Part shown: positions 1-64,000 of the stretch, in pieces
Position numbering within the stretch: the stretch's first letter is position 1
Layout of the letters: every line of letters begins with the position of its first letter
Assembly: GCA_050273025.1 (NCBI GenBank)
Contig: CP158635.1
Location: 2,976,001 to 3,040,000 of the forward strand
Source: Cenococcum geophilum
Lineage: Eukaryota
Direction: 5' to 3'
Length of the DNA stretch: 64,000 nucleotides
Translations under genes and position numbers: made by a program
The notes under the pieces: model-generated
The model's database searches: none
Told to the model about the DNA's origin: nothing
Seen by the model: the letters and a program-made list of their open reading frames with translations, nothing else

Positions 1-1845
1 AAGGAGGAGCTAGGCCCTCTTTATATGGGGATTCCTGGCTTATATAAAGCATTCTTTAGAGGAGTAAAAGGTCTTAAAGAGGTAAGCGCTGCCGTTTTTA
101 AGAAATGTAAGGAAGGGGACAATTCACTATATGCTGAGGGCGGCTGGCGTAACTGGCCTGAAGGCGCGAAAGAATGTAAAGTCTTAAAGTGGTTTAATAA
201 GCTAATTATATCATTTCTAGACTTTATAAAGGAGTACGGGTTCGTTCTAAAGGCACGATAAAGACTAGTAAAGTATACTTAGTAGCCCTTATAAGGATCT
301 ACGGCCGACTAAAAGCTAGATATCGGCTTTATAAATAATCTAATAGCTAGCGAAAGCTCCTAATGCTATTAGTTGTATATACTTATACTAGGAGAGCTAA
401 AGAGTAATCTAAACACTAATATAGCCTCAAAAGCATGGTTTGACTTAGGGAAATATATAAGGGAAGTATTTGCCGCTTAGGATAGTCGTTGCTTTATTCT
501 AAGCTTTACCCTTTATAAATCTATTATGCGGTTATAGGAGTATAACCAGGTAGGAGGTATTATATTATCGCTATTTAATATTAATAAGGACGGACTACAA
601 TTTACCTTAGCAATATTGGGATTTCTCTAAATAAATAAGGAGCAGCTTGGGTTTAACCCTACAATTTTAATATCGGACGGTAAACGGTATATTAAAATTA
701 TACGTAACAACTAGACTAAGTGTCTTATCCTTAACGAACTTATAAAACAGGCACGCTATATTGCTAGTCAAGCGACTACTTACTAGAAAGTACACCGTAA
801 GGGGACACCTAAGATACCCCTTATTATTAAAGACTCGTAGCAGTACTTAGAGCGCAAGGAAGAAGGCAAACTACTACATAAGATATTAGAGAAGGGAGTA
901 GTTAACGTAGCTAGGTACTATCACTATAAGACTATTCGCGTAAGTGGATAAGATAATAACATCTTTAATATTCGCAAGGGGCTGGATATTACAAAAGCAA
1001 CAAACTATAAGCCAGAAAGTTTAATAATGCCTCTGAGACTAGCTAGAGTATAAGGAAGTATAAGAAAAGGTTAAAGTTCTAGCAGAAAGAGGTCTTCTAG
1101 CTATAGCGCCCTATTACCGCCCGGTAAGCGCCTATATTCGACCTTTTTAACTAAGTACCCTATTATATAGAATCGCGTATACTGACACGTTATTACTAGT
1201 GACTATAGGAAGCCTCTTTATAAGGCAAGCTCTTGGGCTGCAATACTTACTATACTAAAGGGTGGTATTAAAGGATATAAATCTTTATATACGTAGGCCG
1301 GCATTATCTAATATAACATTTTAATAGGCAACCTTATAATAAACGAGGAAGATAACAATCCTTTTTAGCCGGCATTCTTAATTGACTTCAATCTCGCGAT
1401 TAAAGAGAAGTAAGAAGGACCTTTAGGAGTATAGGGTAAGACTAATACGAGAGTGTTTATAGCTATAGGAGTGCTTCTAGGCGAGAAATACTCCTTTAGG
1501 CATAATCTGGAATTGTTCTTTTAGGTGCTTTTCTAAATATGCGTACATTATAATGGGTTAGGTAAAGATATCGGTCTAACTAAGTTTAAGTATTGGAACT
1601 ATAAGAATACTATAAAGCTAGCTAAGTTAAAATCGGGGCTAATAGGTAGAGAAGGCCATTTTCTTAACCGTATAGCTAAGGCATTTATACCCTACTACCA
1701 ACCGCTAAAGCCGTGGGTTAATAGGCTGCGGAAGGTGGTTTTCCTAATAGACGGGAAGTGGGAGAAGGAAGATAGGGCGCTTTATTCCTAGATAAAAGAG
1801 ATTCTTTAGTAAGTATAAAAGGATTTAAAGGTATTAGCAGAGTAG
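1..1845 (+). pseudogene. Fungal-type protein kinase (FunK1/Pkinase_fungal), RIP-inactivated, 5' end outside window
   Basis: Frame reads ...DYRKPLYKASS...AGII*YNILIGNLII (H-R/C-DISIGN-like)...AFLIDFNLAIK...GKTNTRVFIAIGVLLGEKYSFRHNLELFF*VLF*IC...FIPYYQPLKPWVNRLRKVVF, typical FunK1 motifs; in-frame TAA/TAG fit RIP. Confidence 0.88.
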
Positions 1846-2094
1846 ATAAAATAACATTTTATTGCCCTGTACTCTTTCACTACACAAGTTAAAGGTTTGC
1901 AGAGATTTGGGCGGCTAAGGCTAGGTAGCAGCCTTAGTTAAAACGCATATAAAATAGCATAAGGTGGGCTAAATAAACCTAGGAAAGCGGATAACCTATC
2001 CTATATAGGCTTTATATTTCCACAAAATATATAATCTACTCCCTAGCCTATTAAAAGCCGCCTTATGCCGCTTAAATAAAAGCCGTAGGAGAAT

Positions 2095-2480
2095 TAATCC
2101 CTTACTTTAGCCAATCCCTTATTTAAATAAGTCCCCTACTTAAACAAATCCCCTACGGGAGCCAATGCCTACGTGTTTCGCCGCCCTATGGGAACTAATC
2201 CCCTACTCTTAATAATCTCCTATAGGATCTAATCCCCTACTCTAATAAATCCCCTACGCTAATAAATCCCCTATAGGATCTAGTCCCCTACTCTAAAGAA
2301 TCCCCTACGCTAATAAATCCCCTACGCTAACGAATCCCCTACGGGTACTAATACCTACATATTCCACCGCCCTATAGAAACCAATCCCCTACGGCTTGCA
2401 TTCCTATATAGCTTTTACTCCCCTATAGGAGCCCATAGCTACATTTTCCTCTCCCCTACGGGAACCAATACCCTACGGCT
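2095..2480. repeat. ~17-bp-period array with conserved core ATCCCCTAC and variable spacers
   Basis: Core recurs at about 2232, 2249, 2266, 2283, 2300, 2317 and 2334, with degenerate copies either side (~17 in total). Confidence 0.85.
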
Positions 2481-2599
2481 TCCGTTCTCCTATTCTTAGG
2501 TCTACTAGCAATTCGCTCGCGCCATAGCCTACCATATAGGTCTTATTATTATAGGAGTAAGTAAGTATATAGGTTTATGCCCTATACGGGAATCTTAAA

Positions 2600-3560
2600 A
2601 GTAAATCACTTTTTGCTATAGAAACCCGCTTACGTAACCAACTCTATTTAGTAATATTAGATTCTATGTTTTAAGATCCTCCTTATAAAGGTAGCTCTTG
2701 CATTAGCTAAGTAAAACTTAAAGACAATATCTGCCCGGCTAAGTCTTCGTCCTTACAACGCTGTAGCTTACGCTTTACCTATTCTATAGCTTCCTCTCCG
2801 TTTTCTATCCTTTTAACTATATCTAATAGCACTTTGCCTAGCTTCTGCGACCCATTTAAAAGGAAAATCCTAAGTAGAGTAAACCGTCTCCTATATAGGG
2901 GGGAAGCGCTTAAAGTAGGGCGGAAACTAATTATGTCTAAGACCTATAAAACTGTTAACTTATAAAAAGCCATATTATTTATAATATTTACCTTAACTTG
3001 CTTAAGTTGGTCATTAAAGGAGACCTATTTAAAGAATTTTTAAGAAGATAGAGCATTTTTTATCCAAAGCCAATTATTCCTATCCTCTACCTTACGTTTT
3101 ACCTGTTTAATTATTTCCAGCCCGCCTTTTATAAGTATGAGATTACCCGAGAATACCGTGCGTTTAACTACTAAACTATTAGAATTAAATATCCCTAAAA
3201 AGATACGTTTGCCGTAATATAGGTGCGGGCTATATTGCTAGCACTGCCGTATATAGCAGAGGGTAAAAATATCTTTAACCTATAAAACTGTTAGACTAAT
3301 ATAACTAAAGGGTATATAGTATCTTTTACCTTAACACTATTATGATCTATACTAGGTTTATTAAAGCCCTATAGGAAATCTTAAGGAGAAACGTAAGGAC
3401 AATCTGGTCTAAGAATTAAATTGTCTTTCGTAATTTCCGGCAGCTTTATTGCAATGTTATTCTTAAGGTAAAAGTGCTAGGTAAGGATAACGACGGGAGT
3501 AAAGGTCTAGTGGCCTCTTTATATAAGACTAGAAGATATATATTTATATACGCCCTATAA
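2600..3560 (-). pseudogene. Hypothetical multi-exon gene with an internally duplicated exon, RIP-inactivated
   Basis: Two GT-AG introns (2944-2991, 3280-3329) maintain one frame; the exons are related (GGLEIIKQVKRKV vs NGEEAIE*VKRKL). Confidence 0.55.
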
Positions 3561-4199
3561 TATACTCTCTTTACCTATAAATATTGAGACAATTTCTATA
3601 AGTCGCCCGCACCTCTTCCGTAAGGCGCGTTAATGCTTAGGCGCGCATTAGTGTGATAACGGTTCTTAGAAACGGGCGGTGTTATATAGGCCCTACCTGA
3701 CCGGAAATTAGCCCTACCAAAAATCAGCCCCGCTAAAGAAAAGTCAGCCCCTTTAAAGGGTCTTTATATCTATTCATTAATACGTCTATTACTTATATTT
3801 TTCTTAGACTTATTATATCCGCACTACAGATAGCTTCTGGCATAGATAGTAGATATTTAAATTACTTACGCGCCTTTTTATTAATACGGAGCCAATCCTT
3901 ATTCTCCTAAAAGGAGGACTTCCCCTTTTATAAAATACCTAACAGTGAAGCAACGTCACCTTATATTTTATTATACGTTAAGGTATTTCTAACGCTAGGT
4001 AGATTAGTAGTATGCTAATAAAAGATATTTAGAAAGTCGCTAGGTAGTATACTGCTAAAATCCTCTATACTACTAAAGACACAGTCTCTATCGAAAACTA
4101 ATATCTAGTATATTATAACAATATAAATAAGGAAATATAGGCGAACCCTAGGGATAGCACGGCAAAGGCTATAATAATATTAGTACTTGGCCTACTAAG

Positions 4200-6150
4200 T
4201 TTAGATAACGGTTTACCAGGGTTTAGGATTTCCGCTAAATATAAATACCCTAAACTTTAAAGCGGCAATATAATGGGCGTACTTAATAATACGCCTTAAC
4301 ACTTTATAGGGAAGGGGGGTGGATATGCTTATATATCTATATAGGTCTATACGGCCGTAGCTTTAGAGGAGCCGTTTAAGGCCGTAGCCTTATAGGAGCT
4401 GTCTAAGGCCGCGGGTTCCTTAGAAGCAGAGTAAAAATGATATTAAAATATACGGGGAGTGCTATATTGCGAATTCTAGTTTAGGTCGAGGCTTGCTATA
4501 TATAGAAATATAGGGTACGAATCGAGCTAGTTATTTATTACTATAGTAGCTAGCGGAGTAATTGGCTGGAGATTAGAATTTGAATTAAGAGGAATTAATA
4601 GAGGATTTAAATAGATTTTAGGAATTAATAGAGGTTTAAAAGGGGGGGGTACTTCTAAATTTAAGTAATAGTCCAGGTTTGCATCGGAAGGAATTAACAG
4701 TGGATTTAAGTAGATTTAAGAAATTAAGGTAGGTTTAAAAGAGAAGGATATCCTAGGGGTCAAGTAATAGCTTAGGTTAAAAGGGATTTCTAAAGGGTAC
4801 AAGTAGATTTTAGGGATTAAGGTAGATCTAAAAGGCAATGGCATTTCGGGAGGGTCTAAATAAAGATTGGCTATACTATATTGGTCCATTAAAGACATTA
4901 GAAATATTTAATCGGAACTCCTATTAGGGACGGCTTATAGACTGCTTATTTTAGATAACTCGCGCCTAGTACGTTTAGTATTAGACTACTTAGTAGTAGT
5001 TAATCTTTTTATACCCCTAGGGCTTTAGATAGCGCTGCTGGCTTTAGGCTGACTTATAGAGTTAGTATTAGCATAACAGAGGTATATATCCTTTAGGTTC
5101 CTCACTAAAGGAGATAATTCCATCTATTTCTAGCACTATAGTTGTGTTTCCATCCAAGCAATTAATATATCGAATTCTTTAGGTGCTATATACCTTTTAA
5201 TACTATTATAGGTTAGTCGTTAATTTAATAAAGGTAATTAAAAACTAATATTATACTAGAATTTAGGTTACAGAGATTAATAAGTACTCTAGGTTTAAAA
5301 CAACTCCATTTCTAGCTAGTAATATCGTTTAGTTTAAGGCGCTCTCCTCCTAATAGATAGGCCATCTCCTGTGCCAAAGCTTTAAATTATTAGCCCTTTT
5401 TAGGCTTATAACCTTCTTTCCTTAATCGCTCTACCTTATTATCTAGCGTCTTAGATAGAATAGACTTTATTAACCTATAACTAACTACATTTTTACCTAC
5501 ATTAAGGATATTAGCTAGGTTACGAATTATTACCTAGTTATTAGCTCCTATTAATTTAATATATAGTTCCTAGAGAGCTTTAAGTAATCCGCCCTTAGCC
5601 AAATTATAAAGCTTAAGGAACTATTTTAATTCACAATTATCTAGAGACTAAATTTTCGTGTAAACTGTAACCAGTCACTCTATAGCTACCGGCGATAAAT
5701 TCTAGCGTTTTTTAGGGGCGGGGCTTTCTCCGTAAAGTAGGTCTAGGCTTTCATTAGGAGGTAGGGTTCCTTATCTTTTAAAAATCCGAAATAATGAAAT
5801 GAATTTAACTATGGCTTTCCTAGTCTCTGGATCTATAGGGGTCGTTAAGGCCTTTAGGGCTTTCGGGGCTTTCGGGGCTTTTAGGGCTTTTAGGGCTTTT
5901 GAGGCTTTTAGGGCTTTCGCGGCTTTTAGGGCTTTCGCGGCTTTTGCGGCTTTTGGGATTACTAGGGTGTTCTAAAGGCCTAAGACCGTCAGGGTTTTAT
6001 TTAAGCTAAGCGCCTCTCTACGGTCGGTAGGTAAGGCCTTTAGAATTTTATCTACTACTCTTTTATAGGCTTTTACCGCTTCGCCTTCGTTAGTAAAGCG
6101 TAGGAATTACATAAATAGCTTAATCTTATTTAACAATAACTATTATCTAT
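4200..6150 (-). pseudogene. Hypothetical protein with KAP/KAA tripeptide repeat, RIP-inactivated
   Basis: Long frame ...EGEAVKAYKRVVDKILKALPTDRREAL...(KAP)n TTPIDPETRKAIVKF...LKLWHRRWPIY; family not recognised. Confidence 0.45.
5850..5955. repeat. 9-bp tandem repeat (GGCTTTCGG-like), coding KAP/KAA on minus strand
   Basis: About 11 degenerate copies of ggcttttag/ggctttcgg/ggctttcgc. Confidence 0.85.
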
Positions 6151-7539
6151 AAGTATCCCTTAGGAGAGAAGCAATAGAAGGTAAACCTACGGTGTAATAA
6201 GGACGGATGGTATAAGCAAGCTATAATAGTGCACTAGGAAGGACTGCTTCTCCATCTTATAGTAAATACTAATTAGCCTTAGAAAGGGAAAGGCTACGGA
6301 ATAGAATTACCGTGGCGCTAAAATCTATTTCACTACACTACTAAAGTAGAGAGGCATTTACGATCCTATAAGTTAGTTAAACTAAAAAAAAAAGGTAATA
6401 GGGTATAAGAGTAAAAGAAGCAGGAAATATTATAGGGGATTATTGTTATAATTGCAACGATAATACCCCTATAATTTTAGCTTAGCGTGCATTAGCCCCT
6501 CGCCTCATTACCCTTAAGACGCCACACTATACTAAACTCCACCACTATAACTTATACTCTAAAGATCTACGATAGAAAACTAAATAGCTAATTAAAGTAA
6601 GGATATGCAGCCGTCTTCCTATTAATTTCTTTTTAACAATATAATAATGCGTCCCGTAAGAATTAAAGGCTAAAACGCCTTAATAAACCTAAGAATACTT
6701 TAAATCTTAAGGGTATAGGATGGAGATAAGTAATATATAAAGCTAATTTCGCCCCATTACGCTAGGGATGTATAATTACCTTCACCGTCTACTGGACCGG
6801 TTGCCTTATCGCCTTCTTCTATAGCTTTTATTCATCACTTCTTTAACTTTACTATTTTTACCGCTCCTTTTAAACCATTCCCTAGTCTGCCCGTTTCTGC
6901 TAGCCATTTACGGCCATTTTATTCTTTAATATAGATGCTACTTCTTTAACAATTAGCTCGCTCTTTTAAGCCGTAATTCGCTAGACCCTATTAGTCGTGG
7001 ACTAGTATATTTAGCAGCCTTTTATAGCCATCACTAGTAGCTAGGATTAAGATTCGAGCTATAGTATATCAATTACTAACCTTGGCCTAAAAGTAAGTGC
7101 CTTATTATACGCCAATATAGATCTAAAAAAGGTGTCTTTAGTTACATTAAAAAGTTATCTTAGATTAACCACTAAGCTTAAAACTTCTTCGCGTTCCGGT
7201 ACTTACTAACTTAAGGGTATATAAGGCTAGCAAACGGAACCTCTAAAGTCGTGTCCTAATACCAGCCTATTAGGGAATTAAATTACTACAGGCCTAAAAG
7301 ACTAATAAACGGCAGGTGCGGGTCTAGGAAATCTTAACCGCCTAAAATACTAACAAGTCGCTCAAATAATTAATGATTTAATGTTAAGTGAAATTCTCTA
7401 CATCTACCTAGATAAGAGGACTGCGGATAAACTCTCTTTTTTCTTAATTTATTCCTTCTCTAAGTCTTAACGGGAGTTCCTTAGTGCTCTTTATAGAAAA
7501 ACTAGAGGGCGATAAATATAGGATGTTATCTATTTACCC

Positions 7540-8960
7540 ACTTTCCTTAAATTAATATATAACCACTCTGGCGCACATACGTTTTAAGTATATTTAATAT
7601 TTCCTATACGGTATCTATTCTAATTAAATTGCAAACTATAATTTAGAGGAATCTCTAAGGCTTAGAGAACTATATTAAAGAGAAAGGTATAGAGAATGTT
7701 TTAAAGTAGAGGCCGCATCTATCCACTATAGACCCTTAATAGTAGTCATTTATATCTAGCTTAGGGAACCAAATCTTTTACCTTAGCACCTTATCTTTAC
7801 ATCTAATGGCATTTGGCAGCGTTAGGCTTATATATATACGTTCCTAGAGGTTAAGTATTAGGTAACACTAAGCAGACATAAAATGCATGATGATGAATTA
7901 GTATAATACGTGCGGCGATAATTCTCAGCTATGCCTACTATACGGAATCCTTTACTAGGTGCTATTTAAAGGAAGAGTGGAATAATAATACTAAAGAACC
8001 TAATTCTATTAGGGGCTACAGCTATTATATCCGCGACGGTCCTAATAGCTCTTATCTAATTAATATTGTGACTTCTCCATATATCTTTTAAGGGTGTATC
8101 TCCTTCTACTACCAATTTTGCTTTTCTTCACTCTCTCCTATAATAGCTACTTATGAAATTCAACCGCTTACGTATAGGGACGTATTTCAAGCAACCTATA
8201 TTATTATTTTAGCTTTTAAAACCTCCCAATCTTTTAAGATTTAGAGACTATATTTTAAAGTATTCCTAATAAATATATACAGCTCCTACGTAGTTAATCT
8301 TATTAATACGTTTCTTAGTTCTACCTTAAGGGTTTATAGTATAAAAAGCCTATATAATAAAAACGAAGCTAAGGTAGTTAAGTCGCCATAGGCCAGGCAA
8401 GATTTAACGGTATTAATTAGCAGAACTATAATTTCTAGCGTCCTTATTATAAGTGGTCTAAAACCCTAGCCACTACCCAAGGAGGGTATTTATACGGTAT
8501 TACTATTTATCTAGTATAAGTTTGCAAGCTAATAAAATAAAGGTACTTTTAACAGCCTCCTAGAGGGTATTAAAAATCTACATTAAGATAAAAACCTAGA
8601 TAATATTAGGTTTTATAAGAAACAAACTCACGCTAAGGGGCATTAGTATAGTTCTTAAGTTATAGGCTTAGGGGCATAGCTAATTTTACGCTAGGTACTC
8701 CTAAGATTGCCCAATAAAAATCTCTACTCTTACTATATACAAGTCTTATTAGAAGTCTAGTCTGGGCGGAATACTTATTAAAATAGTAGTAGAAAAGCAG
8801 GATGAAGAGGGAAAGAAGATATAGGTGTTAGCTATACTAGCAAGCCAACCTATTCTAAGACGCTTTAGGTTTAATATTAAGACCAAGTTAATAAAAGGTC
8901 CGGTAAAGTATTTACACAGTTTCAGTACTTGTAAACTATAGCGCCGCACTATAAACATAT
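7540..8960 (-). pseudogene. Hypothetical protein, RIP-degraded
   Basis: Extended minus-strand frame with mostly TAA/TAG stops; includes ORF 8749-8958; no domain recognised. Confidence 0.3.
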
Positions 8961-10479
8961 AGCTAGGAGACGAAGATTAATATAGGGTATAATAATATAG
9001 AAAACTTACAAGTTACTAGCTGAAACAAAAGATTTATACTTATCTCTTTTTCTATTTAGCATCCCCCAAAATTATAGATAGTATTAAATACTTGATCTAG
9101 TAATAGAATAGAGAAGGTAACTAACCCCTATACGCCCTAAGTGCCGCCTTTAGTTATTTATCGCCTAAGGTTTAGGCGATAACTTATTAGAAAGCCGCTT
9201 AGTTAAGTTATTTAGCGGTAATAATATAGCATTTATATAGCCCGCCTTATTTCTAAGGAATAATATCGTTATAAGCTAGCCTACTCCCACTTTTATCTTC
9301 ATTCTTTTCCATTTTCTTAGATATTTAAGATCATGGCTCCCGTCAGCAGATCCACTTACCCTACCCTCGCCCTCGTTGTAACTGCTTAGTTTTTATAACA
9401 TCCGAACCCTTTTATTATTAAAATAGCGTTATATAGTGCCTTTCTCTGCTTACTTATTATTTTCTTCTAGGTAATATACCTCTCTAAAGAGTTAGTTAAA
9501 GATTTCGAGGTCTAGCACGTCTAGCTTTATTGCGCTAGTATTACTCTTAGTTGGCATTTACAATTGTAGCTTTAATAAAATCACCCTAAATACGCATTTT
9601 CTATTTAGCTATTAGGTCTTGGGTATATAGGTATAATTAGAATAGCAGCGCAAACTACCAAAACGGAAATTAAGGCCGTAAGGTCAACTTTAATATATAA
9701 AGCCCCCCCCAATTTTAGCTATTAGTTTACTGATATATAATATAGTTATACAGGCCTCGCATTGGCCATTTTTAAGATTATATATTATTAAGAGTTCTAT
9801 TTTTGGCATTAGAAAATAGTATAAAGGTAATCTTTCACTCTATAAGCAAATTATTTTTCTAGCTCATACAAAGCGTTAGGGAGGTTTTGCAATCCACGAA
9901 ATAAATTATCCTTCTAACAACTGGGGAAAATATAACTATTATTATTAACTTAGCTATTACACCTCCTCTCGCTTCTATAATATAGCGAGGAGAACCAAAT
10001 TAGCTATAGTAAGCAACTTCTAGCGCTTTAACTCCTCGCAGCAACCCTAGGGCTATTAGTATAAGAAAGATCTAACGTATTAGCTAGGGGCTGCCTAAAT
10101 CGTAACCTTACATGGTTCTTCTATATATTTTATAATATATAATAATAAACCTTATATACGAACTTCTGCAGTATCTCTAAGTTATTACTATGTTTTAATT
10201 TAGCTATAGGCGTACACACTATACGCTTTAGCTTATGGAGAATTTAGGCAGCCCTATATATAGGAAGCCGCTTAGTGCTAGTAGCTCTGCCGTACTTCCC
10301 TCCCATAAATATTTACTTAGTACGCTCTATTTCTATTTCCTATAAATACTTTCCTTCTATAACTAGCAACGAAAATCTATTAATAACTCCCTATAGCAAC
10401 TCCTAGTTATTAAGCTACTAGCTCTATAAGTAACTAAAGGCAAATTATACGCACTAGAGACTTATTATTAGATAAGGCT

Positions 10480-11694
10480 AACGAAAATACTATTAACTCT
10501 TACGTTAATAATATAACGAGCGATATCCAGCCCTATCCTTATCCTCCCCCTTTAGCGGATATTAATAAGGAACTAATACCTACTAGGCTTAACTCTTCTT
10601 ACAGTATTAGGGAGACGGTAATTACTACTAACTCTAGTACTGACGATATAACGACAAGCGTTTAGCCCTATCTTTCTCGCCCTTTAGTAGGTATTAATAA
10701 GAGGCCAATACCTCCTAAGCTTAACTCTCTTAGTAGTATTAGAGCGACGGCGACTCCTTCTAGTATTAGCATGCTAAGCCGGCCCTTTCCCTCTTCTGCG
10801 AATACTAATAAGGACCCGACCTACCCTAGTAATATTTATACCCCCTTTATATGCTCTAGAGTAGAGGATAGGTTTGCTTAAGGCTACTCTAAGGAGGAAC
10901 TAAGCGCACCCTTAACCCCTACGCAATTATTATCTCTTAAATCCCCAACGGATAAGGATGATAAGGCCGAGACAGGGGACTACGTCCTTCAGCCGACCGT
11001 TTTTAGCTTAGCCGTAGGAGCACTAGTTAGGGATAACATTCTTTAGCTAACTGCTTTTAGTTTGGCTAGGGCGTCTAGGGATCCAGAAGTTTATATAAGC
11101 AACTAGTTTACGTTCTTATGGAAGAAAACTAACCGCTATAAGGATTTTGTTAATAGGTTTCTTACAACAGCAGAACTTCATCTTAATAATTATTAAAAGT
11201 TTAGGCTTAAAGCGGTATTAGGATATAGACATCGCGGTATAAAAATCGTCCGCCAGTCATTAGACGATCCTAAACTCCTAAAGTACATTAATATAATCTA
11301 TAGCCCTACTAATAAGTAGATACCGACGGGAATTTCTAAGAATAAAGATAGGCCGGTATTTACGCTTAGCGAAGTGCTAGATAGATCTTATAATAATTCT
11401 CTAAGGCACTAGCGTCCTTTTATACTCGTAGTGTAGACTAAAATAAATAAGGGCAAAGAGGAGATAAGGATAGTCTAGTATTCGTCGCTAGGGGTGGTTA
11501 TTACGCATGCGTTAGATAAGGCCGAAAGAAAAGGGTAGTCACTAAGATACAGTTTCGCGTTTATTGGTTATAAAAAGAATAAGTAGTGTAAAGAAGTCCT
11601 TAAAGCCATTAAAAATTATATGCTAATAGATAGGATATTCGTACTAATCTAGCTATACAATGCATATTCATTTTCCTATAGAAATGCGCCATAA
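10480..11694 (+). pseudogene. Hypothetical protein (Pro/Ser-rich N part, globular C part), RIP-inactivated
   Basis: ~400-codon frame DIQPYPYPPPLAD...FTFLWKKTNRYKDF...PVFTLSEVLDR...YSFAFIGY with only TAA/TAG stops. Confidence 0.5.
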
Positions 11695-11739
11695 ATAGAA
11701 CTTAAGCTAGAAATAGAATTTTAAGCTAAAAAAAACAGC

Positions 11740-14700
11740 ATTACTATTACTGCCGATTCTTCCGCCTAGCAGGCCACCCCCTTTTCTTTTAGACAGTAGG
11801 CTAAGCCTTTAATTTTAAATAGTAATGCCCCTATAGTAACCCAAGACTTCTTTTTAGAAAGCTGTCTTTAATCTAGTCCTATAAAAGATTATTTCTCTTT
11901 TAAATTAGTAAGTAGTGCGTCTTCCTCTTCTATAAATTTCACTCTAGACTTTAGGTTTTAGGCTTTAATTCTAGGGGTTTTGGCTCTTAAGGTTGCTCAA
12001 CTAGGTTAACTAGTAAGTAGAATTATTAAGGAAGAATGTCTACTGCGTATAACCCGTCTTCTTAGCACTTATAAATAACTCGGATTAATTACTTTTCTAA
12101 ATTATTTAAGGCAGCTCCTAGTATCGCTTTATTAGAGTTAGAGCTAGAGGTATATATACTATAGGATCGTGTTTATTACTCTATTAATAAAGCCGTTAAG
12201 GGAGTAAAGCATCTTTAGGGAGCGTAAGGGACCTAGTAGGCGGGCTAGATTATTTTTAGCTTAGCGGATTTTACTAAAGGGGATTAGCTAAGGAGTCTGT
12301 AGATTATTAATATAGGGATATATAAAGGAAACTAAAGGCATAAAGAAGGGTTAAAGAAGAGTTAAAGAAGTGTCTTAAAATAATTTAGGAGCGTGGCTTA
12401 GATCTAAGCTTAGCGCGTCGCCTTATACGATGCCGGTAGGGAAGTAGTTAGGTCATTACCTATAAGAGAGTCCTTTTAGAGACAGTAGGCTTGCCGTAAT
12501 ATAGCGTATAAATATAACTAAAGCAGAAGAAAATACAGACACTATAACTATATAGATGCTACCTATTAATATAATAGCCTAGTAAACCTAGTTCCGTTTA
12601 TTTCTTAGCGTATAAAGGGTAGTATTACTAATTACCACCTTAACTAGTAAAAGAATAACTACTAACCAAAACATAAGAATACGCCTAAGCTACTAACCCC
12701 GCCCTTTCTATACGGCAACTCTACCCTTTACTTTCGCAATTTTAGAAAAAGAGCGCGCCTATAATAATCTAGCTTTAGCTTACCAAATGCGTCTTTAGTA
12801 AGACTTAAGGGCATCTTTAAAATTTAAAAGCCTACTCTTATAAACCCAGGTGGGCTTCCAAACCACTTTATATTTACGCCCTAACTTAGTTATTCTTTCC
12901 CCTAGAATATCGTCGATCTCCTATTCGTCATCTAAGCTTATTTTATTAATTTTATTATTTTTAGTCCTAGTACGACGCTTTACAGTAGGCTCTAGGTTTA
13001 AAACGTCGGAGTTAGAAACTAAGTTTAATAGTAACTTCTGGGTATAAAGGCGATTATATATAGTAGCCCGGTTACAATAATCGCTGTTAAGCGCAGTACT
13101 CTAGTCGGACGTATGCATAGATAAAATTAAAGGGGAAAGGTGAGACCGCTAAAGACGATGCTTTACAGCATGCTTTAATTTCGATCCACCACTAATAGGC
13201 GTTAGCAGTCCTCGTCGCCCTGCACACCTATAGGCCTTATTACCCTTATTGCTATTGCTACTATCGCCATCACTGCTGTTGCCGTCCCTAGCGTCGTCAT
13301 TATCCGTATCGCCGCTGTTGTTATTTCTGTTATTATAGTTCTTAGCCTTACCTTTATCCACAACATTCTCGCCATAGTCATTATTATTGCTATAATTATA
13401 TTCTTTAGTCGAGCCATTAACAACATCGTTAAGAATTTAATTATAATTATTATTAACCTTATATTACAGCGGTCTAATATTATAAGAAGACAAAGATCGC
13501 TAAAGGGAAGGGCTAATAGACCACGTAGTAGAGGCCGCTCGCTCCTTAATACGGTTATCGCTATTATTAAGGCTAAGGGTAGGAGGGCTAAAAGGAGAGT
13601 TCTTCTAGGAAGCTGGTAAGCTTCATTACTTTCTAGGTCGTAGGCTCTTACTACTCTCACTAACGGAAGTATTAATATTATCTGGTTACTTAACGTAATT
13701 AAACCTCCGCTTCTTTAACTTTTAGGCTACTAAAGACTCTTAACTAGTAGCGACTAATATCCTAAGCTCCTGCCTAAATTATGGAACGGTTTTAATGCGA
13801 CGCCCCTTTACTAAACTATCCGTTTAATTACTGTCTGGCGCTAAGTATATGGTATAGTTGCGTATAGGTATATATAGGAGCTCTTCTAGCGCTTCTAACG
13901 AAGGCAGCTCCTTACTATCTTTATCCTTATCACTGTCGTTATTCCTATTATTTACTAGTTATTAGAGAAGGCTATTATAAATTAAAAGGGGAAGTACATA
14001 CCTAATCTATAAGGTATTAGTTAATTATCGGCTTCGCTAGCTTTATCGCCCTTAGCTTCTAAGACTAGATTGGCTATATTATCTTTAATAACTATTAAAT
14101 TTACTACTAGCCGTTAAAACTATATATTTAGAACTGCTAAGGAAAGAGGGAGAGTAGCGGGGTAATTATTAGGATAATTACCTTAACTACTTCTCCTAGA
14201 AACTTAACTGTTATTTCCATCCCCATAGAAATCTTCCTTATTGTCCTTGTTATCCTTATTATTCTTATAATACTTATTATAAGCTTTCTTGTAATTATAT
14301 ATAGGGTCTATAGGCGCTTTATTAGACGGAATCTCCAAATTAAGGCCTTAAGTGGAATAATATGCCATTAAGTGCCTAAGCTTTTAATACTTCTTAGCTT
14401 TTTAGGGGGAAAAGAGGTACTCCTTTATTTCTTTTTTTAGGTTTACTACTCGCGCTCTTCTTAGGGGCTATAATTGTATAGTACTAAGATAAAGCTATTA
14501 ATCTTCTAGGGGGACCAGTATAGAAATTATTCTTATTAAGCAAAATTTCGTAAGGGATACGAAATAAAAATTAAGATAATGCTAACGTTGTTGTTATTAA
14601 AGTTGCTATTGCTTTATAGCTTTTAAAAGCTTTAAGGGGGAATTAAAGGTCTTTTTAAGTGCACGTTAGTTCTCTTTTCGCCGCTAGCTCTTACCTATTG

Positions 14701-14765
14701 CCCCCTACTCCTCGCCCCTCGTCCAGGCCTCTTATCGAATTAAAGCATCTAATGCGTACGCCTCT
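11740..14765. repeat. Direct segmental duplication copy 1 (paired with 21675-23855)
   Basis: Collinear similarity over more than 2 kb; copy 1 has an extra ~870 bp (about 12150-13015). Confidence 0.92.
11745..14471 (-). pseudogene. Acidic N-terminal region + chromodomain + C-terminal Myb/SANT-like domain (one gene or two adjacent genes), RIP-inactivated
   Basis: Start reads (M)APKKSASS/RARVVNLKK-type basic region; chromo-like DDE*EIDDILGERITKLGRKYKVVWKPTWV at ~12840-12935; Myb-like KSRVKFIEEEDALLTNLK...LQ.HYY.K at ~11810-11955. Confidence 0.7.
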
Positions 14766-15013
14766 AGGATTAAGGCTATGTATTTATATTATATTAAAGC
14801 TATATAATGCAAAGTTATTGGGATATATATATATATATATTACTAGCCAATGAATAGTATATTTAAGTAACGTACTGCCTCTAACTATTAATAAGTATAA
14901 ATAGGAAAAAAAAAGAAAAGAAAAAGATAGCTAAATCCCAAATGTATATCTGCCTACGCGCTAAAAAGGCATGCATTCTATAGACCCCCAATACCCTAGT
15001 AAATTTAAGAGAG

Positions 15014-17500
15014 CTAAGCGTAGGACTATATATTGTTAAACTTGCCTCCTCCTATAAAATTATGCTAAAATTCTACGTTTGCACTAATAGCGAATTTTAG
15101 ATATAATAAAGATACTTATGTCTTTTTATGGCTAGCCAATGCTTAAGCCATAAAAACAGCATTTTTAATCTAGATTGGAAAATCAATTAGCTTGGCTTTA
15201 CTGTAGACGTAAAGGCTCTTACCTCTCGGCCATTAAGATCCTTCCCTACTAAAATGTTAAGGTCCTTTTCCGTAAAATCTGCGGCTCCTTTTATTATACT
15301 CGCCTTATTAAGGAAACTCCTCTAAACTACCTCTTAAGCGTTTTAATCTAATGGACCGTACTAGAGCGTAAGGTATATTCTGCTTGTAATAGCTTTATCG
15401 ATCATCTTTACCTAGTTAGTCATAAGAAATAAGATTCCTTTATAGTATTTAAGCTTACGTAAGAATATATAAATAAGGGCATTATAATAGATATCATTGG
15501 TAGCACGCTATTCTACAAACATATCCGCCTTATTAAGGAGTAGAGTAGCTTTCTAGTAAGTTACTATCTTAAAGATATAAAAAAGCCTCTCCTTAAGTAT
15601 ATCCGCGGTCGTGCCTAATTCTCTAGTAGAGATTTACTTAGTTAGAAAAAGCTATAATTATAAGGGAATAGAGACGTACGACGTAAAGTAGTCTCTTAAG
15701 GTATTCCAATATCGCCTCTACTGTTAAGGTCTTACTAATACTAGGCGGCCCACTAATTTGCCTATCTTAGTAGATAGTGTAACTAATATTATAAGAGAGG
15801 GTATAGTAATATACTGTAGGAGGGTAACGAGTCCGCGCCCTTTGCCTAATATAAAGTTATCTAAGATAGGGTAAGAGTTCTAAGATAAGTAGGTTTTACT
15901 AAGAGCTTAAATAATCTCCTTCTACTAAGTAGGAATCCTAAGGTTATTAAAGGAAGAAGGGTTCTATATAATGTTGCTAATATTAGTAACTGCGAACTTA
16001 ACTATAACGTATTAGTAAATGCCGCTTACGTATAAGTAAAGATGACGTATACTAGAGCTTATTACCTAAACTAAAACCTAGCACAATTAGGCTGCTAATT
16101 AGGAAGTCTTAATCCTTTATTTTAGTTAAATCTATATTTATCCTCTTAATTTGGTCTTTTCTTTTATTTAAGCTCCCTATGGAATTGTAGATGGCCTATA
16201 AGTCTAGTGTTTCCGGCGACTTATTAATTTATAGTCTAGCGTAATTAGGGTTAATTTGCTAGAAATACGCCGTATTAACTATAATTCGGCTCTTAACAGA
16301 GACTTTAATCCTATTGCCGTCTTTATCCTTATAGAAGGCAGTCCCTTAATACTGGCGGTAGTGGACGCCTCTTAAGTTATTAAACGTTCAACTATATCCA
16401 ATCAGCCGTGCTCTAATCTCGCTCGATTTTTGGTAGTACTCTAAAGGAAATACCTAAAGGAAGTCTATCCGTTTCGTTTTACGGAACTTCTTAATAATAA
16501 GCTTGAGGGCAGCTTCTCCAAACACTTTCCTATTGAAATTAAAGTAGCGACAGTCCAGATAGAAGTACTTGGCTCTGTCCGGTCTTGCTTTCTCCTTACT
16601 ATAATTATACTTAACGTATCTTAGTTCGCTAGTACCGGGATAGGTAGTATAGACCTCCGAGTTCGGCTTAAAGAGAGCCTAGAGTAAATTATACGTAATT
16701 TCACGGTTCTTAAGAAGGGGTTTAAGGCGTTTAGTTATAAATGTGTGGGTAGTTTTAATAAAGCTAATTAAGAGGTCTAGATATTCCAAATATACTTTAT
16801 TCTTAGAGTTAACGTTTATACTACTTTAATATAATTCTAGTTCCGGGAGAAAATTATATAGGACGTTCTGTTCGACCTATGCGCAGTATAAGCTAGTAAG
16901 TTTTAATAGCGGAGAATTTCCGTACCGAAGGCTTATCCTCTCTTAGGCAGATTCTGTAAATATCTTTAAGGACCTTCCTTAAAACGTCTCGCAACCCCTT
17001 AGACTTAACATCGACGTAAGACGTAGAGTCTTTAGTTTTCTTATCTATAATTTATCTTTAGTAATTAAAGGCACTTATAAAGAGTGTTATGCCTACTAAT
17101 TTAAATACGATTAACAAACACGTATTGGTCTAGTTTATTAACCTCTCCTGTTGGGGTTACTAGCTTAGCAATCTTGTACTAATAAGCTTTCTTATCCCAA
17201 CTGTAAAGAAATAGTGTTAGTAGGACTATATATACACGACTGTGGAGACATACACTTTGTTTACTGTCTTATACTCTAACCTAGAGGCTAATGATATTGC
17301 TTTAGTTTTAGGGTCTTCTAGGGCTAGTAGCTCGACAACTAGGCCTTTTAGGGTAGGGGTAGAGGTAAACAACGTATTTGTTGCTATAGCTACCTTTAAC
17401 AGCTCTAGGAATTATAGAGTATACTAGATAGTAAGGGGCTGCTAAGCTGGTAATAGAGTAGGGCTACCTAGAGGAGTGTTTAGGGTCTTTAATATAGTTT
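15014..17500 (-). pseudogene. Fungal AAA+ ATPase (N-terminal DUF7025-like region), intron-containing, RIP-inactivated
   Basis: FILGKGRGLVTLL, Walker A GPPSISKTLTVEAI (GPPGVGKT), Walker B LLLNKADMF (LLLDEAD), FLRKLKYYKGILFLMTN*V, LNGRE-intron-IKNAV. Confidence 0.9.
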
Positions 17501-18749
17501 GTATATTGCCTAAAGAGTAGAGCTAATTTAAAATATAAGATTAGAGAAGTAGCTAGAGGAGGTTAATAGTACTAGTCTCTAGAGGAAAATTGGAGTAAGG
17601 AGCTAAGTGTAGATGGTATTATTTCTTTTAAAAGATCCGCCTTTTTTTATACCCTTTAATAAGACCTAAGCTGCTACTATGCTGCGAATGTTTACTAGAA
17701 CCCGCTTTATGCTATATAAATACTTCCCCTTATTTATTCTAGGAGACGCTATATCAATATTACTTCTAATATGGCACAGAACTTAACTAAGTAAAGGTGT
17801 ATAATCCCGCCGTAACTGTAGAAACAGAGCCGTGGCTCACATTTAGTATCTTAGTTCCGGCACTAAAGCGACGTAAAAGGAGATATAATAGACACGCAGT
17901 TGTATATATAGTAGAGGCTTATAGCTATCTAATATTGTTTAAACTGGAAACAATGCGGGAAGGGATATGATTAGGACCCCGTTAAGACTTTAATAAGTAG
18001 CTTATACTACGGATTGCGGCTTAGATTCTATAATGTTATAAAAGAAGGTTAATACTAAATAAGCTAATTACTCTTTTAACCAAAGTAAATATATGCTAGC
18101 AAGTTGGGTAAGGCGTTATAAGTTCTAATTGCTAAGGGCACAGCTAAAAAAGATGTAATTGTTCCGATTAATACGCAGGAGCTAGGTAGACGGTTTTAAA
18201 GGATATAAAGAAGCGTTAGAGGCGGAGGAAGAATAGATACTAATTAGTGCTTAAGCTCGCCTCGCTTTAGCTTATTCCATTCCACTCCATTTTACTTTAT
18301 TTTATTATAATTCTATATCTTGCTCTATTCTACCTTACTTTATAACTATCCTATTTTCCCTTATATAATATAAAAGAAGGCAGATATAATAGCTCTAATT
18401 AATATAGTCGCTTGCAAAATCGGCTTCTGGTTGCTTAAAGGTATATTAAAGTCTAAAACTTAGCTAAAACGAGATAAAATGGAGTGAAATAAAATATGGG
18501 CTATAATAAGACGATATAGTCTAAGCGTTCTACTAGCTAACATATAGCCATGCCCTAACGGTTAAGATCTCCCTTATATACCTATTGGCTAAACTAATCC
18601 CTATATAACACGTTCTAATATATAGGCGCTAAAATTGGAACCTAAATCTATATAAACTACATTTACCCATACCCATCTCACTTTATTTAAATATTACATT
18701 TTACTTTATTAAATTTCACTCTATTATATAAAGAGGGTTACTAGCTATA

Positions 18750-19870
18750 ATATTCTAGATCCGTTTCTAACTATAGACTAATACATAACTTCCGAGGCGG
18801 GTTAGTTAACCCTACTAAGTTCCAATACGGAAATTAATAGATTCCTTATTAAGATCGATAAGAAAGTTAAGTAATTAAAAATAAATAGTATAATATGTGG
18901 CGATTAAGCACTCTTAAAAAACTCCCATCTTAACTTTATTTAGGGCAAGCCTATTAAGGAGCCTGGCGGCCAAAATACAACGAAATAGCGGAAGGCCTAA
19001 GCCTGTTACGTATACACGGATATCTAGGATGCAAACAATCACGTCTTTCTTACTGTGGTATTAGTTATCCCGCCAACGGAATATACTAAAATAAGCTTTG
19101 ACATTATTGTAGAGTACCTTATTTGCCTTAAAAACTACAAACCATATCGTCTAAACTTAAGGCCTGCAGCTAAAAAGTTCTTTAAGTTAACAGCCGCAGA
19201 ATAGGGCTTCACTAGCAGCCATAGTTACCTTAGTTTTATACAAGCCTTATTTCCTTAAAGTACGAACCCTTCTTTTATATATAATATTATACTAACTGGA
19301 TTAGTATATGTTAAGCTTTAACCTGCGAAATATAAGCAAGATAAAGGTATATAAACCTCTATTCCCCGTTTAAGGAGAGAGTATAACTAATTATAGCAGC
19401 GTTGCTAAATTAATAAGCTGGACCTAATAGAGAACCTTAGTTGACCAGAGCCGAAGGCCTAGGCTTAGGTGCGTAATGATTAATTAGTTACGTAATTGGT
19501 GCTTAGTATTTAACTATTGCTAGCCTAAGACTTTTGGTTATCGGAGAGGCATTTTAAAGCTCTAATCCCTTAGGACGCTTATAAAACGCTTAGTATATAA
19601 GTCTTAGGTACTTATTAATTTATTACTTATATATCTTAGAGTAAGATTTATTATAAAAGGAAAGTATAATCTTATCTAATAATCCTAAAACCAACGGTTA
19701 GACACCTTGTTCCCTAAATTTAATATATTAATACTTATCTAAGATAGACGCCTCTCCTAAGAGTCCTCTAAGCGCCATTATGCTAGCATATTATTAAGTT
19801 ACAGATAAACTATTATCAAAGCGTCCCCGGTTAGAATTACAGCAAACTTTAGGTCTATAAAATAACCTTT
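18750..19870 (+). pseudogene. Hypothetical protein, RIP-inactivated
   Basis: Frame ...YVYTDI*DANNHVFLTVVLVIPPTE...RPAAKKFFKLTAAE*GFTSSHSYLSFIQALFP. Confidence 0.45.
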
Positions 19871-20246
19871 AATAAGATATTGTATCTGTGGTTAATATTA
19901 AACAGAAAATCTAATATTGCTAGGGAAGGGCTAGTACTTTTCTTTCTTATTTATAAGGCACTATATAATTAAAAATCTCCCTAAGCTATTTTGTACTAGG
20001 ATGCAGACGAGTAATTTATAGAGAAAGGAAAAGAAGAGAGGAGGACTAGTAGTTATAAATTGCCTATTTATATACCTGCCAGAAACGGAAAATAAGGACG
20101 CTCTCTTTATACTTAGAATCGGCTACTAAGATAGATTTAACATCTCTAATTTATTTGGTTTAGGGGACCTAGATATTTTAAAAATTTAGGAAAATGCTAT
20201 AGAAGAAGCTAAAGATTAACTCTTATCTATAAATAAATGGTATATA

Positions 20247-20525
20247 TTACTTCGGATCACCACTTATTACTACCTCTTTTTAAACTTAATCCGTGCCTAT
20301 ATTACGTAACATTTATACCTAGCAAGAACCTCTCTTACTACTTATCTATCTTCTATACCTAATTTTTTAACTAGCTTCCCTTTGCTGTTTTAAATATTGC
20401 ATAATCTGCCTTTAAATGTTATAGTTATATCCTCCGTTATATTAAATTTACGAGCTCTAATCTCCTCCTATTCCCCACTAAGCGCTTTATCCCCGGCCTT
20501 AGCGGATATAATCTATATAGCTAGA
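20247..20525 (-). pseudogene. Small hypothetical protein exon, RIP-inactivated
   Basis: IISAKAGDKALSGE*EEIRARKFNITEDITITFKGRLCNI*NSKGKLVKKLG...REVLARYKCYVI*ARIKFKK. Confidence 0.4.
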
Positions 20526-21674
20526 AGTATAACCGCGTAAGTTAGCGGGACTGGTGGCTATAAAGGACAGGTGTTCTATAGATATAAAATATTAAGCAAA
20601 TATTATCTTTTATAAAGCGTTTTTAATTACGGATAGCCGTCTAAGGAGAAATAGCAGCTAATTTAGTAATTTGTTTTAGAATAAAAGGCCGTAAAGTATA
20701 TGCGTATTAAAGCATAACTATTATAGAAGATGTAAGTAATTAGGTATATACTGCGCGAAATAGCTAAGCTAATATTTACCTTAATAGTAAAAATAGAATT
20801 GCTAGATAACTATAAGAGGCGGAATATAAGAAATATAAAAAGAGGTGGATTATAGGCTTAAACGGAGAGCAGCTTTATGGAATAGCGTTATAAATGATTA
20901 GTAAAGTAGGGTTAAAGGAAATTTATAAGGGAAAATAGATATATTACTACAGTTAATAGGTTTATAGTTACTTAGTCATTAGTGCCTAATAGGAAGGCTT
21001 ATTTAAAAGAATTGCTAAGTGGGCTAAGCTGCGGCCGGATTTGCTCTGCCCTACTATTAAAGCTTTCTAGCGCAGAATATTATGTGTATAATTAGGCCAC
21101 CAGCTAAACAGTAGAATGGGTAAGGCGTCCGCTATAACGCGTATTTTAGCTATATATTGGAGTCACTAAATACACATAGCCCCTCTACTAACTAAAATAT
21201 CTTATAAGGATTGGATTCTTGTGGCTCGTTCTTATTCGTAAGGTAAATTAACTATAGCCAGTTTATGCGCCTTTACGTTATATATATAAGTTAATTAATT
21301 ATTAACGCCTAACTTTATATTATTCGGACTACCGCTTGGTTTTAGCTATATTATGTGATTTAAATTAGCTGGCTAAGTCGTAAACCTAGTTTCAGCCTCG
21401 CATTCTCTATTGTTTATAGCGTTGTAAATAGTAATAGGTGGCTCTTGCTTACCGCCCTTGAAAAAGTGATTATCTTATAGACCTTTTTATGCAGTCCTTA
21501 TATGATAGGAAATGCGCTATAAATAGATTAAGCCAGAAATGGAATATATAATAAGAAATGTTGATTGCTAACCAGCACCAAAAACACCGGTCCTATTGGC
21601 AGCGCCAATTAGGACAATTTATAGCCTTAAATTCCGGTTAATAAGAAATAGACCTCTAAGCTAAAAGAAGGGTA

Positions 21675-23855
21675 CTACTATTATTACCGTCTCTTCCGCC
21701 TAGTAGGCCGGCCCCTTTTCTTCTACACAGTAGGCCGGGCCTTTAATTTTAAATAATAATACGCCTGTAGTGATCTAAGGCTTCTCTTTAGAAAGTAGTC
21801 TTTAATCTATTCCTATAAAAGATTCTATTCCTCCTTTAAATTAATAAGTAGTACGTCTTTTTCTTCCGTGAATTTTATCCTAGACTTTGGCTTTTAAGGT
21901 TTTAATTTTTAGGGCTTTAGCTCTTAAGATCGCTTAACCAGGCTAACTGGTAAGTGGAGTTGTTAAGGAAGTATATTTAGTGTATATAACCCGTCTTTCT
22001 AGCGCCTAAAAACTGCTTGGATTAATAATTCTTTTAAATTATTTAAGGCAGCTCCTAGTATCGCTTTATTAGAGTTAGAGCTAAAGGCTAAGTTTAGTAG
22101 CGGGTTTTAGGTACGCAGGTGATTATATATAGGGGGTGCAACCTACTTATAATAATTACTGGTAAGCGCAGTGTTCCGTTTAGACGTGTGCGTAGATAAA
22201 ACTAAATAGGAATGCTAAGACTGCTAGAGATAATGCTTCGTAGTACGCTTTGTCTTTAATTGATTATTAATGGGGGTTAGTAATCTTTGTTGCCCTGTAT
22301 ACCCACAGGCCTTGTTATTCTTATTGCTATTACTGCTATTACCGTCCCCAGAGTCGTTATTATTTATATTATCACTATTATTACTTCCGTCGCTATAGTT
22401 CTCAGCCTTACCTTTATTCGTAACATCTTTGCTATCCTTACTATTACTTTCTTTAGTTAAGCCGTTTATAAGATTGTCTAGAATATAATTATAACTATTA
22501 TTAGCCCTATATTCTGGTGGTCTAATATTATAAGGAGACATATAGTGCCGGGGGGAGGGGATAGTAGGCCGCGTAGTAGAGACCGCTCGCTCCTTAATAC
22601 CGTTACCGTCGTTAAGGCTAAGGGTAGGAGAGTTAGAAGGCGTAGTCCTTTAGGAAATAGGTAACCTTTATTACTTTTTAGGTTATACGCTCTCGCCGCT
22701 CTTGCTAATGGAAGTATTAAAGATATAATTAATGCTGCCTAGTTAATTAAGCTGATTGGACCTCTGCTTTTTTAACTTCTTAGCTCCTAAAGACTCTTAA
22801 CCGGCAGCTATTAATATTCTAAGCTTCTACCTAAACTGCGGAGCAGTTTTAATGCAACGCCCCTTAGCTAAATTATCCGTTTAATTACCGTCTAGCGTTA
22901 AGGGTATAGTATAATTATGCGTAGGTACGCGTACCTCCTCTTATAGCGCTTCTAACGAAGGCAGCTCCTTATCTTCTTTATTATCCTTATTACTGCTGTT
23001 ATTCCCATTATTTACTAATTATTAGATAAGGCCATTATAAGTTAAAGGGAGGTATATACCCAATTTATAGGGCATTAGTTAGTTATCGGCTTTATTAACT
23101 TTGTTAACTTCGCCAGCTTTATTGTTAGCGTTACTAGCTTTATCGCCCTTAGCTTCTAAGTCTAGATCGGCTATATCGTCTTTAATAACTATTGGATTTA
23201 CTGCTAGTTATTAAAACTATATATTTGGAACTACTGGGGAAAGAGGGAGAGTAGTGGGATAATTATTGGGATAATTACCTTAACTACTTCCCCTAGAGAC
23301 TTGACTGTCATTTCCATCTCTATAAAAATCTTCCTTATTATTCTTATCATCCTTGTTATTCTTATAATACTTATTATAAGCTTTCTTGTAATTATATATA
23401 GGGTCTATAGGCGCTTTATTAGACGGAATCTCTAAATTAAGGCCCTAGGTGGAATAATATACTATTAAGTGCCTAAGCTTCTAATGCTTTTTGACTTTTT
23501 GGGGGGAAAATAGGTACTCCCCTATTTTTCCTTTTAGGTTTACTGCTCGCGCTTTTCTTAGGGGCTATAATTCTATGGCACTAAGATAAAGCTATTAATC
23601 TTCTAGGGGGACTAGTGTAGAAATTGTTCTTATTAAGTAAAATTTTATAAGGGATACGAAATAAAGATTAAGATGGTGCTAATATTGTTGTTATTAAAGT
23701 TGCCATTGCTTTATAGCTTTTAAAAGCTCTAAGGGGGAATTAACGGTCTTTTTAAGTGCACGTTAGTTCTCCCTTTGCCGCTAGCACTTATCTATTGCCC
23801 CTTATCCCTTATTTGGGTTTCTTATTGAATTAAAGCATTTAATGCGTGCGCCTCC
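21675..23855. repeat. Direct segmental duplication copy 2 (paired with 11740-14765)
   Basis: Same sequence order as copy 1, lacking the chromodomain-containing block. Confidence 0.92.
21678..23568 (-). pseudogene. Myb/SANT-like + AT-hook-like protein, paralogue lacking the chromodomain, RIP-inactivated
   Basis: C-terminus KSRIKFTEEKDVLLINLKEE*NLL*E*IKDYFLKRSLRSLQAYYYLKLKARPTV*KKRGRPTRRKRR. Confidence 0.72.
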
Positions 23856-24790
23856 GGTATAGACTAGGGTCAATTGCCGTTTATAAGGTAAGGTTTATAA
23901 GGGCTTAAATTCCGGCGCCTAATTAATAGCCTTAGCAAATTGCGGTTGAACTATATCCGCCTATCTAAGCTGGCGTGTTTAGCTCTAATATAGCCGTTGC
24001 ATCTAGCCCCTTATTAGGAGGTTAATGGCGTAAATTCTCCACCTTATTTCCTTGGTAAAGGGTAGCGCTAACGTATCTATTCACTTCCTAGTAATGCCAA
24101 TTCAGTTAATCTTCTGCGCCGCTCATATTAGTAGGTAAAGCCCCGCTTATACGTGTGCGTTATAAGCTATCTATAACGGAAGGAGGTAGTATCCTTATTA
24201 GTGGCAAGCGGGGCTCTCCAATGCTAACCGCCTAGTGACGGATACGCCTACCGCTCGCTCGGTAATCGTATCCATGTCTATAAATATATTGGGTAAAAGA
24301 CTATATAAGGATGCTCGCCCTCCTAACATAGCTAGCTGGTGTTAGAGATTCCTTCGTAGTTATGCCGCTGTGCCGCTAATCCATTATGCGCCTAAAAGCT
24401 GCAATCTTCCAATTTTAATCTAGGTGGTTCCTATATAGCCCTATAGCTTAGGAGCCTAGATTGTTAATCCTTTACCGCTTTGCCGCTAAGAAGTTAGGTA
24501 GAGCTAATAGCCCTTTAGCCCTAAACTAGTAGATTAAACAGCGTCTCCAAAATATCCGTGGTAATGCAACTATACTACTAAGCAGGTATATATAGCTACC
24601 TAAGCAACGCTCTATATAATGTCCGTTTAAATAATGCCTAACACAGCCCCGTATGGGTTAGTTGCTTAAATTAGCGACGTCTAGCTGCTTTTCCGCTAGG
24701 TAGCTTAGTAGGCATACTAGTTGTAATATAGGTGGCTTTAGCTATCGGCAAACGCTGAAGCGGGCCGTCTAACTAACAGCATATCCTAGG
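23845..24790 (-). pseudogene. Hypothetical protein, RIP-inactivated
   Basis: ~300-codon frame whose stops are consistent with CAA/CAG/CGA origin; no domain recognised. Confidence 0.4.
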
Positions 24791-25502
24791 TGAGAAAATA
24801 GCGCGTGGGTTAGCTAAAACAAGTGCGACGTAAGCTCGCTTATGCCCTTAAGGGGGGGCGATACGGCACGCTTGTTCCTCCCTACCTTGGAAGGAGATAT
24901 GTGGCAGAGTTAAATAAGACAATAATGCTAACGCGGCTGGTAACTGTAGAATTCCCCTAACCCTCTTCCTATGGGACGGTTGCGGACTAGCGTTATCTAG
25001 AAGGTAAAAGGAGAGAGGGTGTATATAAGAGAGAGAACAGAATTATAAGGATATAGACACGCTTAGCGGATAGAGGCGGCGCTAAAAGAGCTTAATAAAA
25101 ATTAAAGCTATTGGCTCTAGAGGCGAGAATTAGGAGATAAGGCTAAGACCGTTTATATATTATTGTAGAATAGAGACTTACTTATTGGAAAGGCCGCAGT
25201 TAACTGCATTAATTGTTAGTCTAAGATATAGGGGAATGAAGTAATAAGCGGGCTGGACTTGCATACGCATTAGCGCTAAGGGGACGGCAGAAATGCCTTA
25301 ATGCGACCGTGCTAGGGACTAGTAGTAAGAAGAGGAGGAGGCGTAGTATTGGGAGAAAGGAAAGATGGAGGATAAGAGGAAAAGTAGTGAGAGAAATGGC
25401 CTTTTATGGTTAAGGTCAAGGGGCAGTCTTGGCTTAGCTGGGGTTAGTAAGCGAGGGCGCCTTGCCCGTAAAGGAAGCCTCCATTTCCTGATGCAGTTTC
25501 CC

Positions 25503-26055
25503 ATATAATAAAATAACTTATTTAATATATAACTAATAAACTATATAAATATCAAAAACTCTTTATTTATATAATATATATATATATATATATATAATAT
25601 AGGTATATAATAGCTTTATTAATAGTTTTATTAATAGTTTTATATTTTATTAAAAAAGTACTTTTTAACTTAACTTTAAATATATAGTTATTATAATATT
25701 TTATAATATTCTTACATAAAATTATAATTTAAGTACTAAATAAGCTATATATTAGATTTTATATTAATAGCTGTTACAGTTATTAAATTATAGGTGGTGT
25801 AAAAAGGTGTATTTTGCCAAATTTTGGTGGGGAAAACCGTGCACGAGCCGGTCGCGTGCACGAGCTGATCCCCCACGTTAGTCAGCGCAGAGCCTCAATT
25901 TAAAATTTCACAACTTTGGTAAAATACCCCCCACAGCCCCGCCAATATGGCTTTATATTTTAGAAATAAAGTTTTATTTTATAGCTTTAGAATAAAGCTA
26001 TAAAATTAGCTATTATTTATATAAATTAAAGCTACGTTGGTAAAGTTATAAGGGG
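25503..26055. repeat. Extremely AT-rich relic, probably a hyper-RIPped repeat, with a GC-rich island at ~25795-25950
   Basis: Abrupt compositional shift; ends and TSD not resolvable. Confidence 0.45.
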
Positions 26056-26887
26056 GTATAATGTAGGACCCTAGGAAGCGAGACACCCCCCTAAGCGAGA
26101 CACTCTTAGCCTAACTTATAACTTTAATAACTTTAGTAATATTATTCTTAAATAAAATATAAAATATATTTATATAAACTACTATATTAGTAAAATAATA
26201 CTTAGGCTAAAAAATAAAAATATTATATATTTTTTACTGCAATAAAATTATTTTAAAAAGGCTATATATATTATATTATATTATAGTAATTTCTAAACTT
26301 AAGGTTACATATTAATATTTATATATATATTAATTATATTTTTTTAATATATTATAATAGTTTGTTAATTACAAATATAATAATAACATCTATATAAAAA
26401 ATTATTATTATATATATAAATATATTTTAGAAAAAATTATCATAATTGTTTTTATTATGATTATAGTTTAATTGTTTTTATATATAATTTTTTAAACATT
26501 TTTTATTTTTATAATATATATATTAAGTAAGATTAGTTAATAAAAGCATGGTTTATAAAAACTACTAATTTTTATTATATTTTTATAGATTAAATATTAA
26601 ATAAAGTTTTATTTTTATAACGTTACTTATATATTATTATAACATTATATAAGTATTTTAAATATTTTAAATATTTTAAATATTTTATAAATATTATTAT
26701 TTATATACCTATAATAGTAATATAACACTATTATTATTATCATTATTTATTGTTTATATATATTGTTGTTATTTAAAAATACTATTTTATTAATATTTAA
26801 TACTTATTATACTATTACACTATTTTATAATTACTTAAATTCTTTATAATTTATATTATATATATATATATATTACACTATTATTAT

Positions 26888-29800
26888 TATTATTCATTAC
26901 TTAACGTCCGATTTGGATCCCTATTAGGCCTACGCGGACTACTCCTTATATATATATGGGGAGAAAACTCTATTTAAGAAAACCCTATAATCTATCTCCC
27001 CGCCTTTTGGGACTCGCCTATAAGGCGCCTATGAGGCGCCTACAAGTTACCTATGGTGCTCTACTACCTTACTTTTTAACCTTCTTAGGAACCACTGCTG
27101 CCGTAATAAGCCTACGGACGCGCTAGTATCGCAAACTTTACTCTATCACTGTAGAGTTATTAGAGGGCGCCCGTTACTCGCCCCCCCTACCCTCTATTGC
27201 CATTTCCTTTATAACCCAGAACTGGTTTAGTATATTTTAGCTAATAAGCCACTAAGTAACCGCCTTAAGGCCTTTTTATATTAAGAGTAGTATATTATAG
27301 TTCTCTATGCCAGCTACTAAGAGTATTGCTTCTTAGTTAGTGCATAAGGGGCATAACAGTATTATATATTTTGGTGTTTATCTTAGCCAGCCACATTCGC
27401 ATCTCGGGCTACCTACTAGGACACCCACCTAGTAGAGCCAGTCTTTTAGTCCTATTATTCCTATTCTTAAGAGTGTTGCTATTATATTTTCTACCTTCGT
27501 TAGGCCTTCTCGGAGCCCTAGAGTGTTTACCCCCTATAGCGTTAACCATGCTATAGCTTAGGTTCCTCTTGCCTTAGTCAGCCTCTATACCTTTAACTCC
27601 TATACGCCTCTCTAGCGTTGGTCCAGCCAGTATTATATTGCGGTAGATAGTTTCCTAGCATTCTTTTATACTCTACTTTTGCTCCTTTCTCTCTCTTGCT
27701 ATTATCTTTGCTAGCCTCTTACGCGTTTCCCTTTCTCCTCTATATAGGCCTGGGCCCTAAAGCAGCACCATTTTTCTTCTACTTTCTTTACCTGTTTCTC
27801 TAATATATCTTCCCTACTTTGGGGTTATTGGTTTATTCTCCTATAGGGCGCCCTAGGGTTCCTCCATAGTTTATTTAGGCGTGTTTTAATATACTTTATA
27901 ATATTAGAGTTACATTCGTTTTGCGCCCTTTATATTATAGCGGCTTCAATATATAGTTATAAGAGGGGAATATTAGCTTCCTTTTTAAGCAGTGCTGTAG
28001 CCGTTCGCTTATATCCGCCTATTATACTCCAGAGGTAGGCTGTTTAAACCTTTTAGAGTAGTTTAAGGAGCGATTTAGGGGGGCCTTTCTCAGATTCTCC
28101 AATGGCCTAAATACTGGACCTATACGTTATGGTTAGCCGGACAACTGCTATATATAGTAGGCGTGACCTCTAAAAGTATGGACCCTATATAGAATTAACA
28201 ATCCTAGATAATATAATATACTATACTTAGCCCTTATAGGCCGCTTACGCCGTATATACGCTCTACTAGAGCTTACTATCTACCTATACTCCTAATACCC
28301 TTAAACCCTAAACTAGTTAACCCCTAAAGCCTTAGATGCGGATTATATACTAAAGATCTGTAGATTAGTTGCGTTTTCTTATAAAGTAAATTAGCTAGTA
28401 TTTCTCTAGTAAAAATTAGACTCTATATTATCTTGCCTATTCTATATAGGTGTTATAAGCTTTCTCTAGTGTTCTGCAATTTTCTGCGGCTGTTGGCCTG
28501 TATATAATTAGGTTTGTATTGTTAACAAAGCCTATCCCCTAGGTCGCCCCTTCCTTAAAGGAGTTAAGCAGGTTGCTTATAAAGAAAAGGAAGAGTATAG
28601 GCGAGAGGGGTAATCCTTATGGTATTCCTGTTATAACTGCGATAGGGGGGCTCTAGTATCCGCTAAAGACTAGTAATATTTCTTTCTAACCTATAAACCC
28701 TTAAACAAATTGTATAATCTATTCTAGAAAGCCTTTTACCCTAAGGATGTATAGGAGACGCTTATAGGGTATGTTATTATAGGCGCCGCTAATATCTAGG
28801 CTAAGCATTAATACTATAAAGTCCCTTCGCATCGCCTATGCGGATTTAATGGTGGCAGCGAGTAGCGTAAGTGCTAATAGTGTTAAGCGGTTTTTTCTTG
28901 CCCCCATTTGGCTTTATAGTAGTAGGTTATATTCCTTAGCCGTGTCTACTATATGGTCCGCTATTACCTTTTCTAAGATCTTGCTAAGGGTGTTTTCTAA
29001 GGCAATAGGGCGGTAGCTTCCTAGGATTAAGTAATCTGCTTTACCTTCTTTCTATAAAATAACCGTTGTTATAGCTCTTCTAAGTTGCGGGTAGTAGCCT
29101 ATAGCAAAGTATACCCTAGCTATATCTGTAAGCTAGGGTGCTATAAATAGTCTACATATTTTTAAGGCCTTATTTAGAATCCCATCTAGTCCTAGTGCTA
29201 TATTATTTAAAAGGCGGCTAATAGTTTTAGCCATTTCCTCTGTTGTTATATCGCTGTTAACCCTTAGGCAAGTTACTGGTGTTTTACCCGTAATATTGCT
29301 AAGGTCTACTAGAGCTGGTTAGGGGAAGAACCTTTCTATAAGGATCTTTACCTTCTTATCGTTATTATTAGTAGCCTGTAATTCCCCTGCTCTTTGTAGG
29401 GGTAGTAAGTATAGGTCTTCTACTAGGCGCCCTACCTTTTTCTTTACCCATTTTGCTATAGCCCAAAGGCCCTTATTATAGGGGAGGCTTGGGTTAAAAG
29501 TATGCTCATTTATAAACCGTCTCCAGTTATTCCTTACTTCTTTCTTTAGGGTATTCTTTAACTGGTTTCTCGTGTCTTTATATTGTCTCTCGTCTTTAGG
29601 GTTGTGGCTACTTATATATTTCCTTCTTGCTCATCGTTAGCTAGCAATAAGAACCGCGCATTATGCGGACCATGCGTATCGCGCGTAGGGGCCTAGTTTT
29701 GAGACTAGGCAATACTCTTCTAGCCCGTTTTTAATCGCTGCCTGGATCCTTTCTAGTCTTTGGTCAATTTCCTTAGGGGTGGCTAATAAGCCTCGCTCGT

Positions 29801-30159
29801 TTAGAATTAGGTAGATTTCTTCTAGGTCTTAAAGTTGTTATTTAACTGTATTAAGGAAACTGTTTATCTTAAGCTTCCTTATTGCGTATCATTTGCTACT
29901 TAGTTGCGCCTTAATATCCAAATCTAGCTGTATCTAGATGGGGATATAGTCTAAGGCGAGTACCCATTCTTCTTCGGGGTTACACCTTTTAAGTCTCTGG
30001 TATAGGCCTTCGTCCATAAATATGAGGTCAATTATACTTCTAGAGGTTCCTTGTTGCCATGTAGTTACTCCTAGGGGGGTAGCCAACTTAAGGCCCCAGG
30101 TGTCTATAGCTCTTAGTAGGCACTCTGCCTGTCGATCAGCAGCAACATAGATACCCCCC
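26888..30159 (-). mobile_element. Tad1-like LINE, 5'-truncated within the APE endonuclease domain
   Basis: TSD attacactattattat at 26872-26887 and 30160-30175; (TAA)n tail; RT motifs SYRPIALENTLSKILE, SLDISGAY, GIP*GLPLSPILFLF, GFVNN (FVDD); C-terminal Cys/His motif. Confidence 0.92.
27130..30159 (-). pseudogene. LINE ORF2 (partial endonuclease, reverse transcriptase, zinc finger)
   Basis: Motifs as above; includes ORF 29934-30161 (TTWQQGTSRSIIDLIF). Confidence 0.88.
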
Positions 30160-30351
30160 ATTACACTATTATTATGCTATTATTATAATTTTTTATAATT
30201 ATAAATATTATTACGCTATCGTTTTGCGGTAAAAAATATTAATAATAATTATAAGTATAAGTATAATATATAAGTATATTTTATAAATTTATACTTACTT
30301 AAATATTAACTAAAATTTTATATTAATAGTATTATTATATATTAATTTTAT

Positions 30352-32161
30352 TGTCGGTATTACCTAAGTGCACTTGATTGGCCTATTAACTGATAAATTA
30401 ATTCTTATCTAATAGGTATTAAAAGCAGAGGATTGTAAGGATCGCGGTGCCTAAGTAGGGGGCTAATGAGTTACTATAAGGGTAACTAATTAGAGACGTA
30501 ACTACGTAACCTCTGTCTATATATTCCTGTCTATATATTCCAACACTAGCAGTTCTTTCTTTATACTTATAGCGTTATAGAAAGGCAGTAAGGCAGTAAG
30601 GTGGTAAGGTAGTAAGGCAGCAAGGTAGCAAGGTATCGGTTTAGCTAAAGGTAAAAGGCAGCACGAGGTAATGGTGGTACTGTAGGCGGAGCAGCAGTTA
30701 TCGATTGTATTACTGTAGGTGGAGCAGTAGAAGTTAATTGTGGTGCTATAGGAAGGCAGCAAGGTATTGGTTTAGCTGTAGGTAAAAGCAGTAAAAGTCT
30801 GTTTGGGTGGTAGTACGGTACTAGCGGCGGTAGTGATAGTGGTTAAGTATAGAGCTTGTCTATTAGTTAGTCGGTTAATTATAGGCATATAGGCACGATT
30901 ATTTGGTCAGTAGATCGCAGGCATATAGGCACAATTATTTAGTTAGTAGATCGTAGGCGTGTCGGCGCGATTAGTATCGTAATAGCAGGCATAGCGGCGC
31001 TATTAGTTTATCGATAGTATGTGGCAGTACGGTGCTAGCGCAGGGTCGGTTCCGTAGGTAAATTGGCATAGAGTCTTATTATAGGGTTGGTTCGCAGGCA
31101 TATTGGCATAGCAGCCGCAGATACTGGCAGTTCTTTTCTTTATGCGTAAAACCACCAATATATAGACTCTGTTAATGTGGTATTCGTAGCTTATAAAGGC
31201 CGTAGGAGGGAAAGGGACGCGCTGGCGTTTGGGGCGCGTTGTTGACGTGATTTTCGACGTGGCAGATCTGCAAGGAAGGTAGTAGACGGTGTTGGGGTTG
31301 TAGGGGGTGCTGCTAATGCTGCTGGGTTATGGGATGCTGCTAACGCTACTGGGTTGTTGGGTATTGGGTGCTGCTAACGCTGCTAGGTTATGGGATGCTG
31401 CTATAACGCTGCTGGGTTGTTGGGTATTTGGTGCTGCTAACGCTGCTAGGTTGCTATAACGCTAGAGTACTATACGAGGCTGTTAGGTATTGATTTTTAT
31501 GCTATAACGCGTACTAGGTAATGGTTTGCTGCTAGGTTGTGTTGTTATACTAGGGTACTGCGTAAAGCTGTTGGGTAGTTAGATACTGCGCGAGGCTGTT
31601 AGGTTGCTGTAACGCTGGATGCTATATAAGCTGGTATGCTGTATAAGTGCTGCTAAGGTAGCTGCTGAGGTAGCTGCTAATAGGGTACTGCCCGAGGGCT
31701 GTTAGGTGTTAGGTGCTATTGAAAAGCTAGGGGTACTGGCACTTAGTGAAGAGGTTGTACTAGGTATTAATTTACGTGCTGTAGAATGTCTTATGCGTTA
31801 CGTATTTGTGTATATTCTAAGCTGGCTAGAATTAGATGCTGCTGGAGCTGCTAGGTACTAGTTTTACTGCTAGGTACTGGAATACTGCTTATGATTAAAT
31901 GAAGCTGCTGGGGCGGCAGTGAACCTTGTTGCTCTATAGCCAACCGGTGAGGTTGACTATTAATTAATGTCGGTATTACCTAAGTGCACTTAATTGGCCT
32001 ATTAACTGATGAATTGATTCTTATCTAATAGGTATCGAAAGTAGAGGATTGTAAGGATCGCGGTGCCTAAGTAGGGGGCTGATAAGTCACTATAAGGGTG
32101 ACTAATTAGAGACGTAACTATATAACCTCTGTCCATATATTCCTGTCTATATATTCCGACA
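30352..32161. mobile_element. Non-autonomous LTR retroelement (TRIM/LARD-like), 1.8 kb
   Basis: 194-bp LTRs at 30352-30545 and 31968-32161 with TGTCGG..CC(G/A)ACA ends; TSD TTTAT; internal region is low-complexity repeats with no gag/pol motif seen. Confidence 0.88.
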
Positions 32162-33471
32162 TTTATATATAGAAATAATTTATTATATATGTTTAAATAT
32201 ATTAAAAATATAAAAAGTATAAAAATATAAACTTTTAAGTAGTAAATAGTTTATTTATTACTAATTTTAGTATAAACTTAGCATATTTATTAAATTTTAA
32301 ATATATATATTATTTTATTATTTTATTTTATATATTTATTTTAAATATATTAAATTATTATATTGCAAAGTTTTTTTATTAAATTATTTGTTAAGGCGGT
32401 GTTATTTAAAGATAAAGAGCGTCTCGCTTGGGGGGGTGTCTCGCTTTTTAGGGTCCTACGTTATACGGTAGCGGGGATGAATAGATAGGACGGCACGTCC
32501 TAATCGAATACCCCAACTTTAAGGATCTGAGGAAAGCAGTCTGGCCGTTTAATAGCTAACCTTAGAGCTATAAATCGATCTTAAACCTAGTATGGTTAGT
32601 AAAGAAAGCAGTATAATATATGGTACAAATAGGCCTCTTAGGGCAGTTTCTGGAGGCCAGGAATAGACTTAAAGTGACTAACTAAGTCTCTTAGTGGTAG
32701 ATACGTTATATGCGACATTGGCGGAAGACGGATAGTATTAAAGCAAGAACTCTAGGCCCTGTAAAATAGGCCTGGCTCTAATATACGGTATGGAACGGAG
32801 GTAATTTGGGCACTTACTACTTTTTAATTATTTGATTTTGATTATCTCTTTTGTATAGGAACTTACCCTGCTTACATATGTCTTTATAATTGTATTACGA
32901 TAGCGTTCTTTTCTAGTTCCCTTGTATTTTAGATATTTGCTTCTCTCCTGGGCACTATATACCTATAGCACGTGGTAGATAGGCGGACGAGGGCCTTACA
33001 GAATCACTGCTGTAGGTAAGACGGGTGATTACCTAGGATCTACCTCTGTAAAATAGAAGACCCGGCATAGCGCCCTTAGGGCAGCTAAAACGGTGTATAA
33101 TTTAAAAAAAAAAACGTTATACGGTATATAGTTAAATGGTATAATTTTGTAGCTGCCGCGATATATTTAACCATCCAGTTAAATAGAAAAGCTATTAGAA
33201 TTTAATAGAGCTGTTATTAAGGAATTCTTTTAGGTATAAAAGGCAGATATAAGTAATATAAGCGCGGTAGGCATTTGATTTGTATGGTAAGATGTTCTAC
33301 CCCATACTGGCTCGAGCCTCGTTCCGGAAAATTCCTGCGTTATACTAAAATTAATCGTCTTTAAAAAGGAACGATTCGTGTATCGGTTTTATCGTCTTAA
33401 TTCCAGAACAAATGCTTTATTCCGGAAAAGATCTTTAAAAGATTAGGCTAATTATAAGGCGGTATAGCAGC

Positions 33472-36400
33472 CAGCGCTGCCAACAATTAAATATCCTAAT
33501 TAATTGGCGGGATATTTAATTGATTGACGCACGGGCTATATTTGATTGAAGCTAGCCTAATTGACGGCTAATTTAATTGAACTTCTAATCAATTATTTGG
33601 CTAGGGGGTTGTCCTAGCAACGTGCCGCGATACAGTGGCAGAAAGAACAAAAGGTAAGATATTAAGCTCATTAATTGCAAGAATTTACTAGAATTCGCTT
33701 TAATTTATAAGATCTACCTTTAGCCAGTGCCTCTAACACTTACTAGCCTCTATAACCTCTGCTCCTAAGTAATTTCGCTTATTTGTAATAAGCCTTTTAG
33801 CCGCTAAAAACACGCGTTTTACCTTACTACTTATTGCTAGTATTAAGAATATGTTAAATGCCATACGTGTAAGGATAGGAAAGTTAGTTTAATGCTCCTT
33901 CTACTATATAAGCGGGTCCTTAATTAATAGAAGCCGGCAATTAAAAGACCTTAGATAGGTATTAAGCTCCAGACTATCCATATCCTTCTTCTTCTACTTA
34001 TAATACTTCCGTAATAGGTAATTAACTAAGAATTCGTCGTATGCAAGGTGGGAAGATTTTGCATTATTTAGCTAATTCTTAAAGTTAAAGGCGGAATTAA
34101 CATTAGGAACCTTTTTATAATAACTTAGGAAAAGGTCTTTAAATGCCTTCCTTGCGGTCTTAACCCAACTTGGATGCTCTGCCTACTTATCCTTAAAGTA
34201 CTCAAATCGCCGTATAGGGTAAAGGACAATAGCTATAACGTAAAGAGGTGAGAAATCTATTAGCTTAAAGTACTTCTTAAGCTTTAGCTAGGCCGTGTTA
34301 ATACTAGTATTATAATACTTAGTTCGTTCAAAATCGGCATTTAACTTATTAATCTCCTTCTGCGCCTTCTTAAGAACATTATATATAAAGTTTATACTAT
34401 GGAGAACTCTCCATAGTATGCCATATTGTCCCTCTTTACTAACTTTCTATGCTTAATCTTCCTCTTATTCACAAAGCTCCTAAAAAGGAACTAGTATTTT
34501 TTACCACCTAATTAGGTCCTCCTAATCAGCCTCTTATAGAAAGTCTTGTTAAAGGTTATAGGCACCCTACTAGTTTAGAAGTTTCTAGCGGGTTTAGTAA
34601 AGGGTAATAGCAGTACGTAGTTTAATTGCTAGCATTTATTAATATAATAGCTAATATAAATTATAACAACTTAGACGAATAGCTCTGAACCAAGCTTTAA
34701 ATAATTGCTATCTTTATAATACTAAATTAAAGAGAAGAAGAAGGGGTTGTTAGGACCAATATAAACAAATATATACAGCTAACTACTAAGGCTTATTATG
34801 CAGTATGCCTAAGTTATATAGGTTGCTATAAGCGCTACTATAGGAATATACGGCATAAGTTGCCAGTTAGCAACTTATAGTGACTTATTACGGCCGCAAA
34901 GAGCCTAGAAATAGCGCGTAGTATGATACCCCTAGTAGTAACCAAGAATGGTAATATGCAATATAATAGCAATATGCGGCATAATGGCAATATACAGCAT
35001 AATAGCAATATGTAGCATATTGCGGCGATATGGCGGCAATGTGGCAAGTAATGTGCTCTAATACCGTTACATAAATAAAAGAGACAGGACATACCACGAG
35101 AAATTATAGCCTTAGTTAAATTCCACCGAATTCCTCTATCTGTAAAAAGCTGGTAATATTAGAAGTCTTCCTCCTAGTACTCTCTAAATGTTGTCATCCT
35201 TATTAAATTATAGTTAATATAGATATAGATATTATAGAGCTTACTAATTAGGCCTATACTATTCCAATTTTTAAATACTTTATCGTATAAAGCGCCAGCT
35301 AGCTTCCGCTTAAGCTTATTAACGCCCTTACTAAATAGTAAGGCCTTAATAACTAGGTTAATAATATAACTAAGACATCGCAGGCGTAAATAGCTAACAT
35401 TAATATTAAACCGAGTTGCTAGCTCCTTTAGCATAGTATCGTTATCTATAGCATTATCTATTATAAACGCCCTAAGATTCTAGCTAATCTTATAGTTATT
35501 AATAACATTAGCTATAATTTCTGCAATTAATTGGCCAGATTTTGCTCCATTTACTTTCCGGAAACCCAAAAGATAGTACTTAAGCTTATACTCCTTACTA
35601 ATAAAGTAAACGCATATCGCCATATACTCGTTACAATTTAGAAAGCACCAGCCATTAAGTAAGAGGTTGATTTTACTTTTTATATATAAAATCTTGTCCT
35701 TAATCTATATCTTCCTTAATTAAAATATATCTATTACCTAGCCCCTAATTATAGTATGTAAGGATAGAAGGATTGCTTTAATCTTAGGTTAGCTAGAAAT
35801 AAGAAGCTGTCGAAATTATATATTTTAAATAGTCGCAAAGCTAAGGTTATAGGTAATGATTATGTTAATAAGGTCCTTTTTATATTTAAGATCGTTAAAT
35901 GGCGGTAGAAGAAGACCACGTTGTGCAAAGCCTACGTAAGTAGAACTTTGTCCTTATAACAAGATAAAATTAAAATCCCCGCTGGCTCCAGTTATTCCAT
36001 AGGTCTTTTTTAAATAAGATGTAATTAATGAGGTAGAAACTGCATTAAAGAGCTAGGTACTATAAGCCTTTTTTTAATAGCAGCGCTTATAGAGCCAGAG
36101 CTTCTCGTAGTCCTTTGCTTATAAATTAGCTCCATACTAATAAACCCAAAAAACCTTTACCTTTGTATTTAGTACCCGTTTATTATATAAGCGATATTAT
36201 ATATCCTAAAGAAGCTGGCCGCGGTATTTAAGAGTATTAAATTAAATGTTAAAAGTGTAGGTATACGAGGTCTGAGTAGGCTAAGATGCTTCTAAGGTAG
36301 TCTTAAGTAAATTAGAATTAGATAATTAAGAAATTTCGTTAATATCCGAACTTATATTATCCTTAGAAGGTAATAAAGTCATTATATAAGATAATGGTAA

Positions 36401-36587
36401 GCAATCTAAAAATTTTAAAGAAACCGGATAAACTATTAACCAAGGCCATTAATTAATCATTAATTATTTAACCTCGGTTTAATTATTTAATTGGCTTAAT
36501 TAATATCTAATCTCGTATTTAATTGATTGGACTAACGCTCGGACTAATTAAACTTCCAATCAAATCTGTTAATTGTTAGCAGCACTG
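33472..36587 (-). mobile_element. hAT DNA transposon
   Basis: TIR cag(c/t)gctgc(c/t)aacaattaa; 8-bp TSD ATAGCAGC; subterminal aattgattg-type repeats. Confidence 0.93.
33715..36382 (-). pseudogene. hAT transposase with a 466-bp intron (34629-35094)
   Basis: BED-like N-terminus, RLRCLSYIINL (CxxH), IRWNLT..IISR|AIKLR, dimerisation domain FPILTRMAFNIFLILAISSKVKRVFLAA. Confidence 0.9.
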
Positions 36588-37773
36588 ATAGCAGCGCAAG
36601 GCTTATTATAAATCGTAAAGCTCTTTAAAATATATTATACTAATAAGTTTAGTTTTCTTCCCCTCTTAATCTAATTGGTAAATCGTTATCGTATAATGTC
36701 CAGAATAGGCTTAAATTACCCTAACCATGCGTATACGATGTCGCTAAAACGGCTAGTTGATAAGCCTAAGTTTAGTAGTTGGTTTATATTTTATAACTAA
36801 GTGTAAGGTATTTTATAGAGCTCTCGTAGAAGCCTCCTAAGGTGTTAATTTTCTTATTGCGATTACCCGATTAGGACTAGCGCAGGGGCTCTAAAAATTA
36901 AACTTCGCAAGCTTTATCATCTGTTAAATTTTCTTATTAGTCCTTCCTTATTTACCACCTCTATATATAACTTAATTAGATCCTTAATAAGATGCACATT
37001 TTATCTGTAAGTTCTAAATATATATTAACTTAATTGCTAGCTTAAATCTAACACCAGAAATAGCAATATTAACCTCCGCAACTACCTCCGCAACCACCTC
37101 CGCACGTAATGCAATTGCCTCTCCTTCTACTGCAGATAACTTCTATAACGTCTCTTACGCTATTTCTGCCTTCTTAGTTATAGTAAAGCCTGCCTTTACT
37201 AAGTATCTAGAAGAAACTAGAGTTAACTTAATAAAGCGCGTCACCCAGTCTAAATACGATAATCTTATTTCCTAGCTTATAGATCTAAATTGTATAGCCC
37301 GCTTATAGAAAGAACGCAACGCTAAATTAAAGGCTAAGCAACGGTGATATATAAGAGAGGATATTTACCTAGAGCTGTAAGGTCTTTAGAGGCGCCTAAT
37401 AGGGCCTAATAAGTGGGCCTTAAAGGTGGTTCCTGAGCTGGATATTTACAATATAATTATAAGGAAGTATAGCGATGTTAAATACTTAGGATAGAAGAAG
37501 ACTTACTATATAATTACGACCGAGTATTACGGTATAAGATCTATTAAAGTTAAATAGCTGCTTAAGCACTGTTGAATTTATAAGGAGTAAGTATTACTTT
37601 TAAAAAAAATCTTAGTTATATACGCATGCTAATATTCTTATAGAAAGGCTTCCTCTACTATAAGGCCTCCACTTAATATAATTGTCTCTTTAGCTCCCTT
37701 TAATCGCATTTAAGGCGATCTAATTAATATGCGCTTTAAGCCTGATGGCGAATATAAATGGATCCTATAGATA

Positions 37774-39615
37774 ACGTTTTATATAAGCGAGTGAGCTATA
37801 TAAGCGAGTGAGCCACCCTACTAAGAAATCACGACGCGTTAACTATTAACTACCATGAAATAACAACACAACCCTCAATCGAGCTATTAAGAAGGCAGGA
37901 TAGCCCTAGCTATCTCAGCTATTAAGTAAAACCAATTCCATAGCGTGCGATATGCTGCAGTAACTTACGATATCTCTCGAGCGACCCTTCAACGACGACG
38001 CGGTGGAACTCTCTCACGACGCGATTGCGAGGCCAATTTAAAGAAGCTCGCTAAGCTAGAAGAGGAGGCTATTACTGAGTATATTCTCGACCTAGATTTA
38101 CGAGGATTCGCGCCTTAGGTCATCCATGTAAGAGAAATGGCTAATTAACTACTCGCTGCGCGCTCTACTAGCTCTGCTAGTAAGGTCGGCATTAACTGGC
38201 TATATAACTACATACGGAGGACGCCTAAGATTAAATTATAATATAATTGGAAGTACGACTATCAGCAAGCTCTATGCGAGGATCCTAGGATTATCAAGCC
38301 CTGGTTTAACCTCGTGCGCAATTTTAAGGCGGAGTATAGCATATCTAACGGAGACACGTATAATTTTGATAAAGCTGGATTTTAGATAGGTGTTACAGCA
38401 ACTGCTAAAGTTATTACAGGCTCTGAGCGACGTATCCAGCCTAAAACTGTACAGCCAGGCAATTAAAAATGGGTTATAGTAATCTAGGGTGTAAATGCTC
38501 TAGGCTGGCCAATTCCACCGTTTATTATATTTGCTGGAAAGCACCACTATACTACCTAATTCTATAATATACTACAAGAATAGGCTATCGCGCTAAGCGA
38601 GAATGGCTGGACGACTAATCAGCTGGGTATTAAATGGCTAGAGTACTTTAATAGGCATACGCAGCATCGTACAGTAGGCACATATCGCCTACTAGTAATT
38701 GACGGTTATAAGAGCCATTAATCTCTTGAATTTTAACAGCTCTGCAAGCAGAAGAATATTCTTACGCTCTGCATGCCAGTATACGCGTTATATCTACTAC
38801 AGCTACTAGATATAGGCTACTTTACGCCTCTAAAGCGCGCGTATAGATAGTAGGTTGATAACCTAGTTCGCAACTATATCTTCCACGTTACAAAGCTTAA
38901 ATTTCTACCAGCATTTAAAGCAGCCTATAGTAACTCTATTACTAAGAGTAATATCCGTGTAAGATTTTAAGGTGTAGGCCTAGTCCCATTTGATCTAGAG
39001 GCTATACTCTTAAAGCTAGATATTAAGCTTTAAACGCCTATACCTCCTATAAAGGTTGCTCTATGGGAACCTAAAATACCTAGCAACGTTACTAAACTAG
39101 GCAGTTAAACAGCTCTACTACGTAGCCGAATTCAAAATCACCAGAATAGTTCACCTAGCTTAATGGTAGACTAGCTAAACCAGCTGTCTAAAGGTGCTGA
39201 GAAGATAATGCATAAAGCCACCCTAATGCGCGTATAGATAGCTAGCCTACAAAAAGCTAATGAGGCTCTATCGCAGCGTAAAAAGCGTAAAAAAAAGCGC
39301 TTATAAAAATAAGAGGTTCTTATAGTGGCAGAGGGTCTAGATTTAGTAGCTTAAGCTGATAAGCAGATAGAGGGGGAGACGCGTAAGGGCAAGCGGCGTA
39401 AAAGTGGGAACGCTTCACAGCAGAGGCGCTGTAGGCGCTGTAGGGAGACTGGACATAATTTAAGAACGTATAAATAGGCTAATAGTTAGTCTATCTAGCT
39501 GCTAGTAATTTATTATAGCGATAGATAGTAGTAGGTAGCTATTAGCTTTCAAGGTAGTTGAGTCTTAGTGGGGTGGCTCACTTGCTTATGTGGCTCACTC
39601 GCTTGTGTAAAACGT
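37774..39615 (+). mobile_element. Fot1/pogo-like DNA transposon, full length (1842 bp)
   Basis: TIR acgtttta.a.aagcgagtgagc.a.ataagc.agtgagccaccc; TA TSD; removing it restores the integrase frame. Confidence 0.95.
37855..39490 (+). pseudogene. Fot1/pogo transposase (HTH, CENP-B-type HTH, DDE, C-terminal zinc knuckle)
   Basis: EGRIALAI...YNFDKAGF*IG (NFDE.GF)...SENGWTTN...RLLVIDGYKSH...LQLLDIGYFTPLK...RRCRRCRETGHN. Confidence 0.93.
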
Positions 39616-42600
39616 TACGCAATTACTTTAGTAAATACTATACCCTCTACCCTCTTAAGCAGAAGACTGCTGAGGAAGTCGCTGCTGCCGTATTATAATG
39701 GATATATTACTACAGTATTTACCCGCGTATTTGGTAGAGTAATAACGGTATAAAGTTTAAAGGCGCCCTTCTTATATTACTTCGTCGCTATAGAGTAAAA
39801 GTTATTAACAGCTGCCTACACTACCCTTAATTGTAAGGCCTAGTAGAGCAGGCTAATAGCTTTATAAAGAAGAAGCTTTATATAGTAAAGCGACTCTTAG
39901 GAACTTCGCGATAGGTAATAGCTTGCCTAATTATCGCGGCCTTAATTAATTGCACGTACCACGAATTAATTAGCTGCATGCCTTTTCGCTATCTATATAG
40001 AAGAGATCCTTAGGCTTTTGCTTTAGTGGCGTCTGCTCTAAGGGCCATGGTAGAGCCTCTATTTAATACTAAAGTCTTTAAAGCCGAGAATGAGGATCTA
40101 GATAGTAATAAGGAAGTTTTAGGCCCTTTATTAGAAGAGAATAGTAATAGGCGAGAGGCTGCTAAACAGAAGCGCAATAAGGAGGATAATCGCTCTATTG
40201 CTTTAAGCGCCTTTACTGCTTCTAATAAGGATCGCGATGATATTTCTAATATAGAAGATAATAGTGATTAGCTCTTAACCTCGGATAAATCTTCTAATAA
40301 GGAAGATAAGGATTTGAATAATAGTAGCCTTCTAGATTTAGGAACTACCTCTATAGGCAATTGCAATCGGTTTAAAGAGGACTATAATTTACCTAATAGA
40401 TTATAAAGGTAAGAGACTCCTCCGAATTATACTCTATCTAATGACGATCGCCTCTCTCTTAATTACTTACCAATCTTAATTTGAACTCGTTAAATTCAAT
40501 TATTAGGATCAAGTAGATTTAGGCAGCCTCTACCTTTACTAAAAGGCTTTCTTATACTAAGTTAAGAGGCCAGTATACGGGAGGCGATTAAGATAATGGA
40601 TAGAGAGGCCGAAGCCTCGGCGGTAGTAAGATCTAAACCTACCGTAAATCTACATCGTATAGTTAAGAGAGCTCTATAATCTATTTAGTAGTAAGAGCAA
40701 TTGTATTTAGATAACTGGATTAAAGATCTAAATAATCTTTACTATATCCCTAGAGGCTACTTTATAGATGATTTTGCGGTTTAAATTAAAGCTTTATAAT
40801 TACAGCTCTATCGTAAAGCTAGTGGAGCCGGTGTTTTACTAGTAGATCTTTAAGAGTATTACAATGTGGTTATACCTGCTTTTAGGCATAAGTTAAGTCG
40901 GGTAATTAAGAACTCTAGTAATCCTATTTACGCCATTCTACTATAGCTAGAGCTTAAGCGGCAGGTATTAAAGAAGCTTAAAGAGCGCTAAAAGGAACTA
41001 CAGCTGTAGAGGTGTTTAGTAGAGTCGGACTCTATTTACGATATATCGGATATTTATAAGAGAGTTTAATAGCGATTAGCTCACTCTCGCGACTAGATAA
41101 AGAAGAAGTACGGTATACAGCACTCTATTACTACATTTAGTGTAGGCGACTTAGTCCTTTTTCTAATTCCTAAAAAGCTTTAAAAGGCTACTAAGATCTT
41201 TTATATACCTAGCTGTATCTACAAGATCCAAAATTAAGGCTACTATAAGATTTATACTCAATACGGAATTATAAAAGAGCCCTTTTTTAGTAACGAGCTT
41301 ATTAAACTAGGAGAGACTTATAACGCTTAAATTCCTATAAGCGTTAATAAGATTATACTACTTTTAAAAGTAGTAAAAGCTTACCTAACTACTGCATGGC
41401 CTACTAGCTGTACGTATAAATAAGGATACAGTAATTATTAATATAGTTATTGAAAAGGAAATATAGAGTATTCTATATACTGCTATAGAGGGAAATACTA
41501 TATAAATTAACTAATAGAGGACTCTATAGAGCCTTCTGCGAGAGGCTATAGAAGGCTTACTAGTACTTAGCTTAGCCCTTAATTAAAGCAAGCCTAATAG
41601 GAGACCTTATTGTAAAGCCCTATACTACCTTAATTAATAGTAGCAAATAAAGAAGGCAATTAATTAAGCCTACTTTAAAGGCTGCGTAAGGTAAAGGAAA
41701 GGAAAACTATAGAACAAGTAAGGTTAGCGTAGTTAGGGGAAATCTAAATTATAATCGCGCTAAACCTAATTAGGTAATTAGTCTACGGCCGGTAGAACCT
41801 TAGAGGGCCTGGTTTTTAAGAGATCTTAGTAAGATTAGAGCTTTATAAGATTTTTAATTTTTGGTATTAGGGAACGTAATCGATTACCCCTAACCTAATT
41901 AGCTTCTACTACTTATAGGCTTTATCTATAACGCGGAAAAGCTTTTAAATATACTTATTAATTGCAGTGTAATCTAGTTTAGATGGAATTTAATAGTATT
42001 ATAGTGGTTAGGGGGGGAGTAGTTAAATTTAATCTCTAAAGCCTTCTAAAATCTTAGTAGAAAATTAAGATCTTATACTTTTGTGCTAAATATCGCGATT
42101 ATGCTCTACTAGATGTTTAATTATAATATGCAAGATATATTACTACATATTTTACACCTAAAATTAACTAAATTATATATTTACCATTATTTGCAACTAT
42201 CTACTATACCATATTTTTTAAATCTGCCTGTAGAAATGGCCAAAAAAAGGCTTTGTATAGCTTTAAAAGTTTAATATAGTATTAAATCTTTTCCGGAATG
42301 AAGTAATTGTTCTGGAATTAAGACGATAAAACCGATATACGATTTGTTCCTCTTTAAAGACGATCTGTTCCGGTATAAAGCAGAAATAATCCGGAACGAG
42401 CCATGTGCCGGTATAGGGCAGAATATAAGATCACCTAAATTCGATGCGTTGTGGGCGGGGCTCGCTTAATCGGATTTTCGCAATACTTTCGCAAAGCACA
42501 GTAGGACGCGAAAGAGCTGTATCGCCCCCCACCAAAATATGTAAGAGGGGCAATTCTTTTGATTTTAACCACCTATAATGCATTAACTGCCTACTATAAG

Positions 42601-43184
42601 TGCCCAAATATTGAAGCTGGCGCGTTACCTGGTTAAGTTAATTATATAGAAATTTTGGTGTTGTAACTTGTGGCGTTAGATCTATGGGAGAACTACAGCT
42701 TTAAGATTAGTACGTTGGTAGAATTAGGTCTCTAATCTTAAAGTTTAAGCTTTAAGCAATTAAGATAGTATTTATCTATTTATCTACAATATATCCTACT
42801 TCTTGGAAGTAGGCTTCTACGTGCGTACTATATACTTAACTAACAGCAAAATATAAGAAGCTCTTAAAGCTCTTAAAGTTTATAACTAGCTGCTAGTTCC
42901 TTCTAATCTAAGCCTTAATATTATTAAATATAGCCTTAATAGGATTATAATCTGGTGAGTATAGTAGTAGGAATTTTAATAAGACGCTATACTGCTTATA
43001 AAGCTCTTAAAGCCGTGTTAATTTATAGATTGCCATATTATTAAAAATAAGGACTAATCTTAGCCCTAGATAAGGTGAATAATAAGGTAGTACCTACTCC
43101 TCTATAAAGGCTTTAAATATTACGGAGGTAATAGAGCCTTAAAAGATAATATAGCTAAGATATCCGTTAACTGCTAACGCTAAT

Positions 43185-43311
43185 TATGAGGTGATAAGCT
43201 CCGTACCACTCAGCCACACAAACCTACAAAAGGTAAGCAAGTGACTGGCTTAATGCCAGACACGGCTGTGCGGAACAATATATATAGGTGAGGTGACTTC
43301 GTCACCTAACA
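43185..43311. mobile_element. Solo LTR (127 bp)
   Basis: Ends TATGAGGTGA..TCACCTAACA (RIPped TG..CA, inverted); TSD CTAAT; removal restores the transposase frame. Confidence 0.7.
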
Positions 43312-44149
43312 CTAATAGGATGCTTTACCTCTCTAACCTCTTAAACGGGCGTAATATACCACACTTAGTCCCTTCTAGTAACTAGCCGTGCTTCCTATTA
43401 CCAGTCCTCTTATTTACTGCTAACTTATTAAAAAATATAAGCTGCTCTGCTATCTAGCTCTTTTAGATACTAATCTAGGCGTTATAGAAGAGGCTGCTTC
43501 TTTTAGCCGCCCGAGCTTTAACTATCTTCCACGACCAGCAATTCCTCTTAAGGATATTGTGAATAGTTATAGTAGAGACTTGGGCGTCAAACTTGTTAAA
43601 TAGAAAGGTCTGCATCTTATCTAAATACGCGGTTGGCTGGCGGAGCGTCTTTGGGCACAATTATCCTTACCTTAGAAGCTTAGACCAAGAAATCGATTGC
43701 GGATATATAAATATCCGAGCCGTCCACTAAGCTGACTTAGGACGTCAATCGTTTTCTTGGTCTGAGGGACTTTAGCGAGATTTGTAGAAAACCTAAACAC
43801 TGTCTATATAAGAAGACCTCACCAACTTTAACAAAATTGATTTACCCTTCCACAGCACCTGTTGACATAAATATTACACCAAATTATAGAGAAAAGCCTA
43901 CTCTATAAAGCTATAAGATCCTCAGCTCCTTATACCCACGCGATATTAAGAGGAAGTCGCTGCGGCAAAGGCTATAATTCTACCTTTGTTTCTGAGCCGC
44001 GTAATAAACACTAATAACCACGCCGCCAGCCCTCTCTACAACTAGCGGATATTCCATCTGCTATATACCTGTTTAATTTATTTACTTTACAGCCCTTTAT
44101 AGGTTATAGTGTAGGCCCTAATAGAGTTACAAGCTCTGCGGAATAAAGC

Positions 44150-44325
44150 TTAGAGCTTTATATGGAGCTCTACCAAAGCTCTACAAAAGCTCTGCAAAAG
44201 CTCTGCACGAAGCTCCGTACGAAGCTCCGTCAAAGCTCTACTTAAAGCTCTACTTGAAGCTCTGCTCGAAGCTCTACTAAAGCTTTGCAAAAGCTCTGCA
44301 CGAAGCTTTGCACGAAGGTCTGCAT
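44150..44325. repeat. 12-bp tandem array (GAAGCTCTGCAC-like), continuing at 49925-50040 after the copia insertion
   Basis: aagctct repeated every 12 bp. Confidence 0.9.
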
Positions 44326-44326
44326 A

Positions 44327-47300
44327 TGTCAGATAACTTATATAGAGCTATTCATTGATGAAATGGGTTGATTGATTGATGATCTTGATGGTGTCTTGTT
44401 CGATGCTTGATGGTTAATTGACCTAGGGCCCCTGGGCTTAGACGAAGATATTTACAATGCACGTGACTCGTGCACGTCCTACGCCACCAAGAATACAGAT
44501 TATCTGATATACCCCCTTAGCTTTAACCTGGTTAAGGACGAAGCTAGCCACCTTCTCATGTCCGTTAATGCGTTAATTAAACTATAATCTTATCTAAATC
44601 CTTCCGTCTCGCTCTAATATTCTCCCTTAGGTCCTCTAGTTGCTTCTCCTTATTTAGCTACTCCTTAATATCCACCATTCCGATTATATTAACGAAGCTT
44701 TTAAACCTCTGCTTGGGCAGGGCCTTTATAAGTCCATCGGCGATTATCTCCTTTGTCGCTTTCTATTAAAATAGCACTCGTCTTATTACGTATTCTTAAC
44801 GCAACTAGTGTTAATAGATATTAACGTATTAGAGCTTTGTAATTAGCTTTACCGTGTCTTCTATAATTAATTAGAGTGTCTAGGTATTATCATAGTTAAT
44901 AATTAAGGGCTTATTTAGCCTTAATGTTATTGCTTTAAGCATCCTACTAATAAAGATAGCTTCCTTTACTGTTTGTAATAGGGCTAATAACTTAGCTTCT
45001 GTGCTTAACGTCGTTACTATATCCTACTTATTTGCTCTCTAGGCGATCGGTCCCCTGAATAGCTTTATAATATATCCTTACGAGCTCTTTTTGTTGACGG
45101 AGTTATCCGTAAACAATGCATCGCTGGTATAGATAAATAATTGCGCTTTACTTCTACCATCTCCTCCGTTGTCTCGTCCTTTGTCGCGTATTTCTTTATC
45201 TCTCCCTCTACCGTTCGTTCCTTCTTTATCTCCTCTATAGTAGATTACTCTGCTCCTTATGCTATATAGGTACTAGATTACTCTATCTGCCGCTTAATGG
45301 TGCTTATAGCTTAGGTTCTAATTAAACCTTACTAGCTATAATATTGTAAAAGCAATATCCGGACGCGTTATAGTGGCTACATAGAGTACTAAACCCAATT
45401 TTCTCTAATATAGCATTGTAGAAGCTAGTAGGGATATAGAATGAACTAATAGGTCTGTATTAGGGGACGGACGCGTTAGATGGATTAATTAGTAATTAGT
45501 AGGGAGGAGTTCCAATTCTGCCATAAGAGTGTCTGGAAGACGCCCTTTAAGATCTATCTTATACTAGTTAGCTATCTTCTTAATATAGGCTTCCTGCGAT
45601 AGCTATAGGAGCCTTTGGCTACGATTACGTAGTATATAAATTTCTAGAAACTATTTTAGCTCGCTAAGGGTACTTATCTGGTATTCCTTGCTTAGCTCCT
45701 TAATTGCTTCTTAAGCTTTCTTCTTATCTATCTTTTAGTAGCAGAAGACAATATTATTAACGTAGAAGAAGACGACTATTTTACCTTTTAGCATAATATA
45801 CGGCTCCTAGGGTACTTCTTTAAAACCCAATTCGTTTAATAAGCTCGTGAAATTCTTCTGCCATAATAGTGGTGATCGTTATAGTCCATATAGGGCTTTT
45901 CTTAAGCACAGTACTTTATCTATCTTTTCTTTATTAAACCCTAGCGGTAGCTTTATATAGACAACCTCGTTAAAATCGCAATGGACAAACGCATTAACTG
46001 CATCTATCTGTGTCGTCTCTAGGTTAAATTTTATAGTGATCGCCATAAGGGTTTAGAAGGTCGTACTAGCTAATATAGTAGCTCTCGTAGGTAGGTCTCC
46101 TGGGGCCTGTTAATTTCTGTATACTACTAAGTGTGCCTTATATTTCTAAAGGAACCTATGCTTATCCGTCTTATAGACGAATACCTATATTAAGCTAAGG
46201 ACCTGCTGTCCCTTTATATACTTCTTATCTGTTTCTTAAAACGACCTTATTTAATAATAAGATTGGAGGTGGGCTTGTTAAGCCTCTTAGAACTAATCTT
46301 AAAGAGGGTATATATTAAGGTCCTTAATTAACTAAGGTAGTGGAGGTAAGTTCTTCCTATATAATCTAATATTACGTATTCTGCCTAATTTTAGCTTACT
46401 ATTATTAAGTTAACTATTGAGATTAAACTTCCTTCCTACTACAAAGGCGCTATAATAGGCTAAGGTAATCCTTTTAGTTATAAAGTCTTTAAACCTGTTA
46501 TTACCGGTTTCCTTAAACGAGTCTTTAACCGAGTTGTTAAACACCCCCTAAGTGTAAAACCTATCTTTTACTCGGTTAATAGTGTCCTAATTAATATCTA
46601 ACTTTATAGGATACTTAACGTAAAAGGCATATAGAGATTCTTCGTCTTCTTCTGTTGGAGGTGGCGTACGATACGCATCTTTAAGGATTCTTATAAGCTT
46701 AAGATCTGCTAACTTATTAAAGGCTTAAACTGGCTCATTAACGTCATCGTCTTCCTCTTAAATTAACGGTTTAAATACTTCTTTATCGTCTTCTAGAAGG
46801 ACCTCGTTCTTAGTTAGGGTATTAGGAAGTTAAATCTTCTCAATTAGCGTGTCTAATTTAGCATATAGGTCCTCTAAGATATCCGTTTATTTGCCGTTAA
46901 AGAACGTCTTTTTATTAAAGATAACGTCCCTAGTAGAGATAATAATACCTCTATATGGGATCTAGATCCTGTAGATATTGGTAGAGTTATAGCCAATAAG
47001 GTAGCTAATGTGGGCTCTTAGATCTAGCTTGCTTAGCCTTTTCTTCTTTAGCTAGGCGTCCGACGTTATCGCGTACGCCCTATAGCCGTAGGCTTTTAGG
47101 TGCGCTAGTTACGGTTTTCTTAATCTCTTATTGGCTAGGTAGGTATAGAACCTCTTATATAGCGATATCCATCTATTACTTTCTTATAGCGTTTAATCTT
47201 AAAGGTAGACTATATAGTTAACTATCTCGTTCTATAGATTATATAGTAAATTAGCAGTAATTCTTATTACACGTCCTTTCTTAATAATTATACCCCCTAA

Positions 47301-49922
47301 GCATTTAGCGGTACCATTTTATACTTAGGTATATAGCGCCAAAGGCTTAAATGTAATCCCTTAGGTCTGTAGCTATTTAAGGGTTCTCCTTCTTCCTAGC
47401 TCATTGTCTAATCTAATAGTATTAACTTTAAGGTTATACCTTAGACGAATCCATTAGATGAAATCTTTAAGCACTTATAGTGTCTCCTTCTCCTTACTAT
47501 ACGTTATTATAAAATATAGGAAGGTTCTTCCTAAAAAGGTGTTGTGGATAAGCATAACTTGTATAAAACTAGTATATGCTTTCTTAAGGTTAGTCTAGTT
47601 AATATAGAGGTTAAGACAGGGTTTATTAATTTTCTGTTTTAAGAACCTTCTTAAGACCTAATGCTTAATTTTGGCGAGACTGCAGTATTAATATTCCGTT
47701 ATCTTTAGGCCTTAAAGCTTAACTCCTAGGGCGTTAATACCTAAATAATAAAGGCTTATAGGTCCTAGATGTCCTAGACGCAGATACTATAAATATACAT
47801 TACCTTTTAAATCTGGACGAACGTCTCTTAACGATATTCTGCGCTTCCGTTAGCGGCGTGGCTATTAGCTTAAAATAAAAGCTAACAGTCTTCCTAGTTG
47901 GACATAGTTAATAGTCTATTATCTATAACGTTCTTTTATTTAATATAGGACTAAGTTATCCTTTTAAACTAGAAGATTATTCTCTCCTTTATTGTCCTAG
48001 TAGTACCCTTATTTTTAAAGTAGACGGAATAATACTAGATTTATATTAAAATCTATATAAAAGGCAACGTCCTTAAGACGTAGGATTCCCTTACTCTTGT
48101 CTAGTTTTGTAATTTAAATAGTAACGTCACCGTAGCCTAGTATAGGCACTTTTAAGCTACCGGCGATAACGTATTTGTGTCTTAAAGCTTTCCTAAAGTT
48201 ATAGAAATAAGAGAGGTTATTAAAGATATAGAGAGTGGTTCCTAAGTTAAGAATAGTTAATAGCTTTAGCGGATGGAGTTAACTGGTGTAATACGATTCT
48301 AGGAATATTATATTAGCTTTTCCCTTAATCTTAACTATCTCCTAGCTCTTATCCTATCGTTATTAAGCCTTATCTTTTTATTCTTTAAATCTAATCTTTA
48401 TAACTTAGTTAGTGAGATCCTTATTCTTTTCTACCTTCTTTAGCACCCTTTTAATATAAGTATCTCTAATTATAACTTCTTTAGGTCTTTTGTCTTTAAA
48501 TAAATACTAATAGTCTTAAAGGGAATATCCTTATTTCTCGCACGCTAAGTATATAGGTAGTAGCTTTTTACGGGACGTCTTCTTATCTACTAGTAACCTG
48601 GCTCTCTTTAAGCGTCTAGTATATACTAAGGTTCCTTTCCCTAGACCTTTAGTAGTATTAGAGTAATCTATTATAGCTTGCTCTGCGAAGTCTACATTAA
48701 AGGTACTCCCTCTTATAGTAGTATTAGCTTTCTTTAAGGGTATTCTAAGTCCTTCTTATAGCTCCTTTACTACTCTGCGGTATTTAGAAGATCTTAACTT
48801 CTAAGGGTTATTTAACTTGGTAGTATACTTTATATAGTAGGCGTCGCTAAAAGGTTAAATAACTTCTACTAAGTCTTATAGCCAGATTCTATTAGACATT
48901 TAAGGTATTTTATACTTCTCTCCTAGTACTATTACGTATTCCCATTAATCTAGCCACTAATTTAATTTTAATAAGTATTTAAACCCCTTAAAAGCTTCCG
49001 TGTACTAGTATTATACCTTCTTCCTAATAAATAATAAGGTCGGTTCTGTGTTCTCCTTTAATTAAGATAGCCATTCTTTAACTATAAGGGAAGGGTTAAG
49101 CAGTAGCTTCTTCTAAATCGATACTGTGGACGTGATTTTGGTGCGGATTTGTTAAAGGTGCTCTTTTTATTTTAGGAAATACTTTATGTCCTAGTTGTAG
49201 TATCATCTGCTATTCTTATACGCCCTCTATTAATTCGTTAAAAGCTATGCATATAAGGTTGCATTCTCATTAAAATCTATAACTTCTGGATGGGGTGGTG
49301 CATATAGTAGACCTCGTTAAGGTGCTTCCTTATCTGGGTTAACGTAGGCCCAAATTTGCTAATCCACAAGGGCTTATAGTTGCCATAGCCATTGTTCCCA
49401 GTCTTCTAGCTTATTAAGGATAATCGTATTTAACGAACTTATTAGTGGAGTTATTTAACTAATAGGCAAAGGAGGAATTAAGATGGTATTTTGTTGTTAG
49501 GATCGTCCTTATCATTAGGATCGTCCTTATTATCAGGATTGTCCTTTAACGATTAAGGTGGAGTCTCGTGGAATCTCGTGGAATCTTGTGGAATCTCGTC
49601 CTGTAACAATTGAGGTAGGATTTTAATCAGGGTCGTCTTGTGACAATGAGGTTTCAGAGTCTAACGATAAGGTAGAATTTCTTTAAATAATTAAGTAATA
49701 GCTGAAAAGCTTCTTGTGTCGGCGGACCGGGCTTATAACTGTCAGATAACTCATATAGAGCTATTTATTAATAAAATGGGTTGATTAATTGATAATCTTA
49801 ATAGTGTCTTGTTCGATGCTTGATAGTTAATTAACCTAGGGCCCCTAGGCTTAGACAAAGATATTTACAATACACGTAACTCGTATACGTCCTACGCCAC
49901 CAAGAATATAGATTATCTGACA
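44327..49922 (-). mobile_element. Ty1/copia LTR retrotransposon, full length, RIPped
   Basis: 183-bp LTRs at 44327-44509 and 49740-49922; TSD gcata/gcaca; PBS-like gttataagcccgg; PPT aagggggta; domain order gag-PR-IN-RT-RH. Confidence 0.96.
44515..49443 (-). pseudogene. copia gag-pol polyprotein
   Basis: ILNKLEDWEQWLWQL (gag), LRLGHLGP, IRLDNE, LRKALYGL*RSPLLWQK, FFYVNNIVF (YVDD), RNase H IADGL. Confidence 0.92.
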
Positions 49923-50234
49923 GCACAAGCTCCGCTTAAGCTCTGCTCGAAGATCTGCTCGAAGCTCTGCTTAAACCTCTACTCAAAGCCCTACTTAAAG
50001 CTCTGCTTAAAGCCCTATATATAGCTCTAAAGCTCTACTAATACGCAGCACTTATATACTAGGAAGGTTCTACAATCGCTTATACAAACGCCCGTATAAA
50101 CGCCCATACAATTAATCGATTAATTGCCTATATAAACGTCTCTACAAACGTCTCTATAATTAATCGCCCGTATAAACGTCTGCACGTCTGCATATCTATA
50201 CGTCTATATATCTACACGTCTACACGCCTAAATG

Positions 50235-50445
50235 TGGCTTTATATAAGGCTCTGTATAAAGCTCTATATAAAGCTCTACACGAAGCTCTACACAAAGCTC
50301 TACACGAAGCTTTATATAAAGCTCTATACAAAGCTCTACATAAAGCTCTATACGAAGCTCTATATAAAGCTCTATATAAAGCTCTATACAAAGCTCTATA
50401 TAAAGCTCTGCTAAGGCTCTATATAAGGCTCTGTTAAGGCTTTAT
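50235..50445. repeat. 12-bp tandem array in copy A
   Basis: aagctcta(c/t)a(c/t)(a/g) about 17 times. Confidence 0.92.
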
Positions 50446-51469
50446 ACAAGACTGCCTAAAGCTTACCCCCTAGTAGTAGCAGAGGCACTCTAGGCTAAGG
50501 GAGGATATTTTTAAGGAAGGACCCAACTATAGCACCTACTAGGTGTTGTAATAGCTTTAAGTAGTAGATATCTATATATCTATATAGTTTTATCTATATT
50601 AGTAAACTATTTAATAAAATATAATATATGCTTAGGCTTTTAATAACGCGTTTTTTAACTTTAACAAAATTAATATTAGGACTAAGTAGTAGCCGTATAA
50701 TAAAATTTATACTATTTAGAAGCCCTAAGTCTTAAAAAAAAAGTAACTACGGGGTTTAATAATAACGCGTTATATAAATAAATAAATTAGATATCCGCAA
50801 TCTCTATTTTACAAATTTTACTTAGAATTTTAACAAAACTCGCCAAACCCTCTTAGACGTGATTTTGCAATTTAGAAGACGGCGTAGGTTATTCCAACAC
50901 TAGCTAAAAAATCACGTCTAAGATCGCTGAGGTAATAATTTTCCTATATAACCGTAATTAATAAGCGCTTACTAATGCACCTACACGGGCCGCTATTGGG
51001 TTACCTTAGCGAGCTTAGACGCGATTTTTTAGCTAGTATTAAAATAACCTACGCCGTCTTCCGAATTGCAAAATCACGTCTAAGAGGGTTTGGCGAGTTT
51101 TATTAAAAGTATAAGTAAAATCCATAAAACGGAGATTACGGATATCTAATTTATTTATTCACATAACGCGTTATTATTAAACCCTATAATTACTTTTTTT
51201 TTAAGACTTAGGGCTTCTAAATAGTATAAATTTTATTATATGGCTATTACTTAGTCCTAATATTAATTTCGTTAAAGTTAAAAAACGCATTATTAAAAGC
51301 CTAAGTATATATTATATCTTATTAAATAGTTTATTAATATAGATAAAACTATATAGATATATAGGTATCTACTACTTAAAGCTATTGCAACACCTAGTAG
51401 GTGCTATAGTTGGGTCCTTCTTTAAAAATATCCTCCCTTGGCCCAGAGCTACTACTAAAGGGTAAGCTT

Positions 51470-51800
51470 TGGGCAGAGCCTTATGTAGAGCCTTAGTAGA
51501 GCTTTATATAGAGCTTTATGCAGAGCTTTAAGCAGAGCTTTAAGTAGAGCTTTAAGTAGAGCTTTTATAGAGCTTTGTACGGAGCTTCGTATAGAGCTTA
51601 ATACAGATCTTTATACAGAGCTTTGTGTAAAGCTTTATGCAGAGCTTCATACAGAGCTTCGTATAAAGCTTTGTGCAGAGCTTTATACAGAGCTTTATAT
51701 AGAGCTTCGTATAGAGCTTTATACAGAGCTTTGTGTAGAGCTTCGTGCAGAGCTTTATGTAAAGCTTCGCGTAAAGCTTTATACAGAGCTTTATACAGAG
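51470..51800. repeat. 12-bp tandem array in copy B
   Basis: agagctt every 12 bp. Confidence 0.92.
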
Positions 51801-52064
51801 CCACGTGCAGGCGTACAGACGTGTAGATATATAGACGTGTAGACGTTCGTACGGGCGATCAATTGCAGAGATGTTTATAGAGACGATTGTATAGGCAATT
51901 GATTAATTAATTATATGGGCGTTTATACGGGCGTTTGTACGGGCGTTTGTATAGGCGATTATAGAACCTTCCTAGTATAACGATAGAGCTGACGACTACG
52001 ATTTGTAATTGCTACTGTCGACAACGCTACTTAATTAGTATTTGGTAATAAGAATTGATAATAG

Positions 52065-52250
52065 GGGCTTTAAGTAGAGCTTCGAGCAGAGCTTTAAGCG
52101 GAGCTTTAAGCAGAGCTTCAAGTAGAGCTTTAAGCAGAGCTTTAAGTAGAGCTTTAAGCAGAGCTTCGAGTAGAGCTTCGGGCAGAGCTTTGAGCAAAGC
52201 TTTGAGCGGAGCTTCATACAGAGCTTTTACAGAGCTTTAGTAGAGCTCTG
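52065..52250. repeat. Second 12-bp tandem array in copy B
   Basis: gcagagctttaa-like units. Confidence 0.9.
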
Positions 52251-52966
52251 TGCAGGTCTCCCCCTAAGCTTCGTTCTATAGAGCTCTTATAAAGCTCTAC
52301 AGCTCTACGTAAAGGGCTGGCGGCATAGGTATAAGGGTTTAACGTTAGTGTTTACTGAGCGGCTCGGCAGTATAGAGGTGGAATTAGAGCCTCTACGGCG
52401 ACGAGTTCCTTTTAATATCGCGCGTGTATAAGGAACTAAGGATCTCATAGCTTTATAGAGTAGGCTTTTCTCTATAATTTGGTGTAATTCTTATATCAAT
52501 AAGTATTGTGGGAGGGTAAATCAATTTCGTTAAAGTTAATAAGGTCGTCTCATATAAACCGTGTTTAGGTTTTCCTACAAATCTCGCCAAAGTCTCTTAG
52601 ACTAAGAAATCGATCAAATATCCGAAGGAGTTTAGCGCGCCAGCGCAACCGATTTCTTAGTCTGAGTCCACTAAGGTAAGCTATTGGGGTGCGGAAGAAC
52701 TTTAAAAAAGCATGTCCTTACCGCAACTTACACCATAAAATATCTATGCAACTAGGTAGTAAATAAACTAGTTTAGGGCGCGGAATTAATAGCTTATTAT
52801 ATAAACTAAAAGCCCTAAACAGCTTATAAAGTAAACTTTAATGCTAGGTTTAAGATATAACGCTAAAGTCAGACAACTTTAATAGCAAGTTTCTAAAAGT
52901 TTTCCACTATAAAGTCGCTCTAAATCTACACCTTATAAAGCCTATATTAACTTCCTACTATATAGT

Positions 52967-55900
52967 ATAACCGATAGCTCTTTATTTAATATCGATTCGA
53001 CTCTTCCTAACCTTAATAAGCTCCTGCAGCGTTGTCCTACTACCTATACTACCTATACTACCTCTACTGCTCCAGTACGAAAACCTAGTAATCGCTAGAG
53101 CAACCCTATTAAAGTCCTTAATACCCTACCCCCCCCTTACTAGGTTGCTCTAGATACTTAGCATAAGGTTTCTTAGGCTCCGTTAACTCTATTTTAGCTT
53201 CGCCGGCTATAGTATATAGGTGTAAAGAGCTTAGCGCAGGCCTCTGCGCAGGAGTCGTTCTCTCCTCTACCCCCTCTTAGAACTCTAAACCCTAGCGGTT
53301 ATAAATATCGTGCTACTTCTGCTTCTTCGGTATATGATATAAATAATCCTCTTCCGCTATAGCTTTAATCGCCGTTACTAGAAGTTAAGATCTAACGTCT
53401 AAAGTGGCAGCTAAATTACTATTTGCACCCGGACCTAGCTCTAGTAGTAAAAAGGGTAGTTAACTCTATGCCCGCCTACTACCTTCTAGAGCTATACAAT
53501 AGCGAGACCTTTAAGGATTCTAACGCCGCGTTTAATTAATACTAGGACTGCGCCTTTAGCAAAGGCTTCTTTATTATTACACTATCCTTAGGTAATAAAA
53601 CCGCTCTATAACCGCACTGTATCTTTGGCTATAAATACTATAGTAAGTATACCCGGAACTACCGCAAGTTAGACGACTTTTACGGTAAGAATAGTAACCG
53701 GCAGAAAGAGGCCACTAAGGTATACTAAAAGAACTGCGGCTGGTGTATTTGGGTAGCCTAAAAGAAGCTTCCTAGCTATATTAGTGATATTAAAAAATAG
53801 GTGGCGACTATTACGCGTGCTAAGCACTCTAATCTAGATGCTTTAGAGGCTCTAAAACATAACTTTATTGCGAATCCCCTTGCTTATATTGGCTACTAGG
53901 ATTAACTACTAGAGGCTAAAGAGGTAGCTGTAAAAGCCTACGCTCTTAGGGCAACTTAAGAGACCTATCTTACTATATAGCGTCAACTTTCTGCCTGGGA
54001 GTTATATATAAGCAAGAAGAAATACTATAGCTTAACGCGATCGCTAAGCGGCCTTCCTAGTAGAGCTGAGGGCCAGCCGCGAGCGCTCGGCGCGCTTAAG
54101 CTGCTTCTCTACTAGCATAGATTTAAGTACTGGTCTTAATATACCTATATAATTAATCTAGAATTAGGTTGTCTAATTGCCCGGAGTTTCTAGCAGCTTA
54201 TATTCTAGCTTCCTATCTAGGTAGATTTAGCGCAGTGTAGCTAACAGTCAGCGTCGCTAGCAGCGTCGCTGACAGCGAGCTGCTGATGTAAGCAGTCAGT
54301 TAGTGTACATAGTTATAACAGTTAGTTAGCGTACATTTATGCAGCGCGCTGACAGCTCGCTGCATGGGTGGTAAGGAAGGATCAATTTGGTAGTGTTTAA
54401 AGCCTTTAAAGGTAATATCGAATGGATTTATATATAGATTAATCTATAAAGAAAATAAGACTATATATATAGTAGTTAAGTTATAAGCACCCTAATCTAA
54501 CCCTAATATAGTAGTAATTGGCACTAGGTTAATAGGTAAATATATACGCCAACGGCTTATATACGGTTTTCCTTACTAAAATATACTACTTATAACTTAA
54601 TAACTATAATAGCTATTAATATAAAAATTATAATATACTTTATTAAATGTTAAAGCTATAGTTTTAAAAAATATATAATTAAAAAACCTTTATAAATAAC
54701 TTATATAATATAAAAATAAAAATTAGATTTTTTTTATTTAATTTATTATTTAAGAATTTGTAGCTAATTTAAATAAGTAAAATAGGATAAGTAAGTTTAT
54801 TAAAGCTTACCTTTAAATAAAGTCTAACTTTAAATTAGAGCTTATATAGCCTATTTAACTATCTAGTTTAAATCCTTATTATTATTATTAGTATAATGCC
54901 TACTTCTTTAAAGCCTCCGTAGCGTACTAATTTAATTTAAATATTATTTAAGGTTATATTATATAGGAATATAGGTATATAGTAGTATATATAGAGACTC
55001 TGTAAGGTGGGGTTGTTGCTAAGAACAAATCTATATACTAGCGAGACTATTACGTGGTCGTAGAAAGCTCCTGTAAATATCTACCTACCCTACCTACTAA
55101 TAGGTTAATTAAGGTATATCTAAGATTAAATAATATTAATATTAATATATATATAGAGGTGCTACTAAAAATCTAGAATTTAACTCTATAACTCTACTAA
55201 ATCTATATAAATTACCTAATTAGGATCAGCGCGCTGACAGCTTTGCAGTCAGCGTATATACTTTCCCAGCGAGCGTCCAGCGAGCGACCTGATTAGCCGC
55301 AGTCAGTCAGCGGAAGACGTCTTCGCTCGCTGAACGCTGACTGTTGGCCACACTGATTTAGCGCAAAGGTTTATTACCGACTTTAGCTACTAAATAGATG
55401 CTATATTTAATACCAATTAATTTAAGCTTTTATTGGCTATTATTACTGGCGTTATTAATATATAGTCCCCTTTTCCAGCAATGCAGTTGTTTATTAAGAG
55501 TAAGTCTTAGTTAGATTGGACCTTTTTACTAGAGTCTGCTTAATAGAAACTTTGGAAACGGCCACCTAAAGTTATTATCGCCAATTTTAGTAAGGGCCTT
55601 GCGGCCGCCTTATTAGTAGATTACTATAGGGTATTTAGATAAGCTTTACTATAGGCCGGCCTATAGTAAAGCTTATCCAAATATCTTGTGGCGATATTCT
55701 GTTCCCCGGCTTAAAACCCTTATTTTAACGTCGACTTTTCCTTAACCGCTTACTCCCTCACTAAATACCTTCTAAATTTAGGTATAGCGGCAAGCTAATA
55801 AGGCAAGGGTATTAATAGAGGATTGAAATGCTTTACTAATTATTAATTAAGCCTTAAGGATACTATAATTAAGCTAAAGAGGTGGATTTTAATACTGTGC

Positions 55901-57291
55901 TAGGAGTTAATCAAATCCAAATATACGTCTAAAACGTCCCTCCCCCGAACTATTACCCTAGATCTCTTTTACACCACTTTATATAGATTAACGGTGTAGT
56001 AACACACTACGCGCTTAAGTGAATTTTTAACTCTATGCGTAGCGTAAGAGCTTTAACAAATAAGGAAAAGCAGGAGTGGGCCGATTAGAAGTAGAAGTAG
56101 GACGACTGTAACTATAAGGACCCCTACCAATACGGCCTCCCCTATTGTTATATGCTTATTTGGTGCTTAATATAAAGGCTTCCTATATCGCCGGCTTTAA
56201 TCTACCCTTGCTAGTATATTATAATAAAGCTAATCACTGCTTTGGATTGGCAGCCGCGATATATTAAGGATATAGCGTTTTAGGGTAACCCTCTACTAGG
56301 GCACTTGGAAGCTCTTACTAGGATTAGGCTATTAGTTCTCTGCCTTCTTAATATTATTAAGGACCTCCCTACTAAAGAAATAGGCGAGCTTGCTAATAAA
56401 TTTAAAGACTTTAAGGTGACTTAAATAACTATTTTAACTAAACAGGTAGAGCTTTAATCGCTACCTAAGGGCGCTCTATTTAAGGTTCCTCTAAAGGCTC
56501 GCTGGCAGCCACCACTTAAAAAGAAGTACGGTAAGGCTAATTAGCGGGGTAAAACAAGTGCTAAGATTGCTAAATATGCTGCCAACGTCGCTGTATAAAA
56601 GCTCTAAAAGGAAAGGTAGGAGGAGGCCTAGAAGTAGAAGGAGTAGGTACTAAGCAGCGGTATAGATCTTAGCCAATTTCTAATCCAAAATAAAGAGCTA
56701 GCCGACGAAGTATATATGGGTATTAAGGAGGATAAGTAGCAACTGTTTAACAAACCGTCGGTGCTATATAACGAAGTTTTAGGGGAGTTAAAGGATAAGG
56801 TGGTTATTTTAGAAGTAGAGGACGATGACTCGTGGCTTAATAACGTGGAAGTACTCTACGGTACTATATTAGACGACCCTCACTAAAATATTAGTGAGAA
56901 GGAGCCTATTGTGACCCATTTAGCACCTAACAATTATTAAAAGCCGCTACCTCTCCTACTCTATCAATCTAGTAGAGCGGCGCGTACTAGAGCTTAAAGG
57001 ACCTATACTTAATTAGCTTGTAGTAATTTTATATTAATCTTAAGTAATACTAATAAGGATCCTAATAGTCCTAAGCTAAAAGAGGTTGTTAATCCTAAGC
57101 GAAAAGAGGTTGGTATTTTATTAAAATTAAAGCGATAGCGATAGGGAGCTTCTGTAGACATGTATAAGGCTTATAAGGCTAGCGTACTTACTATTAGGTC
57201 CCCTAAGGCCAAGCGCACGCGTGGTAATAAAAAGGGAAAGGACCTTATTGAAATAGACGGCCAAATATTAGAGTATTACACGTGTAAATAG
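52967..57291 (+). pseudogene. MULE transposase (FAR1/WRKY-like N region, DDE, SWIM-like finger), split by a hAT derivative; possible internal deletion near 55900
   Basis: DCAFSKGF..KNCGWCIWV; Y*IDAIFNTN; PKVIIANFSKGLAAA; CNYKDPYQYGLPYCY (SWIM after RIP reversal); CxxH and third acidic residue not located. Confidence 0.8.
54233..55355. mobile_element. Non-autonomous hAT derivative (1123 bp)
   Basis: TIR cagtgt(a/g)gc(t/c)aacagtcagcgt; 8-bp TSD ATTTAGCG; subterminal cgctgacagc repeats; AT-rich interior. Confidence 0.9.
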
Positions 57292-57535
57292 TGCTTTATT
57301 ATTTAAATCGGAGTTTAAGTTAGCGATAGTGGTCTGTGCGGGCTTACTAATTGCTAAGTAATTACGGTTATATAGGATGATTATGCCCGGAGACTCTCCA
57401 GTCGGCTAATCTTTAAGAAAGTTAAGAAGCCTCTATAAAACTAGTTAGTAAAAAGCTTAACACTATAATGTAATATATTACCATTTCTTGGTAAGGTAGT
57501 AGAGCTTTTGGTCGCCCAAGGATAATAGTAAGAGG

Positions 57536-57757
57536 TGTTGGCCACGGAGGTAGCTTTACTGCAGAGGTGCGACGGGTGCTGTTTGACCTCAGTTTTAACC
57601 TGTATTATTACTCCCTAGGGACCCCTGTAGGGGATCAATTCTCTTATATATATTAGGGGCCTTAGAGCCACCTTAAATAAAACAGATTACTTGTATAATT
57701 CTGTGTCTTCTACCTACCAGCTAGCTTATGTTATTTGTGATACCTACCTAGCTGAAA
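57536..57757. mobile_element. Probable solo LTR (222 bp)
   Basis: Starts TGTTGGC; TSD AGAGG; removal restores YAP-LTII in the transposase; right end imperfect (GAAA). Confidence 0.6.
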
Positions 57758-59214
57758 AGAGGAGCGTACGGTTCGCCCCAAATATTAAGGTTTAATTGCA
57801 TCTTATAAATCGTCTTCTTGCCCACCTTTACAGCCTTTGTAATAGCTAGTACCGCCTTACTAGCTTTAATACAAATCCTAATTCTATAAACAACTTTATC
57901 TAAAAGGCGGCGGCCCATAATAACTTTAATTGTAGTGGTTAAAATTAAAAGAATTGCCCCTTATACAAATTTTAGTAGGGGGCGATGCGGCTCTTTCGCG
58001 TCCTAAGCGAGTTCCCGATATTTCTTAAACGACTATAATAAAAGACTATGGAAAGGTTAAGTTGGACTCACTTTAACCGGTGGATATAGTCGCGGTTTCT
58101 AATTATGTTTTGCCGGTAACTCTAAGTATATTTATAAAACCCCTATATTTATTTAGTAATACTAATAGATAAGTAGAGAATGGCTTAGCTAGTCTTATAA
58201 CCTTTTTAGAGTTACATCTCCCCTATTTAAAGTATTAATAATTTTAAATACTATGATTTCACGCGGATAACTAAAGTATCCCGTTTTATAGTTGCCTACT
58301 TATTATATAATAGAGGACTAGAGATATCTCTAAAGCCCTAGTTATAAATTAATTGTATTTACGTTCGGCCCTATTATAGTAATATACTAGTATTTTACCT
58401 AGGTTTTAGCTGTGGATATACTATAAGAGAGACTTATAATATACTATACTGAGAATCCTTATTTCCTTTATTGTTATGCTAAAATATATAAATTACTTAA
58501 AGATATTATAATAGAGATAGCTAAGAGGGTATTAGAGGGTCGATTAAAAGAGCTATTAGGGAGGTTACGTAAGAGAAAGGTAAATTACACTATATAGAGA
58601 GCTCCCATGAGGTATAAGGAATAAGAAATTTCTTAAAAGGAAAGATTTTCGCAATCGCGTTCTTTTGGTATTTAGTAAGAATTAAGGCGTTAATTAGGAT
58701 TTCCTTAGCTCGTTATTTTATACGTTATAGCTAGGTAATGTTTTATTGCTATTTAGTTCTATATTAAGAATATCTCTTTATTACTTACGCGAAGTTAGAG
58801 ACTTACTTAAAGCTAGCTTAATAAGCTTGCCACCTTTATACTGTCTACTTAGCAGCGATAGGTCAGCTAGTCCGTAACTCGCTTAGTTATTAGGATATTA
58901 GTAAGTTGAAGTTAAAGATAAAAGTATAGTTATATTATCGCAGCCTCCTAACTAGAGAGCTAGACGAGAGTACCTCCGATTTATTACGGATATATTATAG
59001 AAGATTATAAAAATGGTCCAATTTAGGGTATATATAAGGAGACTGGAATATTTAAATATCGACTCTTAGCCGACGGTATTAACTCGAATTGGCTTGCTAT
59101 TAATGGAGACTGCTTACACTATATGTTTATTATTATATAATCGGTAAATTTAGTTTAGTAGGCTGTTTAGGTAAATATAAAGACCTAAAGGCCACCTAAA
59201 TGCCACCTTGTAAT

Positions 59215-61300
59215 AGCTATTACTACCTTTTTAGCGAGGATATAGGGTAATTAAACTTTAATCTATTCTACATCTCTCTTAAATAAAGTACACTTTTATG
59301 CTTAGCTAGGCAATATAGCAGCTTTCTATACTTATAGGTAGCCCTCCTAATTATTTTATTACTCTTAGGTAACCTTTATAGTATACTATTTTAGAGCTTT
59401 ATAAGTTGCTATCTATAAAGCCTAGAATCCTTAAAAGAGTATATAGTTTTTAACCCTTCTCCTAAAGTCTTCTTAAACTTTTATAAGCTTTTTGGTAAAA
59501 CTTAGCATCCTTATTTATAGAAAATCTCTTCTATTTAAATCTAGCCTACTTATACTTCCTTTTATTCTAACTATATCTTAGGCCTTAAAGCTTCTAGATT
59601 AAGCTAATTACTATATTATAATCGCCCGGCTTTATCTAAAGTAGTAGTTTTCTTTGCCTTTTTAGGAGACTTTTGGCGTATAGGAGACTTCTAGCGTATA
59701 GGGGATTCCGTAAAAAGGATAGGAGCGTTAAAGCCCTCTTTAATAAGGATTGGGTAATCTATATAATTGTTAGTATATATATAGTATTCTCTTTTTGCCT
59801 TTTCTTATATTTTAGTATACCTTTAGAAGATCTAAATAAATCTTAATAATCGTTCCTAAGGATTTGCTCTAAATCTGGGTATTACTACTAGGTAAGTTTA
59901 GCTAGCGGCTTATAATCTTCTATATCTATCTACTCCTCTTTTATAGGCTTTAATTAGTATTTATTAGGGCTAATATAAAAGGGCGTGCGTTATATTACCT
60001 TCGTTAAAGTGAACTTCTATAGTATTAATATAAGTATATAGCTCGGTCGTGTTTTTAGAGCTAGAGTCTTCCGTAGGTATATACCCTTTAAATTCCTCTA
60101 TTATTTGGTTAACCACTATTACGGAAGTATTTACCGTTTTAAAGAAGTAGCTAGAGTAGCAGAAGATCTATTTAAATCGGGTATTATAGGCTTAAAAGTC
60201 TTCTGGCATAATTTTGTTAATAAAAGGTTTAGGGTTAAGGGAATTGGTTATAGCTAAGCCTTACCTACTACTAATTAAGAAATACTTTAGGTGGGATATA
60301 TAGGACTTGTTTGTAAGCTCTATAGCCGCTAGGCCGTTCGTAGTAAATATTATAGGAATTGCGTAAGTCTCTCTGCTTAGAGTTTCGTCAGCTTTAAATT
60401 TTATAAAAGTATCTTTAAACCTAGGAGGAATAGGACTAGCAGAATTAAGTATAGAATCTGCCTATGCTAACCTTAAATAAGTGGCTTTAGAGATAGTGAA
60501 ATGCTTAGGAGGATATTTAAAGTTAGAATAATCTATTACTAAGATGTGCGGCAGGTTTGTTTAAAAGGAGGTAGGGTTATTTAAGAAGGGAGATAAGTTT
60601 ATTCAAGAAGTGCGAACGCTAGGGTTTAAATACCACTCCTTACTATCCTGTATAACGTGGGTTTCCGCTTAAAGATAGGGTAGTATCTCTAAGGACGTTC
60701 TTAACTAAGGATTTCTACTCTGTATTACTAAGCCCCTAATCTAATTATAAAAGATAAACTAGCTTTAGTAGCTTCTAAGCCTAGATAAAACGCTTTATAC
60801 CGTTTATCCGTATAGTAAAGTCTTTAGGGCTCCTAGTATAAGCCAATTAACCGCTTTTACCGCCGTCTATTATACCGTATAAGGTATATCCTAAATCGCT
60901 AAGGCTTTAAGGCCTTTTGCCAGCTTCCGTTCTCTTTATAATAGTGGCATCTTTATATATAGTTCTACTTAGCTAACTTATAAGTCTTGGCCGTAAAAGT
61001 TACTTTAGGTCATTTAAGCCAAAGGTTATATAACCTTCTTTCTTAAGGTATAGATATTCTAGGTTAAGGGATGCAGATATACGCTGCCTAATATAATACT
61101 TACACGTAATGGTCTACCTTAGGTGCTGCGCCTCTAGGGATAGCAAGGGCACGTATTATATAAACCCTTCTCTAGTTCGGTATAATAGGAGTTACTATAG
61201 CGCAGCCGCGAGGCGTATTAGTAATGCGGCGGTATTAGGGCCTTAAAGATAGGATTACGTATAAAGGTGTAGTCTGCTTATATACCGTAAGTAATAAAAG
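59215..61300 (-). pseudogene. Large hypothetical protein, RIP-inactivated
   Basis: Long frame YGI*ADYTFIRNPIF...KAVNWLILGALK...KEWYLNPS...LREM*NRLKF with RIP-type stops; no domain recognised. Confidence 0.45.
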
Positions 61301-64000
61301 GGTAGTAAAAAGATTTTATAACTTGACCTAGCTTATATATTATCTCTTAAGTAAACTCTATCCTTTACTTAGTTATTAGAGTTCGGATATTAATCGTATA
61401 CTTATAGCTACGCTAAATAACTGAGGATATAGGCGTGGAGTGAATTTTAGCGTTAAAATGGGCCAAAATAGGGGGTGGAGATATCGGCGTAAGGGAAGTA
61501 CCGGTGTAATCGTAGTGCTAGTAATAATAAGGGGTCCCCTTTGCTCTTTTTGGTTAAGCGATCCTAAGAAGTCTTTTACCTATAGCTTCTGCTATTGGTT
61601 TTTAAAATAATTATACCACGGTTATAAAAGGGGCGTTATTGTAGCCTTTACAACTATATAAACTAAAAGAGGCTTAAACTATTACCGCAATAATGCTTGT
61701 TCTAGGCGTACGCTAGATACTAGCAAGACTACTTCTTTACAAAACCTTTAGTAAAGTATAGGTAGGCGTTTACGCGCCGCGCTAGATTATAGAAAAAGTC
61801 CTAGGAATAGAAGCCGGTTAAAAAGGAGATTAATATAGGAGACGCTTATATTTATATTATAGGCTATATTAACTGCGGTTATAACAGAGGAAGATTTATA
61901 CGCGAGGGAGGCTTAGCGGAGCGTTAATTACCCTTTCTATGCTTTAGGGGTCCGTAGCGTACTATACTTTCTTACTAGGAATTGCGCCGGAGTACTAGAT
62001 ATATATATTTTAAAAAAAAAGCGGTTTTAGCCTATATAAGTAGCTGGTTTAATATAAGAATATTCTGTTATAGCTTAGCTGGCAGCGCTATATATTATAA
62101 GGTTAGAAGTTACTATTGGTGCCTATAAGAGGGTTAGGATATATAAGCTAGTAGATAGATAATATAGTAACCGCTAGTAGGGTGTGGTTTCTATAAGAGG
62201 ATAAGCCCTTAAAATGTTATTATACTTATTAGGCCTATATATAATAGGGAAATATATATAATTAAGATCTATGGTTTAATTTAGGGCTCTATATATACTA
62301 TATCCTAATTACAGATTATATCGGTTCTTGTTTGCTAGGTAGCTAAATTTAAAGCCTAAACTAGGTTATATCGGCCCTAGGCTAGGTTTTTTAGCTATTA
62401 ATTTATTAAGGGGGTAAAGGCTGTAAATAACCGCCTTACCGGCCGCGCCTATATTACTATATTAGAATACTTAGAAGATATAGGGTAATATAAACTATTA
62501 TCTTTAATATAACTATTATATAGAGGCGTAGCAAAGTCAAATATGGATAGAGAAGGGATTAAGCCCCGTCTGTAGTCGCGTTGTAACGCATTTATAATAT
62601 AACGGTTATATTATTAAGTTAGTGTACCGGCTTAGCCTTTAAGGCTTAACTTTCTAGGCAGAGCTAAATAGAGCCTATATTTAGCTCTTTTACGAGTTAT
62701 ATAAGAAGAGTAGGATATAAAAGGTCTATATAAATTAGGTTATGCTTACACGAAGTATAATACCCCTTAAAGAAGTTATATTTATTTACTTTATAACGTC
62801 CTAATAGCCGGCTTCCTTAAATAATTAACGGTAAGTAATTTAAAGGTAAAGGTAAAGGATAGCACGTTATATTTAATTGAGGTATGCCTTATTTCTAACT
62901 CTTTAATAGGGTACTACTAATATTGCTAGGCTATACCGTTTGTCCCGAAGTCTAAAGGCTTAGATAATACCTTTAACGCAGCGGGGTAGGTACGTTAATG
63001 GTAGTTTCCTAATAGCTTTATCGTTTATTAGCCTACTAATATAAATAGAGTATCTTATTAGCCATAGAATGCAAGAATAATTTAGGGTATAATAGTCCTA
63101 GTGCGGAAGAAAATAATGGCGTAGTAAAGCTGCCTAAATGTACTTTATCTTAATACTACTTAACGGAGCTTATTAAACCCGGCTAACTCTTTTTTAGGAG
63201 AAATCTATAAAATAGCGGACCTGTTAATAAAATATAGCTGCATATGCTAAGAATGCTATATTAAAGCTCTTAAGTTTAAAGCTAAATTTATTAAAGTCCT
63301 CGGACTCTAGCTAGGGTATAAATTATACTAAAACAAAAAATTAAAAGCCTTAAAAGAAGCCGGAATAAGACTTTAGAGTATATAGGTAAATAATTTGGAG
63401 AGGCTAAAAATGAAATTATAAAATATAAGCGGAAATAGATATAAACGAGTTGCCTTTTAGTTATTATAGTGTATTATTTGTTTATAGAAGACGCTTTATA
63501 TATAGGATTGGAGTTAAACAGTTTGCACCTTTAGAGTATTTACGGTGTTTATATCCCTACTAATAATTTAGTTAGTAAACGCCCTACTGTTTTCCCGTAA
63601 CGAACTGAAATTATATTACTAGAAGTTTAGACTACCTCTTGTACAGTACTACCTCTTATATACTTTTCTTTATAAAAAATACTAAAATAAAGGTGCGCTA
63701 AGCCGCTCCCTACCTGTAACACCCTAGATATATAGTTAGTACTTTTTGCACACCCTAAGACCTAGTAGAGGAAGTAGGTGTGCTATATATTAGGATACTT
63801 ATAATGCTTTATGTTTAATAAACCAATTAGCGGATTTTAAGCTCCCTTATCGCTAAGTAGTATAGAATAGACGTTAACCCTTACGGCTGTATTTGCTATA
63901 GAGCTATAATAGATATATAGGGACGTCTTATATTACAGAGCTTATTTTAGCGTTTTATATTTTTTAGGTGTAATATTTTTGTCTATAGATACGTATAAGC

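Follow-up and report, generated by a model that had tools for sequence, protein, structure and literature searches.

In the window, the 64,000-nucleotide stretch of Cenococcum geophilum DNA analysed here (GenBank assembly GCA_050273025.1, contig CP158635.1, positions 2,976,001 to 3,040,000), sequence inspection and comparison of the terminal repeats delimit an element at 33293-42425 (Table 1). It is a RIP-inactivated DNA transposon with TIRs, broken by a hAT and a pogo element. The preliminary description reported inverted termini of ~140 bp starting with TGT, and the two 140-bp arms (33293-33432 and 42286-42425) indeed match as inverted repeats at 115 of 140 positions. The termini of this copy read TGTTCT... 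on the left and ...AGAATA on the right, the latter being ACA altered by a RIP-type change; the RIP indices of the region are 1.5-1.6 (TpA/ApT) and 0.53-0.65 ((CpA+TpG)/(ApC+GpT)). Upstream of the element lies a 198-nt direct repeat (30348-30545 and 31964-32161, 1616 bp apart, 92% identity), and the end of another high-copy repeat (32900-33114, 40 scored matches) lies a short distance to its left. A 1-kb stretch of the window at 26001-27000 has a GC content of 15%.

Table 1. Features of the element and its nested insertions, in window coordinates.
Feature	Position	Strand	Remarks
Left TSD, TAAGA	33288..33292	.	exact copy of right flank
Left TIR, 140 bp, begins TGTTC	33293..33432	+	
Nested hAT transposon, RIP-damaged	33472..36587	-	Pfam Dimer_Tnp_hAT, E 6e-10; L002 lacks it
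Exon 1: Ser/Thr-rich N-terminus, HHCC zinc finger	37066..37586	+	
Intron, 57 nt, GT-AG spliceosomal, phase 2	37587..37643	+	predicted from conserved signals
Exon 2, first part	37644..37773	+	Asn at 37726 in place of the first catalytic Asp
Nested pogo/Fot1-type Tc1-mariner element	37774..39615	+	Pfam DDE_1, E 8e-21; HTH_Tnp_Tc5
Exon 2, rest: acidic linker, insert, SH3-like domain, CXC tail, basic tail	39618..41747	+	
In-frame insert, ~230 aa, limits approximate	40413..41100	+	close relatives of this family only
3' region, no coding signal	41748..42285	.	few transversions between subfamilies
Right TIR, 140 bp	42286..42425	-	
Right TSD, TAAGA	42426..42430	.	exact copy of left flank

The hAT transposon is flanked by an 8-bp TSD, ATAGCAGC (33464-33471 and 36588-36595), and the pogo element by a TA duplication (37772-37773 and 39616-39617). 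Excising 33472-36595 and 37774-39617 in silico leaves 4165 bp. Natural copies (L002, L004, L005 and L007; 4.15-4.19 kb) prove that this excision is correct: in them the three remaining pieces follow one another in order, joined without either insert, and the 4.2-kb element previously reconstructed by removing two nested TEs is thus found uninterrupted at other loci. Across the genome, uninterrupted copies span 4.15-4.24 kb.

The element carries a single gene (37066-41747) of ~926 codons with one 57-nt intron. Its spliceosomal signals, GTAAGT...CTAAY...YAG, are kept in 29 aligned rows (two of them second views of a copy), in agreement with the intron first proposed; intron length varies across subfamilies, and subfamily indels concentrate within it. 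Exon 1 starts with ATA in the window copy and with ATG in 13 of 33 copies. The second catalytic Asp position lies at 39741 and the catalytic Glu at 39846, a DD35E spacing, while the Cys-rich tail of the preliminary description corresponds to a CXC tail at 41406-41510, followed by a basic tail and the stop codon at 41745-41747. The encoded protein combines an HHCC finger, a DD35E integrase core, an SH3-like domain and a CXC tail, without RT. The integrase motifs named at the outset are present in the window copy, though RIP-damaged, and the absence of gag, RT, RNase H and LTRs agrees with Pfam searches of read-through proteins, where rve (E 5.6e-6) and a weak Integrase_H2C2 were the sole matches; the rve score falls below the curated cut-off because RIP damaged the sequence. 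Database proteins P0140 and P0019 match the gene tail. An earlier transposase stop near 41570, where all 34 of 34 rows have a stop, was rejected because both proteins read through to the stop at 41745 and RIP can fix stops in every copy.

Both catalytic aspartates are Asn in the window copy; over 28 copies the first is kept in one, the second in three and the Glu in 25. Of the 50 matches to the core protein that were scored within the genome, every one contains stops and none is an intact copy. RIP does not make transversions, and selection was measured as transversion excess at four-fold sites in the gene's frame. The excess is 4.7x in the core (p 2e-7), 2.0x in the C-terminal domain (p 0.03) and 1.5x in exon 1 (p 0.03), and is not significant in the linker; the ORF has thus been under purifying selection.

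A search of the 178-Mb genome (7 contigs) gave at least 57 matches to the 3' part of the element, at least 44 to the 5' part and 123 to the terminal motif, compared with 15 for a reversed control. In other copies, as the preliminary description had anticipated, the gene is again enclosed by these TIRs, and the TSDs differ. We assembled 33 left-right end pairs, partly from 100 listed terminal-motif matches and leaving unpaired ends aside. Exact TSDs of 4 bp flank 17 pairs and of 5 bp nine; a further four (4 bp) and one (5 bp) contain a single transition, and two pairs have no TSD, so that 31/33 carry 4 or 5 bp. Shuffled pairings match by chance in 12/1056 (4 bp) and 2/1056 (5 bp) cases. The 5-bp TAAGA duplication reported earlier is exact at the window copy, but 4 bp is the commoner length family-wide (21/33 vs 10/33 end pairs). 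Two of the 4-bp cases, L124 and L126, have flanks that differ by transitions only, and are probably one insertion, later duplicated. TATA occurs in none of the 31 TSDs. The copies end in TGTTC, and TAT end variants are RIP-type changes.

By transversion distance, 11 copies fall into three subfamilies, with at most 1.3% inside a subfamily and 5-10% from one to another. Each has its own deletion derivative of 1.5-1.8 kb, in which ~0.7-0.8 kb remain at the left end and 0.9-1.0 kb at the right; two 0.6-kb elements have little in common beyond their TIRs. The motif TWCCGGAA occurs at four sites per TIR in less-mutated copies and at eight sites in L044, every one inside the TIRs; in a subfamily-C derivative, TTCNNGAA occurs 10 times vs 0.4 expected. 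The subfamily-A deletion in L044 (201-1900) fuses the first ~55 codons of the gene in frame to the last ~70; L042 lacks this fusion, which may be due to chance. In two full-length copies, L004 (G000:C5:15395383-15399534) and L005 (C5:13350209-13354380), the right TIR carries left-TIR sequence over its outer ~40 bp, which suggests conversion between both ends. A tangled cluster of family copies (G000:C7:9785825-9809968; L019, L007 and L033) shares a 4-bp TSD at its outer ends; inside it, one left end lies directly against a right end in inverted orientation.

Gypsy and copia elements of the genome (L086-L088, L102 and L103) have frames of 1054-1404 codons without a stop, so some of its retrotransposons escaped RIP. 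Neither an excision footprint nor an empty site was seen; in the element's own genome, the repeat match of the flank stops ~180 bp short of the element. Beyond the assembly, part of the stretch is contained in 20 of 24 listed public sequencing runs, with no RNA run listed as containing it; one flankless locus matched among metagenome contigs, and viral contigs gave three weak matches (26% identity).

Searching 1.84 billion representative proteins yielded 4305 matches, the best 150 of which were listed, and an intact homologue used as query returned 105 proteins. The named sources are Metarhizium, Pseudogymnoascus, Scytalidium, Oidiodendron, Cudoniella and Lasallia, followed by rotifers, and intact homologues are present in several Pezizomycotina classes. 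A single Metarhizium majus strain contributes several of the 10 members of one 90% cluster; one Metarhizium homologue has been automatically named 'SCAN domain-containing protein 3'. None of the 72 homologues scanned contains RT or RNase H. Among the longer proteins, the best match lacks RT (E 2.5e-32) and is followed by four RT-linked matches at 27-30% identity. GPY/F was found in 1/20 fungal-type proteins vs 4/5 gypsy controls, and YPYY in 0/25 proteins of a set that holds no positive control for this motif.

We built a tree of 95 rows and 220 columns, with rows hand-picked from the search matches, none of them a catalogued Ginger1, Ginger2, TDD or Polinton sequence. With this sampling the query falls within an 81-row RT-less clade (support 100/98), apart from 11 gypsy-type and three copia rows that include the genome's own; in line with the first interpretation, the integrase does not group with RT-linked gypsy pol. 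Its own branch is long, with a composition biased by RIP. Fungal-type proteins form a branch of 43 rows (85/78; 96 in an earlier quick tree), and the RT-less clade also holds insect, rotifer and snail proteins, including a moth protein with Pfam Znf_SCAND3. Core motifs and the CXC tail are common to its fungal and animal members. For the intact homologue P0009, a model with pLDDT 71 has PFV and Ty3 integrases as its best structural matches; yeast Fob1 is not among the best 60 of 119 solved-structure matches. L148, a contig of 3.2 kb assigned to a bacterial MAG, contains an intact ~800-aa homologue bounded by TIRs, TGTTCC...GGAACA, with TTCNNGAA at four sites, all within the TIRs (3/200 shuffles reach four). 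This contig has no RIP signature and no TSD, and we infer that it is misbinned fungal DNA.

The transposase of the window family is enlarged by the in-frame insert: ~430 aa separate its catalytic Glu and SH3-like motif, vs 151-359 (median 189) in 32 intact homologues. The insert has no stops in 199 codons and a four-fold-site transversion excess of 1.75x (p 0.007), and among stored proteins it is matched by two close fragments only. Structure prediction gave a pLDDT of 45 and no predictable fold; the insert has no match among solved structures, and P0110, a natural fragment of the insert, had no usable Atlas match. The intact homologue in L148 has its own unrelated-looking insert at the same linker (1740-2030), so the linker seems to accept lineage-specific domains. 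Downstream of the gene, the 3' region is retained in all deletion derivatives examined. Its first part (41748-42050) is non-coding, yet as transversion-poor as the coding C-terminus, and is kept in derivatives of all three subfamilies. A second gene on the minus strand (~41555-41986, few fixed stops) is not supported, having no Pfam match and a four-fold ratio of 0.72 (p 0.8).

Ginger elements are DNA-transposon relatives of retroviral and gypsy integrases. Ginger2 was defined by Bao, Kapitonov and Jurka in 2010 (PMC2836005), where the sole fungal member in the accessible part of the paper is a Malassezia vestige without TIRs. The traits given there are TGTNR ends, TIRs of 45-297 bp, a length of 2.7-6.7 kb and TSDs of 4 bp in animals and 5 bp in TDD-4/5. 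As far as this account extends, the fungal family resembles Ginger2/Tdd in having one integrase-type transposase with an H2C2 finger and a DDE core, no GPY/F or YPYY, TGT...ACA ends, many copies with 140-bp TIRs, a length of 4.2 kb and a 4- or 5-bp TSD. Llorens 2012 (PMC3575427), in the part available, placed SCAND3/KRBA2 integrases among insect GINGER2, with Fob1 near Ginger2; this placement, together with the moth Znf_SCAND3 protein, links our clade indirectly to Ginger2. The fungal family shares the RT-less clade with SCAND3/KRBA2 and insect GINGER2 through such Znf_SCAND3 proteins. It differs from SCAND3/KRBA2, as there described, in lacking SCAN, KRAB and hAT domains, in being a mobile element with TIRs where those are host genes, and in having a fungal host. 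Ginger2/TDD-like, the label first proposed, remains the best one, set in an RT-less clade with SCAND3-like animal proteins and not with gypsy.

Other integrase-type systems fit less well. Ginger1 likewise has TGT ends, TIRs of 40-270 bp, introns and H2C2 plus DDE (PMC2836005, accessible part), but the fungal family lacks its YPYY, GPY/F, OTU and Ulp1, and its TSD is not specific to CCGG/CCGT. For the N-terminal, core and SH3-like domains, PFV and Ty3 integrases are nearest among solved proteins in both sequence and fold; in contrast, they are made as part of a pol polyprotein, have cDNA with LTR ends as their substrate and lack a CXC tail. The direct LTRs, gag, RT, RNase H and gypsy-clade integrase of a Ty3/gypsy LTR retrotransposon are all absent here. 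Polinton/Maverick elements are described, in the parts of PMC6839031 and PMC2836005 available, as 15-20 kb long with pPolB and ATPase, a 6-bp TSD, AG..TC ends and no H2C2, whereas the fungal family has 4.2 kb, one gene, a 4/5-bp TSD and an HHCC finger. Nor does it share the 6-bp TSD, the TA..TA ends or the lack of HHCC of IS3EU/GingerRoot.

It has been shown that TIRs delimit a unit carrying an integrase gene with an intron, and that this unit, like derivatives without the gene, has inserted repeatedly and duplicated 4 or 5 bp of target. We consider it very probable that it was a once-autonomous Ginger2-like DNA transposon with an integrase-type transposase, later killed by RIP and interrupted by the hAT and pogo elements. 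This reading is supported by the TSDs of 31/33 end pairs, the uninterrupted copies, the derivatives in three subfamilies and the 4.7x excess in the core, as well as by the lack of RT in all 72 homologues, the 100/98 clade, the likeness of P0009 to PFV and Ty3 and the TGTTCC TIRs of L148; the intron's retention, together with the absence of RT, points to a DNA intermediate. Weighing against it are the missing footprints and empty sites, the stops in every scored core match, the lack of a TSD at L148 and its place in a bacterial MAG, the 85/78 support of the fungal branch with the long, RIP-biased query branch, a tree free of catalogued Ginger and Polinton rows, and ends that depart from TGTNR. 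Integrases cleave after a terminal CA and then carry out strand transfer with a stagger. By this chemistry, a ~926-aa transposase translated from spliced mRNA would free the CA-3' ends and insert them into the target at positions staggered by 4 or 5 bases. Judging from the anatomy of the TIRs, it would bind their repeated TTC-NN-GAA palindromes, possibly through the CXC tail. Full-length copies and derivatives would be mobilised alike, presumably by cut-and-paste excision. The three subfamilies may each have spread in a burst before RIP destroyed the copies, with the window copy additionally hit by the hAT and pogo elements.

Several traits of the family depart from published Ginger2, among them the ~230-aa insert of the transposase, and a separate fungal superfamily of integrase-type DNA transposons, resembling Ginger2 without belonging to it, is an unlikely alternative that draws on the others. 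The fifth end base is C (TGTTC, also in L148), where TGTNR is published; TSDs of 4 and 5 bp occur within one family; the targets have 52% GC (vs 35% for the window), unlike the AT-rich RTATAY targets of Nematostella Ginger2 families (PMC2836005, accessible part); and the fungal rows form their own branch. That branch is weak, however, and lies inside the well-supported clade with insect, rotifer and snail proteins, whose core motifs and CXC tail it shares, one of them bearing Znf_SCAND3. The available text of PMC10045372 gives 4 or 5 bp for the Ginger2 TSD and mixed lengths within IS481EU families, so mixed lengths are not unique to the fungal family. The family works as Ginger2 does and most likely belongs to its radiation; we file it as Ginger2-like because the TGTNR and AT-rich target traits fail and the tree, without catalogued Ginger rows, is an indirect test.

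A second alternative concerns the route of transposition. IS3 transposition goes through a circle pathway, and a similar copy-out/paste-in route, in which one cleaved end attaches to the opposite one and a circle is copied out of a donor that stays in place, seems rather improbable for this family. Ginger enzymes are kin to those of IS3/IS481, having TG..CA ends and 3-5-bp TSDs in common, and their excision step is stated to be unknown in the accessible part of PMC2836005; the lack of a footprint here would fit as well, but the loci read (non-systematically) hold no abutted end-to-end junction, and copy numbers are modest by the terminal-motif count. A gypsy LTR-retrotransposon remnant trapped between two unrelated inverted repeats, to which the rve-type domain and the retroelement integrases among the best solved matches might point, is highly improbable, and is refuted by the recurrence of this gene between these TIRs at many loci whose TSDs differ and by the genome's own gypsy integrases branching elsewhere, besides the intron and the absence of GPY/F in 19/20 fungal-type proteins.

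The novelty of the Ginger2-like family is more limited than first suggested, since fungal 'Ginger' elements are already in print. Muszewska 2017 (PMC5751038) counted 6,648 rve-defined 'Ginger' in fungi, including Dikarya, when Repbase held one, and a 'DNA/Ginger-2' label from RepeatModeler was reported for Metarhizium brunneum V275 (PMC11457142); the latter may represent the same clade as P0009. These too are integrase-type DNA transposons in Dikarya, but are given as an rve count or an automatic label, with no TIR, TSD, gene structure or tree in the parts of the papers available. Masked 'Ginger' matches elsewhere total only 141 bp (PMC5982816) and 54 bp (PMC5484541); the accessible texts of PMC6839031, a bioRxiv DDE survey, PMC12130899 and PMC4455052 add no fungal description, and in PMC6660238, PMC8445621 and PMC10853768 'Ginger' is an author's name. 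In the literature, Repbase/Dfam and most subscription papers aside, we found no curated ascomycete Ginger family with a TIR/TSD description. Elements of this type are known in animals and slime moulds; for fungi, the sources consulted gave only automatic labels or fragments.

The window copy itself is dead, and it is the family and the intact relatives that make the finding useful. As the rve domain is common to gypsy fragments, a family whose TIRs, TSDs, derivatives and gene structure have been demonstrated provides a true reference, which would correct proteins now automatically named SCAND3 or 'RNase H-like'. The 4- and 5-bp duplications made by one enzyme family also bear on how integrases set their stagger. 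Tentatively, the element could be the first end-to-end example of a Pezizomycotina-wide integrase-type lineage forming its own group beside Ginger1 and Ginger2, marked by TGTTC ends, TTC-NN-GAA palindromes in the TIRs, a CXC tail and a loose 4/5-base stagger. If so, how an integrase excises a TIR element could be tested directly in culturable fungi, Metarhizium for example, that carry intact multi-copy members.
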